DNA of 64,000 bases from Alkalispirochaeta sp. (GTDB lineage Bacteria > Spirochaetota > Spirochaetia > DSM-27196 > Alkalispirochaetaceae). The notes beneath the pieces were generated by a model, which did no database searches, was not told the origin of the DNA, and saw only the letters and a list, made by a program, of their open reading frames with translations. Positions within the stretch are counted from its first letter, which is position 1. Every line of letters begins with the position of its first letter. The DNA lies in NCBI GenBank assembly GCA_965601925.1, contig OZ271854.1, positions 1,152,001 through 1,216,000 on the forward strand. Direction: 5' to 3'. Positions 1 through 64,000 of the stretch are shown here, piece after piece. The position numbers were made by a program, and so were the translations under genes.

Positions 1-721
1 GGTCGTGGCCTAACAACAACGAGACGCTCCGCTCGATTGCGCGATGTACGCGCTCGCTTCGTTCCTCGACGGGGATCTTTCCAAACATCGTCAACGTCTT
101 AATCGCACCCCACGCACAGGGAAGCCGATTGTTGTTTGCGCACGCAAAACGAGGTCCCGCCGTCCCCGATCGATAGTATCGTGGCGAGGTCTTCTCATGT
201 GCAGCGGCAACTCCCTCTCCGGTGATGAATCGTGCCTGGAGCTCGATCATCTCGCGGACGCGCTCGTCATCCCCCATACCGAAATCCAGCAGTGCCGCCA
301 GAAGATTTCCGGACAAACAATGAATGAACCCCGACGGCGAGCCGGTCGCCGAAAAGAGTCCGTTTGATGCTCGTGTGTGTGAAAGCACGTACTCACAGGC
401 ACGACGAATACGGTCGTCCGCGCCGTCGGCGCCGAACTGCGACAAGAACATCAGCTGCCATACCGTACCCGTATACTTCGGACTGTAACCGGCTCCCGGT
501 TGCACCCAATACCCTTCGGGATGTTGCGCTTCGAGAACGGCGGCAACCGGCCCAACTTGCCCGATCTGGTCTTTCGCAGCCCGGACCTCCTCATCCGCGT
601 CGGATCGATCGAGGAGATCACGCAACGTGCAGTACCGCACGGCCGGTTGTGCCGGATCCGGTCCCAGCAACCATTCAACGGTAGGGCTGTACCGGTCCAA
701 AAACGCATCCGTGTTTCGCAT
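1..721 (-). CDS. Uncharacterised alpha/alpha-barrel (prenyltransferase/terpene-cyclase-like) protein, 3' end runs off the window; not in the ORF track
   Basis: Manual translation from ATG 721 (GGAGG upstream) is open to base 1: MRNTDAFLDRYSPTVEWLLGPDPAQPAVRYCTLRDLL...GYWVQPGAGYSPKYTGTVWQL...LPCAWGAIK. Same motif order as 50369-51334. Confidence 0.75.
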   Translation of the reverse strand, partial: MRNTDAFLDRYSPTVEWLLGPDPAQPAVRYCTLRDLLDRSDADEEVRAAKDQIGQVGPVAAVLEAQHPEGYWVQPGAGYSPKYTGTVWQLMFLSQFGADGADDRIRRACEYVLSHTRASNGLFSATGSPSGFIHCLSGNLLAALLDFGMGDDERVREMIELQARFITGEGVAAAHEKTSPRYYRSGTAGPRFACANNNRLPCAWGAIKTLTMFGKIPVEERSERVHRAIERSVSLLLGHD

Positions 722-750
722 TCTGAAAACCTCCGTTGACCATCACGACG

Positions 751-1929
751 CTACCGCGGTAGCGAACCAAAGAACGCCCGCATATCCTCCACCAGCAGCT
801 CCGGCTCCTCCAGCGCCGCGAAGTGACCGCCTCGCGGCATCTCGGTCCAGCGTACAACGTTCAAAAAACGTTCGCCGAGCTCGCGCGGCGGTATCGCCCC
901 CTTGGGGAGGTCCTCGGGGAACAACGCCACGGCGGCGGGTACCGAGGACCGAGCCGGCGCTCCCCAATCGAACGTCTCGGACGCGGCAGCCCCGTCGGCC
1001 CACGCTCCGTCGACGGCCCCGCTCCAGTCTTCGTCGGATCCGAAGTAGTACCATCGAATCGATGCGTTGAACGTTTCGGTGACCCAGTAGATCATGATGT
1101 TGGTCAAAAGCTCGTCTTTGGTGAAACTGCGCTCAAGCTCGCCGCCGCAATCGCTCCAGGTGTGAAACTTCTCGACGATCCACGCCGCCATGCCCACCGG
1201 TGAGTCGGTCAGTCCATACGCCAGCGTCTGCGGTTTGGTCCCCTGAACCATGATGTACGCGCCCTCTCGTTTGGACGACGCTTCTTCGGTCGCCAGATAC
1301 CTCTTTTCGGCGGGCGAGAGCGTAGACGGATCGAGGCCGAAGAGCACGTCCCACCCGATGTCGGTCAGATGGAGCGCCGAAACCGTCTCGGGGTAGCGCG
1401 CCGCCAGCTCCTTTGCCAAGGGACTACCCGTGTCGCCGCCGTGCACCGCAAAACTCGAGTACCCCAGCACCTCGGTCATGAGCGTCATCAGCAACTCGGC
1501 GGTGTCGACGCCGGCGCGCGTGGTCGGCTTGTCGGAGAATCCGAATCCCGGCAACGACGGCACAACGACGTCGAACGAGTCGCTCAACATCGGGACGATC
1601 TTGGAGTAGCGATAGAACGAATCGGGCCAACCGTGGAGCAGCAACAGCGGTCGGCGGTTCGGTCCATTCGCCCGCTCGTGGATGAAATGGATACCGAATC
1701 CGTCTACCTCGGCTCGGAAGTGGGAGAACTCGTTGAGTTTTGCCTCCGCTGCGCGCCAGTCGTACTGCTCGCGCCAATAGGTCGCGAGTTCTTGGAGGAA
1801 CGACAGGTTGGTTCCGTAGTCCCAACCCGCGCCGTCGACCTCGTCGGGCCAACGGGTGCGTGCAAGTCGCTCATGCAGATCATCCAGCACGTCCTGCGGA
1901 ACGTCGATCGTGAATGGTTTGGGTACCAT
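751..1929 (-). CDS. Microsomal-type epoxide hydrolase (EHN N-terminus + alpha/beta hydrolase)
   Basis: PFTIDVP..LDDL..RLARTRWP, HGWP oxyanion motif, GGDTGS nucleophile elbow, GGHFAALEEP. GAGGAGG RBS before ATG 1929. Confidence 0.92.
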   Translation of the reverse strand: MVPKPFTIDVPQDVLDDLHERLARTRWPDEVDGAGWDYGTNLSFLQELATYWREQYDWRAAEAKLNEFSHFRAEVDGFGIHFIHERANGPNRRPLLLLHGWPDSFYRYSKIVPMLSDSFDVVVPSLPGFGFSDKPTTRAGVDTAELLMTLMTEVLGYSSFAVHGGDTGSPLAKELAARYPETVSALHLTDIGWDVLFGLDPSTLSPAEKRYLATEEASSKREGAYIMVQGTKPQTLAYGLTDSPVGMAAWIVEKFHTWSDCGGELERSFTKDELLTNIMIYWVTETFNASIRWYYFGSDEDWSGAVDGAWADGAAASETFDWGAPARSSVPAAVALFPEDLPKGAIPPRELGERFLNVVRWTEMPRGGHFAALEEPELLVEDMRAFFGSLPR

Positions 1930-1971
1930 ATGCGCCTCCTCAAAGCGTTTGCCTTGATGATAAGGCTCAAT

Positions 1972-1990
1972 TAGGACATGATTGGCCCTA
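1972..1990. promoter_or_regulatory. Candidate operator for the WYL regulator (TAGGAC-N7-GCCCTA)
   Basis: Imperfect inverted repeat (5/6) in the 84-bp divergent intergenic gap. Confidence 0.55.
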
Positions 1991-2013
1991 TACATAAAAA
2001 AGGAGCGGAGAAC

Positions 2014-2976
2014 ATGTATTCCCCGACCATGCGTCTGCTAACGGTCCTCGAACTCTTGGAAACCTTTCATTCGGTGAGCGGAACGGAGCTCGCCCGACGC
2101 CTTGAAGTGGATGTCAGGACCGTCCGACGCTACATCACGACCCTCCAAGACATGGGCATACCCGTTGCGGCGGAACGCGGTCCTCACGGCGCCTATCGTT
2201 TGAAGCGGGGGCGGAAGCTGCCGCCGCTCATGTATACTCCCTCCGAGGCGGCGGCGATCACGCTGGGGCTCCGCGCGACGCGCGCCCTACGCTTTCCCGT
2301 AGACGGAACCGCGGTTGAGGGAGCCCTTGCAAAGACCGAACGTCTCCTGCCCGAGAAGCTTCTCCATCACACGAAAAGTCTCCGCGAGGCGGTCGTCTTA
2401 CACGACGGATCTTACTGGAACAGTGTGTCGATGCGCGATCGTGGTGAGCTTCTCACGCGGCTCACACAGGCGGTGCAGGAGAGACGGAGCGTCTCGGTCC
2501 GCTATCGATCCCGCGAAGGAGCCGAAACGCACCGCACCGTCGATCCCTACGGCGTGGCGTGGACCGAGGGCCTATGGTACCTTGCGGGCTACTGTCACCT
2601 ACGTCGGGACTTGCGCACCTTCCGCCTCGACCGCATCGCGAGCGCCGAATCGATCGCAGAGCGCTTCGAGCGCCCCGACCGCTTCGACACGCTGGAATAC
2701 GTGCTGCAGTCCGTCGAGGCGGCTCGCGGAGGCCACGAGATCGAGGTGGTGCTGAACACAACGATGGGACGAGCCCGAGAGCTCCTGGGAACGGCCTTCG
2801 ACGACTTTGAGGTCGCGCAAGACGGGATCGTCGCCCGCTGCGAGGCCGCCCGCCTCGAGTGGATCGCCTATGCACTCCTCGACCTTGACGTCCCGGTCAC
2901 GATTCGCGGGCCTGCAGCTCTGCAAGAGCTCGTGCGGCACATCGCCGAGAGAGCCGCGCGGATCGCGACGGAGTAA
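2014..2976 (+). CDS. YafY-family HTH-WYL-WCX transcriptional regulator
   Basis: ELARRLEVDVRTVRRYI HTH; RTVDPY..WYL.GYC..R.DLRTFRLDRI WYL motif. Confidence 0.93.
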   Translation: MYSPTMRLLTVLELLETFHSVSGTELARRLEVDVRTVRRYITTLQDMGIPVAAERGPHGAYRLKRGRKLPPLMYTPSEAAAITLGLRATRALRFPVDGTAVEGALAKTERLLPEKLLHHTKSLREAVVLHDGSYWNSVSMRDRGELLTRLTQAVQERRSVSVRYRSREGAETHRTVDPYGVAWTEGLWYLAGYCHLRRDLRTFRLDRIASAESIAERFERPDRFDTLEYVLQSVEAARGGHEIEVVLNTTMGRARELLGTAFDDFEVAQDGIVARCEAARLEWIAYALLDLDVPVTIRGPAALQELVRHIAERAARIATE

Positions 2977-3017
2977 TGCCGCCGCCCATAGCGGTTCTCG
3001 TGCGGGACGTATCGGAA

Positions 3018-3338
3018 TCATCGGCGGCCGAAGTCGAGGGCTGTCCGTATCCAAGCGCCGAGACGGTCGGGGCTGTTCGTTCCCTCCGGGCCGACGAGTA
3101 TCCACCCTCGCATCTTGGGCTTGTTTTTCATTTCGTAGCGCCGGGCCCCCGGCTCCGCGAGGAGCGCATCGTTCATCTCCGGTCGGCAGCGTACCAATAG
3201 GTCGTCATCCTGCACACGGACACATACCGTTCCGCTCCTCATGAACGTAAGCCCGCCCATTTTGACCCGCTCCTCGATATCGCTCTCGCCGGAGAGCAGC
3301 GCTCGCACCCGATCGCCGAGCGCTTCGTTGTAGGCCAT
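3018..3338 (-). CDS. TfoX/Sxy N-terminal-like protein
   Basis: MAYNEALGDRVR...KMGGLTFM...MRGWILV; start trimmed to ATG 3338. Confidence 0.82.
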   Translation of the reverse strand: MAYNEALGDRVRALLSGESDIEERVKMGGLTFMRSGTVCVRVQDDDLLVRCRPEMNDALLAEPGARRYEMKNKPKMRGWILVGPEGTNSPDRLGAWIRTALDFGRR

Positions 3339-3472
3339 ATACCTCACTCCTTCCGCCGACGCGATCGTAGCCCTCCCGACCCTCCACGCCGCGATAGGGT
3401 CGCAGCAAGAACTCCGTGGCGTGCGGCTCAAGGCCCTTCCGTGGGCAAATTCTACCACGAAATTCGCGGAGC

Positions 3473-3937
3473 CTAAGTACCGGTCCCGACGTACGCCTCC
3501 AACCGCTCGAACGCCTCGCCCCACCCCTCGCCGTGGGAATCGCGGCTTTCGACCGAGGCGAAGATCGCTTGGTGGAAGTTGAACGTCGTCGTGCCGTCGC
3601 GCTCCAGAAAGGTTACGGTCACGAGCGTATCGTGCTCGACCTCTCCCGCTTCGTTTTCCCAGCCGTGAGTCAGGACGAGGCGCTCGGGATACACGATCTC
3701 CCGGTACACACCGCGCAGCCAAAACCGACCACCGTCGAACTCGTATCCGCAGCGGTAGGCGCCGCCGGGCCGCACGTCGAACTCCGGAGCGAGAAGGGTA
3801 CACCCCGCCGGCCCGAACCAGTGCACCAGCCGTGCCGGGTCGGTCCAAGCCCTAAAGACGAGGTCACGCGGTGCGGCGACCGTGCGCGTCATGTGGAGTT
3901 CGAGGTCCGCCTCGACGATAGACGATTGCTTACACAT
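3473..3937 (-). CDS. SRPBCC/AHSA1-like ligand-binding protein
   Basis: R..APRDLVFRAWTDP..L..WFGP...DVRPGG.Y; GW...FERL at the C-terminus. Confidence 0.9.
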   Translation of the reverse strand: MCKQSSIVEADLELHMTRTVAAPRDLVFRAWTDPARLVHWFGPAGCTLLAPEFDVRPGGAYRCGYEFDGGRFWLRGVYREIVYPERLVLTHGWENEAGEVEHDTLVTVTFLERDGTTTFNFHQAIFASVESRDSHGEGWGEAFERLEAYVGTGT

Positions 3938-4502
3938 ATCGATTCACCTCCTTGTCCATTTGGAGCTTCGTGTAACGCCGGTTGGGTACGGATGCGACGA
4001 CACGGACCGTCCGTGTCGATCCGACCTCCGCTACGAGCCGACTATGAATGACGAAGCCGGCGTTCGTGAGGTTCGCGACGATTCGGTCCGCCGCACCGTC
4101 GGCGCTCTGTGCGTCGGCGGGGTCGTAGATCACGAAGAAGCGGCCCTCCGGCGCGAGGCGCTCGGCGACGACGGCGAGATCCGGCGCGGCACCGCTCCCG
4201 GCAAAGAGCCCCACGCGGATAGCGAAGACGGTATCGAACTGCGCATCGCCGAGCTCGGCGTCCCGAAGTGCAACGGCGTGAAACGCGGCTCTGCCGGCCT
4301 CGATGTGGCGGACGTTTCGGCTACGGGCGGCGGCGATCATCTTGGCGGAGCGGTCGAGGGCGGTGATACGGCCGCTTTCGAGTTTATCGCACACGAGAGA
4401 GACGGCGACGCCGTGCCCGCAGCCTATCTCGAGGAGCCGTTGGTGCGGGCGTACGTCGAGAGCCTCAACCGCCCACGTAAGTCGCTCAGAAGGGCCGGTC
4501 AT
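3930..4502 (-). CDS. Class I SAM-dependent methyltransferase
   Basis: LLEIGCGHG motif I, ALDRS motif II, FDTVFA. Confidence 0.85.
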   Translation of the reverse strand: MTGPSERLTWAVEALDVRPHQRLLEIGCGHGVAVSLVCDKLESGRITALDRSAKMIAAARSRNVRHIEAGRAAFHAVALRDAELGDAQFDTVFAIRVGLFAGSGAAPDLAVVAERLAPEGRFFVIYDPADAQSADGAADRIVANLTNAGFVIHSRLVAEVGSTRTVRVVASVPNRRYTKLQMDKEVNRYV

Positions 4503-4505
4503 ACG

Positions 4506-5078
4506 TCAGTCCTCCAGGTCGGCGAGAAACACGAGGGTGCGCTCGAGAATCGTCAGCGCGATCGCCGCGTCGTAATCCGGTGAACTCGAATCCGCGACGA
4601 GGTGCGCCCCCGTCGGATAGATGAACAGTTCCGCACCGGGTAGCGTCGCGAGGTCCCGTGCCGCCTCGATATCCTCGGCGACATAGGTGTCGTGCTCGGC
4701 CAAGTGCATCTGAAGGGGTACACCGCCGGGCCACGCCTCACCGAACACGGACGCCGGAACCGCTCCGTGGTACAGGATCGCCCCGGCCGCACCGGGAAGC
4801 GTCTGGGCCGCTTTTTGAGTCGGCAACACTCCGAGGGAGAAGCCGGCGACGACGAAGCTCGCTCCGTGCCGCTCTGCGATCCGAACGCCTCGCTCGGCCA
4901 TCACCTCCAGGCCGATCTCCTCGGCAAACGCGACACCGTCGGAAACGGTCCGGAAGGTCCGCCCGTCGTAAAGGTCCGGCGTCTCGACCTCGTGGCCGGC
5001 GCGCCGCAACTCCTCGGCGAAGGCGCGTACCCCCTCGGTCAGCCCCAAGGCGTGGTGAAATAGGATTACTCGTGCCAC
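4506..5078 (-). CDS. Dienelactone hydrolase family protein
   Basis: LFHHALGLT, PDLYDG, GFSLG, YPTGAHL. Confidence 0.88.
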   Translation of the reverse strand: MARVILFHHALGLTEGVRAFAEELRRAGHEVETPDLYDGRTFRTVSDGVAFAEEIGLEVMAERGVRIAERHGASFVVAGFSLGVLPTQKAAQTLPGAAGAILYHGAVPASVFGEAWPGGVPLQMHLAEHDTYVAEDIEAARDLATLPGAELFIYPTGAHLVADSSSPDYDAAIALTILERTLVFLADLED

Positions 5079-5134
5079 AAACTCCTCCTCGGTTTGCGCA
5101 AAAAGCGCGGGACGAAGCGTACTGCACCTCGCCG

Positions 5135-5470
5135 CTATACCTCGACGAGAACGGACGCCCCCTCCCGGTCGTCACCGTCGAGCCACCTCCAGGTCTCGAT
5201 AAGCCGCAGGGTTCCGTCGCCTTGTGTCTCGACTCGCGTCGTACAGGTACCGGCGCGCAGGACGCCTGCCGTGTTGAGGTGGTGATAGCGGATCTCGAAA
5301 CGGCTATCGTCGACTACGCGCCCGACGATTCGACCGCAGCGGATCTCGCCGCCGGAGTACTCCGCCCAGATGACGTCGCCGTCTTGGTGATAGTGAAACT
5401 GCGTGGCACCGCGGACCTCCCCGGACGGGGAGTTCGATTCCGCTCGGAAGATCTTGTCGTGTAGATTCAT
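5135..5470 (-). CDS. Small conserved beta-rich hypothetical protein
   Basis: SNS.SGEV...T.FHYHQ...IWAEYSGG.I..G; start overlaps the upstream stop. Confidence 0.7.
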   Translation of the reverse strand: MNLHDKIFRAESNSPSGEVRGATQFHYHQDGDVIWAEYSGGEIRCGRIVGRVVDDSRFEIRYHHLNTAGVLRAGTCTTRVETQGDGTLRLIETWRWLDGDDREGASVLVEV

Positions 5471-5949
5471 GAATGCTCCCTTCTCGCTGTTAGGCCGTCT
5501 ATGATCTGCCGAATCGCCGCGAGGTGAAATGCCGAATGGGCAAGCACGGATAGAGTACCGCTTACGAAGTCACCCGCATCGTCCGGATCGAAGCCGCGTA
5601 CCATCCGGACGGCGGCGTCGTAGGCGCGGCGAGAGTCGTCTTTGAGGGCGTCCCACTCTTTTTCGGTCACTACGGAGACGGTCCAGCTCTCGTCCCAGTC
5701 GGTCTTCCCCGTTCGCTCACCGGTCGTATACTCACGTAACACGTCGAGGTAAAAGGTGAGGTGATACACGTGTGCGGCAACGGTCTCGCCGTTCGCGGGG
5801 TTCGGCGTCGATGCCTCTCCCGCCGAGATCGCCTCCACGGTTTCGAACAGGGAGGTCCCGCCGTCGAGATAGAAGCCCTCGACCTTTTCGAACGTCTCGG
5901 TCATGAGGCCTTGGAGCTCAGTCCGATACAGTGCGGAATCGATATTCAT
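5467..5949 (-). CDS. DinB/YfiT-like four-helix-bundle protein
   Basis: TVAAHVYH...AHSAFHLAAIRQ histidine pattern. Confidence 0.78.
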   Translation of the reverse strand: MNIDSALYRTELQGLMTETFEKVEGFYLDGGTSLFETVEAISAGEASTPNPANGETVAAHVYHLTFYLDVLREYTTGERTGKTDWDESWTVSVVTEKEWDALKDDSRRAYDAAVRMVRGFDPDDAGDFVSGTLSVLAHSAFHLAAIRQIIDGLTARREHS

Positions 5950-5956
5950 AAGTGTT

Positions 5957-6358
5957 TCACTCCTCTCGAAACGTCTCGGTCACAAGCTGCGTATCCATGT
6001 ACTCTCTGAGCTCGCGTATTTTTCCGTCGGCGATTCTGCACACCCAGCAGTAGTTGTTATGGTACTGCCGCCCGTCGGGAGTCGTATTGTGCCCTTGCGC
6101 CTCCACCACCACGTGGTCGCCCTCGGCGATGAGGCGCCGGGCGACGACCTTGTAGGGCGGCGCAAGGGTCCTCCGGACCGCACTCCACAGTTCGTCCAAA
6201 ACGGCCCGCTTTCCGCCGAAGGTCTTTGACCACCGGCCGGAGCCCATCCAGGTCCAGCGCATGTCTTCGGCCATGGCTTCGACAAAGGGTGCATCGTTAC
6301 CCTTCGACAGCTCGGCGAAGATGTCCTTCATGAGTTGTCTATTTGCATTGGTACTCAT
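5957..6358 (-). CDS. NTF2/SnoaL-like protein
   Basis: LIAEGDHVVVE...YHNNYCWVCRIADGKI...EYMDT; GAGGAG RBS before ATG 6358. Confidence 0.9.
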   Translation of the reverse strand: MSTNANRQLMKDIFAELSKGNDAPFVEAMAEDMRWTWMGSGRWSKTFGGKRAVLDELWSAVRRTLAPPYKVVARRLIAEGDHVVVEAQGHNTTPDGRQYHNNYCWVCRIADGKIRELREYMDTQLVTETFREE

Positions 6359-6383
6359 GCGAGTCGACTCCTCTCTCTTCGGT

Positions 6384-6869
6384 TCATCGCGCCGGCGCTT
6401 CGACGTGGATGCGTAGCTTATCGAGGCTGCCGCGCAGTCCTTCTTCCATACCCGCGAGGGCAAACTCAACCTCCCGCGTCGCGTGTAGTACCTCGGCGCG
6501 CACGGTGAGCTCAGTTCGGTCTCCCCGCTCTTCGAAACCGACGGTATGACGAACCCGAAGCATGGGAATGCCCGCCGCATCGGGAAAGCCGGTGGTGGTG
6601 AGAACGAGGCGGATAGGCTCGGCTACCTCCTCAAAGATGCCCTCAACGGGAATCTCTCCTCCGTTTGGGCCGTGCATAGTGATACGGAAGAAGCCGCCGG
6701 GGCGTAGATCCAGCTCACAACGCGAAGCGCTGAAGTCGATAGGTCCCCACCAGCGCACTATGCGGTCGGCCTCGGTCCAGGCGCGCCACACGAGCTCGCG
6801 CGGCGCCGCAAAAAAACGGGTAATCACCAGCGGTTCGATCCGATCGGCTATGTTATGACCTGTACTCAA
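6384..6869 (-). CDS. SRPBCC/AHSA1-like protein
   Basis: ITRFFAAPRELVWRAWTE...WWGP...DLRPGG. Confidence 0.88.
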   Translation of the reverse strand: MSTGHNIADRIEPLVITRFFAAPRELVWRAWTEADRIVRWWGPIDFSASRCELDLRPGGFFRITMHGPNGGEIPVEGIFEEVAEPIRLVLTTTGFPDAAGIPMLRVRHTVGFEERGDRTELTVRAEVLHATREVEFALAGMEEGLRGSLDKLRIHVEAPAR

Positions 6870-6887
6870 CCTATGCTCCTATCTCAT

Positions 6888-7785
6888 TCAATCGAGAAAA
6901 AACTCGACCAAAGCCGGGGTCAGCGCTTCCGGCGATACGTCGTGGGTCTGTCCGTCCAAACTGCGATACTGCGCGTCGAGCAGGCGGTTCGGACAGGGCT
7001 CGTACGCTTCGCTGCTGGTAATCCGGACTCGCGCCGCCGGCAATCGCAAGGGTCGGAACGGTCACCTCGCGCCAGCGCTCCACCGGAAGCGGATTTCCCG
7101 ACATCGTGGTACCCATGACGGTACCGTCGTATGAAAGAGTGTGGGCCACCTCTTCAAAGGCGGGCCAGAAATCCATTTCACGCATCGGGGCCACATGGTC
7201 GGCGGGCACGCCGACCGCCCGGGTCATGAAGTACTCGACCGCATCGCCCCTTCGTCCTTCGGCGATCATGGCGTTCAACCGGGTGACATAGTCGTCCGGT
7301 AGAGGCGCGCGGCTGTCGTCGACTATAAAGGGCGGCTCGTAGAGGGCGAGCCTTGTGATGGGAAGCCCGGCGGCCGCGGCGTCCAACGACAACACCGCCC
7401 CGGACGAAATGCCGAGTACGAAGGCCTCGCCTCCCATCGCATCGATAATCGCCGCGAGGTCTTCAATCTCGCGCGCCACCGCATACGGCGGCGTGTCGCC
7501 CGACTCGCCTCGGCCACGACGATCATAACTCACCACCGTGAAATGCTCTTCCAGAATCTCCCAGCCCGGGGGTACCGGAAAGCCGCGGTGATAAAAGGCG
7601 CCGCCGACGGAGATCAGCGTCGGTCCGGTGCCGGCCACTTCGTAGGCGATAGACGTACCGTCCCGCGAAGAAACGTACTGTGTCACAGTTTCCTCCTTTT
7701 GATCGACGCCGTGTGGCGTCGTGCTACATCCGACAATCACCGCCGCAACGAGTACTGCGACGGGTGTAATCCGGTATCTGCTCAT
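6888..7785 (-). pseudogene. Alpha/beta hydrolase with a +1 frameshift near 6987 (pseudogene or sequencing error)
   Basis: SRDGTSIAY, YDRRGRGES, GISSG. The conserved tail RSLDGQTHDVSPEAL...EFFLD* lies in the alternate frame, stop at 6888. Confidence 0.75.
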
Positions 7786-8243
7786 AGTCCTGTCCTCCGC
7801 ACCTTGGAGAAGCGCATGTTCATCCAGTGAATCCACCTATAGTCATCAAAGCGCTCCCAGGTCGCACTCATTGACGTCCCATCCGAACCTAAAACGAGTG
7901 TCGCGCGTATCGCCTCATCGGCGAACAGAAGATTGCCGTTGGTGTCCAGCGACGCCCACATCACCGCGTGACTGCCGTCGTTTTGGAATGCATGCATCGC
8001 ACAAGCCTTTTTCGACTCGTTGTATTCACCGATGATCTCCATGACGTCGACTTTTTCAACTCCGACGTGGACATCCACGCGGTGGATGAGGAACTGCTTG
8101 CCGCGAAGCCACTCGTAAGAGTCCGTCCCGGAGACTGTCAGCAACGAACCATCGGGAGCGGACATCTCACCGGTGGAGTTCCAGACGCCGGTCAGAGCAT
8201 CCAGAGATCTAAGTATCGCGTTCTTCGGTTCCATATCTCTCAT
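7782..8243 (-). CDS. DUF1579-like beta-barrel protein
   Basis: L.G.W...G....GTDSYEWL.G..FLIHRVDV...W..WMNMRFSK; overlaps both neighbours. Confidence 0.72.
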   Translation of the reverse strand: MRDMEPKNAILRSLDALTGVWNSTGEMSAPDGSLLTVSGTDSYEWLRGKQFLIHRVDVHVGVEKVDVMEIIGEYNESKKACAMHAFQNDGSHAVMWASLDTNGNLLFADEAIRATLVLGSDGTSMSATWERFDDYRWIHWMNMRFSKVRRTGL

Positions 8244-8725
8244 GCGCGTCCGTCCCGGGCTTTCGCGCCGCGTACGTGTTCAGCCAAGCGGTCGAACGCT
8301 TCACCCCATCCTTCGCCGTGGGAGTCGCGGTTCGCCACGGAATCGAAGAAGGCTTGATGGAACGCAAAGCTGGTTTTGCCGTCCGACTCGGTAAAGGTCA
8401 CGGTTACCAGCGTGTCGTGGTCCACATCGCCGGCTTCGTTTTCCCAACCGTGCGTAAATACCAATCGATTATGGGGCTCGATTTCACGGTAGACGCCGCG
8501 AAGCCAAAATTCACTCCCCTCGAAGTTGTAGCCGCAGCGGTATCCGCCTCCCGGTCGCACGTCGAACTGCGGCGCCAGAAGCGTGCACCCCTTGGGACCG
8601 AACCAATGTGCCAGTTGGGAGGGATCGGTCCAGGCGCGAAACACCACCTCGCGCGGTGCGTCGATGGTACGGGTGATGTGGAGCTCGCGATCGGCGCGTG
8701 TGGTCGATTCGGTGTGTGTCGTCAT
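8240..8725 (-). CDS. SRPBCC/AHSA1-like protein, close paralog of 3473-3937
   Basis: Shares HWFGP.GCTLLAP.FDVRPGG and RDSHGEGWGEAF with 3473-3937. Confidence 0.9.
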   Translation of the reverse strand: MTTHTESTTRADRELHITRTIDAPREVVFRAWTDPSQLAHWFGPKGCTLLAPQFDVRPGGGYRCGYNFEGSEFWLRGVYREIEPHNRLVFTHGWENEAGDVDHDTLVTVTFTESDGKTSFAFHQAFFDSVANRDSHGEGWGEAFDRLAEHVRGAKARDGRA

Positions 8726-8865
8726 ATTCTTTCTCTCCTATATCTCGGATCGCCGTGCATCTTCGGAAGTGTCAGTGAGAGCGTTTCTCTACGCATCGTG
8801 TTCATCGTCACGGTTCGGGTGATGTGGAGCTCGCGTTCGGCGTCCGGTTCAGTATCGGTAATCAT
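8722..8865 (-). pseudogene. Truncated SRPBCC gene start (remnant)
   Basis: Strong RBS + MITDTEPDAERELHITRT, matching ADRELHITRT of the downstream gene, then similarity stops. Confidence 0.55.
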
Positions 8866-8906
8866 GGTTCCTCCTCCGTGTCCTCTGCGCTCTCCGTGCG
8901 AAAAAA

Positions 8907-10244
8907 TCACCCCGCCACCGCCTCGTCGGCGAGACCGCTATTCCCGGAGTAGTGCCCCGACAGTTGCCGATATGCCCGCGAGCCCATGGCGGCGAGGGTC
9001 ACCGCAAGTCCGATAACGCCGGCGACGATGAAGACCAACGCCATGGCGCGCACCGCCCCGGTACCGAACCAGGCGCCGATCGACGCGACGCCGCCGCCGG
9101 TCGTCATAAAGGGAATCACCCACAAGTCCGCAACGGGCCCGATCAAAAACGCCGTAACGGGAGAGGCGGCGGTCTCCACGGCCTGGGCAAAACCGAAGAC
9201 GCGTCCCTGTACCTCAAAGGGGACCACTCGTTGGACGATGGTCTGCTCCGCCGCCTCAACCGCCGGCATAAGGCACAGGTAGATGAAAAACCCGACGATG
9301 AGCGGCACGACCGACGAGTAGAGCGGAAAGAGGATCGTGACCGTCCACATGGTGATATTGGCGAGAAAGAGCGTGCGGAGCGGCGACGTACCGAGCCCAC
9401 GCCGCGCGACGACGATTCCCCCCAGAATGAACCCCACACTCAAAAAGCCCCAGATGATACCCCACACTTCAACCGATACGAGTTCCAAGCCGTACGGATC
9501 GATGAGGGACATGAAAACGCCGCCTAAAAAGTTGTTGAAAGTTGAAAAGAAGATGAGGCCGAAGAGTCCCGGGACGGCGGCGATCGCCGCCACGGCGCCT
9601 TTGACGTCGATCGCGGGCGCCGGTCGCTCTCCGTCGCGGGTCGGTGTACCGGCCACGTCCGGTTCCGGAATCGCGATCGATAGAAGGTCGAGACAGGTCA
9701 CGACGGTCAGCACCACCGAGATACCCAGGGCCCAGGTCATACCGAGCCTGCCGACGACCAAACCGCTGAAGACGGTCGTAACGGCAAAGGAGATACCGTT
9801 GACGGTCCCGACCAACCCGTTTGCCCTATCGCGTTCGCCGTCGGGCACCAGGAGTGTCACACAAGTGGATAGGGCGATTCCGCGCACGTTACCGATCACC
9901 GAGCCTGAGAGAATGATAAGTACGAAGGCCCAGAATCGTAGGCTCGTGAGCACTAAGATGCTCCCCGGCGGTGAGAAGAGAAAGAGTAGTGTTGCAGCCA
10001 CAAATGCGGCGAGCGATACGACGTTGGAAAAGAGCATCGCCCCTTTCTTCTTGTGGCGATCGACGAAGGTACCGAAGAGGAAGCCCGAGAGGGCGGAGAG
10101 CAGCATGAACGAGCCGCCGATGATCGAGGTCGCCAGAACCGACCGTGTTTCGAGGTACGCCCAATAGGTCACGGAGAACCAGAGAAAGTTGGTAGTGAGG
10201 CCGGCGGCCATTGTGTTGATCAATAGTCTATGAAACGGTTTCAT
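8907..10244 (-). CDS. MFS efflux-type transporter (DHA3-like)
   Basis: About 12 hydrophobic segments, GTFVDRHKKK motif A, QGRVFG; AAGGAG before ATG 10244. Confidence 0.9.
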   Translation of the reverse strand: MKPFHRLLINTMAAGLTTNFLWFSVTYWAYLETRSVLATSIIGGSFMLLSALSGFLFGTFVDRHKKKGAMLFSNVVSLAAFVAATLLFLFSPPGSILVLTSLRFWAFVLIILSGSVIGNVRGIALSTCVTLLVPDGERDRANGLVGTVNGISFAVTTVFSGLVVGRLGMTWALGISVVLTVVTCLDLLSIAIPEPDVAGTPTRDGERPAPAIDVKGAVAAIAAVPGLFGLIFFSTFNNFLGGVFMSLIDPYGLELVSVEVWGIIWGFLSVGFILGGIVVARRGLGTSPLRTLFLANITMWTVTILFPLYSSVVPLIVGFFIYLCLMPAVEAAEQTIVQRVVPFEVQGRVFGFAQAVETAASPVTAFLIGPVADLWVIPFMTTGGGVASIGAWFGTGAVRAMALVFIVAGVIGLAVTLAAMGSRAYRQLSGHYSGNSGLADEAVAG

Positions 10245-10281
10245 GCACGTTACTCCTTGTGTTGCGCCACGGTGAGGGCAT

Positions 10282-10674
10282 TCAGTCCTGCTTCGTATGC
10301 CCGTCCGTATCGCGTACCGAGTCGTCGCCCTTCGCGGCGTCCTCGTCTCCGGCCTGCAACTGTGCGAGGTACTCGTCCAGCCGGTCGAAGCTCTCCTCCC
10401 AGAAGCGGCGGTATTGCTCGATCCACCCCGATGCACGCTGGAGCGGTTCGGGCCTGAGCCTACACGGCCTCCATTGGGCCTCGCGTGTGCGTGTGATGAG
10501 CCCCGCCCGCTCCAGAACCTTGAGATGCTTCGAGATTCCCGGGAGACTCATTTCGAACGGCTCGGCGAGCTCCATGACCGAGGCCTCACCGGCCGACAGG
10601 CGCGTGAGGATCGCTCGGCGAGTGGGATCGGCGAGGGCTGCGAACGTTTTACTCAGTTCGTCGGTTGCTATCAT
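10282..10674 (-). CDS. ArsR/SmtB regulator (SRPBCC-associated type)
   Basis: FAALADPTRRAIL..L...SV.ELAEPF.MSLP.ISKHLKVLERAGLI..AQWRPC. Confidence 0.92.
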   Translation of the reverse strand: MIATDELSKTFAALADPTRRAILTRLSAGEASVMELAEPFEMSLPGISKHLKVLERAGLITRTREAQWRPCRLRPEPLQRASGWIEQYRRFWEESFDRLDEYLAQLQAGDEDAAKGDDSVRDTDGHTKQD

Positions 10675-10687
10675 TTATTTAACCCTT

Positions 10688-10736
10688 TAGCTAATTAGCT
10701 ATTAAGTAAAATAAACGATATGAACACCGCCGTCAA
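10688..10736 (-). promoter_or_regulatory. sigma70-like promoter and palindromic operator for the ArsR-MFS-SRPBCC run
   Basis: TTGACG (10736-10731)-N17-TATTTT (10713-10708); perfect palindrome TAGCTAATTAGCTA at 10688-10701. Confidence 0.62.
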
Positions 10737-10965
10737 GCTTTTTTTTCGTAATGTTGTCTCGCGGTGCGACACAAGACCGCGTTAGGGAGTTCGGCTCTCC
10801 CTCCTCGAGGCCGGTCGCCGTCGTATCCGGCCCGGCAGTCGGCTTGCGGTTGTTTGAGTGGGTTCGGTCATCGTCACACATGGAGCTGATAGACATCGCA
10901 GACAAACGGTAGGCCCAACTCTCTCGCCGATACGCGACTCGAGCCGTAGAAGGTACCGCAGCTTC

Positions 10966-11007
10966 TTTACACTCGTTTAACGGTGTTATATCGTTTTATC
11001 GCGATAT
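10966..11007 (+). promoter_or_regulatory. Candidate arsR promoter/operator
   Basis: TTTACA-N17-TATCGT; inverted repeat ATATCG-N8-CGATAT overlapping the ATG; no SD sequence. Confidence 0.5.
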
Positions 11008-11323
11008 GACGATAAAAGAAATGCGGGATCTACCGAGGGACATGCAAGAGCTCGGCAGCTTTTTTAAGGCCTTAGCGGGCGAAACCAGGCAGAGAGTTCT
11101 GTGCATGTTCCTGTGCGCACAAGAGCTGTCGGTGAACGAAGTCGCGGAGCGCATCGGAATCGGACAATCGACCGCGTCGGAAAGCCTGGACGTGCTGAGG
11201 CGAACCGGTATGCTCACGGCGCGCCGAAGCGGCAGAACCGTGTTCTATCGAGCCGATCGCGCACGAGCGTTGGAACTGGTGGAGAAGCTTCGCCGGTTCC
11301 TCACCACGTGCTGTACGGACTAA
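11006..11323 (+). CDS. arsR: ArsR-family regulator with C-terminal Cys pair
   Basis: FKALAGETRQRVL...ELSVNEVA HTH; ends TTCCTD; directly upstream of arsM. Confidence 0.78.
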   Translation: MTIKEMRDLPRDMQELGSFFKALAGETRQRVLCMFLCAQELSVNEVAERIGIGQSTASESLDVLRRTGMLTARRSGRTVFYRADRARALELVEKLRRFLTTCCTD

Positions 11324-11387
11324 CGGGGTCGGTTCTTTCAAGGCGTCGCGGTCGGCGGCCGGCGTAGGTTGCTTGCAGGAGGACAAT

Positions 11388-12215
11388 ATGCCGCTCTCAC
11401 GTAAGAAGATAGAAGGGGAATACACGGCTGCAATTCACGGACGCGGGGCCGGACTCGTTGCCGGGACCGGAAAGGCGCGGTTTGCCGCATACGCCCCCGC
11501 ATCGGTATCGGAGGAGCTACTGGAAACCTCGTTCGGATGCGGCGATCCGGTGGCGTTCAGTCGGATCGAACCGGGCCAGACCGTGGTAGATCTCGGTTGC
11601 GGCGCCGGTCTCGACCTGATCCTTGCGGCGCAACGGGTCGGCCCGACCGGACGCGTAATCGGCGTAGACGCGAGTGAAGCGATGATCGAACGCGCTCGGG
11701 ACAACGCCCAAAGATCTCGATTCACCAACATCGACATTCGGCACGGCGCGATCGAGTCGCTTCCGGTGGCGGATGCGTCCGTCGATTGGGTCATCTCAAA
11801 CTGCGTTATCAATCTTTCGAGCGACAAAGAGCGCGTGTTTCGCGAGATCGCCCGCGTCTTGCGACCGGGAGGACGGATGTTGGTCTCGGATATCGTGGCG
11901 GAAGGACTTCCGCGCTGGATACGTCGCACCGGGCTCCTTGTCGCCGCGTGCGTCGCGGGGGCGATAACCGAGAAGCGATACCTCGAAGGGCTTGAAACCG
12001 CCGGGTTAAGCGGTGCAACGATACTGGCACGCCGGTACTACGAGGCGTCTCAGTTCGCCGCGGTGGTCGTAGATATGCTCCCGCGCTGGATGAGGCGCAT
12101 TCGCTGTTGCGGACGGCAGCCGGCTATGGCCCTTTTCACCCGTATCGCTCGTCCCTTTGCCGGGCGACTGTGGAGCGTCCGGGTAAGTGCCGTGCTTCCG
12201 GCTCGCATGGAGTAG
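11388..12215 (+). CDS. arsM: Arsenite S-adenosylmethionine methyltransferase
   Basis: SFGCGDP, VDLGCGAG.D, ISNCVINL, CVAGA: the ArsM cysteine motifs. Confidence 0.82.
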   Translation: MPLSRKKIEGEYTAAIHGRGAGLVAGTGKARFAAYAPASVSEELLETSFGCGDPVAFSRIEPGQTVVDLGCGAGLDLILAAQRVGPTGRVIGVDASEAMIERARDNAQRSRFTNIDIRHGAIESLPVADASVDWVISNCVINLSSDKERVFREIARVLRPGGRMLVSDIVAEGLPRWIRRTGLLVAACVAGAITEKRYLEGLETAGLSGATILARRYYEASQFAAVVVDMLPRWMRRIRCCGRQPAMALFTRIARPFAGRLWSVRVSAVLPARME

Positions 12216-12461
12216 CAACCCGCTCTTTCCGACTGCACCAGCCGTCGCACAGATGCGATAGCGGCTCACATTGCAACAGGCGCGCTTCCGCCACGGCGCC
12301 GGTCCGAAAAAACGGAGGACGCGGCGTAGCGTGCTCGCTGTGAAGGGTCGTTACAGGTACCGCGCGATCCATCGTCAATCTTCGAGGACCTCTGCGCACC
12401 TTAGCAAGAATTGCCAAGACCGACACTCTGAACGCCGGCATGCTTCTCACCGGGGGTTGTT

Positions 12462-12863
12462 ATGAGAAACGTATGCCCGTTTATCATCTTTTCAGGAACC
12501 TGTCGGGAAGCGATGGAGTTTTACCGCGACTGTTTTCGTGGAACCATCACCACGATGCAGACCGTCGGTGATTCGCCGCTCGGCGTGACGGGGAAGCATG
12601 CCGGTCGGATCTTCAACGCAGTCCTGGAGGCCGACGGATTGCGGCTGATGGCGAGCGATGACCAACCCGATCGGCCCGTCGTCGCCGGAGACACCGTGTC
12701 GGTGTTTGTCTCGTTCTCCGACGCAGATGATCAACGTTCGGTCTACGATTCGCTTGCACGCGGCGGGACGGTTATCATGGATCTGGATGATACGATGAGC
12801 GGCTCCGGGTTCGCGATGGTCCGCGACCGTTTCGGGGTAAGCTGGATGCTCGCATTGCAGTAA
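12462..12863 (+). CDS. VOC/PhnB (YjdN-like) protein
   Basis: F.G.CREAMEFY..CF, LMASD, DRFGVSWML. Confidence 0.88.
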   Translation: MRNVCPFIIFSGTCREAMEFYRDCFRGTITTMQTVGDSPLGVTGKHAGRIFNAVLEADGLRLMASDDQPDRPVVAGDTVSVFVSFSDADDQRSVYDSLARGGTVIMDLDDTMSGSGFAMVRDRFGVSWMLALQ

Positions 12864-12873
12864 AGGGGGCGCG

Positions 12874-13785
12874 GTGCCGACGAACTACTGGGTGGAACGG
12901 GTCAATCGAGCGATCAATCGGGTTCGCATGGAGCCTGAGCGAGCGTGGTCGGTCGAAGATGTTGCCCGGGAGTCCGCCGCATCGCCATTCCACTTTCACC
13001 GCATCTTTTCCGCAGTCACCGGAGAGACGGTGGCAGCATTCGTGCGGCGCGTCCGTCTCGAACACGCCGCGTATCTCCTGAAGTCGGGGCCGTCGCGGTC
13101 GATTACCTCGGTTGCGATGAAGTTGGGCTTCGCGAGCTCCGCGGAGTTCTCGCGAGAGTTCAGGCGTGAGTACGGCGTCGCTCCGAGCCGATGGGACCGT
13201 AACTCGCGCATCGATCGTATTCCCAAAGTGAACGCCGCGGCACACCGGCCCGAACCGGTAGCTGCGACCGTCATATCGGTGCCGAAATGCCGCGTAGCCT
13301 TCATCCGGATGAAGACGTGGTTCGAGATTCCGGTGCTGCAACGCGGATATGACCTGCTCGTGGAGGCCCTTGAAGCGGACGGGTTCGATTGGCGCTCCGG
13401 CCGCCTCGTCGGCATGAGCTGGGACAACTACGAGACGACGCCCCTCGAACTGGTTACCTATGACCTGGGGTTCGTCGTTCCCGCCTCCTTCGAACCGCGC
13501 GCAGGGCTCACATGCGTCGACCTGCCGGCCCACGATGCGGTCACGGTGCGGTGCGCCGGCGAGCTACGGCTCGTTGCGGACGCCTGGGACTTTCTCTATG
13601 AACGGTGGCTTCCCGAACACGAGCGTGAGCCGGATAGTCTCCCAACCATGAAGTGGTTCGTCCGCCGCCCGGACGAGATCGGCTGGGATCGTTGGGAGGT
13701 CGATTGTGCGATCCCGTTGGCGGCCGCATGGGGGACCGCATCTCTTCGTGCGGCCGAAGTGGGCCGTGGGAAAACGGGGCGATGA
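12874..13785 (+). CDS. AraC regulator with GyrI-like effector domain
   Basis: SPFHFHRIF..VTGE, GFASSAEFSREFRREYG; C-terminal YDLG...W..LYERWLP. Confidence 0.9.
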   Translation: MPTNYWVERVNRAINRVRMEPERAWSVEDVARESAASPFHFHRIFSAVTGETVAAFVRRVRLEHAAYLLKSGPSRSITSVAMKLGFASSAEFSREFRREYGVAPSRWDRNSRIDRIPKVNAAAHRPEPVAATVISVPKCRVAFIRMKTWFEIPVLQRGYDLLVEALEADGFDWRSGRLVGMSWDNYETTPLELVTYDLGFVVPASFEPRAGLTCVDLPAHDAVTVRCAGELRLVADAWDFLYERWLPEHEREPDSLPTMKWFVRRPDEIGWDRWEVDCAIPLAAAWGTASLRAAEVGRGKTGR

Positions 13786-13786
13786 T

Positions 13787-14098
13787 ATGGATATCGCGCA
13801 AGAGATAGCGGCATGGAACGGGAAGTCGGCCGAGGGAATCGAACGAGTATGTCATCATACCGAACATTTCATGAACTCAGTAGCGGAACACGCAAAGTAC
13901 GTAGAGGCTTTCTTGCGGAAGACACCGACCGACTCAAACAAGTTTGTTCGGGCGTGGTCGTACCATGAGCTCTATAAACCGGCGAGACACCATGCCGAGT
14001 ATCGCGACGAACTCGAGGCGACGTTTGAAACGGCGATGCGCAATGAAGCTGCATCCGTACGCGATAGAATTCGCGCCGTCATGAAGAACGGTCTATAA
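13787..14098 (+). CDS. Helical hypothetical protein, possibly degraded
   Basis: WNGKSA...DSNKFVRAW...AMRNEAASVR.RIR; starts 1 bp after the AraC stop. Confidence 0.5.
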   Translation: MDIAQEIAAWNGKSAEGIERVCHHTEHFMNSVAEHAKYVEAFLRKTPTDSNKFVRAWSYHELYKPARHHAEYRDELEATFETAMRNEAASVRDRIRAVMKNGL

Positions 14099-14225
14099 CA
14101 ATCGAGATGCGCTCGACCTCCGAACGCCGTTGCACTCCTCTTTTCGATTTCCGGTAATGTGCGACCCTCGGCAATGATCATACTCAACGGCGATCGGTGG
14201 CTCACGCGCGCATCATACCTTGTCC

Positions 14226-16448
14226 ATGCGGCGCGAACCGAGTAGCGTTCTTACCATGCGAGGGCGTAGCGGCGTCGCCGGCGGTGCGGCACCATTTTTT
14301 GTTTTGATCTATCTGTTACTGGTTCCCGGGCTCGCGTGGGCGGTCGATGAGTACCAAGATCTCTCGATGACTCACGAGATCACGCGATTGCTCCTGGCGC
14401 TGGGCGTGGTGGTGCTTGCCGCCAAGGCCGGTGGAGCGATCGCCAGACGCCTGAGGCTTCCCGAGCTATTGGGCGAGGTGTCCGCCGGCCTCGCCTTGGG
14501 ACCGTACGCGCTCGGGAGCGTCGGTCTCCCGACATTTCCGAACGGCCTCGTGCCGTTAACCGACGGAGCCTTTCCGATTTCGCTGCAACTCTACGGTTTT
14601 GCCGCGGTGGGAGCGGTGGTGCACGTGTTGGCGGTGGGACTCGAGTCCGATAGCGGAGTCTTTGCACAAGCCGGCCGTCGTGGACTCCCGGTGGCGATCG
14701 GAAGCAGTCTTTTGAGTCTGGTGGTCGGCGCGGCGGTGCCGATCTTGTTTTTCGGCCTACCCGTCATTGACCGGAGGGTGATCTTCTTCGCCGCACTCTC
14801 GGTATCGACGTCGTTGGGGGTGCAGGCTCGTATTCTGCACGAACACCACAAGATGGCGACTCCGGAGGGTGTGGCGGTCGTGAGTTCGTCTCTTATGCAG
14901 GACGGATTTGCGATAGTATTTTTGGCAATTGCACTCGCGGTAGGCGGTATCGAGCTTGGCCGCGACACGAATGCGTCATTTGTTACGACGGTGCTCCCCG
15001 TCGCCCTATTGGCGTTCGTCATCCTCGTCGGCGGCGGGGTGCTCGCCTACGTGGGAGCACCGCGGCTCGCTCGGCTGTTTCGGGAGCGACTCTCGCCCAA
15101 CTTGTTCGCGGTCGTCGTGGTCGGTATCACGCTCTTTGTTTCGGCGTTGTTCGAGGCTTTCGGCGTCGCCTCCATTATCGGCGCGTACATCATCGGAATC
15201 GCATTCTCGCGGACCGATATGGCCGATGTGCTGGCGGAAAAGACGCAGCCGATCTCAGAGTTCTTCGTACCGATTCTCTACGTGGTGATGGGGATGCTCG
15301 TCGACTGGCGCGTCCTCTTTGATCCCCGGATACTTCTGCCGGGAATCGGCTTTGCGTTCCTTTCGGCGGCGGCGAAGATCATCGGCTCGGGTGTACCGGC
15401 CCTTGCGTCGGGATTCAACCGCTTAGGAGCGCTGCGCGTGGGATTGGGAACGGTGTGTCGTGGCGAGGTTGCACTGATTATCGCGTCGGTCGGGTTGGCG
15501 CTCGGAGACTTCTCCGCGGAAATCTTCCAGATTATGGTCGTGATGATTGTCGTATCGGTCGCGCTGGGTGCACCGGCGCTCTCTCTGACGTTACGCCGCT
15601 CCGGTTCCGGCACGCGCGGGCGGTGGGGGGAGCGCGATACCGAGATCACGCGAATCGACCTGCCGAACGAGGAGCTCTCCGACCTCATCACCGACGGCAT
15701 TCTCCGGGTTGCGGACGACGACGGTTTTTTTGTGCACCGCCTCGAGCTGGCCGGCACCGTCTACCGACTGCGACGGGACGACGTCTACCTCACCATAAAT
15801 CGCGATCCGACAAGCCTCCGGATCGTGAGCGACCCCCGCGATACCGGGCTCGCCAAGACGATGCTCTATGAAGTGATCGTACACGTTCGGGACCGCGTCG
15901 CACGAATCACCGAAGTAACCGTTCCCAAAGAGCTGCGTCGCGATGTGGCCGGCGGCGGTACGACTGCAGTGAATCTGAGCGACTATCTGAGCCCGGCAAC
16001 CGCCTTCGTAGGGCTCAAGGCGACCGACAAAGAAACGGCGATTCGCGAACTTGTCTCCGGCTTGGCGCGCGCCGGCCGCATCACCGACGGCGAGCAAGTC
16101 TACCGCGACGTCATGGAGCGCGAGGCGACCGTCAGCACCGGCATGGAGCACGGCCTCGCGATACCCCACGCACGGACTCCCGGGGTCGACGGCATAGCGG
16201 TGGCGGTCGGTATCGCGCCGGACGGCATCGACTTCCAAGCATTAGACGGCGAGCCGACGCGCATTATCTTTCTTATTGCATCTTCACCGGACGACCGCGG
16301 GCCGCACCTTCAGCTTCTTGCGGCCATCGCGAAGCAAATGCGCGAGCCCGAACGGCGTGAGGCCGTTCTTCGCGCCGACGACGCGACTACGCTTGTGCGA
16401 GCGATCGTCGGGGAGAAAGCGTCGACGCCCGGCCGAAGCGCACGGTAG
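14226..16448 (+). CDS. CPA2 cation:proton antiporter fused to a C-terminal PTS EIIA domain
   Basis: PELLGE..AG..LGP, GLESD, FFVP....G, RGEVALI; then ERE..STG..HGLAIPHAR..DFQALDG...HLQLLA. Confidence 0.9.
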   Translation: MRREPSSVLTMRGRSGVAGGAAPFFVLIYLLLVPGLAWAVDEYQDLSMTHEITRLLLALGVVVLAAKAGGAIARRLRLPELLGEVSAGLALGPYALGSVGLPTFPNGLVPLTDGAFPISLQLYGFAAVGAVVHVLAVGLESDSGVFAQAGRRGLPVAIGSSLLSLVVGAAVPILFFGLPVIDRRVIFFAALSVSTSLGVQARILHEHHKMATPEGVAVVSSSLMQDGFAIVFLAIALAVGGIELGRDTNASFVTTVLPVALLAFVILVGGGVLAYVGAPRLARLFRERLSPNLFAVVVVGITLFVSALFEAFGVASIIGAYIIGIAFSRTDMADVLAEKTQPISEFFVPILYVVMGMLVDWRVLFDPRILLPGIGFAFLSAAAKIIGSGVPALASGFNRLGALRVGLGTVCRGEVALIIASVGLALGDFSAEIFQIMVVMIVVSVALGAPALSLTLRRSGSGTRGRWGERDTEITRIDLPNEELSDLITDGILRVADDDGFFVHRLELAGTVYRLRRDDVYLTINRDPTSLRIVSDPRDTGLAKTMLYEVIVHVRDRVARITEVTVPKELRRDVAGGGTTAVNLSDYLSPATAFVGLKATDKETAIRELVSGLARAGRITDGEQVYRDVMEREATVSTGMEHGLAIPHARTPGVDGIAVAVGIAPDGIDFQALDGEPTRIIFLIASSPDDRGPHLQLLAAIAKQMREPERREAVLRADDATTLVRAIVGEKASTPGRSAR

Positions 16449-16656
16449 CGTCACGGCGAGGCGCGACGGGTGGGAAACCGCTTCACCGACGTGGTGAGGA
16501 GGACTCGGAGTGAGGCGCGGCGGCGCCGACGGTCGAACGGATCAATCCGGAGTGACGGCGCCTCTCGATCGACATTTGTGCCAAGGAGTGGACACGTGAT
16601 AGCGATCACTGTGCCTTGTTCCGAACCGGTCTTGCATCCTTCACGGAAGAGTTTTT

Positions 16657-17679
16657 TCAGTTTGCCGGAGATTGTTCTATCGTAACGGTGGTGCGGGTGT
16701 TCTCGACAACAATCATCTTCTCGATTACGTAGTATTCCATATCTCTGCTTTCAATCAGCTCGAATCCGTATCGAGCGCCCGCGAATATCGGGTGATAATG
16801 AAACAGCACCACGTCTCCGCCTTCCAACTGCACCGGCTGCCCGCTTAGCAGGTTCCGGTTGTCCAATCCGGCAAACCACGGATGGTCTTCGGCTCCGTAG
16901 ACAAAATCGGCGTAGCGAGGATCGTTGAGTTCGTAGCTTCGTGCGTAGCGCACATCGACGGGATGCCATCTCCCTTGCTCATCCAAGTACTCTATCCATT
17001 CGTGGTGAAACTCGTACGTTGTTGGATCATCATGATGTCGCACGGCACCGTTTACGGTCCGGGCGGGTATCCCGGAGGCCCGGCAAAGAGCGACGAGCAA
17101 TCTCGAATAGTTGATACACACCCCGACTCCCCTCGCCAGAGTCATCGATGCCGGAACGGAAGCGGGTCGCCCTCCACCGATTCGTACATACGTTAGGTAC
17201 TTCACGACATAGTCGCCGATCCGACGGACCGCATCGGGTCGTTCGAGCCCGGACAGATCGAGTTCTCGAACAACGGACTGAATCGACGGGTCCTGCCAGT
17301 CGATATAGCGGTTCTGTTCCAACCACGTTATACAGGCCTCCGAAATGCGACGATACGAAGCGGTTTCTCGTCCCGTAACGGTGTATCGAACCGTCAGCGC
17401 GGCAGAGCTATCGATGTCCGATAGCGCAACGCGTGCCCAAGCGTTGCCGAGACCGTCCGTTTCGACGCCGTGTTCATACGGCAGATCATCTATCGACACG
17501 ACGGTCGAGAATGCGGGCGATGCGATGCTCCCAAGGGGAATCAGCAGGTGCGCGTCCCTGGATGCGCGGAATGTAGCTCTCCACGTCGAGTCGGGGGCGC
17601 GGTATGTTACCGGTTGCGTAGAACAGGACGCCATCACACAAAGCAGCGGCAACAGTCGGTATCGAATACTCCTCGTCAT
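16657..17679 (-). CDS. Transglutaminase-like lipoprotein
   Basis: Lipobox MASC; GVCINYS..LCRASGIPAR, HEWIE, WHPVD (Cys-His-Asp). Confidence 0.82.
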   Translation of the reverse strand: MTRSIRYRLLPLLCVMASCSTQPVTYRAPDSTWRATFRASRDAHLLIPLGSIASPAFSTVVSIDDLPYEHGVETDGLGNAWARVALSDIDSSAALTVRYTVTGRETASYRRISEACITWLEQNRYIDWQDPSIQSVVRELDLSGLERPDAVRRIGDYVVKYLTYVRIGGGRPASVPASMTLARGVGVCINYSRLLVALCRASGIPARTVNGAVRHHDDPTTYEFHHEWIEYLDEQGRWHPVDVRYARSYELNDPRYADFVYGAEDHPWFAGLDNRNLLSGQPVQLEGGDVVLFHYHPIFAGARYGFELIESRDMEYYVIEKMIVVENTRTTVTIEQSPAN

Positions 17680-17990
17680 GTCACGATCCTGTTCGCGCAT
17701 GCTACGCTCGATCGACGAGAAAGTTAACACCTCACAACGCCCATCCGGACGTCGCGACGGTGTTTGATAGAAAAGCCGCGAGGCTTATATGGTATGTTGA
17801 TTCCAGACAGTTCTCATTCTTCCTGATGTATGACGACCATTATCGGGCCCGCGGTTTTGTCGCTTCACTACGGGCGCCGGTGGAGACGTCGAGTCATGCC
17901 CAAGAATCCGTGGACCGGTCACCAAGCTGGGATATCAACCGCCGTCGGTCACCTTCTTTCCCGTAGTCCTTGCGGTTGATAACATGCCGT

Positions 17991-18614
17991 GTGAACAGGC
18001 AAATCCTCTCATTCGTTTATGAGACCGTACACGGAGCGTGTCGACGGCCGTCGAACATTTTCGGCTATGGCATTTGGACGCACCATATCCGACCAATGAT
18101 GGAGATAGCCAAAAAACTGTCGCCGTTGCACCAAGCCGACCTCGAAATCGTGCTGCTTGGCGTTCTCCTGCACGACTATGCGGCAATCCTCGACGAGAGA
18201 TTTGTCGAGCAACATCATATTTACGGTGCAGATGAGGCCCGCAAGATGTTGTCCGGGAAGGCGTATTCGAACGAACGAATACTCGTGGTTGAAGATGCGA
18301 TCCGCGCACACCGCGGGAGCGTCCCGACTGACAAAACCACTCGTGAGGCACGGTGTTTGGCAGACTGTGACGCGGTTTCACACATCCAACAGTTTCCATC
18401 TTTGTTCTATGTCATCTACGCGAAGAGAATGCGGACAATCGATGACGGGATCGAATGGGTCAAGAACAAACTCGAGAGGGACTGGAGCAAACTAAGCCCC
18501 GTGGGACACGACTACATTCGTGAGGTGTACGACGGACTAATGAATGCGCTCTCCGCAGCGTCTGCTGCCGCGCAACATACGAGCGTCTACGAACCGGAAT
18601 GGGAATCACCATAA
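17991..18614 (+). CDS. HD-domain phosphohydrolase
   Basis: HHI...LLHDY...HH..GA...HRG...LADCDAVSH. Confidence 0.85.
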   Translation: MNRQILSFVYETVHGACRRPSNIFGYGIWTHHIRPMMEIAKKLSPLHQADLEIVLLGVLLHDYAAILDERFVEQHHIYGADEARKMLSGKAYSNERILVVEDAIRAHRGSVPTDKTTREARCLADCDAVSHIQQFPSLFYVIYAKRMRTIDDGIEWVKNKLERDWSKLSPVGHDYIREVYDGLMNALSAASAAAQHTSVYEPEWESP

Positions 18615-18927
18615 CATCGACGCTCGAGACGAGCGATACGCGACGTCGGAGTTCAACGATCCTGTTTCGCTGGAGTTTTCGTTGGGCGAAATTCGTTCAT
18701 CCGTTACGTCTACTCATAGTGAGAGACGGACGTATGACGTTACCAACTTGCGTATCGGATCAGATATGTTTTTCTATTACGGCCGGCACTAAATCGTTGC
18801 GGCCAACCAAAAATGTACGCGGCCGCATAACACCGCGTTGGACCGATCCGTCTACTTTGTCGCGGCTTTTGTGCGCGCTAAAGTCGCGCCAATCCCTCCG
18901 CCGCTGCGCGATTCCGGCGTGGGAGCG

Positions 18928-19854
18928 TCACCGCGGAAGGAGCTCGAGAATGAGGTACGGATACTTCGGCCGAAGCCGACTCAAGATCGCCTCTTTTCGG
19001 GACGCCAAGAGCGATAGGGAGACCTCAGGCCGACCGTCTGCGGGTCGCAGAATCGCGAGCGCCAGATAGCGGCTCCCCGTCTTGCTCATATGAACCGAGG
19101 AGACCTCAAAGTCGGGAGTGCAGACTTCCCGGATCGCCGATTCACACTCCTTGTACTCTTCCTTATTCTGCAGTTTCCCCAAAGCGAGCTCGATGATCGA
19201 GTCGCGAATGATCTGAATCGGCTTGGCGACGAGGGTGACTGAGATAATCAGCGTGATGATCGAGTCGGCCAGGTAGGGTACAAAGCCCGCCGCGCCGTCG
19301 GTGTCTGCATTGCGGGCAAACAGAACGCCGATCAGGATACCCGCCGAAAGAACCCCGTCGACGAATGAGGCTTGCGAATCGGTAGCCAGGATGCTGCTTT
19401 GGTCTCCGATGCGACGATTTGACACGCGATAGTATCCCGAGAGAAAGAAACTCAAGATCACCATCGCGCCCGCGTAGTACAGAATCGGACCCGGATTGAG
19501 GATCGGAATATTCTCGGTGCTCCCTTGAAAGTAGAAGATAATGCGAACGACGCTTGTCGCAACCGCCATGAGGATGACACCGAGGATCATCAACCCCTTC
19601 ACAAAGCTGTACAGCGACTCGTAGAAGAACTGTCCCAGAGGAAATGTCTCGGTCCGGCGCGCCTTGATCTTCGCGACCGACAGCGCTACGCACATACCGA
19701 TGAACACAATGAACGAGTAGTTTCCATCCAGAAGGACCGCTTCAGAGTTTGAGAACCAGTACGTGCCCCATGCGATTACCGCCATCACCAGGTTTCCCGT
19801 TGCGCCAAGAAGCATGGCTCGTCGTTCCGTTCTCTTTCGTCCCGCCTCAATCAT
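18928..19854 (-). CDS. Cation diffusion facilitator family transporter
   Basis: SEAVLLDG.YS, FP.G...E, D...S, six TM segments and a cytoplasmic tail. Confidence 0.82.
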   Translation of the reverse strand: MIEAGRKRTERRAMLLGATGNLVMAVIAWGTYWFSNSEAVLLDGNYSFIVFIGMCVALSVAKIKARRTETFPLGQFFYESLYSFVKGLMILGVILMAVATSVVRIIFYFQGSTENIPILNPGPILYYAGAMVILSFFLSGYYRVSNRRIGDQSSILATDSQASFVDGVLSAGILIGVLFARNADTDGAAGFVPYLADSIITLIISVTLVAKPIQIIRDSIIELALGKLQNKEEYKECESAIREVCTPDFEVSSVHMSKTGSRYLALAILRPADGRPEVSLSLLASRKEAILSRLRPKYPYLILELLPR

Positions 19855-20369
19855 ATCGATTCCCTCTTTCGCTCGGAGCTATTCCGGCGAGCTTACATGA
19901 CGAGCATTGCCCGCCTCAACCGGTGCGTATTTTTTCCGTTCTTGATTCCGGGAGCTGCGGTGGTCCTTGCGTGCAACGTGGGCGTTCCTGCTCCCGAACG
20001 CTCCACCGAGCGGGTGTCGAGCCCGATGGCGACGGGCCGGGAATAACTCTCTCGCGGGCTGCGACACGTTGAAGAACGTCAGCATAGGCACGCTCCGGGA
20101 CTCTCTTCGATGGGAATCCCGGTGTCACTCGAATGGCTGACCGGTCAACTGTACGACATTAATGCTCGTTTTGCGGTTCGGTCTCTCGACGATCCCCCCA
20201 CTCTCCGGACGGGTGAGCGACACAACAAAGCGACTACCGGGTGCATGGTTGCGTAGTGCCGCGTCGATAAACACACCCACGCAACAAAAATAGAAAGAAC
20301 GTCATAATCCTTGTTGTAAGATCAAGTGCTACATGTTATGATCGCTGTAAACCATATACGGAGTTCTCT

Positions 20370-21218
20370 ATGAAATCTCTCTTGAAGGGTGTAAAAGTCA
20401 TCGCCGTCGTCATGGTGCTTGTCGCGTGTGACATATCGGGCGGAGGAGACGACGGCGGAGCGGTCTCGCCGGTCAGTACGATCGAGTTTCGGATCGACGA
20501 TCGTAGCGACGCGACTATGGACACTATCTTCGGATCCGGCAACTTGAGCTCGGTTTTCATCTCCTTTTTTGTCGAGCTGAACGCCGATCTACACTACACC
20601 AGTATCGATTCGTTACAAGTGGAAAACCCGTTGGGACTGACGTGGATTTACGACAGTGCTGAGCTGGCGGACAGATGGAGTTCATCGAGTAACGCTTTTT
20701 TTCTGTTCAACTTGTACGCATCGAGTTACCCGCACTTGGTTACGCTCGGGGAGTGGACGGTTAGGGTTACTCAAGAGGGAGTCACGTTCACCGAGACGGT
20801 AACTCTGGTCGCCGACGGAGACCCGGCACAAAATAGCGGATCGATTCGGAGCAAGACCGGTACGGGTACTACTTCGGAGATTCTTCTGGTACCGTCCGCT
20901 GTCTCCGCTACCGAGTCGTCCGGCGACGTCACCGTTTCATTTACTCTGTCGGATAGCAGAATCGACGATGTGTACGTGTGGTTTTATAGCGTAGACGGCA
21001 CCTACTTGGGGGTATCGGAAAGGTTGGAAGCCGATCTCGGTGAGACGTTGGATAGAAGCGGGGCAACCAACAACATCGCAATCACACTCTCTTCCGAAAC
21101 GAATATAGCGGCCGGCGATCATGGATCCGTTGCGCAATTGGCCGTAGTAGCATATGCGTCATACAGCACCATTGTCGGTGGCGAGTATCGTAGTATAGCG
21201 CATACCAGCGTGCCGTGA
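20370..21218 (+). CDS. Hypothetical Ser/Thr/Asp-rich lipoprotein
   Basis: Signal with lipobox LVAC, GGAG RBS, beta-rich body. Confidence 0.68.
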   Translation: MKSLLKGVKVIAVVMVLVACDISGGGDDGGAVSPVSTIEFRIDDRSDATMDTIFGSGNLSSVFISFFVELNADLHYTSIDSLQVENPLGLTWIYDSAELADRWSSSSNAFFLFNLYASSYPHLVTLGEWTVRVTQEGVTFTETVTLVADGDPAQNSGSIRSKTGTGTTSEILLVPSAVSATESSGDVTVSFTLSDSRIDDVYVWFYSVDGTYLGVSERLEADLGETLDRSGATNNIAITLSSETNIAAGDHGSVAQLAVVAYASYSTIVGGEYRSIAHTSVP

Positions 21219-21302
21219 GAGTCTGCGCGTTTCTCGTAACCCGGACAACGATGTAACGTAACGGCTTTTTGAGACGGGCCGGGGTGCCGACATCGATAGT
21301 CA

Positions 21303-21326
21303 TCCATCGGTGTCATCACCGATGGA
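21303..21326. terminator. Hairpin between convergent genes
   Basis: TCCATCGGTG-TCAT-CACCGATGGA perfect 10-bp stem; no U-tract. Confidence 0.3.
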
Positions 21327-21476
21327 ATGCGACGGACGGAGTAGACGCGATGTACGAGGCGGCAGAACTTTGAAAGACTGCTATGGCTCCGGCGACCGTC
21401 GCCCCAAGGAGCTCGTGCCGCGGTCACGCAGGTACAGTGCTGCGGTGAGATACCGGTACTATCTCAGATCTGCGCG

Positions 21477-21908
21477 TCAGCTTGCCTGGTTCGGCAGCTG
21501 ATGGTGGAGCCCCCATCCAATACCGAACTTATCGATCACGTCGCCGTACACGGCGCCCCAAAACATCGTGTCCACCGGCATATTAATCGTACCTCTGGCG
21601 GAGAGTGCGTCAAATGCTTTGCGCAGCTCGTCCTCAGAATCAAACTCCACGTGTACAAACACCCTGTTTGTGTATGTGTCCTCGTCTTGCGTCACCGAAT
21701 CCGCGACATACACCGACACGTCCTCGCGTATCGTGAGCGCACCGTGCATCACCTTGCCTCGCCACTCATCACTCACGGGCATCTTCGGATTCGGCGGCAT
21801 CTCACTCCACCTCGTGATTTCAACGCTCCCACCGAAAACGTCCTTGTAGAAACCCAACGCTTCCTCGGCGGCACCTGACAGATTGATGTAGGGAATCAGT
21901 CTCATCAT
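21477..21908 (-). CDS. VOC/PhnB-like protein
   Basis: LIPYINLSG.AEEAL.FY..VFGG, VMHG.L, FWGA.YG..DKFGI.W. Confidence 0.9.
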   Translation of the reverse strand: MMRLIPYINLSGAAEEALGFYKDVFGGSVEITRWSEMPPNPKMPVSDEWRGKVMHGALTIREDVSVYVADSVTQDEDTYTNRVFVHVEFDSEDELRKAFDALSARGTINMPVDTMFWGAVYGDVIDKFGIGWGLHHQLPNQAS

Positions 21909-22493
21909 ACTCCTCCTCGGTGATTTCTTAGTGAAAAAGTACGCAATCCATGGAGATGAGGAAACCCGACGGCACGGCCGTACGCCATGTCGCCCGGACA
22001 CATCGGCCTTCCGACGCGACTACTCAGCGACTCGTGATCGGTGAGAATGTGAAGATCATGGCCCCGGCGATAGGGATGTATCGGCGGAGAACCACCGCTT
22101 CGCGTGGACGGACCGAACGCTACGGGCGTTTCCCGGGAGACGCGGCGGAGCGACGTATCGCATTGCATCGACCGAGAGAGCGCCTCTGCGACGCCGTCGA
22201 GGTCCCGGTTTCATGCGCGGGAAACGGCATCTTCGGGTGCACGTGCGCGGGACGCGAAAGGCACTTTTTTCGGGACTTCAAAACTCTTGTACTTGCGAGA
22301 TCCAAACACCTGGCCTATGATTCACGTGATTTGTAAACACTGCTTCCGTAAGGATCTCGGTCATGCCGTGTTCCGGGAAGTGCGTCGATCTACAAGTCGC
22401 CGAGTGACGGAACCATTCTTTTCGGAGTTACCGCGCCCCGCGGCCCGGTTCAGCCCCGGGGCGAGAACACCATAACGATCAGGAGCACGAATT

Positions 22494-24029
22494 ATGAAAA
22501 TGGAAGGTGGAAGATACACCCTCTACGGTAATCCCATCACCAGATCTGAAACGAAAAAAGTTCAGAAATGGCAGAACATGTTCAAGAAAAAATACCGTTA
22601 TGATCCCAACGAGACCTACTCCTTGAGTCTGGTGGATAACGAACAACTCGGTCCGATCTTCGGACTGAAGAACATCGTTCGGGATCAGGAAGGGCAGCCC
22701 GTCGAGCCCGGAAAGGGCGTGATCATCAGCACCATCCGGATGGGATTCGGTCACTATCGGATCGCGATGGCGGGGATGTCGGCGGCAAAGGCTATGGGAT
22801 TTACCCCCTACTGGTTGGACCTCCTATCAATTCCCGGTATGCCGACCGACATCATCAACCATTGCAATACCTGGTACAGTAAGTTCTCGCGAATTTCCCA
22901 GAGCAGCTCCTGGTTCAACAAGCACGTGTGGGAGCCGGTCACGACCGGTGAAAAGACCCTCCCCGGGCTGGACGGCTTTTTGAACAGCTGGATTGTGGGA
23001 TGGCCGTGGCGGTTCCTGAAGACGAACGTGAAGGACTACAAAATGTCCGAGCTCATGGGGAATCTTCACAAGGCGCTCCCTTCGGACATGCCCATTCTCA
23101 CGGCCCACATGTGGAACTGTATGGCCGCGGTCTCCGGCGGCATGACCAATGTGGTGGATATGATGTTCGATAACCATCCCATGGCGTTTCAGCTCACCGA
23201 GGGAGCCAAACACGCGGTGCAATCTCCCTCAGGGTACTACGGCTTCCGGGCCATGCGAGGATTCGACGCCAAGGGCAAAATCCTCAAGGGAACTCCTTCC
23301 GACGCTATCTACTACACCGGACACCACGTTGATCACGAGCTTGTTGAGAACATCGAAGGGGACTGCAAGGCACGGGTAGACCGAGCAAAAAAAGGAGCTC
23401 CGAGACGATTCCTCATCACGATGGGCGGTGCCGGTGCGCAGAAAGAGCTCTTCAAGGCGGTAATCGAACACGCCATTCCGCTGATCAAGCAAAATAAGAT
23501 CACGCTCTTTGTGAATCTGGGTGACCATGCGAACAACTGGGAATGGCTGAAGGAAGAGGTGAAAGACTATCGGGACCTCATCACCACCCATTTCGACTGG
23601 GAAGATACCAGGAACTTCACCGACGAGATCAGGAACGGCGACGCGAAGGGACTGCACATATTTCTCCACGACAACACCTTCCACGCGGTGTATGCAACCA
23701 ACTACCTCATGAGGGTCACCGATATCATGATCACCAAACCCAGTGAGCTTGCGTTCTACCCCATTCCCAAGATCTTCAACGAGCGGGTCGGCGGCCACGA
23801 AATGTGGGGTGCGGTGCGAGGCGCGGAGGTCGGAGACGGTACCGTCGAGGTGGCGACCATCCCCCAGCTGATCCAAGCCATCGACCTCCTTACCCACGAG
23901 GACGACCTTCTTGAGATGTACTGCGACTGCATTGTGAAAAACAAGAGCATTGGAATCTACGACGGTGCATATAAAAGTGTCGCCCTGGCCACGGGAACCG
24001 AGTTCAATCGGTCCAGACTGCGGAAGTAG
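22494..24029 (+). CDS. Uncharacterised GT-B-fold-like protein (DUF6937/DUF6938-type)
   Basis: RMGFGHYR, TAH.WN, MGGAGAQ, DIMITKPSEL, VGGHE; AGGAG RBS. Confidence 0.7.
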   Translation: MKMEGGRYTLYGNPITRSETKKVQKWQNMFKKKYRYDPNETYSLSLVDNEQLGPIFGLKNIVRDQEGQPVEPGKGVIISTIRMGFGHYRIAMAGMSAAKAMGFTPYWLDLLSIPGMPTDIINHCNTWYSKFSRISQSSSWFNKHVWEPVTTGEKTLPGLDGFLNSWIVGWPWRFLKTNVKDYKMSELMGNLHKALPSDMPILTAHMWNCMAAVSGGMTNVVDMMFDNHPMAFQLTEGAKHAVQSPSGYYGFRAMRGFDAKGKILKGTPSDAIYYTGHHVDHELVENIEGDCKARVDRAKKGAPRRFLITMGGAGAQKELFKAVIEHAIPLIKQNKITLFVNLGDHANNWEWLKEEVKDYRDLITTHFDWEDTRNFTDEIRNGDAKGLHIFLHDNTFHAVYATNYLMRVTDIMITKPSELAFYPIPKIFNERVGGHEMWGAVRGAEVGDGTVEVATIPQLIQAIDLLTHEDDLLEMYCDCIVKNKSIGIYDGAYKSVALATGTEFNRSRLRK

Positions 24030-24239
24030 CCGCGGTCGAAGGAAAGGCCGTCTATGGGTAGCACGGGTGAAATGCCGCGGTGGGGTGCGACCTCGGAGAG
24101 GTGCGCAAGAGTCGTTCGCGTGCCCGACGCGCTCGCTCTCACCACGGCTCTACTCGGTGCCGACTACTATTCTCTTGTGTACACGGCGTTACAAGACGTC
24201 TTTTCGTCGACGGCGATGAGTCGCCGACGCCCGGCCAAT

Positions 24240-25805
24240 CTAACGCGAGAGGTACGATAGCTCCTTCGGGAGCACGATATTGTTTCCCATGCGGTCTTCG
24301 CCGTACCCGTTCTCCGCTAAGATGCGCAGGTCGTTCAAGGCGCGACTGTCGCCGTCAAACGTGACGGTTATGTCACTTTTGATATCCATCTTGGCGACGG
24401 ACATCAAGTGGACTACGTAGCGCGAGGCGAATTCGGCCAGAGTCGCCTGCTCGTCGCATTGCAGATCATCAAACGAAAGATCGGACTCGTAGAGCACGAT
24501 GTTACCCTCATTCATGAGGCGAATGAACAATAGCTGGAGCTCCCGCGTCCGCGCCCGATCGTCGTCGGGAACGGTTACCTGCAGCTCCGTCTCCTTGCTG
24601 AGCATGTCGGCGACGCGCCGGCGCTTGACCGCATTGATCGCCTCATTAGCCCGAAAGAGCTCCAAAGGTGAGCCGGCGTCGTACTCCTCCTCCTGAAGGC
24701 GCATCGTCACCGGACTACCGTAATGCGCGACAATTTTGGCGATGAGCGTCGAGGGGCGTACGTGAAAGCCGCGATAGTTCGGGATGGGGACGACGACCTG
24801 CGCCCGTTCGGAGTAGGAGCGGATCATCGCCTGGCACAACTGTACGGCTGATTCGAGATAGAGCCCTGCGAACCGCAGAGGGAAATCAAACAGCAGCGTC
24901 ACGATCTCGTCGGGCTCGACGGGAAAGCGCATCCTGAGCGCACTGTCACGCCGGAGCGAGCTCATGTGACGAATGTAATAGTGAGCCAGATTCGTAGCCA
25001 CCGACATGAGGTGGTAGATAAGGGTAACGTGTCCTCGCAAAACCGGCAAATCGCCGTTTTGCTGCTCGATATCGGATTCGAAGATGTAGGTGTCGTACAT
25101 CGACTGCAGGTTGTGAAACCTGGCCTCGACCAACCGCAACCGTTCTTCGCTGATCGGATCCGGAATCGACTCTGCGTACGTTTCCTGATCGCGCTCCGAC
25201 AACACGTCACGGACGTCGCCGTCCTCGGACAGATTGAGAAACTGGGTGGCGAGGTGGACCACCGTTTCACCCACGTTTTCGATATGGCGAACCGTGCGAT
25301 TTGCGGGCAAGACGTACGCGATCGATTCGGATCGACGGGGCGAGAACGTCGATTCGCCGTCGGCGCGTCCCAGACCGCAGCGATCGAGTTGCTCCAGCAC
25401 TACGCGACATGCGGTCTCGATCGCGTTGCGCATCGCAGTGACGACGGAATCGGTCGTGCGTTCCAGATCTCCATCGTTTCCCAAGAGCTGATAACGAGAC
25501 ACGCCGGTTTTGATATGGAGGATCTCGTTCGTAACGGTGGAGAAGAGCTTGACCGCCGCAACCGACTCACGGAAGGGAAACCACTTCTCGTTCGTTTGGG
25601 CTCCGTGGCTGTCGGCCAACTCCTCGATACGCGCCGCCTCGCCGTAGAGGGCGCTGAGTAGATCCCTCAATGGAAACTCCGGATCGGAGGAGGAGGCCTC
25701 GGCAATACGGCACAACTCGGCTATTCGGTCCGTATACGGTGCGAGAAAGCGGGCGAACACTTCGTCGTCGTGGTCCTTGCTCTTGTTGCGACCAAATAGT
25801 GACAT
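24240..25805 (-). CDS. Large helical protein with an interrupted C-terminal HPr-like domain
   Basis: RGFHVRPSTLIAKIV...YDAGSPLEL...(insert)...ITVTFDGDSRALNDL. Confidence 0.78.
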   Translation of the reverse strand: MSLFGRNKSKDHDDEVFARFLAPYTDRIAELCRIAEASSSDPEFPLRDLLSALYGEAARIEELADSHGAQTNEKWFPFRESVAAVKLFSTVTNEILHIKTGVSRYQLLGNDGDLERTTDSVVTAMRNAIETACRVVLEQLDRCGLGRADGESTFSPRRSESIAYVLPANRTVRHIENVGETVVHLATQFLNLSEDGDVRDVLSERDQETYAESIPDPISEERLRLVEARFHNLQSMYDTYIFESDIEQQNGDLPVLRGHVTLIYHLMSVATNLAHYYIRHMSSLRRDSALRMRFPVEPDEIVTLLFDFPLRFAGLYLESAVQLCQAMIRSYSERAQVVVPIPNYRGFHVRPSTLIAKIVAHYGSPVTMRLQEEEYDAGSPLELFRANEAINAVKRRRVADMLSKETELQVTVPDDDRARTRELQLLFIRLMNEGNIVLYESDLSFDDLQCDEQATLAEFASRYVVHLMSVAKMDIKSDITVTFDGDSRALNDLRILAENGYGEDRMGNNIVLPKELSYLSR

Positions 25806-26027
25806 CGTAGGACAAAGAATAGTACCGCTACCGACAATGTGGAAAGTGCCTTCGAGGAACCGGGTGGTTCGGATTTGGCGCAACGCCCGCGGCCGCGTTC
25901 TCAGCCCGCCCGGTACGAACGACCGGAACGTCGTCCGCGTCGCGTAGCGGAGGAGGCGTGGCGACCCGCGACGTTCCTCAGAGATACTCGCGGGCACACC
26001 GCCACCGTCTCCGACGTGACCGTCGCA

Positions 26028-26924
26028 TCAGCTCCGGTGTGTCACGGTATGCCCTCCTAAGCGCACTTCAACGTTCTCGGTTCCTTGTGGTTGGAACATT
26101 CTCATGATTGGGCCCGGCCCGTTCTGAGCGAGCCGCTTAAAAAAGCGAAAGTAGGCTCGTTCACCCATGAGCCGTTTCATCGACGGAATGTTCTCGGCGT
26201 CGGGGCCGGCATAGTAGCGCACTTTGTGCCGTTTTCGATCGGTAGCGGCTTCATAGATCTCCTTTGCGCCGACCGAGGGATGCGAACCCTTGCTCGATTG
26301 CTGAGCGGCGGTGAAGGTATCAAACATGTGTCGATACTCTTCGGGGAGCGTAGAAGCCATGTCAATCTTCGTGAATATCCTTGTAGCGTGCGTCCCGGGG
26401 AGAATTGCTTTGGCGGTCGCTCCGATCGACTCCAACTCGATGTGCAGCGCCTCGGTGAGTATGAGGACCGCCGCCTTGCTGGAGGCGTAAGCGCCCACAA
26501 AGGGATACCCGTTCTCCGCGCTGATCGACGCGACGTTGATGAACATGCCGCCGTGCCGCGACCTAAAGTGCGGCACGAACGCTTTTGTGACCTCGATCAG
26601 GCCGAAGACATTCGTGTCGTACTGCCGGCGTATTTGGTCCATGGAGCTCGTCTCCAGCGGTCCCATTTGAAAGTACCCGGCGTTATTGACGACAACGTCG
26701 ATAGATTCGAATCGTTGGATCGCCGTTTCGACACAGTTACGAATAGAGTCGGAATGCGTGACATCCATTTCCAAGACTGTGATATTGGGAGCGCCGTCAA
26801 ACGTGCGGTGTTTGGCCGGATTACGCATCGTCGCAATAACCTGCCATCCTTTTTGTGCAAAAAGCCGAGCGCTTGCCGCCCCGATCCCCGAGCCGGCCCC
26901 GGTAATGAAGACTGTCTGTACCAT
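26028..26924 (-). CDS. Classical SDR oxidoreductase
   Basis: TGAGSGIG, NNAG, S, YASSK. Confidence 0.93.
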   Translation of the reverse strand: MVQTVFITGAGSGIGAASARLFAQKGWQVIATMRNPAKHRTFDGAPNITVLEMDVTHSDSIRNCVETAIQRFESIDVVVNNAGYFQMGPLETSSMDQIRRQYDTNVFGLIEVTKAFVPHFRSRHGGMFINVASISAENGYPFVGAYASSKAAVLILTEALHIELESIGATAKAILPGTHATRIFTKIDMASTLPEEYRHMFDTFTAAQQSSKGSHPSVGAKEIYEAATDRKRHKVRYYAGPDAENIPSMKRLMGERAYFRFFKRLAQNGPGPIMRMFQPQGTENVEVRLGGHTVTHRS

Positions 26925-26952
26925 TGTAGCACCTCCTATGATTGTTGACGTG

Positions 26953-26984
26953 AAGGTAAACCCTGGACTAAAGTCCAGGGTCAA
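26953..26984 (-). promoter_or_regulatory. MerR-type long-spacer promoter and operator for the SDR gene
   Basis: TTGACC with a 19-20 bp spacer to TTACCT/TACCTT; dyad ACCCTGGACT-AA-AGTCCAGGGT at 26960-26981. Confidence 0.85.
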
Positions 26985-26994
26985 GGAGAACACT

Positions 26995-27366
26995 ATGAAA
27001 ATCGGGGAATTGTCGTACGCGACCGGATTGTCGGTGGATACCATTCGGTTCTACGAGAGACGAGGGCTCATCGACGAGACTGTCATTCGACGAGAACGCA
27101 ACAACTATCGTAATTACACCGACGATGCCTCGACACGACTCCTCATGATCAAAGCAGCCAAGAATCTGGGATTCTCGCTCAAGGAAATATCCGCGTTGGG
27201 AGAGCTCTGGTCCTCCGGTACTCTGGACACCGCCGGCAAGATATCGATATTGGAATCGAAACTACGGGAACTGGAGCGGAAGAAGAACGATATCGCCCGA
27301 CTGGAACGGATGATCACTCAAAAAATCACCCGAATGTCGGCGAAAGCGAACGCCGCTACTGCGTAG
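26995..27366 (+). CDS. MerR-family regulator
   Basis: MKIGELS..TGLSVDTIRFYERRGLI...NNYRNY...GFSLKEI; no metal-binding Cys. Confidence 0.93.
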   Translation: MKIGELSYATGLSVDTIRFYERRGLIDETVIRRERNNYRNYTDDASTRLLMIKAAKNLGFSLKEISALGELWSSGTLDTAGKISILESKLRELERKKNDIARLERMITQKITRMSAKANAATA

Positions 27367-27383
27367 TTTGCCTCCCGACCTAA

Positions 27384-29096
27384 CTACTCGGAGACGGTAA
27401 TGGACCGCTCGAGGGTCGGCGTCAATCGCAGCAACTCGCGCGAGTATTCCGCCTTTGGACCCGCAAAAAACGTATCGTTCGCCGCCGTCTCGACCAATCG
27501 GCCCCCCTTCATGACGACGATCGAGTCGGCCATTTGCCGCACCACCGCCAGATCGTGGCTGATAAAGATGAGGGAGAGCGAGAACGCGCGTTGAAGATCG
27601 CGCAGAAGATTCAAGACTTGGGCTTGGATCGATACGTCCAACGAAGATGTCGGTTCGTCGCACAAGAGCACCGTGGGACAACTCAGCAGAGCGCGCGCGA
27701 CGGCGATGCGTTGACGCTCGCCGCCGGAAAATTGGTGCGGATAGCGGTCGATCGCCCGCTCCGGCAGTCCGACCAGGTCGAGAAATGAGCGTATGATGAC
27801 CCGGCGGTCACGGACGAGATCGAAGATCACCAGCGGATCGCTCAGGATGGAACCGATCGTTCGCCGGTTGTTGAGCGAGGAGTACGGATCCTGGAACACC
27901 ATCTGAATCCGTCGTCGTGAGGGATGTCGCCGCCCACGGTTTCGCATCGTGGGCAACTCGTCGCCGAAGAGCCGCATCGATCCCTCGCGCGGTTCCACCA
28001 AGCCGGCGATTACCTTCGCGATCGTCGACTTGCCAGACCCGCTCTCCCCTACGAGTCCGAGCACGCGCCCGCTTCGCACCGACAGCGAGACCGAGTCGAC
28101 GGCGACGAGCGGCCGATTGCGCCGGATGAGGCCTCGGCGCTCGCCGGGAAACGCCACGGTAATGTCGCTCAACTCCAAGGCGACCTCGGATGCGGCACCG
28201 GTGGCCGACGGCCTCGTGAGCAGCCACTCGGAGGCGCGTTCGGCGCCGACGCGCGTACCGGAGGAACCGGCGCGGCCGGAAGCGCGCACCTCCGGCACGG
28301 CAAAGCGCTCGAGCCGTCGATCGAGGGGCGGCACGGAGGCGACCAACGCCCGCGTGTACTCGTGGTTCGGCGAGCCGAGCACCGCTCTCGTTGCACCCTG
28401 CTCCACCACGCGGCCGGAGCGCAGGACGGTAACCGCGTCGCTCACCTCCGCAATCACGCCGATGTCGTGGGTGATAAGAATCGTCGCGATATTACGACGC
28501 GTCACCGTCTCGCGTAAGACTGTGAGCACCTGACTTTGAACCGCCACGTCGAGCGCCGTCGTCGGCTCGTCGGCGATCACCACATCGGGTTCGGTTGCCA
28601 GGGCGAGCGCGATCACCACGCGTTGGCGCATACCGCCGGAGAACTGGTGCGGATAGGCGCGCATTCGGTCCTCGGCGTTTGGAATGCCGGTTTCTCGAAG
28701 AAGTGCGGCGGCTTTATCGCGCGCCTCGGACCGCGACATCGTATCGTGGGTGAGAATCGTCTCGACGAGTTGATCCTCAATCGTCATGAGCGGATTCAGA
28801 CTCGTCTGCGGATCCTGGAAGATCATGGAGATTCGCCGTCCACGCAGAGCGTGCCATTGGCGGGCGTTGCGCGACTCGATCCTCTCGTCGCCGAGGCGAA
28901 TAGTTCCCGCGGCGCGATAACCGGGTTCGGGAATCATGCCCAGGACTGCCGCGCCGATCGTCGACTTACCCGCTCCCGACTCACCGACGAGGCCGTGTAT
29001 CGTTCCACCTCCTACCGATATCGACACGTCCTTAACGGCCACGACGCGCTCCGCGCGTCCCGGAAACTCAACGGTGAGGTTCTCGATGGAAAGCAT
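27384..29096 (-). CDS. Peptide ABC transporter, fused double ATPase
   Basis: Two GESG[AS]GKST Walker A, two [12 protein letters not shown]. Confidence 0.93.
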
Positions 29097-30022
29097 TAGC
29101 GAAGCCTCGGATTGAAGACGTCGCGTAGAAAATCGCCGAGTAGGTTGACCGAAATCACCATCGCCACCAAAAAAAGTGTGGGCAGCCACAAGATCCACCA
29201 CTCTCCGGAAAAGAGATAATCCATGCCGATGCGAATGAGCGTCCCGAGCGAGGGCGCGTTGGCCGGCAGCCCTACCCCGAGGAACGAGAGCGTCGCCTCC
29301 AGAAGGATTGCACGGCCGAGATCGACGGTCATGATAACAAGCAGGGGCGCCAGCACGTTGGGGAGAATCTGCACCGTGAGAATACGCGCCGGATGCTCAC
29401 CCATGATCTCGCCGGCCTGGACGTACTCCTTGTTTCGCTCAACGAAGACCGCGGCGCGAGTCGTACGCGCAAAGTTCACCCATAGAGAGAGGGCGATTGC
29501 TCCGATGATGACGACTACACGAAATTCGCTCTGCTGCGCGCCGGCGAACACACTGCGGGCGATTCCGTCGATGAGGAGTGCCGTGAGGATCGCCGGCAAC
29601 GAGAGCTGAATGTCGGCGATACGCATGAACACCGTATCGAACCACCCACCGTAGTATCCGGCAATGAGCCCGATGGTAACGCCCACAACCGTCGCGATCA
29701 CCATCGCCGAGACGGCAATGCGTAGTGACAACCGCGCACCGTAGAGGATCGAGGCGAGCATGTCGCGACCCTGGTCGTCGGTGCCGAGCACAAAACGGTC
29801 GTCACCGCCATCTTGCCAGACCGGGGGCAAAAAACCGTCGATCAAGCTATAGGTCGCAGGATCGTAGGGATCGGTATCGACCACCCACGGTGCCAGGATC
29901 GCTCCGCCGACGGTGATAACGACGAGCACCGCGGCGACGATCGCAAGCGGGCTGTGTACAAATACATACGCGGCCTCATGGTCGCGGACCCACGTACCGA
30001 CTCGACCGACGATACTCCTCAC
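29096..30022 (-). CDS. Peptide ABC permease (DppC-like)
   Basis: LGTDDQGRD, ILPN, EATLSFLG; GTG overlaps the upstream stop. Confidence 0.9.
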   Translation of the reverse strand: MRSIVGRVGTWVRDHEAAYVFVHSPLAIVAAVLVVITVGGAILAPWVVDTDPYDPATYSLIDGFLPPVWQDGGDDRFVLGTDDQGRDMLASILYGARLSLRIAVSAMVIATVVGVTIGLIAGYYGGWFDTVFMRIADIQLSLPAILTALLIDGIARSVFAGAQQSEFRVVVIIGAIALSLWVNFARTTRAAVFVERNKEYVQAGEIMGEHPARILTVQILPNVLAPLLVIMTVDLGRAILLEATLSFLGVGLPANAPSLGTLIRIGMDYLFSGEWWILWLPTLFLVAMVISVNLLGDFLRDVFNPRLR

Positions 30023-30993
30023 GCGCGACCTCGCACGCGAATCCGCGGATCGATCACCGCGTAGAGCAGATCGACGGTGAGGTTGATAAGCACGAACAGA
30101 AGCCCGATGAAGACGAGATACACACCCATGACCGGAATGTCGACGAACCGGATCGAGCGGAGAAACAAGAGCCCCAGCCCGGGCCATTGGAAAACGCTTT
30201 CGGTGACGATTGAGAAGGCGATTACCCCACCGAACTGGAGGCCCACGATCGTGATAACGGGAATCAGTGTGTTGGGAAGGGCGTGCCGGAGGTGCACCCT
30301 CCTGAAGGGGAGACCGCGCGCAATCGCGAACCGAATGTGGTCGGTTCGCATAACCTCCATCATCTGCGCGCGCACCAGGCGCATCGTCAACGTCATCTGA
30401 TAGATGCCGAGGCTTATCGCCGGCAAGACGATCGAACGGAGCCCGGCCGGCGCGAGTAAGTTGCTGGTCCACCACGCGATCTCGACGGTCTCCCCACGCC
30501 CGAAGGTCGGCAACCAGCCCAACTGCACGCCGAATACGAAGATCAGGAGGATACCGGTTACGAAGGTCGGCACCGATACACCGACCAACGTCGCGAGGAG
30601 TAGACCCTGACTCGCGACGCTACCGGGGTACAACGCGGTGTAGACGCCCGCCGGGATGCCGATTGCGAGGGAAACAACTAACGCAACGAGCCCCAGCTCA
30701 AAGGTCGCCGGGAGCCCCGCGAGGATCATCTCACCGACCGGCTCTCGCGTCCGGAACGAGAATCCGAACTCCCCGCGCAGTAGGTTGCCGGTAAATCGGA
30801 GAAACTGCACGAAAAAAGGATCGGTCAACCCCAACTCCTCGCGCAGCGCCTCGCGCTCTTCGGGAGAAGTCTCCACACCGGTCATTTGCATCACCGGATC
30901 GCCGGCGAAGCGGAACAGCGCAAAGGCGAGAAAGGCGACCGCCGCCATGACGAAAACCGACTGACCGAGCCGCCTCAGGATATAGATGAGCAC
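30019..30993 (-). CDS. Peptide ABC permease (DppB-like)
   Basis: YILRRL, GDP, TESVFQWPGLG, DLLYAVIDPR. Confidence 0.93.
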   Translation of the reverse strand: MLIYILRRLGQSVFVMAAVAFLAFALFRFAGDPVMQMTGVETSPEEREALREELGLTDPFFVQFLRFTGNLLRGEFGFSFRTREPVGEMILAGLPATFELGLVALVVSLAIGIPAGVYTALYPGSVASQGLLLATLVGVSVPTFVTGILLIFVFGVQLGWLPTFGRGETVEIAWWTSNLLAPAGLRSIVLPAISLGIYQMTLTMRLVRAQMMEVMRTDHIRFAIARGLPFRRVHLRHALPNTLIPVITIVGLQFGGVIAFSIVTESVFQWPGLGLLFLRSIRFVDIPVMGVYLVFIGLLFVLINLTVDLLYAVIDPRIRVRGRA

Positions 30994-31022
30994 TGCCCCT
31001 ATCGCCCCGCGTGATGCGCCGG

Positions 31023-32603
31023 TTAGTTGACCGTAACCCAGCGCGCCATGAAGAAGTTATCGGGTCTCTGCACGAGATCGATATTGTCCCTCGTAGCCCA
31101 GATCAACGGCTGCGTGTACAGCGGGACGTATACCACATCGTCCCGGATGATCCCCGCCACCTCGTCGAGCATCGCCTGCCGTGCGTCCGCGTCCAACTCG
31201 CTTTGGATGCGCGGTAGCAGCTCGTCTACACGCTCGTTCGAATACCCGCCGTAGTTCCACGACCCCAGGCGCGCCTCCGCGTTGGGAGTGGCTACCAGGA
31301 ACCGAATGGGATGCTCGGCGTCGAAGGTGCCGGGCGACCAACCCAGAAGATACATATCGTAGTTGTCCGCACGCAGCTCGTTCCAGTAGTTCCGAACCGG
31401 CATCGTGGTGAGTTGCGCATCGAGACCGACCTCGGCGAGCATCGAAGTAACCGCACGGCACACCTGCTCGTCGTTCAGGTAGCGGTCGTTCGTGCACATG
31501 AAGCCGAACGAGAACCCGTCGGGATATCCGGCGCGGCGCAGGAGGCGGCGCGAGGCATCCGGATCGTACGGTAAGCGACCGCTGTGCTCGTCCGAATAGC
31601 CGCTGAGACCCGCCGGCAACAGCTGATCCGCGGGCTCGGACATGTTACGCATGATCACCCGATTGATCGTATCGACATCGATCGCCTGATATACGGCCTG
31701 CCTGACCAGCCGGTTCTGAAACGGATTCTCACCGCTCACGTCGTCGGAGTAGTCGAGCCGATCTTTCTCGTGACCGAATCCGAGCATAATCACCCGCGTT
31801 TCGAGCCCGCTCAGCACCTGAAAGCCGCGTTGCGCCTCCACACGCCGCACATCTTGTAGCGGAACGGGCGAAATCATGTCGATCTCTCCGGACAGAAGTG
31901 CCGACAGTGCCGTCGACTGATTCTCGATGGGGGTGTAGATCGCCTCCGTCACGTTGTGTACGGGCGTGTCCCACCAATCCCGATTCGGCGCAAGACGCGT
32001 CTCTACGCCGGGACTGCGCGAGACCAGCTCGAAGGGGCCCGTTCCGTTCGCGTTGCGTGTAGCATGATTCTGCTGTTGGCTCGCAGGCATTACCGCGCCG
32101 TTCTCCACCGACCACGAGCGACTCATAATCATGAAGTTGGCGATCGAGTCCGGAAACAACGGATTCGGCGCGGTGGTGATGAAGTCGATGGTATACTCGT
32201 CAACCACGCGCACTCGCTCCACCGGTGCAAACCACGACGTGACGTCGGAGGTCTCGGAAATGCCGCGCTCATAGCTAAAGAGAACGTCGGCGGCGGTGAA
32301 CGATTCTCCACCGTGGAATACAACTCCCTCGCGCAGATAAAAACGCCATCCGGTCTCATCGCGAAGGGGCTCCCAGCGCACGGCAAGGGAGGGCTCGATA
32401 TCCATGGTCGCGTTACGACGTACGAGCCCTTCGTAGATATTGTTGAGAAACGAGGTGGTCGGCGCCGCGTTCACCGCGTGGGGATCCATCGTCTGCGGAT
32501 CGCTGGTGGTCGCCCACCGAAAGGTCTCCGCCTCCGCCGTCCGAACGGCGAAAAGCGCAATTACCGTGACAAGAAAAACTCTGCCGATTCGTACGTGTGC
32601 CAT
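31023..32603 (-). CDS. Peptide ABC substrate-binding protein (family 5)
   Basis: Signal peptide, MDPH, YEGLV, PSLA..W, GTGPF, NDRY.NDE. Confidence 0.92.
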   Translation of the reverse strand: MAHVRIGRVFLVTVIALFAVRTAEAETFRWATTSDPQTMDPHAVNAAPTTSFLNNIYEGLVRRNATMDIEPSLAVRWEPLRDETGWRFYLREGVVFHGGESFTAADVLFSYERGISETSDVTSWFAPVERVRVVDEYTIDFITTAPNPLFPDSIANFMIMSRSWSVENGAVMPASQQQNHATRNANGTGPFELVSRSPGVETRLAPNRDWWDTPVHNVTEAIYTPIENQSTALSALLSGEIDMISPVPLQDVRRVEAQRGFQVLSGLETRVIMLGFGHEKDRLDYSDDVSGENPFQNRLVRQAVYQAIDVDTINRVIMRNMSEPADQLLPAGLSGYSDEHSGRLPYDPDASRRLLRRAGYPDGFSFGFMCTNDRYLNDEQVCRAVTSMLAEVGLDAQLTTMPVRNYWNELRADNYDMYLLGWSPGTFDAEHPIRFLVATPNAEARLGSWNYGGYSNERVDELLPRIQSELDADARQAMLDEVAGIIRDDVVYVPLYTQPLIWATRDNIDLVQRPDNFFMARWVTVN

Positions 32604-32911
32604 CTGTCTAAGTACGTATACGGGATGGTAGAAGTCAAGCCGGAACCGTCCACCCCCCGCGTCATATCGCCGATAGAACTCGAACATACGACGTGCAGTC
32701 GATCGGGCGGCGACGCTCGGTGCTGGTGTAGTGGTGGGCACACGCGGTACGATGCGGACGTGCATCGATACCGGAGAGACCGGAGCGCCGCAACACACCG
32801 TAACGGCATCCTTGACCAACCCTCCGCAGGGACGGCGTGCTGCGACCCGGCGGTGCGCGATGACCATGCCGTCGCATACCGCCGGCGGATCAAGGGGAGA
32901 AAGGTTTCAGT

Positions 32912-33712
32912 ATGAGTGCATCCGAGATACACGGCGCCACGGACGCCGGACGTACGGCGGGTACGAGTCGGCCGCGCATCGGCATGACGATGTTCAGCGG
33001 TCGCGAAGGTCACAAGTTCTACACCAAAGTGCAGTACAACTACGTCCAGTCCATCCACGACGCCGGGGGCGTACCGCTGTTGATCCCGACACTCACCGAT
33101 GTGGACCGGAGCGTGGAGTTCGCCGCAACGATCGACGCGCTCATGCTCACCGGCGGTGAGGACATGAGCCCGCTCACCTTCGGGACGGAGCCGCGGGTAG
33201 AGCTGGGCCTTACCAACTTGGAGCGCGACCGCTGGGAGCTTGCGATCCTTGCGGCGTGTGAGGATCGCGGTGTGCCGATTCTGGGCGTGTGTCGCGGCCT
33301 ACAAGTCATGAACGTGCACCGCGGTGGGACGCTGTATCAGGATATTCACGCCGAGACGGGAAGCTCACTGGGCCACGGGCCCTTTCAGAACCCCATGGAA
33401 AGCCTCCACCACACGATCCGGATCGAACCGGGATCACGCCTCGAGGCGATCTTCGAGAAGTCCGAGCTCGTCGTAAACAGCTTCCACCATCAGGCGGTGC
33501 GAGAGATCGGCCGAGACTTGGTGGTAACCGCGCGCTCAGCCGACGACGTGATTGAGGGCGTTGAGGATCCAACACGGGAGTTCTACCTCGGCGTACAGTT
33601 TCACGCCGAGGCGTTGCCGCCCATCGACTCGTACTATCTACGCCTCTTCTCCGCGCTGGTCGAAGCGGCTGCCGCTTACTCCGCGCCCAGAGACCGACAC
33701 GCAGCGCGATAG
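32912..33712 (+). CDS. Peptidase C26, gamma-glutamyl-GABA hydrolase family (PuuD-like)
   Basis: LTGGED, GVCRGLQ, VNSFHHQ, GVQFHAE. Confidence 0.9.
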   Translation: MSASEIHGATDAGRTAGTSRPRIGMTMFSGREGHKFYTKVQYNYVQSIHDAGGVPLLIPTLTDVDRSVEFAATIDALMLTGGEDMSPLTFGTEPRVELGLTNLERDRWELAILAACEDRGVPILGVCRGLQVMNVHRGGTLYQDIHAETGSSLGHGPFQNPMESLHHTIRIEPGSRLEAIFEKSELVVNSFHHQAVREIGRDLVVTARSADDVIEGVEDPTREFYLGVQFHAEALPPIDSYYLRLFSALVEAAAAYSAPRDRHAAR

Positions 33713-33773
33713 CGCGCAGCTTGCAGGCGCACGTGGCGTGCCGGTACACTCGGTGCAAGAAAGAGAGGCTACG

Positions 33774-34211
33774 ATGGACAACGCACTCGGAGCGCGCGGT
33801 TTTCACCACATTGCGCTGGCGGTCTCCGACTTCGATGCCAGTGTGAAATTCTATCGCGACGGGTTGGGATTCCCGATCTTTCGCGCCTGGGGTGCACCGG
33901 GAAATCGGGCCGCGATGCTCGCAGTCGGTGAAGTGCCCACCGAATCCGGGGAGTCTCACGGCCGTAGCGACGGCGGATACGTAGAGCTCTTTGAGCGACC
34001 GGACCACCGTGGCGAGGAGGGGCGATTAATCCACCTGGCGCTGCGCGTCGCCGACTGTCGCGCCGCACACGCCGCGGCTCTGGAAGCCGGGGCTCGGGAA
34101 AAAAGAGCACCGAGTGACGTCGAAATTCCGTCGGACCCGGTGTATCCGGTCACGATCTCCTTTGTAATCGGGCCCGACGGCGAAGAGATTGAACTCTTCC
34201 AGGAACGCTAA
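33774..34211 (+). CDS. VOC/glyoxalase family metalloprotein
   Basis: FHHIAL, YVELF, HLAL, GPDGEEIELF. Confidence 0.9.
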   Translation: MDNALGARGFHHIALAVSDFDASVKFYRDGLGFPIFRAWGAPGNRAAMLAVGEVPTESGESHGRSDGGYVELFERPDHRGEEGRLIHLALRVADCRAAHAAALEAGAREKRAPSDVEIPSDPVYPVTISFVIGPDGEEIELFQER

Positions 34212-34321
34212 CACGCGCAAGCCGCCCCGCAACCTCCGGGACCGCATGCGAACCCATATCCTCGATAAGACGACCGGATCGAGGTCTCGTCGCCCATCAG
34301 TTTATACGGACACTCTATCTT

Positions 34322-34846
34322 TTACATATAGCCGAGATCGGCAAGCCACTTGCTCGCGGTCTTCGGTACTACTTTTTTGGGATTCTCCCGCAGACGACGC
34401 AGATGCGGTTCGAGCCAGACGCGCAGATCGTCGTCGTCCCTCGCCCAGGTACCAAGGCAGTCCATGCTGTTTTTGAGCACGATCCAATCGCGTTCCGTCT
34501 CGAGATAGGCCTTCACGACCCCTTTCGCCGCGTCTAACTGTTCGGCGCTCATGGAGTCTGTGGTGTACAAAAAGAGGTATGCGAGGGTCCACTTCGTCGA
34601 GGCCTGATTAATAGTCGAGATTTCGGACAGAAAGCGGTCCAAGTAGGGCAGAAACCAATCGAGGTGCTGTTGAGTGATTCGTTTCCATGCACTCGAGGTT
34701 CGTAGGCGGACCACCTCATCGTCCGAGAAGTAGCACCGATAGAGTTCTTCGAGCTTGGACCTATCCGCCAAAATCTCCTCTACCACGTCCAGAGTTCCGC
34801 CGAGTGAATTGGGGTGGCCGCCGGTGAGTTTTTCTTCGAACGTCAT
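34322..34846 (-). CDS. HEAT/ARM-like conserved hypothetical protein
   Basis: LTGGHPNSLG..DEVVRLRTSS...DWIVL; GGAGG RBS. Confidence 0.75.
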   Translation of the reverse strand: MTFEEKLTGGHPNSLGGTLDVVEEILADRSKLEELYRCYFSDDEVVRLRTSSAWKRITQQHLDWFLPYLDRFLSEISTINQASTKWTLAYLFLYTTDSMSAEQLDAAKGVVKAYLETERDWIVLKNSMDCLGTWARDDDDLRVWLEPHLRRLRENPKKVVPKTASKWLADLGYM

Positions 34847-35294
34847 AGCGCCTCCGCAAATATGATATTGCAATAGTATTGATGTTTTTCGTGTCGACGC
34901 CACCGTAGGGTCGATGTCGACCATCGATACGCGATATCGTACACGAGAGGCGTGCCGACACCGCGGTCAGATCCCGCCGAACGTGGCGAACCGCCAGCAA
35001 AGGCGAAGTGCCGCAGCATCGAGGAACAGACGCCGCTCCTCCGGTTTTGTGGTTCCTCCGCCTCTCATCGATTTCCGGCCCGATCAGCGGCAGTCAATGC
35101 CGATCGAACGATCGTCAGCGCTTTTTCGGACGTTGAGGGTAAGTGGCGCTACTGGGAGATGTCCGGCTTCAAATCCATTCGTTGTGGAGGCCGGGCGCAT
35201 CCGCTCGACCGGCAAACAAAGCGCGGAAACGGGTACCATCATCGCACTGTGCGGCCGTACATACGGTCCATCAAAGCTGAGGAGTAGATGTAGT

Positions 35295-35693
35295 ATGGCG
35301 GGAATCTCAGATATCAAAGAGCTTCTGAAGTCGATATCACCGACGATGTGTGAGGGTGAGTACGTGTTCTGCTCGGTACCGGGTGAGTACAGCGATTACG
35401 CCCATCTGAAACCCCGCGCGTCTTTCGTAGAACCTGAAGGTATGACTCTGATCGTAACGGTTGAAGCGGCGAATGAATCTCGGCTGATCTATGAGGGTGT
35501 ATACAAACAGATTACCTTGACCGTTCATTCAAGCCTGGATGCCGTCGGCCTTACCGCAGCGGTTTCGACGAAGTTGGCTTCTTACGGCATAAGCGCCAAC
35601 GTTGTGGCGGCCTACTATCACGATCATGTATTCGTACAGAAGGAGAAGGCGAGCCGAGCTCTTGCGGCCTTGCGTGAACTCGAGGACGAGTGA
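35295..35693 (+). CDS. ACT-domain protein (DUF2241-type)
   Basis: GEYVFC, EPEG.TL, ITL.VHSSLDAVGLTA, NVVAAYYHDH. Confidence 0.88.
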   Translation: MAGISDIKELLKSISPTMCEGEYVFCSVPGEYSDYAHLKPRASFVEPEGMTLIVTVEAANESRLIYEGVYKQITLTVHSSLDAVGLTAAVSTKLASYGISANVVAAYYHDHVFVQKEKASRALAALRELEDE

Positions 35694-35821
35694 GTCTTGC
35701 AAACTTGTGCGTGTCAATTATCAGCACCGGTTACTCACGTGCTTACCGACGACCGCTACGACCGCCTGCCGGTCTCGAGGGAGACGCGGTCTACTCGGAA
35801 CGACGCCGTTGCGTTTCATGC

Positions 35822-36064
35822 TCACAGGGGGACCGACTCGATCCATCGTAACCACGGTCGTTGCGACTCTATTATATGTTCCGATTCGGGCTTTGTACTC
35901 CAAAAGACCCGAAAATCGTGACCGTCGGTATGTACGTCCCAGGGTTCTCCCGCGGCCTCGGTGTCCGAGACCAGCTCAAAAAAGAACCGCTCCTGTGTGC
36001 GTCCGAGCGCGACGGACTCGACCCAACCGCGAATCTCATAGGTCACGCACTCCGCGTTCCGCAC
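35822..36064 (-). pseudogene. Small ORF, possible C-terminal NUDIX-like remnant
   Basis: ERFFFEL...W.V.TDGHDFRVFW...Q.PWL; no Nudix box. Confidence 0.3.
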
Positions 36065-36090
36065 AGGTTTGTGTTCGACGGGCGACCCGT

Positions 36091-36966
36091 CTACCCCGTC
36101 GGCCTCTCGATATACAGCTCATTGTCGAAGGTCGGGTCGATCAGCACATCCTTCCGTATCTCGTTCTTCTCCGAGTCTCGCCATGCACCCGGGGACATAC
36201 CGGTAACTTTTTTGAACGTTCGACCGAAGTGGTGGATCGACTTGAACCCGACCTCGAAAGCGATCTCCTTGAGCTCGCGATCCGACGAGACGATGCGTTC
36301 TTTGGCCTTCTCGATCCGAACGGCGTGTACCAACTGCAACGGCGTCACACCGAAGTCGGCGACGGCACATCGCGTCACGTAGCGATAGGAGAAGCCGAGG
36401 GCCGCAGCGATATCGGTGCCTCCGACGGTCGTATCGTAGTGGGAGTGTATATATGCCAACAGCGCACGACCCACGGAGGTGGTCGCAACGCGTTCCGAGA
36501 CGCCGGTTCGGCACGCCAGTTTGTCGTGTTGTCGGGAGAGCAGCTGCATCAGAATCTGCGAAAAAAGGAGCTGGCACCGCTCTTGGTAGAAGCTGCGCTT
36601 CTCGACACCGATGGTTCGCATCTCCTCCAATGCGTGCTTGATGTTGTCGGCGGGGTCGATCGGTATGATGCGGGGGAGCGTTTTGAGGAGTCGCGTCAAC
36701 TCGACGTTGTGCACGTTGAACTTCACGTCCAGGGTCTTGAGAAACGTCTCGATCTCCAGACCGTGTTCGATCATCGGGGGGAGGAAGAGGATCTCGGGGC
36801 ACCGTATCGTCAGCGTCTTACCATCGAGGTGGATTGTGCCGTCGCCGTCAAAGAGATACATCATCTGAGAGAAGTCGTGGTGATGCTCTTTCAGCTTCCA
36901 GTCTTTTTCGTAATAGAACCTACTCATCCAGAGGACTTCGATGTCTTGTCTGAACAGCGACTTCAC
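36091..36966 (-). CDS. AraC regulator with cupin N-terminus
   Basis: EHHHDFSQ...PP..EHG; RIEKAK..EIAFEVGF.SIHHF.R.FKK.TG.SP. Confidence 0.92.
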   Translation of the reverse strand: MKSLFRQDIEVLWMSRFYYEKDWKLKEHHHDFSQMMYLFDGDGTIHLDGKTLTIRCPEILFLPPMIEHGLEIETFLKTLDVKFNVHNVELTRLLKTLPRIIPIDPADNIKHALEEMRTIGVEKRSFYQERCQLLFSQILMQLLSRQHDKLACRTGVSERVATTSVGRALLAYIHSHYDTTVGGTDIAAALGFSYRYVTRCAVADFGVTPLQLVHAVRIEKAKERIVSSDRELKEIAFEVGFKSIHHFGRTFKKVTGMSPGAWRDSEKNEIRKDVLIDPTFDNELYIERPTG

Positions 36967-37006
36967 ACGCGCTCCCCGAGTCGACTCTCGATCACAATGT
37001 CGGACG

Positions 37007-38854
37007 CTACCCGCCGACGGCCTCGGACACCTCGCTACTCCGTCCCCAATAGTCGACGGCGCGGACCGCAAACTCTCCCCGCGTGCCCCGCGGCCGCGTA
37101 TGAAGCCACGCAGTACACACCGTATCGACCGTATTGACGCGCTGAAACTGCTCGGCGGCGCTTCGCCTATAGAGTACCTCGTAGGTACGAATAACGCGAG
37201 AGTTCACGCCGGTCCACCGCACCAACACGTCTTCCCACGCGTCATCCAACCCGTCGTACACCGCGATCCTCGGCGCCTCGACACGCGGGGGTCCATCGTC
37301 GGGACGGCGGCTCAGCACCACCAGCCGCACCGAGGGCAGCGGAAGCGTTAGGTCAAAGGATAGCGTGCCGCGTTCTATCGATACGTCGACCGGATCTGCA
37401 GCGGCGGTGAGTTCCGCCGCGTTACGCATCCTCTCCAGCACCTCCACGCTCGGTTCCTTGGAGTGACCCGTTTCGACCCAGGCCGAGAACGGATCGGTGT
37501 ACCCCTCCTCGATCCGGTACTCGATGAGGGCGGCGCGGTCGAAAGGAAGGCCGGACACCTCGCAATGCATCGTCACCTCACCGGACGATCTGATGCGGTC
37601 TCGGGAGTGATAAACCAGTACGGCGACCTGATCGTCCCCGCGCCGGGTCGCCAGTACGCCGACGTCGGATCCCAAGCGCGGCGGCAGTCCGGAGACGAGG
37701 CATCGCTCGTCTCCCAGCAGGGAGAGTTGCGCCATGAGAGTGAGCACCGGCTTCTTGACCAGGGCGAACCGGCGCCGTTCGGTGCGTTCCGCGAGGTCGG
37801 ACTCCTTCGTCTTGTGCTCCGACTGGGCGCGTGGATCACTTTGGAGCCCGAACCGCGCGGTCAACGTACGCTGCCCCCACGTCCCTACGAACCCGTTGTC
37901 ATTACTCAACAAACAGTAATCGATACCCGCTTCAATAAACGCCTCGTGGTGTTGGAGGATCGTCTTGGCCGCAATGGCGGCGTGGTAGGCGGTGCCGCGC
38001 CACGTGTGGAGATCCCACCATCCGACTTGGGGATCGCATTCGTTGTTCATCACCGGCACATCGGCGAGGCGCGGATGGTTGGTGCGGATGTACTCGATAA
38101 TGGCGCGTTCGCTCTCAATAATCCGCACGCTGTCGGGATCGATATCCTCGGGACACGAGGGTGCGCCCTTTTCGTGGAAGGAGATGAAGTCGATGCGCGT
38201 GCCCACCTCGCCGGTAACGGCATTGGTGCCGCGGTCGCAGTGCGCGAGGAGCGTCTTAAGCGTCGACGAAAGGCCGCGACACGTCCCGGGACCGCCGAAT
38301 CGCAGACCCGGATCCGCTTCCTTCAACCCCTCGGAGCAGGCGTCATAGTAAATACAGAACGCCTCCTCGCCCTGACTCCACCACGCACCGTCCGGCTCGT
38401 TCCACGTCTCAAAGTACCACTCCCGCACGCACGCCGTGCCGTAGCGGTCGGCGTAGCGGTGCGCCAAATCGCGTACCAAACGACGCCACGCAACGGCCTG
38501 AAGCGAGTCTGCAAAGTCGGTAAAGAAGCCTTCCGGATTTCCCATGAGCTCGAAAAAGGGCAGAAGGTCGTTCTCGATGAGGGTATCCAGACACCGATCG
38601 AGGACCGACCAGTCGTAGACCGGCTCGTCGGAGCCCAACCCCTCGGCGCGCAGCAAGTCCAATAGATAATGAATTCTGACGTAGCGAACTCCGCCGTGAG
38701 GAATGGAGCCGGCGTACGCCATCTGCTGGCGCATGTCGGCGTTCAACAGGAGACTCGCCGGCGAGAGCCCGGTGCTGCACCAGAAGTGGCTGAAGGGAGC
38801 GCGATCGGCGTCGAGGTCGATGTGAACGTTCATGGAGTCCTCCGTGTTGTGCAT
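37007..38854 (-). CDS. GH39 alpha-L-iduronidase-like glycoside hydrolase
   Basis: YVRIHYLL, FELMG, FETWNEPD, SFHEKG, NECDPQVGW, LLSNDNGF, RTLTARF, KKPVLT, VRAVDYW. No signal peptide; alternative start 38833. Confidence 0.85.
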   Translation of the reverse strand: MHNTEDSMNVHIDLDADRAPFSHFWCSTGLSPASLLLNADMRQQMAYAGSIPHGGVRYVRIHYLLDLLRAEGLGSDEPVYDWSVLDRCLDTLIENDLLPFFELMGNPEGFFTDFADSLQAVAWRRLVRDLAHRYADRYGTACVREWYFETWNEPDGAWWSQGEEAFCIYYDACSEGLKEADPGLRFGGPGTCRGLSSTLKTLLAHCDRGTNAVTGEVGTRIDFISFHEKGAPSCPEDIDPDSVRIIESERAIIEYIRTNHPRLADVPVMNNECDPQVGWWDLHTWRGTAYHAAIAAKTILQHHEAFIEAGIDYCLLSNDNGFVGTWGQRTLTARFGLQSDPRAQSEHKTKESDLAERTERRRFALVKKPVLTLMAQLSLLGDERCLVSGLPPRLGSDVGVLATRRGDDQVAVLVYHSRDRIRSSGEVTMHCEVSGLPFDRAALIEYRIEEGYTDPFSAWVETGHSKEPSVEVLERMRNAAELTAAADPVDVSIERGTLSFDLTLPLPSVRLVVLSRRPDDGPPRVEAPRIAVYDGLDDAWEDVLVRWTGVNSRVIRTYEVLYRRSAAEQFQRVNTVDTVCTAWLHTRPRGTRGEFAVRAVDYWGRSSEVSEAVGG

Positions 38855-38864
38855 CGTGTCGCCG

Positions 38865-39740
38865 CTACTTGAGACCGGTGCGCATGATGCTGCCGACGAT
38901 GGTCTTACGCGCCACGGTAAAGAGTATCAGGGTCGGTATCAGACTCAAGACCACCGCAGCGGTCAGATCGTTCCATATCTGAAAGAGGTCGCTGGTAAAC
39001 TGCGTCAGTCCGACGGTCACCGTCTTTTTCGTCTCCGAGTTGATAACCAAGAGGGGCCAAAAGAAGCTGTTCCACGACTGGGTAAACTTGATGACCATAA
39101 AGGTCGCGAGCGCCCCTTTGCACATCGGTACCATGATGTGGAGAAAGATCGCCGGCTCCTTCATGCCGTCGACGCGCGCCGCCTCGAGATAATCATTGGG
39201 AATGACGGCGAAGCTCTCGGTCATGAGGAAAATGCCGAACGCCGAGATCGCCCCGGGAAGCATGATCGCGATATAGGTGTCGATCAGCCCCCACCGGGCG
39301 ACGACGCGGTACAGCGGTATGGCGATCATCTCCATGGGAATCATGAGGAGCATCAGGAGCATGTAGTAAAAGACCCGCTTCCCCGGAAAGGAGAAGCGCG
39401 AAAAGCCGTGGGCCGCCATCGTCGACATGATGAGCGCCGGGACCATAATACCGACGGTAGTAACGACGGAGTTGAATATATAGACCAAAAACGAGACGCC
39501 GTTGAGCTGCGGAGAGTCGCCGGTTATCACCGAGCGATAGCTGGCACCATCGAGGCGGTCCGGGATGATACGCGTCCAGATCGTGCGATTCGGAATGTCG
39601 AAGATCTCCTGCATCGTCTTGAAAGAGGTAAGAATCATCATCGCGAAGGGCAAAAGGATGAAGAGCACCATCGCGGCGATCACAAGGACGGCGAGCGCCG
39701 TCCCGGCGTTGTTTGATATGCGTCGTTGTAACGTCGTCAC
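38865..39740 (-). CDS. Carbohydrate ABC permease (MalG-like)
   Basis: SFK, EAARVDG, WNSFFWPL. Confidence 0.92.
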   Translation of the reverse strand: MTTLQRRISNNAGTALAVLVIAAMVLFILLPFAMMILTSFKTMQEIFDIPNRTIWTRIIPDRLDGASYRSVITGDSPQLNGVSFLVYIFNSVVTTVGIMVPALIMSTMAAHGFSRFSFPGKRVFYYMLLMLLMIPMEMIAIPLYRVVARWGLIDTYIAIMLPGAISAFGIFLMTESFAVIPNDYLEAARVDGMKEPAIFLHIMVPMCKGALATFMVIKFTQSWNSFFWPLLVINSETKKTVTVGLTQFTSDLFQIWNDLTAAVVLSLIPTLILFTVARKTIVGSIMRTGLK

Positions 39741-39750
39741 GGCTCACTCG

Positions 39751-40614
39751 TTAGTATTGCACCGACCGTCGAAACAGCCGCTGTACGATGCTGACGGACA
39801 GGAGAAAGACGATAACCATCACGCTGATCGCCGCAGCCCTGCCGTAATCGAAGGGAAAGACGTCCTGTACCAGATAGATCATGATCGATTTGGTCGCGCC
39901 CCCCGGCCCCCCTTCGGTGGTGGAGATGATCTCTCCGAAGACGCGAAAGGAGTTGATGATATCCAAGGTGATAATGAGAAGGATCGTCGGGTTGATGAGG
40001 GGCACCGTGATCGCAAAGAATTGTCGAACCGCCCCGGCGCCGTCGATTACCGACGCCTCGAAGATCTCCTGGGAGATGCTGCGCATGCTCCCCAAGAGGA
40101 TGATCACATTGAACCCGATGCGCAGCCAAATCCCGACGATCACCACCGAGAAGAGCGCCGTATCGATCCCGCGAAACCATTGGATGTTGCTCCCCGTGAC
40201 GCTGTTTACCACCCCCAAAAAGGGGTCGAGGATCCAGTTCCAGATCATTCCCGCGGTGACTCGCGCCGAAATGAAGGGCAGGATCAGCAGCACGATGACG
40301 AAGCCGGCAACGCGCGCCGGCAACTTGGAGATCAACACCGCGAGAAGCAGCGAGATGACGAGCACCGACGGCACGTACATGGCGACGTAGCGAACGGTGA
40401 CCAACACGCTTGAGTGAAAGTCGGTGTTGGCGAGGACGGTTCGGTATTTATCGAGTCCGACAAACGTGAAGCGCCCGGCCAACAAGTTGATATCGTGAAA
40501 GGAGCTGTAGGCCGAGCTCACCAACGGGTAGAAGAATACCGCGAGGTAATACGCGAAGGCGGGCAGGATGAAGAGGTATCCCCAGTAGGCGTATTTCCGT
40601 TTTATCGTCGTCAT
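39751..40614 (-). CDS. Carbohydrate ABC permease (MalF-like)
   Basis: FILPA, FVGLDKY, EASVIDGA, GGPG..T. Confidence 0.92.
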   Translation of the reverse strand: MTTIKRKYAYWGYLFILPAFAYYLAVFFYPLVSSAYSSFHDINLLAGRFTFVGLDKYRTVLANTDFHSSVLVTVRYVAMYVPSVLVISLLLAVLISKLPARVAGFVIVLLILPFISARVTAGMIWNWILDPFLGVVNSVTGSNIQWFRGIDTALFSVVIVGIWLRIGFNVIILLGSMRSISQEIFEASVIDGAGAVRQFFAITVPLINPTILLIITLDIINSFRVFGEIISTTEGGPGGATKSIMIYLVQDVFPFDYGRAAAISVMVIVFLLSVSIVQRLFRRSVQY

Positions 40615-40654
40615 TGCGTCACCCGCCATCCGCCGGTCGCGTACTCAGATCCCT

Positions 40655-41953
40655 CTACGGCAGGTCGGCCAGAAACTGATCGATGCGCCGTTGTGCGTTC
40701 GCTACCGCTTCCTCAGGGGTCTGCTCGCCCAAGACCATGCGAACGAGCTCCTCCGCGGCGATACCTCGCGCCTGCTGCCCCCCCGGTCCGCCGTACTCAG
40801 GCATCGGAGAGGACTGTTGATACACCTGCATAATGTGACCGTACGGCAAAGTACGGAACCACTCGCTGTCTTGAGTCGCCGTCAGAGCGGGCGGACTGTT
40901 GCGCGCCTGGTGGATCTGAATGTCGTACCTCGGATCGGCCAGGGCGACGAACATCGCCATGATCTCATCAACGTACTCCGACTGGCTGTTGACCATGTAA
41001 TTCCAACTGTCGCGGACGACGACATTGGCAAAGTGCCCGGCGGGTCCCGACGGAATCGGCGCAATACCGAAGTTCAGATTGGGCGTATCGGTCTCGAAGA
41101 TCTCGATAAATGAGACCTCGCGGAAGATCATCGATACCAATCCCTGGCGAAAGGCCGTCTCGGGCACGTCGAAGGAAGTGTTGATGACCCGGTGCTCGCG
41201 CGCCAAGTCGTGGATGAATCGGAACGCCTCGAGAGACTCGGGCGAGTTGACGTACCCGTCGGAGGTCGAGTAGTCCGGCGCGAGGATACGCGCTCCGAAC
41301 TGGTCGTAGATCGGCGCGTTCTTTCCCCACGTCGCGGGCATCGATCCGTGGTGACGCATGCCGTATCCCGCGCGGATGATCTCACCGTCGGGACCGTACT
41401 GCGTCAGCGCACGCGCCGCCTCGACAAACTCCTCCAAGGTGGACGGCGGATCGTCGGGATCCAAGCCCGCCTCGATAAAGTGGTCGACGTTGTAAAAGAG
41501 GATCTGCGCCATGGCGCCCTGCCACGGGATGCCGAATCGCTTTCCCTCGATGACCGCCTGCTCTGCGACCCCGGAGCTGAGACGCTCGTCCCAGACGCGC
41601 TGCGCCTCCTCGCTGAAGGGTACGGCGATCGGGTTGAGGCCGTAGTCGAGGGCGTAGTCCCACGCCCGGGCAAAAAAGATATCCGGCCCCTGACCGCTGG
41701 TAAAGGCGCTGATATAGCGCTGATCGACGCGGGAGTACTCGACGATCTCGCCCCGGACGGTAATATGGTCCATCCCTATTTCGGCAAAGGCTTCGGTCGC
41801 GCTGTCGGCAAAGGCCTCGACGTACGCCGGCGCCTCCCCCATATGAGACCAAAAAAGCAGCTCGACGTCCCCCGACTCCTCCGTCTCGCCGGCACCGTAT
41901 ACCGCGGACAGGCACATTATGGACAATAGAAACCGCGCAAGCGTTTTTTTCAT
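40655..41953 (-). CDS. Carbohydrate ABC substrate-binding protein
   Basis: Signal MKKTLARF...YGAG, GPDIF, LFYN.D.F.EAGLDP..P.T.EE. Confidence 0.9.
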   Translation of the reverse strand: MKKTLARFLLSIMCLSAVYGAGETEESGDVELLFWSHMGEAPAYVEAFADSATEAFAEIGMDHITVRGEIVEYSRVDQRYISAFTSGQGPDIFFARAWDYALDYGLNPIAVPFSEEAQRVWDERLSSGVAEQAVIEGKRFGIPWQGAMAQILFYNVDHFIEAGLDPDDPPSTLEEFVEAARALTQYGPDGEIIRAGYGMRHHGSMPATWGKNAPIYDQFGARILAPDYSTSDGYVNSPESLEAFRFIHDLAREHRVINTSFDVPETAFRQGLVSMIFREVSFIEIFETDTPNLNFGIAPIPSGPAGHFANVVVRDSWNYMVNSQSEYVDEIMAMFVALADPRYDIQIHQARNSPPALTATQDSEWFRTLPYGHIMQVYQQSSPMPEYGGPGGQQARGIAAEELVRMVLGEQTPEEAVANAQRRIDQFLADLP

Positions 41954-42065
41954 ACCCAACCTCCTCTGCGGCGTCCGCCGCAGCTCTACCATGTTCTCCG
42001 ACGGCCGTACCGGCCGTCGCCCGTTACCGTACGTCACGTTCCGCTTGAACCCTCATGCGGGACCG

Positions 42066-43109
42066 TCAGGCGTCCGCACCGGAGCCGTCACAGTCGACGA
42101 GGATATGTATGGCGTCGCCCAACTCGTCGTTGCGTAGGGCAAAGGCCTCCGCGATCGACTCCAGGGGGAGGACGTGGTCGACGATCTCGAAGGTGTTGAC
42201 CAGTCCGTCTCGGACCAACTCCAAGCTCTCGGTGAAAAAATCGCGCATATCGATATCGCGCCGCGGCTCGGTCGAGACGATGGAGAGACGCTTTTTGTGC
42301 ACCTTGAAGAAGTCGACCGGACGATTGCAAATGCCGATGCAGCCGTACATGACAATGCTGCCCATAAACGAGGCGCACTCGATGGCGTCAACCATACCGT
42401 CGCCGTCCAACAGCGCCGGTATCACCACGTCGAATCCGTCGGGAAAGTCGGCACCGAGAACGTCCATTGTAGCGGTGTCCTTTGCCGGCACCCGATAGGC
42501 GTGGGTCGCGCCGTAATCCTTCGCGAGGGCGAGGTTACGCTCTTTAAGGTCGGTAACCACGAGGTGCTTGGGATTGAAGAGCGCCACTGCTTGAGTGAGC
42601 ATGAGCCCGCTCACCCCCTGGCCCATGATGAGGACCGACGTTCTCTCGTCGATCGCGCTCAACCGTGCCGCGTGCAGCACCCCGGGCAGCACCTCCATGA
42701 GACTTACCTGCTTCATGGAGAAGTCGTCGGGAACGACCTTGACGTTGAACGGTTCGCACACGATGTACTCCGCAAAGGCGCCCCAGACATACCGACACGC
42801 CACTTTGTCTCCGACCTTGAGCCCGCCGACCTTGGCACCGACTTGGTCGATGACGCCGGCGACCTCGTGGCCCAATCGCGCGGGAAAAGACATGAACTCC
42901 GGCTTCCGGTGCCCCCGAAACGCTTCGAGGTCGGAGCCGCAGATTCCCACATAGGTGATCTTTACCCGTATCTCCCGTTCCCCGGCGGTAGGGATCTCGG
43001 CCCGGCGGAGCGATATCACTCCAGGCTTCTCCAACACCGCAACGCGTTGAGTGTCTGTCCCGTCGCGGGTCGTGAGCTTCAAGTCGGCCTGTACCATCTT
43101 TCGTGCCAC
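42066..43109 (-). CDS. Zn-dependent MDR dehydrogenase (sugar/polyol type)
   Basis: GICGSD, LGHE, GQGVSG; structural-Zn Cys4 lobe absent. Confidence 0.88.
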   Translation of the reverse strand: MARKMVQADLKLTTRDGTDTQRVAVLEKPGVISLRRAEIPTAGEREIRVKITYVGICGSDLEAFRGHRKPEFMSFPARLGHEVAGVIDQVGAKVGGLKVGDKVACRYVWGAFAEYIVCEPFNVKVVPDDFSMKQVSLMEVLPGVLHAARLSAIDERTSVLIMGQGVSGLMLTQAVALFNPKHLVVTDLKERNLALAKDYGATHAYRVPAKDTATMDVLGADFPDGFDVVIPALLDGDGMVDAIECASFMGSIVMYGCIGICNRPVDFFKVHKKRLSIVSTEPRRDIDMRDFFTESLELVRDGLVNTFEIVDHVLPLESIAEAFALRNDELGDAIHILVDCDGSGADA

Positions 43110-43166
43110 GTTACGTCCTTCTTCCCCAGCGGATATCCCATTCTCACCCCGAATTCGGACGCCGTA

Positions 43167-43203
43167 TTTAGCTGAAACGGTGCGACTTTTGTCTGAAATG
43201 GAA
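43167..43203 (-). promoter_or_regulatory. Candidate AraC-type site, copy 1
   Basis: TTTAGCTGAAACGG-N6-TTTTGTCTGAAATGGAA; 27/37 identical to 44721-44757. Confidence 0.6.
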
Positions 43204-43399
43204 CAGCGAGTTCCCGAGGCTTCTCCGCGACGCTACTCAGTTCTCGGCCGCGCTCTATAGGAACTCGTCGTGGATCCGCCGACGACTGAGAAAAAGGGAG
43301 GCACGCGATGAAGTTCGTCTGCTTTGAGTACAAGCATTTCGAGCTCTACATAGAGCTGGCCCAGGAGGAGCGGACGACGCTGGAGGAGACGTCGGTCGC

Positions 43400-44668
43400 C
43401 TACTCTGCCGGCCCGACCGATCCGTACAGGTCGGCGTACGTCTCGCGAATCGTCGCGGCCAGGGGTTCGTGAAAGGTACCGTAGATATCCTTGAGGCCGG
43501 TGTGTTGCCGCCGCCCGGGCCGACGTTCGTCGGGACTGTCCAGATACCCGCACCAGAACCAACCGAGCACGTGCGGGGCCGACAGCGCCTGACGAGCGTA
43601 GCGCGCGAACTCGGTGGCCCGCTCCTCCTGGGACGCGACGCGGACCCCGCACGGGACGGGGAGTTCGTCGGTCGCCACGGCAAAGCACGAGTCGGCGAGG
43701 ATAATCGGTTTGCCGCTTACCTCGTAGATCCGTTCCAACACCTCGGCCTGATCCTTAAAATAGCCGTAGCACTGCACTGCTATCGCATCGACATGTTTGG
43801 ACGCTGCGTCCAGGACGACCCACGGTATCTCGCGATTGCCGTCGAAGATCGCCCCGAACACCAGGTGTCCGGGATCGTACGTTCGGATCGCGCCGCAGGT
43901 AGCGGCGAAGAATCGATCGGCCATCAACGCCAAAAATGCGTCATGGTCGCGCCGAGCACTCTCGAAATCGGCCGGCACGTTGTAAGAAAACTCGGTATCG
44001 GTGCGAATACTGTCAAATGACGAGAACGCCGTTCGATATACGCCGTTGAAGGCCGAAATGTCACCACCGTACAGCCTCTGCATGAGGGACACATACGCCC
44101 GTTTGCCGTGAGCATCCGAACCCATTCGCACCAATCGATCGATCCAGCTACCACCGCGCCGCTTGCTGGGTTTGCCGTAGACGGGCCAGTCGACGCAATC
44201 ACATACGTAGTTGCCCAAAAGCATCGGATCGTCCGCCGATGAGCTGTACTCGCGCGCCGCGACCTCATCGCAGAGCGCCTCGTACTTCGGTGAGAAGACG
44301 TCGGGAAACACCGGGTCCAACGCCCACGTCATGGGAGCGGGAAAGGACCTGCTTTTGTTGACATAGGGCAGGCGAAAGACGACATCGGCGGCGTCGCCGC
44401 GATAGCCGTATGAGGTCATATTGAGATGGCGGATGTCGCGCTCGACATAGTCGTAAAACGCTTGGTCCGTCCGTATCACGTCGTCCCAGTGGTCTTTGTT
44501 ATACGGCAGACGGGTTTTGCCTCGATCGATATGGTTGAAACCGACGGCGATAAACGAGCCGCCGTCGGGAGTGACAAAGTGATACCGTCCGTCGATACGC
44601 TGTATCGAGAAGACGCCGCGCGCCTCACCGCGCCGGTCCGGAGAGCCCCCGAATCTATCTCGTTCCAT
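43400..44668 (-). CDS. Agarase (GH50)-like TIM-barrel glycoside hydrolase, atypical
   Basis: F.I..IDGR.HFVTPDG, FPDVF.P, DDPMLLG, IR.YDPGHL.FG, GKPII, GWFW; AAGGAG RBS. Confidence 0.65.
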   Translation of the reverse strand: MERDRFGGSPDRRGEARGVFSIQRIDGRYHFVTPDGGSFIAVGFNHIDRGKTRLPYNKDHWDDVIRTDQAFYDYVERDIRHLNMTSYGYRGDAADVVFRLPYVNKSRSFPAPMTWALDPVFPDVFSPKYEALCDEVAAREYSSSADDPMLLGNYVCDCVDWPVYGKPSKRRGGSWIDRLVRMGSDAHGKRAYVSLMQRLYGGDISAFNGVYRTAFSSFDSIRTDTEFSYNVPADFESARRDHDAFLALMADRFFAATCGAIRTYDPGHLVFGAIFDGNREIPWVVLDAASKHVDAIAVQCYGYFKDQAEVLERIYEVSGKPIILADSCFAVATDELPVPCGVRVASQEERATEFARYARQALSAPHVLGWFWCGYLDSPDERRPGRRQHTGLKDIYGTFHEPLAATIRETYADLYGSVGPAE

Positions 44669-44720
44669 CGTCGACTCCTTTCTCCCATGGTACGGATTAC
44701 ACCATGTAAGGACGCGCGTC

Positions 44721-44757
44721 TTTAGCGGAAACGGCATCTTTTTTGTCCCAAACGGAA
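44721..44757 (-). promoter_or_regulatory. Candidate AraC-type site, copy 2
   Basis: TTTAGCGGAAACGG-N6-TTTTGTCCCAAACGGAA; AAACGG repeated at 21-bp spacing. Confidence 0.6.
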
Positions 44758-44830
44758 TCCTTCTCATATTCGCCCGCAGATATGCGTACCTTTGTGCCGA
44801 GGATATTCCCGTCCGGAAGGAGTATGACGG

Positions 44831-45349
44831 ATGACGAACGGTACAATCGAACAACCGATCGGCTCGGCTGCCGAAGAGTTGCCCTTGGCGCAGGAGTATC
44901 ATACGGAATTTCGGAGGCGGGTAATGGAAGCATCCTCTTCCGCCATAGTCAGTGAAGACCGGTGGACGCCGCTCCAACACGGTCATCACATAGCGATAAG
45001 CCATATCGCCGTAGCACGGACCATTGTGCGCTTGGCTCACAGGGGGACGCGTCGCGGCAGGGCCCCGGACGCCGAACGCGTGTCGTTACTGGAGCGCTTC
45101 TTCTTTCCGTACACGCCCTTTACGCCCGCGGGCATGGAGCCCGCGGACGATCCCGCGCGAGACGAGGTTGAAACACTGCTGGAGGAGACGGCGCAACGCC
45201 TTGACGATCTCGCTCAGCTACTTCCGGAGATCGATGGCGCCACGGCGACGCTGCCTCACCCCTACTACGGCGCCCTTACTCCGGTGTTGTGGCTCCGCTT
45301 CGTCGCGGTCCATACGGTCCACCATTTGGAGCTCCTCAGCCGCGGGTAG
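44831..45349 (+). CDS. DinB-family protein
   Basis: WT..QH..H...HPYYG.L...W.RF..VH..HH; AAGGAG RBS. Confidence 0.75.
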   Translation: MTNGTIEQPIGSAAEELPLAQEYHTEFRRRVMEASSSAIVSEDRWTPLQHGHHIAISHIAVARTIVRLAHRGTRRGRAPDAERVSLLERFFFPYTPFTPAGMEPADDPARDEVETLLEETAQRLDDLAQLLPEIDGATATLPHPYYGALTPVLWLRFVAVHTVHHLELLSRG

Positions 45350-45375
45350 CGACCCCGTATCGTCGCGCAGCCACT

Positions 45376-45894
45376 TCACAATGGTCGGGGAGAGTCGGAC
45401 AACAGCAACTCCCAGTACCCCACGTCGATCCATCGATCGTGTTTGAAGCCGACCTCACGGAAGTGGGCGACCTTTTGGAAACCGAGCCGCTCGTGAAGGG
45501 CGACGCTTGCCGCATTCGGGAGGGCGATGCCGGCGATGAGAGCGTGAGAACCGGCGTCACGAGCCGCGTCGACAAGGGTGGTGTAGAGGCGCCTGCCGAT
45601 GCCGCGACCGGTCAATGAGGAGTCGAGATAGATGGTACTCTCGACACTCGACACGTAGGCGCAGCGGGAGTTCCACCGATTGAGATAGGCGTAACCGGCA
45701 ACTCCCCCGTCGCCCTCGCACACGAGAAACGGATAGCCGCGTCCCGTGATATCGAGGATACGCGCCCCCATATCGGAGGCCGATATCGGCGACGTCTCGA
45801 AGGTGATGACGGTGTGCTCTATGTAATAGTTGTATATCGCCGCGACGGCGACCTCGTCGCCGGACCGTATCGCGCGCGTTCGATAGTCATCCAC
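45376..45894 (-). CDS. GNAT N-acetyltransferase (PAT/YncA/ArsN-like)
   Basis: IYNYYI..TVITFE, GRGIG, LPN.AS..LHERLGF, EVG.K.DRW.DVGYW. Confidence 0.9.
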   Translation of the reverse strand: MDDYRTRAIRSGDEVAVAAIYNYYIEHTVITFETSPISASDMGARILDITGRGYPFLVCEGDGGVAGYAYLNRWNSRCAYVSSVESTIYLDSSLTGRGIGRRLYTTLVDAARDAGSHALIAGIALPNAASVALHERLGFQKVAHFREVGFKHDRWIDVGYWELLLSDSPRPL

Positions 45895-45929
45895 GCCGTC
45901 CTCCTCTTCGATACAGCGTCTCGCTCCTA

Positions 45930-47389
<1,460 letters not shown>

Positions 47390-47439
47390 GGTTGTATAGT
47401 GCCGCCGCCGCGAGTCGCTCGGCTTGTAAAAATCGGAAC

Positions 47440-48261
47440 TTATCGTTCGTAGAAGAGGCGGCCGAACGCGTTGTGCTCCCGTGCAAAGCGCGTCGGCGAG
47501 AATCCGGTAAAGCGCGTGAAATCTCGCGCGAAGTGCGATTGATCGTAGTACAAACGGTGAAGCTCACGGCGGACAAACTCATCGTGCCGGCCGTGCATGA
47601 GCATGGTATAGCAATGTTCAAAGCGCACGATAGATGCGAATCGTTTTGGACTCATACCGAGTTTGTCTCGAAATGTGACATTGAGCCAGCGCGCACTGTA
47701 TCCCGTCTCGCTTTCGAGTTCGCGCGCGGTAACGGCGCCGTTGGTCGTCCCGATCCTACCGATACAGTAGTCGAAAGCGGGATGGACGACGGCGTTGGAA
47801 AGACGGCGCACCAAGAAGCGTTGAAGGAGCGTGACCTTCTGCGCAACGCCTGCGGCGGCGGCAATGCGCTCTTCGATATCGCGCGCATGCGGCCCGATGA
47901 CGTCGCGCAACAGATGAATCCGATTGAGCATACTCCATTGGGCAAAGGGGAAGAAACGATACGCACTCATAGGATTGAGTTCTATGCCGATCGAGCCGGA
48001 GGGGCGGTCGTCCTCCACATCGATGATCGCCGCCTCATCGCACGCACCCACGAGCGTAATCCGGTGCTCCTTTGAGAGGTGGTGCCGGCCGCTCAACGCA
48101 CCGGAGAGACCGTTACGAAACGGTACGATAAGCTTTGCCGACCCGTTAGGAACAAAGAGACGCATATCGAAATCCGGCAACGAACCGGCGCTCTCGAATA
48201 CCCACACTCTCGTAACGTAGTTCGCCAACTCCGGAATAGGCGCAAGGAAGCGTAACCGCAT
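47440..48261 (-). CDS. AraC-family regulator (DUF6597-type N-terminus)
   Basis: VPNG, G.SPK.F..IVRF, YYDQSHF.RDF.RFTG.SP. Confidence 0.9.
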   Translation of the reverse strand: MRLRFLAPIPELANYVTRVWVFESAGSLPDFDMRLFVPNGSAKLIVPFRNGLSGALSGRHHLSKEHRITLVGACDEAAIIDVEDDRPSGSIGIELNPMSAYRFFPFAQWSMLNRIHLLRDVIGPHARDIEERIAAAAGVAQKVTLLQRFLVRRLSNAVVHPAFDYCIGRIGTTNGAVTARELESETGYSARWLNVTFRDKLGMSPKRFASIVRFEHCYTMLMHGRHDEFVRRELHRLYYDQSHFARDFTRFTGFSPTRFAREHNAFGRLFYER

Positions 48262-48307
48262 GCACCTTCAAGATACTACCGATCGCAACGGTACGTTCCG
48301 ACGCACC

Positions 48308-48351
48308 TTGACGAGCGGTATTCAACATATTATGTTACCAAAAAGTCACGT
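48308..48351 (+). promoter_or_regulatory. Promoter and ArsR-like operator of the DUF1761 operon
   Basis: TTGACG-N17-TATGTT; imperfect dyad ATGTTAC-N6-GTCACGT overlapping the -10. Confidence 0.55.
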
Positions 48352-48367
48352 GATACGGAGGTAACAT

Positions 48368-48781
48368 ATGCTATTCGCCGTCAATTGGGCCTACCTGCTG
48401 GTCGCGGTCGTCGCCAGTACGGTGGTCGGCATGGTATGGTACTCACCGCTGCTATTCGCCAAGCCGTGGATGGCGGCGATGGGGCTCAGGAAAGGCGACA
48501 TCGGCGATTCCGGCGTCTCGCCCACACCGGGCTACATCGCGTCGGCGGTCTTTGCCGCGGGGCAGGCGTATCTGATCTGGGTGCTGCTCAACAACGTACC
48601 GATAGACGGCGCACTCGAAGCTCTGGGAGTCGGTGCGGGGATATGGATCGTCACCAGCGGCCTCGCCAACCTGAGGATTAAATACTTCGAGGACCGGCCG
48701 TGGAGCCTCTACCTCATCGACGAGGGCAATACGCTCGTCGTGTATCTTACCATGGCGCTCTTGGCCGCGTTATGGGCGTAG
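48368..48781 (+). CDS. DUF1761-family membrane protein
   Basis: NW...VA......G.WYSP.LF.K.W; four TM segments; FE.RP..L..I. Confidence 0.82.
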   Translation: MLFAVNWAYLLVAVVASTVVGMVWYSPLLFAKPWMAAMGLRKGDIGDSGVSPTPGYIASAVFAAGQAYLIWVLLNNVPIDGALEALGVGAGIWIVTSGLANLRIKYFEDRPWSLYLIDEGNTLVVYLTMALLAALWA

Positions 48782-49056
48782 CGGAGCGTGACGACCTGCA
48801 GTTCAAGGCGTTGGCCGACCACAATCGGCGCGCAATAGTCGAGATCGTGTATCGACGTCCGGGAATTACGCTTCAGGAACTGTGTGCCGAGTTCCCGATA
48901 TCGCGCTTCGCGGTCATGAAGCATATTAACATTTTGGAAGATGCAGGGTTCATCGAGAGCGAGAAGCGCTCGATCTATCGCGTCTTCTCGTTCGTACCCG
49001 GCTCTACGACATCGTTCGCACGGTCGTGGTTTTCACAATTCACCGAGGGGGAGTAA
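48772..49056 (+). CDS. ArsR-family regulator
   Basis: FKALAD.NRR.I...EL...F.ISRFAVMKH..ILE.AG. Confidence 0.85.
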   Translation: MGVAERDDLQFKALADHNRRAIVEIVYRRPGITLQELCAEFPISRFAVMKHINILEDAGFIESEKRSIYRVFSFVPGSTTSFARSWFSQFTEGE

Positions 49057-49622
49057 TGGCGCTGTCGGCAAAGGAGATGGGAGAGGCAATCGTACGGAAC
49101 CTACCGGAGAAGACGGGAAAGAATCTCGACGAATGGATCGCCTCGATTCCGAGCGATATGGGAACGGACAAAAAACGCGTGATCGGTTGGCTCAAGGAGA
49201 GCGCGGGACTCGGCCATTATCAGGCGGTCACCATTTGGGAGCGGTTCGTCAATCGCGACGAGTACGCAGACGAACAGGCGATAGAGCGGCGTTTATTCGG
49301 TAGCGAAGATACCGTTCTGCATAACAGCTACAGGAAGTTGAGGGAGCATATCCTCGCTCTCGGAGGGGACGTCACGAGCATCGCGTGCAGAACCTACATT
49401 CCCTTCAAGCGACGACGCCAATTTGCCGTACTGGCACCTCACAAATCGAACCTCCGCGTCGGTCTCGCGCTGGCGGGTGCGGATCCGCCGATGGGGCTTC
49501 TCCCGGCAAAGGGGTTGGGCGGAAGCGAACGTATCACGCACCATGTCGATGTTCCCGTCGACGACGCGCTCCCGGAACACCTTCTCGCCGCGCTGCGGCT
49601 TGCCTATAGTCGAAACGGATGA
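49056..49622 (+). CDS. DUF4287/DUF5655-type protein
   Basis: NLPEKTGK.LDEW...WLK...GLGH; TYIPFKR.RQFA...RITH. Confidence 0.78.
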   Translation: MALSAKEMGEAIVRNLPEKTGKNLDEWIASIPSDMGTDKKRVIGWLKESAGLGHYQAVTIWERFVNRDEYADEQAIERRLFGSEDTVLHNSYRKLREHILALGGDVTSIACRTYIPFKRRRQFAVLAPHKSNLRVGLALAGADPPMGLLPAKGLGGSERITHHVDVPVDDALPEHLLAALRLAYSRNG

Positions 49623-49691
49623 CACGTATGCACCGGGTCGGATACGAATCGATAACGGGAGAAGCGGAGATACGAGACCTCTGAGCGCGCG

Positions 49692-50372
49692 CTACGTATC
49701 GACGTCCATCGAATCTTCATCGACGACGCCGTATAACGCGTAGGGTCGATGCAGTGTCGCGGCCCAATACTTATCTCCATAGGACCAGTGCCACCACTCC
49801 GACGGGTAGTTCACGAACGCGGCGGAGGTCATCGCGGAGTACAAAATCCGTCGCAGCTCGATAGCCTCATCGCTAATGTTGGTCGCGTCGGAGAACGTCG
49901 CATTGTCCGTCTCGATGGGAATCGCGTTGTACTCGGTTCCCAGGTCAAGCTCCTCTCCGCTCTTTACGTCGCGTAAGGTCAGATCTACCGCGGCGCCGGT
50001 CGGATGCGGCGCAACATCGATGGGGGCGCACAGTTTGTCCGTCTCCTCGACGATCTGTGCTTCGGAGAGTTCCGGATAGGTCGTTCGTATGTGATGCGTT
50101 ACGCTCTCATAGGATATCATCTGCCGTCTTCTCGGACGGTATCCCTCTTTGATCAGGAATCCAAGGTGGGGCGGTAGTTGATCGGCGGCGACTCGAAGTT
50201 TCGACGCTACCGTTGAGCGCACCTTGGAAAAGTGCGTACTACGGTTCGATATCTGCCTTCGCGTGCGATCAATCACAAACCCCAACTCGGAGAGATCTAC
50301 CATGGGGTCGCGGCACTCTCTCACCGCTACACGACGTACCATCGAGTCCCCGATGCTCAAGAAATCCTTCAT
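49692..50372 (-). CDS. M15 D-Ala-D-Ala dipeptidase (VanX/DdpX-like)
   Basis: EGYRP, PHPTGAAVD, NYPSEWWHWSYGD. Confidence 0.88.
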   Translation of the reverse strand: MKDFLSIGDSMVRRVAVRECRDPMVDLSELGFVIDRTRRQISNRSTHFSKVRSTVASKLRVAADQLPPHLGFLIKEGYRPRRRQMISYESVTHHIRTTYPELSEAQIVEETDKLCAPIDVAPHPTGAAVDLTLRDVKSGEELDLGTEYNAIPIETDNATFSDATNISDEAIELRRILYSAMTSAAFVNYPSEWWHWSYGDKYWAATLHRPYALYGVVDEDSMDVDT

Positions 50373-51334
50373 TGTTCGATCCTCTCGGGACGCTGATACT
50401 CGGTCACAGCCTCTCCCACGGTTCCGTAAGACTGAAGCACGCGAAGGGCCGCAAGGGTATTCCAACGGCTCGCGGCGCGCGACTCCTCCATGACAAAGTG
50501 CGTGACACCGGGATGCGCCGCCTGGAGCGGCCAGCGTCCGTCGCGGCGACGTTTGGCGACGAGGGCCTGCAACGCGTCGTCCATACGCTCGTCTCGCGGG
50601 GCGTCGGAGCGGCGAAAATAGTCCAGGGCGCGGAGGATGTTGTACTTCCAGCGCCACGGGAAGGCGAGGCGCAGCAACTCCGGATGGATGATCTCCCCGG
50701 TACGGTCCGACTTATAGAGGCGGTGGTCGAGCAGGAACTCCCGCGCCGCCGTGGCCGCACGCTCAAGCTCCTCCGTGCGGTATCCGTATCCGTGTATCGA
50801 GTACTCCAGGATCCCCTCGAGGACGGAGATCGTCGAGTGCACGGAGCTGTGCCGCGCCCCCGATCGGTTTTTGCGACAGTTGAATCCACCGTCGTCCATA
50901 CGCTGGTCCAGGATGAAGTCGACCACCGATCGGAGCCCCTTCTCCGGCTCCCGAAAGTAGCAGGCGTATCGTAGAAACATCCCGTTGATACAGACGTCGC
51001 TCTGCTTGATCGTTCCCGACGGATTGATACCGCCGTCCGGACCTTTACGGCGTTCCGTAATTGCGTGAATACTTTCCTGCACCGCGGGGTGCCGCGGATC
51101 GATCTCCAGGGCCCTGAGATCGAGCAGTGTGTAGTGCGAGCTGGTCCACTTGGGTTGATAAAAGTCGCGCCCCCACGACCCGTCACCATTCCTACGAGCG
51201 AGAAAGCGCGCACCCCACCCCTCGCATTCGATCCGCTCCCGAAGATCGGGCCTATCCTCGCCCAATAGATCGCGGTGCGTCTGATATTGTATGGAGACGT
51301 CCCCTTCAAGAAGCCACTCGACAACGTCATGCAC
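50369..51334 (-). CDS. Uncharacterised alpha/alpha-barrel (prenyltransferase-like) protein
   Basis: EWLLEGD.SIQYQ..RDLL, GSW...YQPKW.S.HYTL, QRMDDGGFNC, RRRDGRW; GAGGAGG before GTG 51334. Confidence 0.78.
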   Translation of the reverse strand: MHDVVEWLLEGDVSIQYQTHRDLLGEDRPDLRERIECEGWGARFLARRNGDGSWGRDFYQPKWTSSHYTLLDLRALEIDPRHPAVQESIHAITERRKGPDGGINPSGTIKQSDVCINGMFLRYACYFREPEKGLRSVVDFILDQRMDDGGFNCRKNRSGARHSSVHSTISVLEGILEYSIHGYGYRTEELERAATAAREFLLDHRLYKSDRTGEIIHPELLRLAFPWRWKYNILRALDYFRRSDAPRDERMDDALQALVAKRRRDGRWPLQAAHPGVTHFVMEESRAASRWNTLAALRVLQSYGTVGEAVTEYQRPERIEQ

Positions 51335-51357
51335 CGTGTCCTCCTCTTCATGGTACC

Positions 51358-52152
51358 TCAACTGCCCGTCGAGACATAGCGCGCCTCGGCCTGACGATAG
51401 ACCGACAGCGCGACAATACAAAAGATCACACCGCCGACAGGGGTGATCCACCCGACAGAGAGCGGTACCCCGTCGCCGCGTCGCAAGAAGGTTAACGCCG
51501 GATAGTAAACGACGCCGGCGAGGGGGATCAAAAAGGTAAACACACCGCGCAACGGCGAGGGATAAATCGACATCGGAAACTGCGCCATCTGCGGCCCGCC
51601 GTCGGTGAAGATATTGAACGCCTCGATATTCTGCAGCACCTTCATTCCCACCGCACCTTGAAGGATATACAAACCCGAAAAGAGGCACGCTCCGCCGAAG
51701 AGCGCCCACACGAGGAGAAACACACCGATCGGCAAGATCGGCTCGTCGATGATGATGAGGGCGATTGTGAGGACGATGAGCGCTTGCAAGAGCCGTCCCA
51801 ATCGGTGGAGGGCAAACTCGTGGCCGCACAGCTGTACGACCGTCGATACGGGCCGCAAGAGCAATCGATCGTACGCACCGACACGCGTAAGGTCGGCCAG
51901 AAAATCGAAGCCGCGCACGGCGAACTCGGCGAGGGCATGAGAGAGGTGTGCCAAGCCGTAGCAGACGAGTACCTCCTCCATCCGCCAACCGGCGAGAGAG
52001 CCGAAGTGGCGGAAGAGAATCCAGATCGCGATAAACTCCGACCAGAAAATGGTGAAGTACCCCGTGATATTGAAGAGAACCGAGAGTCGGTATTGGAGTT
52101 GCGACCGGATGGACGCTCCGATCAGCGCGCCGTATACGCGTAACCCGTGCAC
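51358..52152 (-). CDS. ABC-2 type exporter permease (DUF990-like)
   Basis: SQLQYR, LAGW...E, G.YDR.LLRP, FPMSIY. Confidence 0.85.
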   Translation of the reverse strand: MHGLRVYGALIGASIRSQLQYRLSVLFNITGYFTIFWSEFIAIWILFRHFGSLAGWRMEEVLVCYGLAHLSHALAEFAVRGFDFLADLTRVGAYDRLLLRPVSTVVQLCGHEFALHRLGRLLQALIVLTIALIIIDEPILPIGVFLLVWALFGGACLFSGLYILQGAVGMKVLQNIEAFNIFTDGGPQMAQFPMSIYPSPLRGVFTFLIPLAGVVYYPALTFLRRGDGVPLSVGWITPVGGVIFCIVALSVYRQAEARYVSTGS

Positions 52153-52157
52153 TCCGT

Positions 52158-52972
52158 CTACCCTCCCGCCACTTCCAGCTTGCGCGTTCCCCGGCGAGAC
52201 AGGAGCACGCCGAACCCGATAAGGACGACTACCCACACGATCTGATGGAGCAATCCCAACACGGCCCCACGGTACGTCACCGCGCCGGTATACAGGAGCG
52301 CCGGAGTATCGTAGAGCCCGCGAAAGGGTAGGAACGCGGCGATGCGTCTCAGAAGGGGTGGAAAGAACGCCGGCGGTACCAATAGTCCCGAAAAGAGGCT
52401 CACGACCGCGTATGAGAGCGCCGCCGATCCGCGCGTCGAGACGGTCCAGAAACCGGTCATGTAGATTGCAGTTTGGATCGCGGCGCTCAGAAGAAGCGTG
52501 ATCAAGAAGCTCCCCAAAAGAACCGGGAGGAGCTTGACGTCGGGCGCTCCATGCCGTAACGAGAGAGTCCCAGCACGGGCAACAGGAGGACCAACACGAC
52601 TACTTGGATCACCGAGCGGGAGCAAAGAACAGTCACCCTCCGTCCCAGCACGCGGAAGTAAAAGAACCGGTAGAGTCCGACGGGGCGGATCAGGCGATAG
52701 GCAACGTCGCCGGAACGGATCTCCTCCGCGTCGCCGCCGATCATCCCCGTCAGGGGTAAGACGCCGAACAGTACTTGCCCGAACCAGATGTAGCTGTAGA
52801 GATCCGATAGCGCCATCGGCTGCGGCGCCTCGGACGCCGCGTAAAACGCCGTCAGCAGGAAGATTCGAAAAAAGCCGAAGGCGATATTAGTGATCGCCCC
52901 GGCCACGGCCGCTACGCGATACTGGAGATGCTGTTGAAAGACGACGCGAAAGAGCGCCCAATAGACGCTCAT
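52158..52972 (-). pseudogene. ABC-2 type exporter permease split by a frameshift near 52545
   Basis: N-half (LQYR, YIW..Q, IRSGDVAY.LIRP) and C-half (FSG..VP..FFP, LPF, LEVAGG) are in different frames. Confidence 0.75.
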
Positions 52973-53949
52973 CCGCGGGACTCCTCGTATATCTGCGCCA
53001 CGACACGTTCGATGGGCTCCGCCTCCGCCGTCAGGTCGACGATTCTGCGGGAGGAGGAGACTGCGGCGATGATCCGGGCGACGTCGGTCTCTTTCGGGTC
53101 GTACCAGTAGGTAACGCGCCCGCCCTCGATGTGCGCCTCGGTCGATGGGACCGGCGCTATCGGTGCGGCTCCCGCGGTCTCGATGGTGAGACGCCTCCGG
53201 AAGCCGTAGCGACTTCGCAGCCCGTTGAGATCGCCGCGGTAGACAATCTCTCCCTCGTTGAGCAGGATCACGCGATCGGACAACTCCTCGATATCGTCCA
53301 TATCGTGGGTCGTGAGAATGACCGCGGTACCGCGACGGTCTCGGAGTCCGCGTATAAAGCGGCGCACCGCGACCTTGGCGGTAGCGTCGAGGCCGATCGT
53401 CGGCTCATCCAAAAAGAGCGTGTCGGGGTTGTGGAGTAGGGACGCGGCAAGGTCGCATCGCATACGCTGGCCCAACGAAAGCTGGCGGACCGGCATACGG
53501 AGGAGCGGGGCCAGTACGAGAAGATCCGTGAGCTCCCCAAGGGACCGGCGAAACTGCGGCGCCGGTACGCGATACATCGTCCTGAGGAGCGAAAAAGACT
53601 CCTCGACGGGGAGGTCCCACCACAACTGCGTCCGCTGACCGAAGACGGCGCCGATACGGCGGACGTGCTCGATACGGTTCTCCCACGGTACCCTTCCGGC
53701 CACGGTGCACTCACCGCGGTCGGGACGCATGATCCCACTCAGTATCTTGATGGTGGTCGACTTACCGGCGCCGTTCGGGCCGATGTAGCCGAGTATCTCC
53801 CCCGTCTCGACGGAGAACGATACGTCTTGGAGGGCCGTGATCTCGCGGTATGTGCGGGCAAAGAGGCCCTTCAATGCGCCGGAGAAGCCGGTCCCTCTGA
53901 GGGAGCTACGATACGTCTTGGTAAGGCCGCGGAGAGATATGTGAGGCAT
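52969..53949 (-). CDS. ABC exporter ATP-binding protein
   Basis: GPNGAGKST, FGQRTQLWWDLP, LSLGQRMR, DEPTIGLD, TTHD. Confidence 0.93.
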   Translation of the reverse strand: MPHISLRGLTKTYRSSLRGTGFSGALKGLFARTYREITALQDVSFSVETGEILGYIGPNGAGKSTTIKILSGIMRPDRGECTVAGRVPWENRIEHVRRIGAVFGQRTQLWWDLPVEESFSLLRTMYRVPAPQFRRSLGELTDLLVLAPLLRMPVRQLSLGQRMRCDLAASLLHNPDTLFLDEPTIGLDATAKVAVRRFIRGLRDRRGTAVILTTHDMDDIEELSDRVILLNEGEIVYRGDLNGLRSRYGFRRRLTIETAGAAPIAPVPSTEAHIEGGRVTYWYDPKETDVARIIAAVSSSRRIVDLTAEAEPIERVVAQIYEESRG

Positions 53950-54103
53950 GCTCTTCCTCGCGGGAGAGGGTCCCGAATTGCGATGAGAAACCCGAAAAAA
54001 AATGATAATACGAGATCAGAACTTACTATACTGCAAAAAAGTCGGTCAAGACGGCGAATGAAACGTTCGATACGACCGCACGGCCCAAAGGGTGCAATTT
54101 CGT

Positions 54104-54166
54104 TTGACACAGCTTCGAGAGGGCCTCATAATGACGATTGTAAGCGCTTCCGGTAGCGCTTACAAT
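54104..54166 (+). promoter_or_regulatory. sigma70 promoter with LacI-family operator
   Basis: TTGACA-N17-CATAAT, then ATTGTAAGCGCT-N6-AGCGCTTACAAT (54137-54166). Confidence 0.8.
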
Positions 54167-54189
54167 TCACTCGTTGCAAGGAGAACGTT

Positions 54190-55437
54190 ATGAAACGGAG
54201 GACGTTTCGACGCGGTATCGTATCGGCCGCGCTGTTGTTGATCCTGTCGACCGCGCTCTTTGCGTCGGGGCAGGATGAGGGTGCGTCGACCGTTACGATT
54301 TGGCATCCCTTTCCCGAGGAGACGCACTTCATTCAGCACGCCGCGGCCACGTGGAATCGAGAGCACCCCGATCGCTTTGCGGTGGAACCGCGCTTTATTC
54401 CATTCGGCGACCTCAAGCGGGAGATAACGCAGTCGGTGGTAACCGGAGAGGTGCCCGATATCTACATGGTCGACAACCCCGACCACGCCTCCTTTGCCGC
54501 CTCGGGCTCCTTGTACGATCTCACCGATTGGGTCGAGGAGTGGGGTGAGGCGGACGAATACTTCCCCGGACCGTGGAACTCGACGATGTGGGAGGGGCGT
54601 AACTTCGGCGTACCGATCGACTCCAACACGATCTTGCTCTACTACAATCGCGACGCCTTTGATCGCGCCGGTATCGACTCTCCGCCCCGGACGTGGACCG
54701 AGCTGCGCGAGTACGCCGCAACCCTTACTAACCCGGCCGAGGAGTTTCGCGGCATCGCCTTCTCGGCGGTGCGGACCGAGGAGGGGACGTTTCAGTTTCT
54801 ACCCTTCGTCCAACAGGCCGGCGGCACTCTTGAGCGCGTAAACGGCGCGGGCGGAGTCGCGGCGCTTCGACTGTGGAGCGATCTGGTCGAGGGCGGATAC
54901 GCCTCGCCGGAGGTGGTCAATATCACGCAGAACGAGGCGGTCGGGCTGTTGGCAAGCGGAAATGTGGCGATGGCTATCTCCGGACCGTGGAGTTTGGGCC
55001 TTATGGAGGAGGTCGAGTTCGAGTGGGGTCTCGCCCTCCTCCCGGTAGTGGAAGAGGTCGGCGTTCGATCCTCCGCTATGGGGGGCTACAACATGGCGAT
55101 CATGGCCGACAGCGACAACCCGGAGGAGGCGTGGGAGTTTATCACGTGGCTCCAGTCTCCGGAGAACATCAGACGATTCTACTGGGATTACCTCGGCGGC
55201 GCCCGCATCCCCTCGCGCGCCGATGTCGCCGGTGAGGCGGGACGGTGGGTCGAGGACGAGCGGCTCCAGGTGTTCATCGAACAGCTCCGGTACGCCTCCC
55301 CACGCGGTCCTCATCCCCAGTGGCCGGCGATTTCCGACGCGATCCAGGTGGCGATCCAGAAGGCCCTTACCGGTCAAGCGTCGCCCGAGGAGGCGCTCGA
55401 CGAGGCCGCCGCCGCAATTACGGAGATCTATCAGTAG
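54190..55437 (+). CDS. Sugar ABC substrate-binding protein
   Basis: Signal ...LFASG, PDI..DNPD, LYYN, EEGTFQF.P, GPW. Confidence 0.93.
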   Translation: MKRRTFRRGIVSAALLLILSTALFASGQDEGASTVTIWHPFPEETHFIQHAAATWNREHPDRFAVEPRFIPFGDLKREITQSVVTGEVPDIYMVDNPDHASFAASGSLYDLTDWVEEWGEADEYFPGPWNSTMWEGRNFGVPIDSNTILLYYNRDAFDRAGIDSPPRTWTELREYAATLTNPAEEFRGIAFSAVRTEEGTFQFLPFVQQAGGTLERVNGAGGVAALRLWSDLVEGGYASPEVVNITQNEAVGLLASGNVAMAISGPWSLGLMEEVEFEWGLALLPVVEEVGVRSSAMGGYNMAIMADSDNPEEAWEFITWLQSPENIRRFYWDYLGGARIPSRADVAGEAGRWVEDERLQVFIEQLRYASPRGPHPQWPAISDAIQVAIQKALTGQASPEEALDEAAAAITEIYQ

Positions 55438-55518
55438 CCTCCATTCGCGGTCGATCGCGCCGGATGGGGCCCTCGATCCGGGGCCGACGGCCGGATCATC
55501 GGAACATAGACGATTCGT

Positions 55519-56403
55519 ATGAAGCGCTATAACCCGGAACGCACGTATCGGTGGTTCATGGCACCGGCACTCCTGTACCTCGTGGTGTTCGTCTTGTATC
55601 CGATCCTCCACAACGTCACCTTGAGCCTACGGGAGGTAACGGCGGCCAACATCCGCGCGGACCGTCATCCCTTTGTCGGTTTGGCAAACTATCTCGAGCT
55701 GTTGCGAGACGACGCGTTTTGGAGGGTGTTGGGGAACACGCTTCTCTTCACGACGGCGAGCATCACCTTTCAGTTCTCCATCGGCTTTGCCGTTGCGCTC
55801 TATCTCAACCGACGATTCCCCGCCCGGGACTTTGTACGGTCGGCGGTCATCCTCGGGTGGGTGCTCTCTCCCATCGTGGTCGGGACCATCTGGCGCTGGA
55901 TACTCAATAGCGACTTCGGACTGTTGAACTTCCTCATGCGCCGACTCGGGATGATCGACCGGAACATCAGTTGGCTGCCCAGGCCCGGCTCGGCGATGGC
56001 GGGAGTCATCATGGCGAACGTGTGGCTCGGCATACCCTTCAACATGATGCTCCTCACCGGCGGGCTGGCAAACCTTCCCGAGAGCGTCTTCGAGTCGGCG
56101 ATGATCGACGGTGCGAGCCGCACCCAACGGTTCTTCCGTATCACGATACCGCTCCTCCGACACACGATCGCGGCGACGGTGATGCTCGGTTTCATCTACA
56201 CGTTGAAGGTCTTCGATCTCATTTGGGTCATGACTACCGGCGGGCCGGTCAACGCCACGACGACGTTGTCGGTGTGGTCGTACCGCCTCTCTTTCGTGCT
56301 GTTCACCTTCAGCGACGGCGCGACGGCGGCCAATATGCTCTTTGTGCTGACGATGATACCGACGGTGATCTACATCTATTGGTTTGCCCGGGAGGAGTCG
56401 TGA
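55519..56403 (+). CDS. Sugar ABC permease (MalF-like)
   Basis: FVGLANY, W.GIPF, ESAMIDGA, GGP.NAT. Confidence 0.93.
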   Translation: MKRYNPERTYRWFMAPALLYLVVFVLYPILHNVTLSLREVTAANIRADRHPFVGLANYLELLRDDAFWRVLGNTLLFTTASITFQFSIGFAVALYLNRRFPARDFVRSAVILGWVLSPIVVGTIWRWILNSDFGLLNFLMRRLGMIDRNISWLPRPGSAMAGVIMANVWLGIPFNMMLLTGGLANLPESVFESAMIDGASRTQRFFRITIPLLRHTIAATVMLGFIYTLKVFDLIWVMTTGGPVNATTTLSVWSYRLSFVLFTFSDGATAANMLFVLTMIPTVIYIYWFAREES

Positions 56404-57242
56404 AGCGGAGAAACGGCACAAGGACCGGAAACCGCCGCGTCGCGATCTATACCCTCGGCGCATTCCTCGCCATGGGTATCTATCTCGTACCGGTGTTCTG
56501 GATGTACGTATCGGGTCTCAAGACGGAGCGGGACGTCTACGCGATCCCCCCGACCCTTATACCCGATCCGATTACCTTCGAACCGATTTTACAGACCCTC
56601 GCCTCCGGGGGCGGGCGTTACTTTGCCAATAGCGTGCTGATCGCGACGGCCAGTACCGCCTTGACGCTCATTCTCGCAGGATGCACCGGGTTTGCCGTTG
56701 CACGGATGAAAAGCCGCATCGTCTCTCCGGTGGTACTCATCTTTCTCATCGCTCAGATGCTGCCAACCGTACTCCGAGTGACGCCGCTGTTCGTACTGTT
56801 CAATCGGGCGGGCCTCATCAACAGCTACGCCTCGGTCATCCTCGCCAACGCGTCCCTCACGATACCGTTTGCGGTTATCATGTTGCGCACCGCCTTTCTC
56901 GCCGCACCGACGGAGATCGAGGAGGCGTCGTTGATCGACGGCTGCGGACTCCTCCAATCCTTCCTCCGTATCTCGATACCGATGAGCAAGGCGGGATTTG
57001 CCGTGGTCGGCGCGATGTCCTTTGTCTGGTCCTTCGGCGACTTCGTGTTTGCCCTCTCGTTTCTGAGCCGCGAGAGTATGCATCCCGCCACGTTGGGACT
57101 CTACAACTTCATCGGCGCCGAGGCGACGAGCTGGAACAACGTCATGGCCTTTGCCGGGTTGACCGCTCTCCCTCTCATCGCGCTTTTCATGGTCCTCCAG
57201 AAACAGATCGTGAAGGGGCTGTCGACCGGGTCCTTTCGGTAG
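56400..57242 (+). CDS. Sugar ABC permease (MalG-like)
   Basis: GTG overlaps the upstream stop; EEASLIDG, FGDF.FA. Confidence 0.9.
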   Translation: MKRRNGTRTGNRRVAIYTLGAFLAMGIYLVPVFWMYVSGLKTERDVYAIPPTLIPDPITFEPILQTLASGGGRYFANSVLIATASTALTLILAGCTGFAVARMKSRIVSPVVLIFLIAQMLPTVLRVTPLFVLFNRAGLINSYASVILANASLTIPFAVIMLRTAFLAAPTEIEEASLIDGCGLLQSFLRISIPMSKAGFAVVGAMSFVWSFGDFVFALSFLSRESMHPATLGLYNFIGAEATSWNNVMAFAGLTALPLIALFMVLQKQIVKGLSTGSFR

Positions 57243-57407
57243 TTGCCCCGGCGCGCCTCGCAGACGCGCTCGCGCGCAACGGGTCGTTGCTACCGATTCA
57301 TCGTCGTATTGCCCGAGTATCCGCCTCAATAACGCCGACATCGGGAACATTTACCAAACGCGGAATATTCAATTATTATAGTGCTATCATGTAATAGAGG
57401 TACTAAA

Positions 57408-59633
57408 GTGGGTCGTTTCCGGTTTCATCTGAGAATTGCGCTGCCTATATTTTTTACTATTTTCGTCGCATTAACCGGAATATCAATTTTTATAATCAAC
57501 CTTTACTTCTCCATTCGCTCCCTCGAGCGCGTAAGCTTCGATTACCTGACACAGACCAGCCAAATCGTTCTGGAAAACACCGTCGGCCACCTCTCGCCGG
57601 CGGCACGTTTCGCCGAGATGAACGAGACGTTGCTCAACCCTGAGCATTACAACCGAAATTACTTCGACGTATTCAATACCGTTACGATTCCGCAATTCTC
57701 CGTCTACGATCAATTCGCGCTGATCTATTTCGGCTCGACGACCGGCGACTTCTGGCTCAACGGTGTGGAGCTCGATCTCACCGTACAGACTCAGGCGATC
57801 GACCGTAAGATCGACGGCGAGGCGTCGGATGCGTTCCTTCGAGACGCGCGGGAGCTTCCTCGCGACACGCCGGAGGAGATCGAGACCGTTGCGCGGACCA
57901 TCGCGCCGTACATCGAGACGATCATCTATCGACGCGACGAGGGGGGCGCGATCGTTGCCGCCGAGCCCGATATCGACTATATCTACGATCCCCGATGGCG
58001 CCCGTGGTACGCAAACGCCGTAGACCGGGGCAATGCGACGTGGAGCTCGGTCTACACATTCAGCTCAAGCGGACGGTTCTACGCATCGGGGAAGGTCGGC
58101 GTCACCGTCTCGGCGCCGGTTTACGCGTCCGACGGAGTGCTTGCGGGCGTCGTCGGAATCGACATCGTTTTGGAGCAGCTCAGCGACTTCCTCGAAACGC
58201 TCACGATCGGGCAGAACGGTCGCGCATTCCTCTTTACGAACGATGGACAAGGCGTGGCATACGGATCTCTGCGCATCGCGGAGGACGGCATTCAACCGGA
58301 AGTCCTTCAAAGTATGACGACCATCGACGACATGGCGGCCCGCAGTGCTTTTACGGCGCTCCAACAGCGGGTCGGTGCCGAAACCGGCGGCGTCTTCACA
58401 CGACTCGACGAGAGCCACCAGTTCCGCTTCGATATGGACGGGCGGACCTATCTCGCCGCGTTTGCACCCCTTCAAGACCCTCGCGTGCCGCCGTGGAACG
58501 TGGGGATCGTCGTGCCGCAGGACGACTTTGTGGGCGAGCTGATATCGACCTACTTCATCACCGCCTCGGTGTCGGTGGCGACACTCGTTCTTGTCATCCT
58601 CGTCTCGCTGTACATATCGAGCATGATCACGAAACCGATTCGTCAACTGACCGCCGAGGCCGATCGTATCCGCAACTTGGAGTTGGACGGGGCGATCGTA
58701 GCCGCAAGCCCCTTTACGGAACTTCACAACATGACCGAGGCGTTCGAGCGTATGAAGTCGGGTATTCGCTCGTTCAAGAAGTACATTCCGAGCGACTTGG
58801 TGAGCTTTCTCATTCGCAGCGGACAAGACGCGGTGCTGGGAGGAAAGACGCAAGAGGTATCCATCTTCTTCTCCGACGTCGCCGATTTCACGACGATCGC
58901 GGAGACGCTGACACCGAATGAGCTGGTTAATCACTTGGGAGATTATCTGGGAAACTTCAGCGGTATCATCGCCGATACCGGCGGCACGGTTGACAAGTAC
59001 ATCGGCGACGCGGTCATGGCCTTTTGGAACGCCCCCACATCGGTGGCACAACACGCTCACGCGGCGTGTCTGTCGGCGATCCGTTGCCGTCAGAAGCTCA
59101 TTGCGTTGCGCCGAACGTGGAAGGAGAGCGAGCTACCCCTTCTGTATACGCGAATCGGACTCCACGTCGGCGACGTGGTTGTCGGCAACATGGGCAGCGA
59201 AGAACGCCTCAACTACACGATCCTCGGGGATCCGGTAAACCTTACCAGCCGGCTGGAGGGACTCGCAAAGACGTACGGCGTCGTGATACTGGCGAGCGAG
59301 GACATTCGCGCGCGTACCGAGGATGCCTTTGCGTTCCGCCGCATCGATCGCGTCATGGTCAAGGGTAAAACCATCCCCGTCACCGTGTATGAGTTGGTCG
59401 GCGAACGCGATCGTTGTACCGACGAGATTACCCGGTGGATCGAGACGTATGAACGCGGTCTCGAGGCGTACTTTGCGCAAGCCTGGGACGCGGCCGAAGC
59501 CGATATGAAACGCGTACTTGAGATGCGTCCCCGCGACCGTGCCGCGTCGCTCTTTCTCACGCGGATAGAAAACTTCCGATCCGCTCCTCCCGGCGCCGGC
59601 TGGGACGGAGTGGCGCAATTTACGACAAAGTGA
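57408..59633 (+). CDS. Membrane class III adenylate cyclase (TM-dCache-TM-HAMP-cyclase-TPR-like tail)
   Basis: YDPRWRPWY Cache motif; ITKPI..L HAMP; FSDVADFT, DKYIGDA, GD.VN..SRLE. Confidence 0.92.
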   Translation: MGRFRFHLRIALPIFFTIFVALTGISIFIINLYFSIRSLERVSFDYLTQTSQIVLENTVGHLSPAARFAEMNETLLNPEHYNRNYFDVFNTVTIPQFSVYDQFALIYFGSTTGDFWLNGVELDLTVQTQAIDRKIDGEASDAFLRDARELPRDTPEEIETVARTIAPYIETIIYRRDEGGAIVAAEPDIDYIYDPRWRPWYANAVDRGNATWSSVYTFSSSGRFYASGKVGVTVSAPVYASDGVLAGVVGIDIVLEQLSDFLETLTIGQNGRAFLFTNDGQGVAYGSLRIAEDGIQPEVLQSMTTIDDMAARSAFTALQQRVGAETGGVFTRLDESHQFRFDMDGRTYLAAFAPLQDPRVPPWNVGIVVPQDDFVGELISTYFITASVSVATLVLVILVSLYISSMITKPIRQLTAEADRIRNLELDGAIVAASPFTELHNMTEAFERMKSGIRSFKKYIPSDLVSFLIRSGQDAVLGGKTQEVSIFFSDVADFTTIAETLTPNELVNHLGDYLGNFSGIIADTGGTVDKYIGDAVMAFWNAPTSVAQHAHAACLSAIRCRQKLIALRRTWKESELPLLYTRIGLHVGDVVVGNMGSEERLNYTILGDPVNLTSRLEGLAKTYGVVILASEDIRARTEDAFAFRRIDRVMVKGKTIPVTVYELVGERDRCTDEITRWIETYERGLEAYFAQAWDAAEADMKRVLEMRPRDRAASLFLTRIENFRSAPPGAGWDGVAQFTTK

Positions 59634-59656
59634 CGGACCTGTGCGGTGGAGGCGCT

Positions 59657-60508
59657 ATGAGTAGTATCCGAATTGTGAGGATCGTTTTCGCAGCGATCGT
59701 TGTCTCGACGCTGGGTATTCCGTTGTATGCCCAAGAAGATTTTTCACGCTATCCGCCGGATATCCGGAGAATCAAAGAGCGCGGCTACCTCATCGTTGCA
59801 ATGCATTCGTCGAATTTCAGACCGTACATGTTCGAGGACCCGGATAACCCGGGGGAATTGATCGGCCACGAGATCGACTTAGCACGCGATGTCGCCGAGG
59901 GCCTCGGTGTCGATCTCGTGTTGGATCGCGAGGCGGGGTCCTTCAACGAGATCCCGCGGCGCGTCGCCGAGCGCCACGCCGACGTGGCAATATCGCTGTT
60001 GAGCCGGACGCTTGCGCGAGCGCAGTTCGTCCGCTTCACCACGCCGTACATCATTGTGCAGCCGACGATCGCGATTCACCGTATTAACGTGTCGGTGTTC
60101 GACGTCGATCTCAACGATCCGGTCGCCTCGCTGAACCGTACCGCGGAGCGGGTCGCGGAGCCGGAGGGCAACGCGTACGTCACGATCGCTCGTAACATCT
60201 TTCCCAACGTAGAGCTCGTCGAACTGGAGAACTGGAACGCCGTCTATGACGCGGTGCTCTCGCGAGAGGTCACTTTCGCGCTACGGAGCGAGGTGGGCGT
60301 CGCGAACTTTCTCTTTGAGAACCAGGAACAACAGATCAATCTGCAGACGATTCCGCTCAATGAGCCGCGTTACGAGGATCCGCTGGCCATGGCGGTGCAC
60401 CCGGACGACGTCCATCTTCTCCATTGGCTCAATGTCTTCATACAGGACGTCCACGGAACGATCACCGGACAGGAACTGCTGACCCAATATGCGCAATACT
60501 ATGAGTAA
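59657..60508 (+). CDS. Amino-acid-type substrate-binding protein (family 3)
   Basis: Signal; I.RIKERG.L.VA, G..IDLA..A..LGV, SRT..RA..VRFT.PY. Confidence 0.88.
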   Translation: MSSIRIVRIVFAAIVVSTLGIPLYAQEDFSRYPPDIRRIKERGYLIVAMHSSNFRPYMFEDPDNPGELIGHEIDLARDVAEGLGVDLVLDREAGSFNEIPRRVAERHADVAISLLSRTLARAQFVRFTTPYIIVQPTIAIHRINVSVFDVDLNDPVASLNRTAERVAEPEGNAYVTIARNIFPNVELVELENWNAVYDAVLSREVTFALRSEVGVANFLFENQEQQINLQTIPLNEPRYEDPLAMAVHPDDVHLLHWLNVFIQDVHGTITGQELLTQYAQYYE

Positions 60509-61310
60509 CGCAGCCACCTGCAGACGGCTCTGGATCGTGCTTGCACTGACGGTATATGTCGCCGCATCGATCCACGGACAGACGATTCTCCGGGAAGTCC
60601 AGGAGAACGGAGAGCTTCGCGGCGGGATCGTCGATGGGGATCTCTACCCGTTTGTGTACCTCCGCGGCGGTGTGTGGGACGGATACGAGATAACGCTGAT
60701 GCGGGAGATCGCGGCCGAGCTCGGCGTGACGCTTTCGATTATTCCCTTTGAGAGTCGGGATGCGCTCCGGGAGGCGGTCGCCGACGGGGACATTCACGTG
60801 GCCTTCTCGAAGGTCTTCCGCGACCTCGACAACAGCGAGAGGGCGTTTCAGACGTCGCCGGTCGCGTCGCTCGATCTGATGATCGTCGCGAATCGGACGG
60901 CGTACAGCGCCGGACGTACCGGCGGAACGCTCTCCGGCGATCTGTTGCGCGGCGCCGTCCCGGTCGCGGTGGCCGACGAGGCGGCGTTCGTCCGCGAGGT
61001 ATCGCGCACATATCCGCGCGCCGACCTGTCGATCGTCGAGAGTCGCGAGCGACTGTGGCGTGGGGTCGAGTCGGGCGACTTTGTCGCAATCGCTCTCGAC
61101 GAGGCGTCGGTCTATCGATACTTCGTAGAGCATCCGGAACGGGGCATTCAACTTCGCGTGCTTCCGCTGCCGACCTCCACTGCGGTGGTCGGCCTCGTTC
61201 CGTGGCGCGACGACTTTCTGTGGGAGTGGGTAAACATTCTCGTCGAGGGGCAAGGCGACCCAGCGACGGTCGGAGAACTCGTCGAGCGGTACGAGTTCGG
61301 CACGAGGTAA
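60501..61310 (+). CDS. Second family-3 substrate-binding protein, divergent
   Basis: Signal; L.EVQENGELRGG, YPF...GYE..L..IA..LGV, V.DG.IHVA. Confidence 0.8.
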   Translation: MSNAATCRRLWIVLALTVYVAASIHGQTILREVQENGELRGGIVDGDLYPFVYLRGGVWDGYEITLMREIAAELGVTLSIIPFESRDALREAVADGDIHVAFSKVFRDLDNSERAFQTSPVASLDLMIVANRTAYSAGRTGGTLSGDLLRGAVPVAVADEAAFVREVSRTYPRADLSIVESRERLWRGVESGDFVAIALDEASVYRYFVEHPERGIQLRVLPLPTSTAVVGLVPWRDDFLWEWVNILVEGQGDPATVGELVERYEFGTR

Positions 61311-61320
61311 GGAGTATTCA

Positions 61321-62637
61321 ATGACGGTTGCACCAAAACAGAGAGGCGCCTTCGCGCGAATCGTAAAAAGCCCACTCGTAATAATCGGGGCGATGGTCGG
61401 CGGTATCCTCATCGGTATCGCCGCGCAGGAGCGCGAATGGGCGTTTCAACTCTCGACGGCGATCGCACCGATCGGACAGGTCTATCTCAACCTTCTCAGG
61501 ATGACGATCTTTCCCATCCTCATCAGCGCCATCGTTACATCGATCGGCAAGATTTTCGGCGACGATGAGAGTCAACGCTACCTAACGCGCATCGTCGTGT
61601 ACTCGCTCCTCTTCCTCTTCGTGACCAGTATCGCCTCGCTTATGGTGAGCCTCGTCATTCAACCCGGCGGCGGCTTGTCGCAGGAGGCGCAAATCACGTT
61701 GGGACGCGCCCTCACGGCCGCCGATCAAAGTGGCGAGAGCCGCGCGATCATTCAGGAGCGCCAAGGCATTTTCTCGTTCTTCGATCAACTGATCCCTCAG
61801 AACATTTTCGCGTCAATGGGCAGTGGTGCGAGCCTCCAGATTCTGTTTTTCAGCATCATGCTCGGCGTCGCCACGGGATTTCTCCACGGGGAGCAACGGA
61901 GGTACATGCTGGGCATGACCGAAGCGCTCTTCAAGGCGTTCTTTACGATCATCGAGTGGATTATGTATCTCCTCCCCTTGGGGCTGTTCTGCCTGCTCGC
62001 GGGTCAGATCGCCACCACCGGCCTCGAGGTCATCATCGCGATGGCGAAGTTCGTCGTGGTCGTCTACGTCGTGTCATTCATCGTGTTCGTCGCCTCGGCG
62101 ATCGTCATATCGGTGTCCTTGCGCGTCGGCGTATTTCGCGCCGTCACGGCGCTCAAGGAATCGCTGTTGATCGCGTTCGGCACGCAAAGCACCTTCGCCT
62201 CGATGCCCGCGGCGATCGAAGGGTTGTCGCAGGAGCTGGAGGTCGACGAGGAGCTCGTCAACCTCGTTACCCCGCTCGGTGTCGTGGTGAGCCGTTTCAG
62301 CATGATCATTCTCTACGGCGTGGCGACGATCTTCGCGGCCCAGTTGTACAATATTCCGCTCGATTTCGGACAGTTACTCGTTGCAACGATACTCGTAGTG
62401 TTCGCGGCGATCGCCGGTGCCGGCACACCGGGAATCGTGAGTCTGGCAATGATAAGCATCGTGTTCGGCCCCCTCGGTCTTCCGAGCAACGCAATCGTCA
62501 TTCTGCTTCTCGCGGTGAATCCGGTTATCGAACCGATTACCACCATGACGAACATCTTTGCGGTGTCCGCGACGACCGCTTTCATTGCCGGCCCCCACAA
62601 GAAACGGGAGGGTTCGGCCGTTGAAGAGTACGCGTAA
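61321..62637 (+). CDS. DAACS/SLC1 dicarboxylate-amino acid:cation symporter homolog, divergent
   Basis: G..YL.LL.M...P, LIP.NIF, LQILFF, P.G.F.L.A, AF.T.S..A.MP, G..G.PG. Confidence 0.88.
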   Translation: MTVAPKQRGAFARIVKSPLVIIGAMVGGILIGIAAQEREWAFQLSTAIAPIGQVYLNLLRMTIFPILISAIVTSIGKIFGDDESQRYLTRIVVYSLLFLFVTSIASLMVSLVIQPGGGLSQEAQITLGRALTAADQSGESRAIIQERQGIFSFFDQLIPQNIFASMGSGASLQILFFSIMLGVATGFLHGEQRRYMLGMTEALFKAFFTIIEWIMYLLPLGLFCLLAGQIATTGLEVIIAMAKFVVVVYVVSFIVFVASAIVISVSLRVGVFRAVTALKESLLIAFGTQSTFASMPAAIEGLSQELEVDEELVNLVTPLGVVVSRFSMIILYGVATIFAAQLYNIPLDFGQLLVATILVVFAAIAGAGTPGIVSLAMISIVFGPLGLPSNAIVILLLAVNPVIEPITTMTNIFAVSATTAFIAGPHKKREGSAVEEYA

Positions 62638-63643
62638 CACACACGTTGCCATTCTACGCGGCGGCATCTCATCGGAGGACTATCTCTCGCGACGTTCGGC
62701 CGGAGTCGTGGAGGAGGCGTTGCGTTTAAGCGGCTATCGCGTCGAGGTACTCGATTGGGTCGCCGACGGGTCGATCCGGCTTTCGGAGACGGGCGAAGGG
62801 CGCGATGTCAACAGTTGGCCCTCGCTGGTGCACTGTTTTGCTGAGTACCGACCGGACGTCGTCTTCAACACGCTGCACGGAGAGCGCGAGAACGCCGGAC
62901 AAGTCCAAGGTTTTTTCGAACTTGCCGGCATCCCCTTGACCGGCAACGGCATCACGCCGTCGGTGATCGGGATGGACAAAGTGCTTACCAAGGACGTATT
63001 CGATATCTTGTCGGTCGTCCATCCCAGGGATGTGCAACTGGGATTTCCGCGCTACGACGATGTGATGCGCTCGGTCGCGCGACATCGTAACTCGGGCGTC
63101 GGATACCCCTTTATGCTCAAACTCGCCCACGGCGGCTCCAGTTCGGGCCTCGACTTGATCGAAGACGAGGACGCCTTCATCTCAACCTGGGAGCGGTGGG
63201 CCCAACGCGTCGAGGACGCGTCGGTCATGGCCTACGCCGAGGAGTACGTCGACGGGCCGGAGTATTGCGTCGGCACATTCGGCCATTGGAGGCTGCCGGA
63301 TATCACGATACTTCCCATTGCGAAAATTGAGTTCGAAGGGCGATACTTCGACAAGAATATCAAATTCGAAAACAGATACCACGTCAACTGCGGCCACGAG
63401 CTGGCACCGCAACACCAGTTTCACATGCGACGGGTGGCGATGGACGTGCACCGCCATTTGAGGTTCGTCGGATTCAGTAGGATCGATTTTCGTATCAGGG
63501 ACGATCGTATTTACGCGCTCGAGGTCAATACGCATCCCGGATTGAGCCCGTCGAGCATCATTCCCAACAGCCTGGCGTGTTCCGATCTGACCATGCAGGA
63601 GGCCGCGTCGCTCCTCGTGGAGTGGAGTATCTCACCTCCCTGA
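62621..63643 (+). CDS. D-Ala-D-Ala ligase-like ATP-grasp enzyme
   Basis: GGISSE, LHG, MDK..TK, GGSS.G, EEYV.G.E, RIDF, EVNT.PG; TTG start overlaps the DAACS 3' end. Confidence 0.85.
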   Translation: MKSTRNTHVAILRGGISSEDYLSRRSAGVVEEALRLSGYRVEVLDWVADGSIRLSETGEGRDVNSWPSLVHCFAEYRPDVVFNTLHGERENAGQVQGFFELAGIPLTGNGITPSVIGMDKVLTKDVFDILSVVHPRDVQLGFPRYDDVMRSVARHRNSGVGYPFMLKLAHGGSSSGLDLIEDEDAFISTWERWAQRVEDASVMAYAEEYVDGPEYCVGTFGHWRLPDITILPIAKIEFEGRYFDKNIKFENRYHVNCGHELAPQHQFHMRRVAMDVHRHLRFVGFSRIDFRIRDDRIYALEVNTHPGLSPSSIIPNSLACSDLTMQEAASLLVEWSISPP

Positions 63644-64000
63644 GGCACCCGATCCTCTCATGACTCCGATGTGCGTATCCCTACCCGAGCGAGCTCGCGC
63701 GAGATCGTAACGAGGGACGAGAGCACGGCGATGTGGAACGTCGAAGAGCGAGCAACCAACGCCTCGTACACCGGTCTCGATACGTGGGCGAGGCGACATC
63801 CTCCTGAAGCGACGATCGACGTTCGGTGGGTCGTCGCCCCCAACCACGGGAGGGTACCGAGAACGGAACCGACGCCGAACGCCCCGAGGGAGAGGTCGCC
63901 GACCGTCTCGCTCGCCGCGCCGGCAACGACGATCCGAAGCGCGTCGTCCGCCGTCGATCGCAGCGATACCGATGCTCCGGGCGCGAGATCCTCATACCCG

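Follow-up and report, generated by a model that had tools for sequence, protein, structure and literature searches.

Soluble binding proteins (SBPs) are known from only three kinds of secondary transporter, TRAP, TTT and now TAXI-GltS, according to the available sections of Jaques et al. 2025 (PMC12344293), where the elevator mechanism is proposed to be what permits SBP use and new classes are said to be needed as a test. The DAACS/SLC1 carriers are among the classic elevator transporters and serve as bacterial models for the glutamate transporters of humans; a branch of this family fed by SBPs would therefore test that proposal directly. The closest published system to the locus described here is TAXI-GltS of Bordetella pertussis; within the same sections, an SBP gene is translationally coupled to the gene of an elevator-type amino acid secondary carrier from a family thought to be self-sufficient, SBP-carrier fusions are reported in other bacteria, and the case there was likewise built from context and fusions. 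We describe a five-gene spirochaete operon that, to judge from its sequences, is somewhat more probably than otherwise an SBP-dependent secondary importer of the DAACS/SLC1 (elevator) type, together with a sensor linked to it and an enzyme encoded downstream.

The five-gene operon

The analysed window is a stretch of 64,000 nucleotides. ORF analysis identified five intact genes on the + strand, all of them real, with the following surroundings:

57243..57407, + strand: AT-rich leader, with a sigma70-like site at 57350-57379 and an AGAGG resembling a ribosome-binding site
57408..59633, + strand: membrane class III adenylate cyclase, 741 aa (Pfam dCache_1 and Guanylate_cyc)
59657..60508, + strand: SBP1, family-3 binding protein (Pfam SBP_bac_3)
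60501..61310, + strand: SBP2, divergent paralogue of SBP1 (Pfam SBP_bac_3)
61321..62637, + strand: DAACS/SLC1-fold carrier of a distinct subfamily (Pfam SDF)
62621..63643, + strand: accessory Ddl-like ATP-grasp ligase (Pfam Dala_Dala_lig N and C)
63658..64000, - strand: 3' end of a convergent gene (905 aa in all) extending past the window, with an NTT/TLC-like carrier domain and a cNMP-binding region

The earlier note on this DNA had described five co-oriented genes, overlapping or less than 25 bp apart, behind an AT-rich leader, and this was borne out: 23 bp separate the cyclase gene from SBP1 (an alternative GTG start of SBP1 at 59630 overlaps the cyclase stop), SBP1 and SBP2 overlap by 8 nt, the DAACS gene follows SBP2 after 10 bp and overlaps the ligase gene by 17 nt, and the leader region 57340-57500 has a GC content of 35% against about 60% for the window. 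A purine-rich stretch resembling a ribosome-binding site precedes four of the five chosen starts; at SBP2 it is missing, the start there overlapping the stop of SBP1. The sigma70-like leader site is not significant (4 such sites against a chance expectation of 2.5), and a promoter and terminator scan of the operon region returned nothing above chance. The gene order is conserved, recurring in two other spirochaete genomes. Also as claimed there, SBP_bac_3 was matched twice and no ABC permease or ATPase lies within the operon; sugar-type ABC genes just upstream, identified by eye, carry their own SBP. The convergent gene is a candidate cAMP effector outside the operon. A single-protein scan of the genome contigs gave one locus only, and plasmids gave no match at 1e-40.

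The carrier and its binding proteins

The carrier matches the DAACS/SLC1 family (PF00375; Pfam 2e-69), and its predicted model (pLDDT 88.6) aligns in Foldseek with GltTk, GltPh and ASCT2 at a TM score of about 0.7 (PDB structures 9bgz, 6r7r and 8qrs were compared). The NMDG motif is replaced by S324-R325-F326-S327, with Arg taking the place of Met311 (GltPh numbering), while the positions equivalent to D394, R397, T398, N401 and D405 are E404, T407, T408, N411 and V415. The residues that define Na+-coupled DAACS of the GltPh type in the available part of PMC12668577 (N310, M/S311, D/E312 and D/E405) are thereby all different (S324, R325, F326 and V415). Those of the H+-coupled GltP type, L311 and N405, are R325 and V415, with N405 present in 28/62 relatives. 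The contacts to the amino acid backbone, D394, T398 (which we take to be an amino acid contact position in DAACS) and N401, are represented by E404, a conservative change, T408 and N411. These features make up the signature of a subfamily that comprises at least 150 clusters (50% identity). Its members have xRF/YG/S for NMDG, have lost the Na1/Na3 aspartates and keep most backbone contacts, with D/E394 in 54/62 and T398 in 55/62. None of the rows aligned has D312 or D405, and N401 is kept in only 19/62, which counts against import in that it offers no obvious energy source. The "degenerate" DAACS of the earlier note, if read as decay, must be revised: more than 140 representatives share the altered motifs, for which reason we rejected a pseudogene in decay, and judged by its sequence the carrier belongs to a conserved DAACS/SLC1 subfamily lacking the canonical Na1/Na3 sites. 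An Atlas search with the carrier returned generic PF00375 clusters only.

The SBPs that accompany these carriers form one subfamily with canonical Ser/Arg/Asp ligand contacts and a hydrophobic leader in 58/65. SBP1 belongs to it, with a signal-like N-terminus, S113 and R121, and lacks the usual amino-group Asp, position 211 being Ser where 67/77 aligned rows have Asp. SBP2 is 25% identical to SBP1 and has Asn in place of the carboxylate-binding Arg, which suggests altered or absent ligand binding. That either might serve a polar-amino-acid ABC system elsewhere was rejected, since the three permeases of this type in the genome (TIGR01726) all have an SBP of their own, in line with the earlier note's treatment of the pair; loci L001-L101 gave no match to such a permease.

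Pairing of SBP and carrier is nearly obligate. Among loci with at least 400 bp of upstream sequence, a family-3 SBP lies directly upstream of the subfamily carrier in 63/66; an SBP lies within 3 kb in all 30 loci that have 3 kb on both sides, and one is present in 21/21 further spirochaete loci. In a single scan, a family-3 SBP occurred within about 1.5 kb of 0/34 other DAACS genes versus 3/3 subfamily genes. Five proteins are fusions of the order signal-SBP-one TM-DAACS, which places the SBP outside the membrane, and both the combination and the fusions for which the note suggested a search were found. In other fusions the SBP domain sits at the carrier C-terminus without an intervening TM helix, probably in the cytoplasm, and these are unexplained by simple import. 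Evolutionary distances of SBP and carrier (r=0.93, 46 pairs) and of carrier and ligase (r=0.86, 19 pairs) are correlated, partly as a reflection of shared descent. Coupling of SBP and carrier together with fusions of correct topology is the mark of SBP-dependent secondary transporters, and both are seen here; SBP and carrier very probably act as one unit, and it is fairly likely that this unit really transports.

The linked cyclase and the variable enzyme slot

The cyclase has the architecture TM-dCache_1-TM-(HAMP-like linker)-cyclase, and its best match is CyaB. The catalytic set is complete (D490, K530, D534, T604, N611 and R615), and on this basis the protein is an intact class III adenylate cyclase; we take D490 and D534 to bind metal, K530 and T604 to specify ATP, and N611 and R615 to stabilize the transition state. 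Lys530 is the lysine of DKYIGD to which the earlier note had pointed. The best solved-structure match of the dCache domain is PctA, and all five positions of the dCache_1AA motif (Y121, R126, W128, Y144 and D173 in PctA numbering) are present, as Y193, R198, W200, Y216 and D252. Since the amino acid motif of the dCache domain is itself complete, the cyclase needs no SBP as its ligand sensor. A dCache cyclase occurs in 19/21 further spirochaete loci, fused to the carrier in 6, with more such fusions in L099-L101, P0115, P0128 and P0171, and the linked cyclases form a clade separate from nine other cyclases of the same genome with moderate support (SH-aLRT 88). The suggested link to cAMP signalling is supported by the fusions and the clade, with the qualification that no SBP is needed to inform the cyclase.

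What occupies the enzyme slot differs between loci: Arg397 carriers are accompanied by an Asp/Glu racemase, the commoner of the two, and Thr/Leu397 carriers by a Ddl-like ligase, as in the window. Racemases adjoin 19/32 Arg397 carriers, and all five Ddl loci have Thr/Leu397; neither enzyme is found in 13/30 well-flanked loci. The match between Arg397 and racemase has one evolutionary origin and provides 1 independent pair, and statistical co-evolution was rejected for that reason. Nor is the racemase link specific, because racemases are also found beside ordinary DAACS genes that have no SBP (L004-L009). The racemases keep both cysteines, so a one-way L-to-D enzyme was rejected; the cysteate racemase CuyB, although the top-scoring model for 9/10 racemases tested, scored under its cut-off in 10/10. 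Two carriers of the Ddl clade (L011 and L017) adjoin an alanine racemase and a D-amino acid dehydrogenase-type gene.

The ligase keeps the catalytic core (E19, H86, K120, K167, S174, K248, R287, E301, N303 and S312), some of these presumably equivalent to catalytic residues of the E. coli enzyme, and the ATP-grasp catalytic residues are invariant in 44/44 members of its subfamily. It reaches 160 bits against a family cut-off of 245.65, and Phe249 occupies the Tyr216 position, so that the Tyr216 triad is incomplete. The subfamily has invariants of its own (Y21 and E90 in 44/44, H305 in 42/44) with Asn replacing Glu68 in most members; the residue at 216 differs between members (Y in 15, F in 14 and H in 6 of 44), and for this reason there is no Van-type signature. 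Canonical Ddl copies lie elsewhere in 4/4 genomes tested, which argues against a housekeeping peptidoglycan role. Both a housekeeping Ddl and a Van-type resistance ligase were rejected on these grounds, and by sequence the protein is a distinct accessory Ddl-like subfamily. The earlier idea that the ligase feeds peptidoglycan or peptide synthesis is narrowed accordingly, the ligase being one of two alternative enzymes.

Proposed import, its alternatives and known systems

In the scheme that we favor, periplasmic SBP1 would capture an alpha-amino acid, as its motif suggests, and hand it to the carrier, where the Arg at Met311 possibly replaces the Na2 cation in a protein that has lost the canonical Na1/Na3 sites. 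Arg397 decides between acidic and neutral specificity in DAACS, according to the sections of PMC12668577 available. From its sequence context the substrate would be an amino acid, probably neutral and possibly in the D-form: Thr397 and Glu394 point to a neutral one, and the family's partner enzymes to D-amino acid metabolism, tentatively D-Ala or a relative here. The cytoplasmic Ddl-like ligase would then build a D-Ala-X-type dipeptide or depsipeptide from the import for a non-housekeeping use. The dCache cyclase would sense the same amino acid pool directly, and we give an even chance to its sitting beside the carrier, as the fused homologues suggest, with cAMP reporting substrate or carrier state.

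Alternatively, the carrier could be a transporter-derived receptor that takes the SBP ligand and controls an output protein, be it the cyclase, SpoIIE or GGDEF, net transport being slight or absent. The absence of the sodium-site residues from every aligned row would fit. So would the carrier-dCache-cyclase fusions, which occur in the genomes of nine spirochaetes and in another three protein clusters (with possible overlap), the fused carrier copies in L099-L101, L179, L180 and L183 that have lost the substrate residues and adjoin an intact copy, and the range of linked outputs (cyclase, SpoIIE, GGDEF and HAMP-only proteins). We nevertheless consider it unlikely, given that 13/30 well-flanked loci lack any dCache gene, that the residues contacting the substrate are conserved and correspond to the enzyme encoded alongside, that the dCache domain's own motif makes an upstream receptor superfluous, and that the operon encodes cytoplasmic enzymes, which implies that a substrate is transported. 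Those same enzymes, with intact catalytic residues, could instead make a D-amino acid or D-dipeptide that an uncoupled carrier releases and the SBP and dCache domain detect outside, giving a density-type cAMP signal. A carrier without ion-coupling residues, a sensor encoded in the same operon and the probably cytoplasmic SBP domains of some fusions are compatible with such export, which we regard as very improbable: periplasmic SBPs set an inward direction in TRAP systems (in the part of PMC11574862 drawn on), the two cysteines of the racemases give no evident one-way bias, and the dCache and SBP motifs appear to suit free amino acids more than dipeptides.

It is also improbable that the operon is a loose co-regulated cluster whose parts act independently on a shared amino acid theme, the carrier being a stand-alone H+ symporter or uniporter. 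The cyclase could sense amino acids alone, the enzyme and sensor slots vary, and uncoupled and H+-coupled DAACS are known (PMC12668577, in its available sections); near-obligate SBP adjacency, against none in the controls, the repeated fusions, the lack of an orphan ABC permease and the moderately supported separation of the linked cyclase clade all speak against such a cluster. The import scheme can be extended to a sodium-independent SLC1-type complex with a built-in Arg for the coupling cation, family-3 SBPs feeding D-amino acids, and the amino-acid-sensing cyclase built in as a physical subunit. The carrier copy to which the cyclase is fused in some genomes would be transport-dead and could join the active copy in one assembly. 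Uptake and cAMP synthesis would then be one machine, here serving a new ligase for a non-wall D-amino acid dipeptide; we hold this extension to be doubtful.

The carrier branch is a natural experiment in ion coupling, with all canonical sodium ligands replaced and Arg at Met311, and the natural carrier-sensor-cyclase fusions are useful for studying how transporters evolve into receptors. The racemase and ligase found as partners hint that environmental D-amino acids may be taken up or signalled by this route, and the operon ligase represents a small unassigned ATP-grasp subfamily.

The putative uptake-and-signalling system of SBP, DAACS and cyclase is apparently new to the literature; our search found no printed description of an SBP with this DAACS subfamily and a cyclase. 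TAXI-GltS joins a TAXI-type SBP to GltS (ESS family) instead of a family-3 SBP to DAACS/SLC1. In the sections consulted, PMC12344293 describes no cyclase, racemase or ligase linked to it, and the main text contains DAACS, GltP and SLC1 0 times. TRAP and TTT resemble the proposed system in that uptake through an elevator carrier requires an SBP and no ATP, and they differ in their binding proteins, DctP/TAXI/TctC, and their membrane parts, DctQM/TctAB (available portions of PMC11574862 and PMC5812351); a TTT binding protein is involved in signal transduction, to judge by the title of a cited reference. The five operon proteins matched only SBP_bac_3 and SDF among these families, with no match to DctP, TAXI, TctC, DctM, TctA or GltS. 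The fold and retained backbone contacts are common to GltPh, GltTk and ASCT, and the neutral residue at 397 resembles ASCT-type carriers, which we take to have a neutral residue there. GltPh-type carriers differ in that the operon carrier has xRF/Y for NMD, has lost D405, and has Arg311 and an SBP partner; the uncoupled ancestral aspartate transporter, unlike it, retains NMD (PMC12668577, same sections).

Pseudomonas aeruginosa PctA (dCache_1AA; PMC8915833, in part) shares all five motif positions with the operon cyclase, whose output differs: it is a class III cyclase, which accompanies a carrier and in some cases forms a fusion with it. DdlB and its D-Ala-D-Lac variants share the ATP-grasp catalytic residues with the ligase subfamily, and Phe at 216 confers depsipeptide activity on E. 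coli DdlB (PMC3378904, in part). The operon ligase differs in its score under the family cut-off, its own invariants and the canonical Ddl genes elsewhere. In the SLC5-STAC kinases CbrA and CrbS a signalling enzyme is linked to, or forms one protein with, a secondary carrier; Pfam scans of the operon found no STAC domain. The DctA-DcuS co-sensor likewise ties a secondary carrier to a signalling enzyme (PMC5703999, in part). From both of these arrangements the operon differs in involving an SBP and a ligand-binding dCache cyclase.

Operon and its surroundings

In the Alkalispirochaeta genome (5.05 Mb on one contig), where the window spans G000:C1:1152001-1216000, inspection of the open reading frames and leader bore out what the earlier note had described: five same-strand genes, with short gaps or overlaps, behind an AT-rich leader. 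Their domains, assigned by domain search, and their neighbors are as follows.

Features of the operon and its neighborhood (window coordinates)
49692-50372, minus strand: D-Ala-D-Ala dipeptidase (Peptidase_M15), ~7 kb upstream of the operon
54190-57242, plus strand: ABC genes of sugar type, one binding protein, two permeases, no ATPase (by eye)
57408-59633, plus strand: TM-dCache_1-TM-class III cyclase
59657-60508, plus strand: SBP1 (SBP_bac_3)
60501-61310, plus strand: SBP2 (SBP_bac_3)
61321-62637, plus strand: SDF/DAACS carrier
62621-63643, plus strand: Ddl-like ATP-grasp enzyme
63658-64000, minus strand: NTT/TLC-like carrier domain and cNMP-binding region, 905 aa, convergent with the operon (full gene G000:C1:1215658-1218375, in contig coordinates)

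The sugar-type ABC genes run in the same direction as the operon and end 165 bp ahead of the cyclase. The gene order proved to be conserved: the full cyclase-SBP-SBP-carrier-ligase order recurs at carrier loci L086 (genome G098) and L176 (genome G752), and the same four downstream genes (SBP-SBP-carrier-ligase) are present at L002, L011, and L014. An NTT-like cNMP-binding gene lies convergent after the ligase, in the same place and with homologous 3' ends, in the window, L002, and L176; it is absent after the ligase in L086. The 905-aa protein is possibly a cAMP-gated carrier.

Carrier subfamily and its binding proteins

The window carrier is the sole PF00375 match at E <= 1e-40 in its genome, and its closest titled relative comes from a Spirochaetales MAG. 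The earlier note had called it degenerate, a description that did not hold: of 83 homologues found, 59 share 34-94% identity and the next ones at most 28%, and at least 150 representatives (50%-identity clusters) match the carrier profile at E < 1.2e-105, which marks a distinct subfamily rather than a ruin. Named members belong to Spirochaetota, Cyanobacteria, Gammaproteobacteria, Undibacterium, Magnetococcales, Thermodesulfobacteriota, and Wallbacteria. Occurrence is patchy: the subfamily is missing from 21/21 other genomes in the family, and, with the genome studied here counted in, it is present in 5/99 in the order, 7/401 in a phylum sample, and 21/401 in a class sample searched with a broader profile. 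Tandem carrier duplications occur at L018 (one copy more diverged), L059, L184, and L185, and such pairs may possibly assemble as heterotrimers. Protein P0070 (750 aa), in which an SBP is fused to a much more divergent DAACS part on a long branch, is possibly a separate fusion family.

The predicted carrier model has a GltPh-type protomer fold (pLDDT 88.6; TM ~0.7). Across 62 locus-derived rows (GltPh numbering), the NMDG loop is substituted, with Arg at M311 in 49 and Asp at 312 or 405 in none; D/E394 is retained in 54, T398 in 55, S278 in 49, R397 in 32, and N401 in 19. Among 146 representatives, Arg311 is present in 99 and D/E394 in 123. PMC12668577 gives N310, M/S311, D/E312, and D/E405 as sodium-site residues, R397 as the determinant for acidic side chains, and D394 as that for the amino group. 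By these criteria, the window carrier lacks both the Na+ and the H+ signature, and its T407, at position 397, points to a neutral amino acid; its Arg325, at position 311, could lie in the Na2 site.

Annotation covered 79 loci, made up of the operon's locus in the window, L002, 68 loci from metagenomes, and 9 genome regions, and left out 15 short duplicates and seven ordinary DAACS loci (L004-L010); a carrier match was found in 78, a few of them near-identical, and not in L078. A family-3 SBP lies immediately upstream of the carrier at 63/66 loci having at least 400 bp of upstream sequence; where 3 kb is available on each side, 30/30 loci have one within that distance. An SBP was also present at 21/21 loci collected later from 20 genomes; some of these loci may be the source of proteins in the homologue and representative searches. 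Among 37 control PF00375 loci (flanks up to ~1.5 kb), family-3 SBPs stood at 3/3 subfamily loci and 0/34 others, with a detector positive on this genome's ABC-type SBPs. The SBPs that accompany the carrier belong to a single subfamily, in which 67/77 rows have Arg at the alpha-carboxyl position and 67/77 have Asp at the alpha-amino position of the ligand site. In this alignment, SBP1 carries Ser in place of the Asp, and SBP2 carries Asn in place of the Arg.

That the operon SBPs serve a polar-amino-acid ABC importer elsewhere was rejected, since each of the genome's three such permeases has its own adjoining SBP. At L004-L009, from genomes of the same genus, an NMDG-type DAACS without SBP is followed by an Asp/Glu racemase. 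A Peripla_BP_6 binding protein precedes the SBP-carrier pair at L013, L014, L021, L022, and L038, with ABC exporter genes (peptidase C39 or HlyD type) near. Elsewhere in the genome, a chemoreceptor-like 536-aa ORF (G000:C1:990385-991995) ends in a family-3 SBP domain.

Sensor, enzyme slot, and fusions

The window cyclase has intact catalytic and ATP-specifying residues. All five amino-acid motif positions given in PMC8915833 are present in its dCache, whose best solved match is the receptor PctA; the motif was found in 0/9 other cyclases checked in this genome (9 of 13 other tblastn matches). A dCache gene stands beside the carrier at 24/78 loci and at 17/30 well-flanked ones, and its output domain is a cyclase, SpoIIE, or GGDEF, or is absent; in the later set, 19/21 loci have a dCache cyclase, both misses being short loci. 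In a quick tree, linked cyclase domains cluster (30 rows, SH-aLRT 88; one non-adjacent paralogue falls inside and the divergently transcribed L041 gene outside), and within it the three cyclases of the ligase type, among them that of the window, form a group (SH-aLRT 94). The motif is present in 14/26 dCache proteins of the first locus set and in none of the HAMP-only group. At L032, L051, L052, L057, L063, L065, and L069, the gene after the carrier encodes a dCache-HAMP protein of 480-500 aa, without catalytic output or amino-acid motif and with a conserved short C-terminal tail. Genes for a polar-amino-acid ABC permease and an SBP lie in convergent orientation to another class III cyclase (G000:C1:1468250-1470774).

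An Asp/Glu racemase adjoins the carrier at 23/78 loci and 13/21 later loci, and a Ddl-like ligase at 6/78 and 1/21; the two never share a locus in either set. The racemases score above the TIGR00035 cut-off in 10/10 tested, with both cysteines present. In 58 rows, Arg397 carriers have a racemase in 19/32 and a ligase in none, and ligase-linked carriers have Thr or Leu at 397 in 5/5; the Arg397-racemase match counts as a single observation, because the tree shows a single origin of Arg397. The ligase subfamily (45 database members at E <= 1e-60) has invariant catalytic residues and is altered in the first-site Glu68 region and at position 216; the role of Tyr216 in Ddl is treated in PMC3378904. 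For 19/59 carrier homologues, the contig is exactly as long as that of a subfamily member, which indirectly suggests that the two lie together. A canonical Ddl is encoded elsewhere in 4/4 genomes tested, one in this genome adjoining a probable Mur ligase (by eye). Alanine racemase and D-amino acid dehydrogenase-type genes adjoin at L011 and L017.

Among the 150 representatives listed, 20 long proteins were scanned: 5 SBP-carrier, 5 carrier-SBP, 3 carrier-dCache-cyclase, and 7 with the carrier domain only. Fusions with the SBP at the N-terminus run leader, SBP, one TM helix, carrier, an arrangement that places the SBP outside. Carrier-SBP fusions (L099-L101, L174, L175, and L177; P0091, P0095, P0109, P0113, and P0127) showed, where examined, no TM helix before the SBP, so that this domain is probably cytoplasmic; it lacks the ligand Arg in L099-L101 and is possibly a feedback sensor. 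One-chain carrier-dCache-cyclase genes occur at L100, L101, L174, L175, L177, L179, L180, and L183, and at L099, broken within dCache. Of the carriers fused to dCache-cyclase, some retain substrate residues and others are degenerate, beside an intact copy.

Interpretation and relation to known systems

Gene content, motifs, conserved linkage, and fusions are observed. On balance, we lean toward an importer with a linked sensor: the SBP would feed the carrier for import of a neutral substrate, perhaps in the D-form, which the ligase may use, and the carrier would be physically coupled to the cyclase. A receptor that does not transport seems unlikely. We think it improbable that the genes form a loose cluster. 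Export with self-signaling is the most doubtful reading.

Full-text literature searches, assessed by titles and abstract starts, returned no description of a DAACS-SBP system or DAACS-cyclase fusion. The system is real and conserved, and it appears to be undescribed in print, though a subscription review, a supplement, or TCDB may mention it. The importer with a linked sensor would work in the mode of TRAP, TTT, and TAXI-GltS (the SBP plus GltS carrier of Bordetella pertussis), the only such kinds listed in the available text of the TAXI-GltS paper (PMC12344293), but it is a member of none of the three; what is predicted here is a further form of secondary transport that depends on a binding protein and is coupled to a cAMP sensor.
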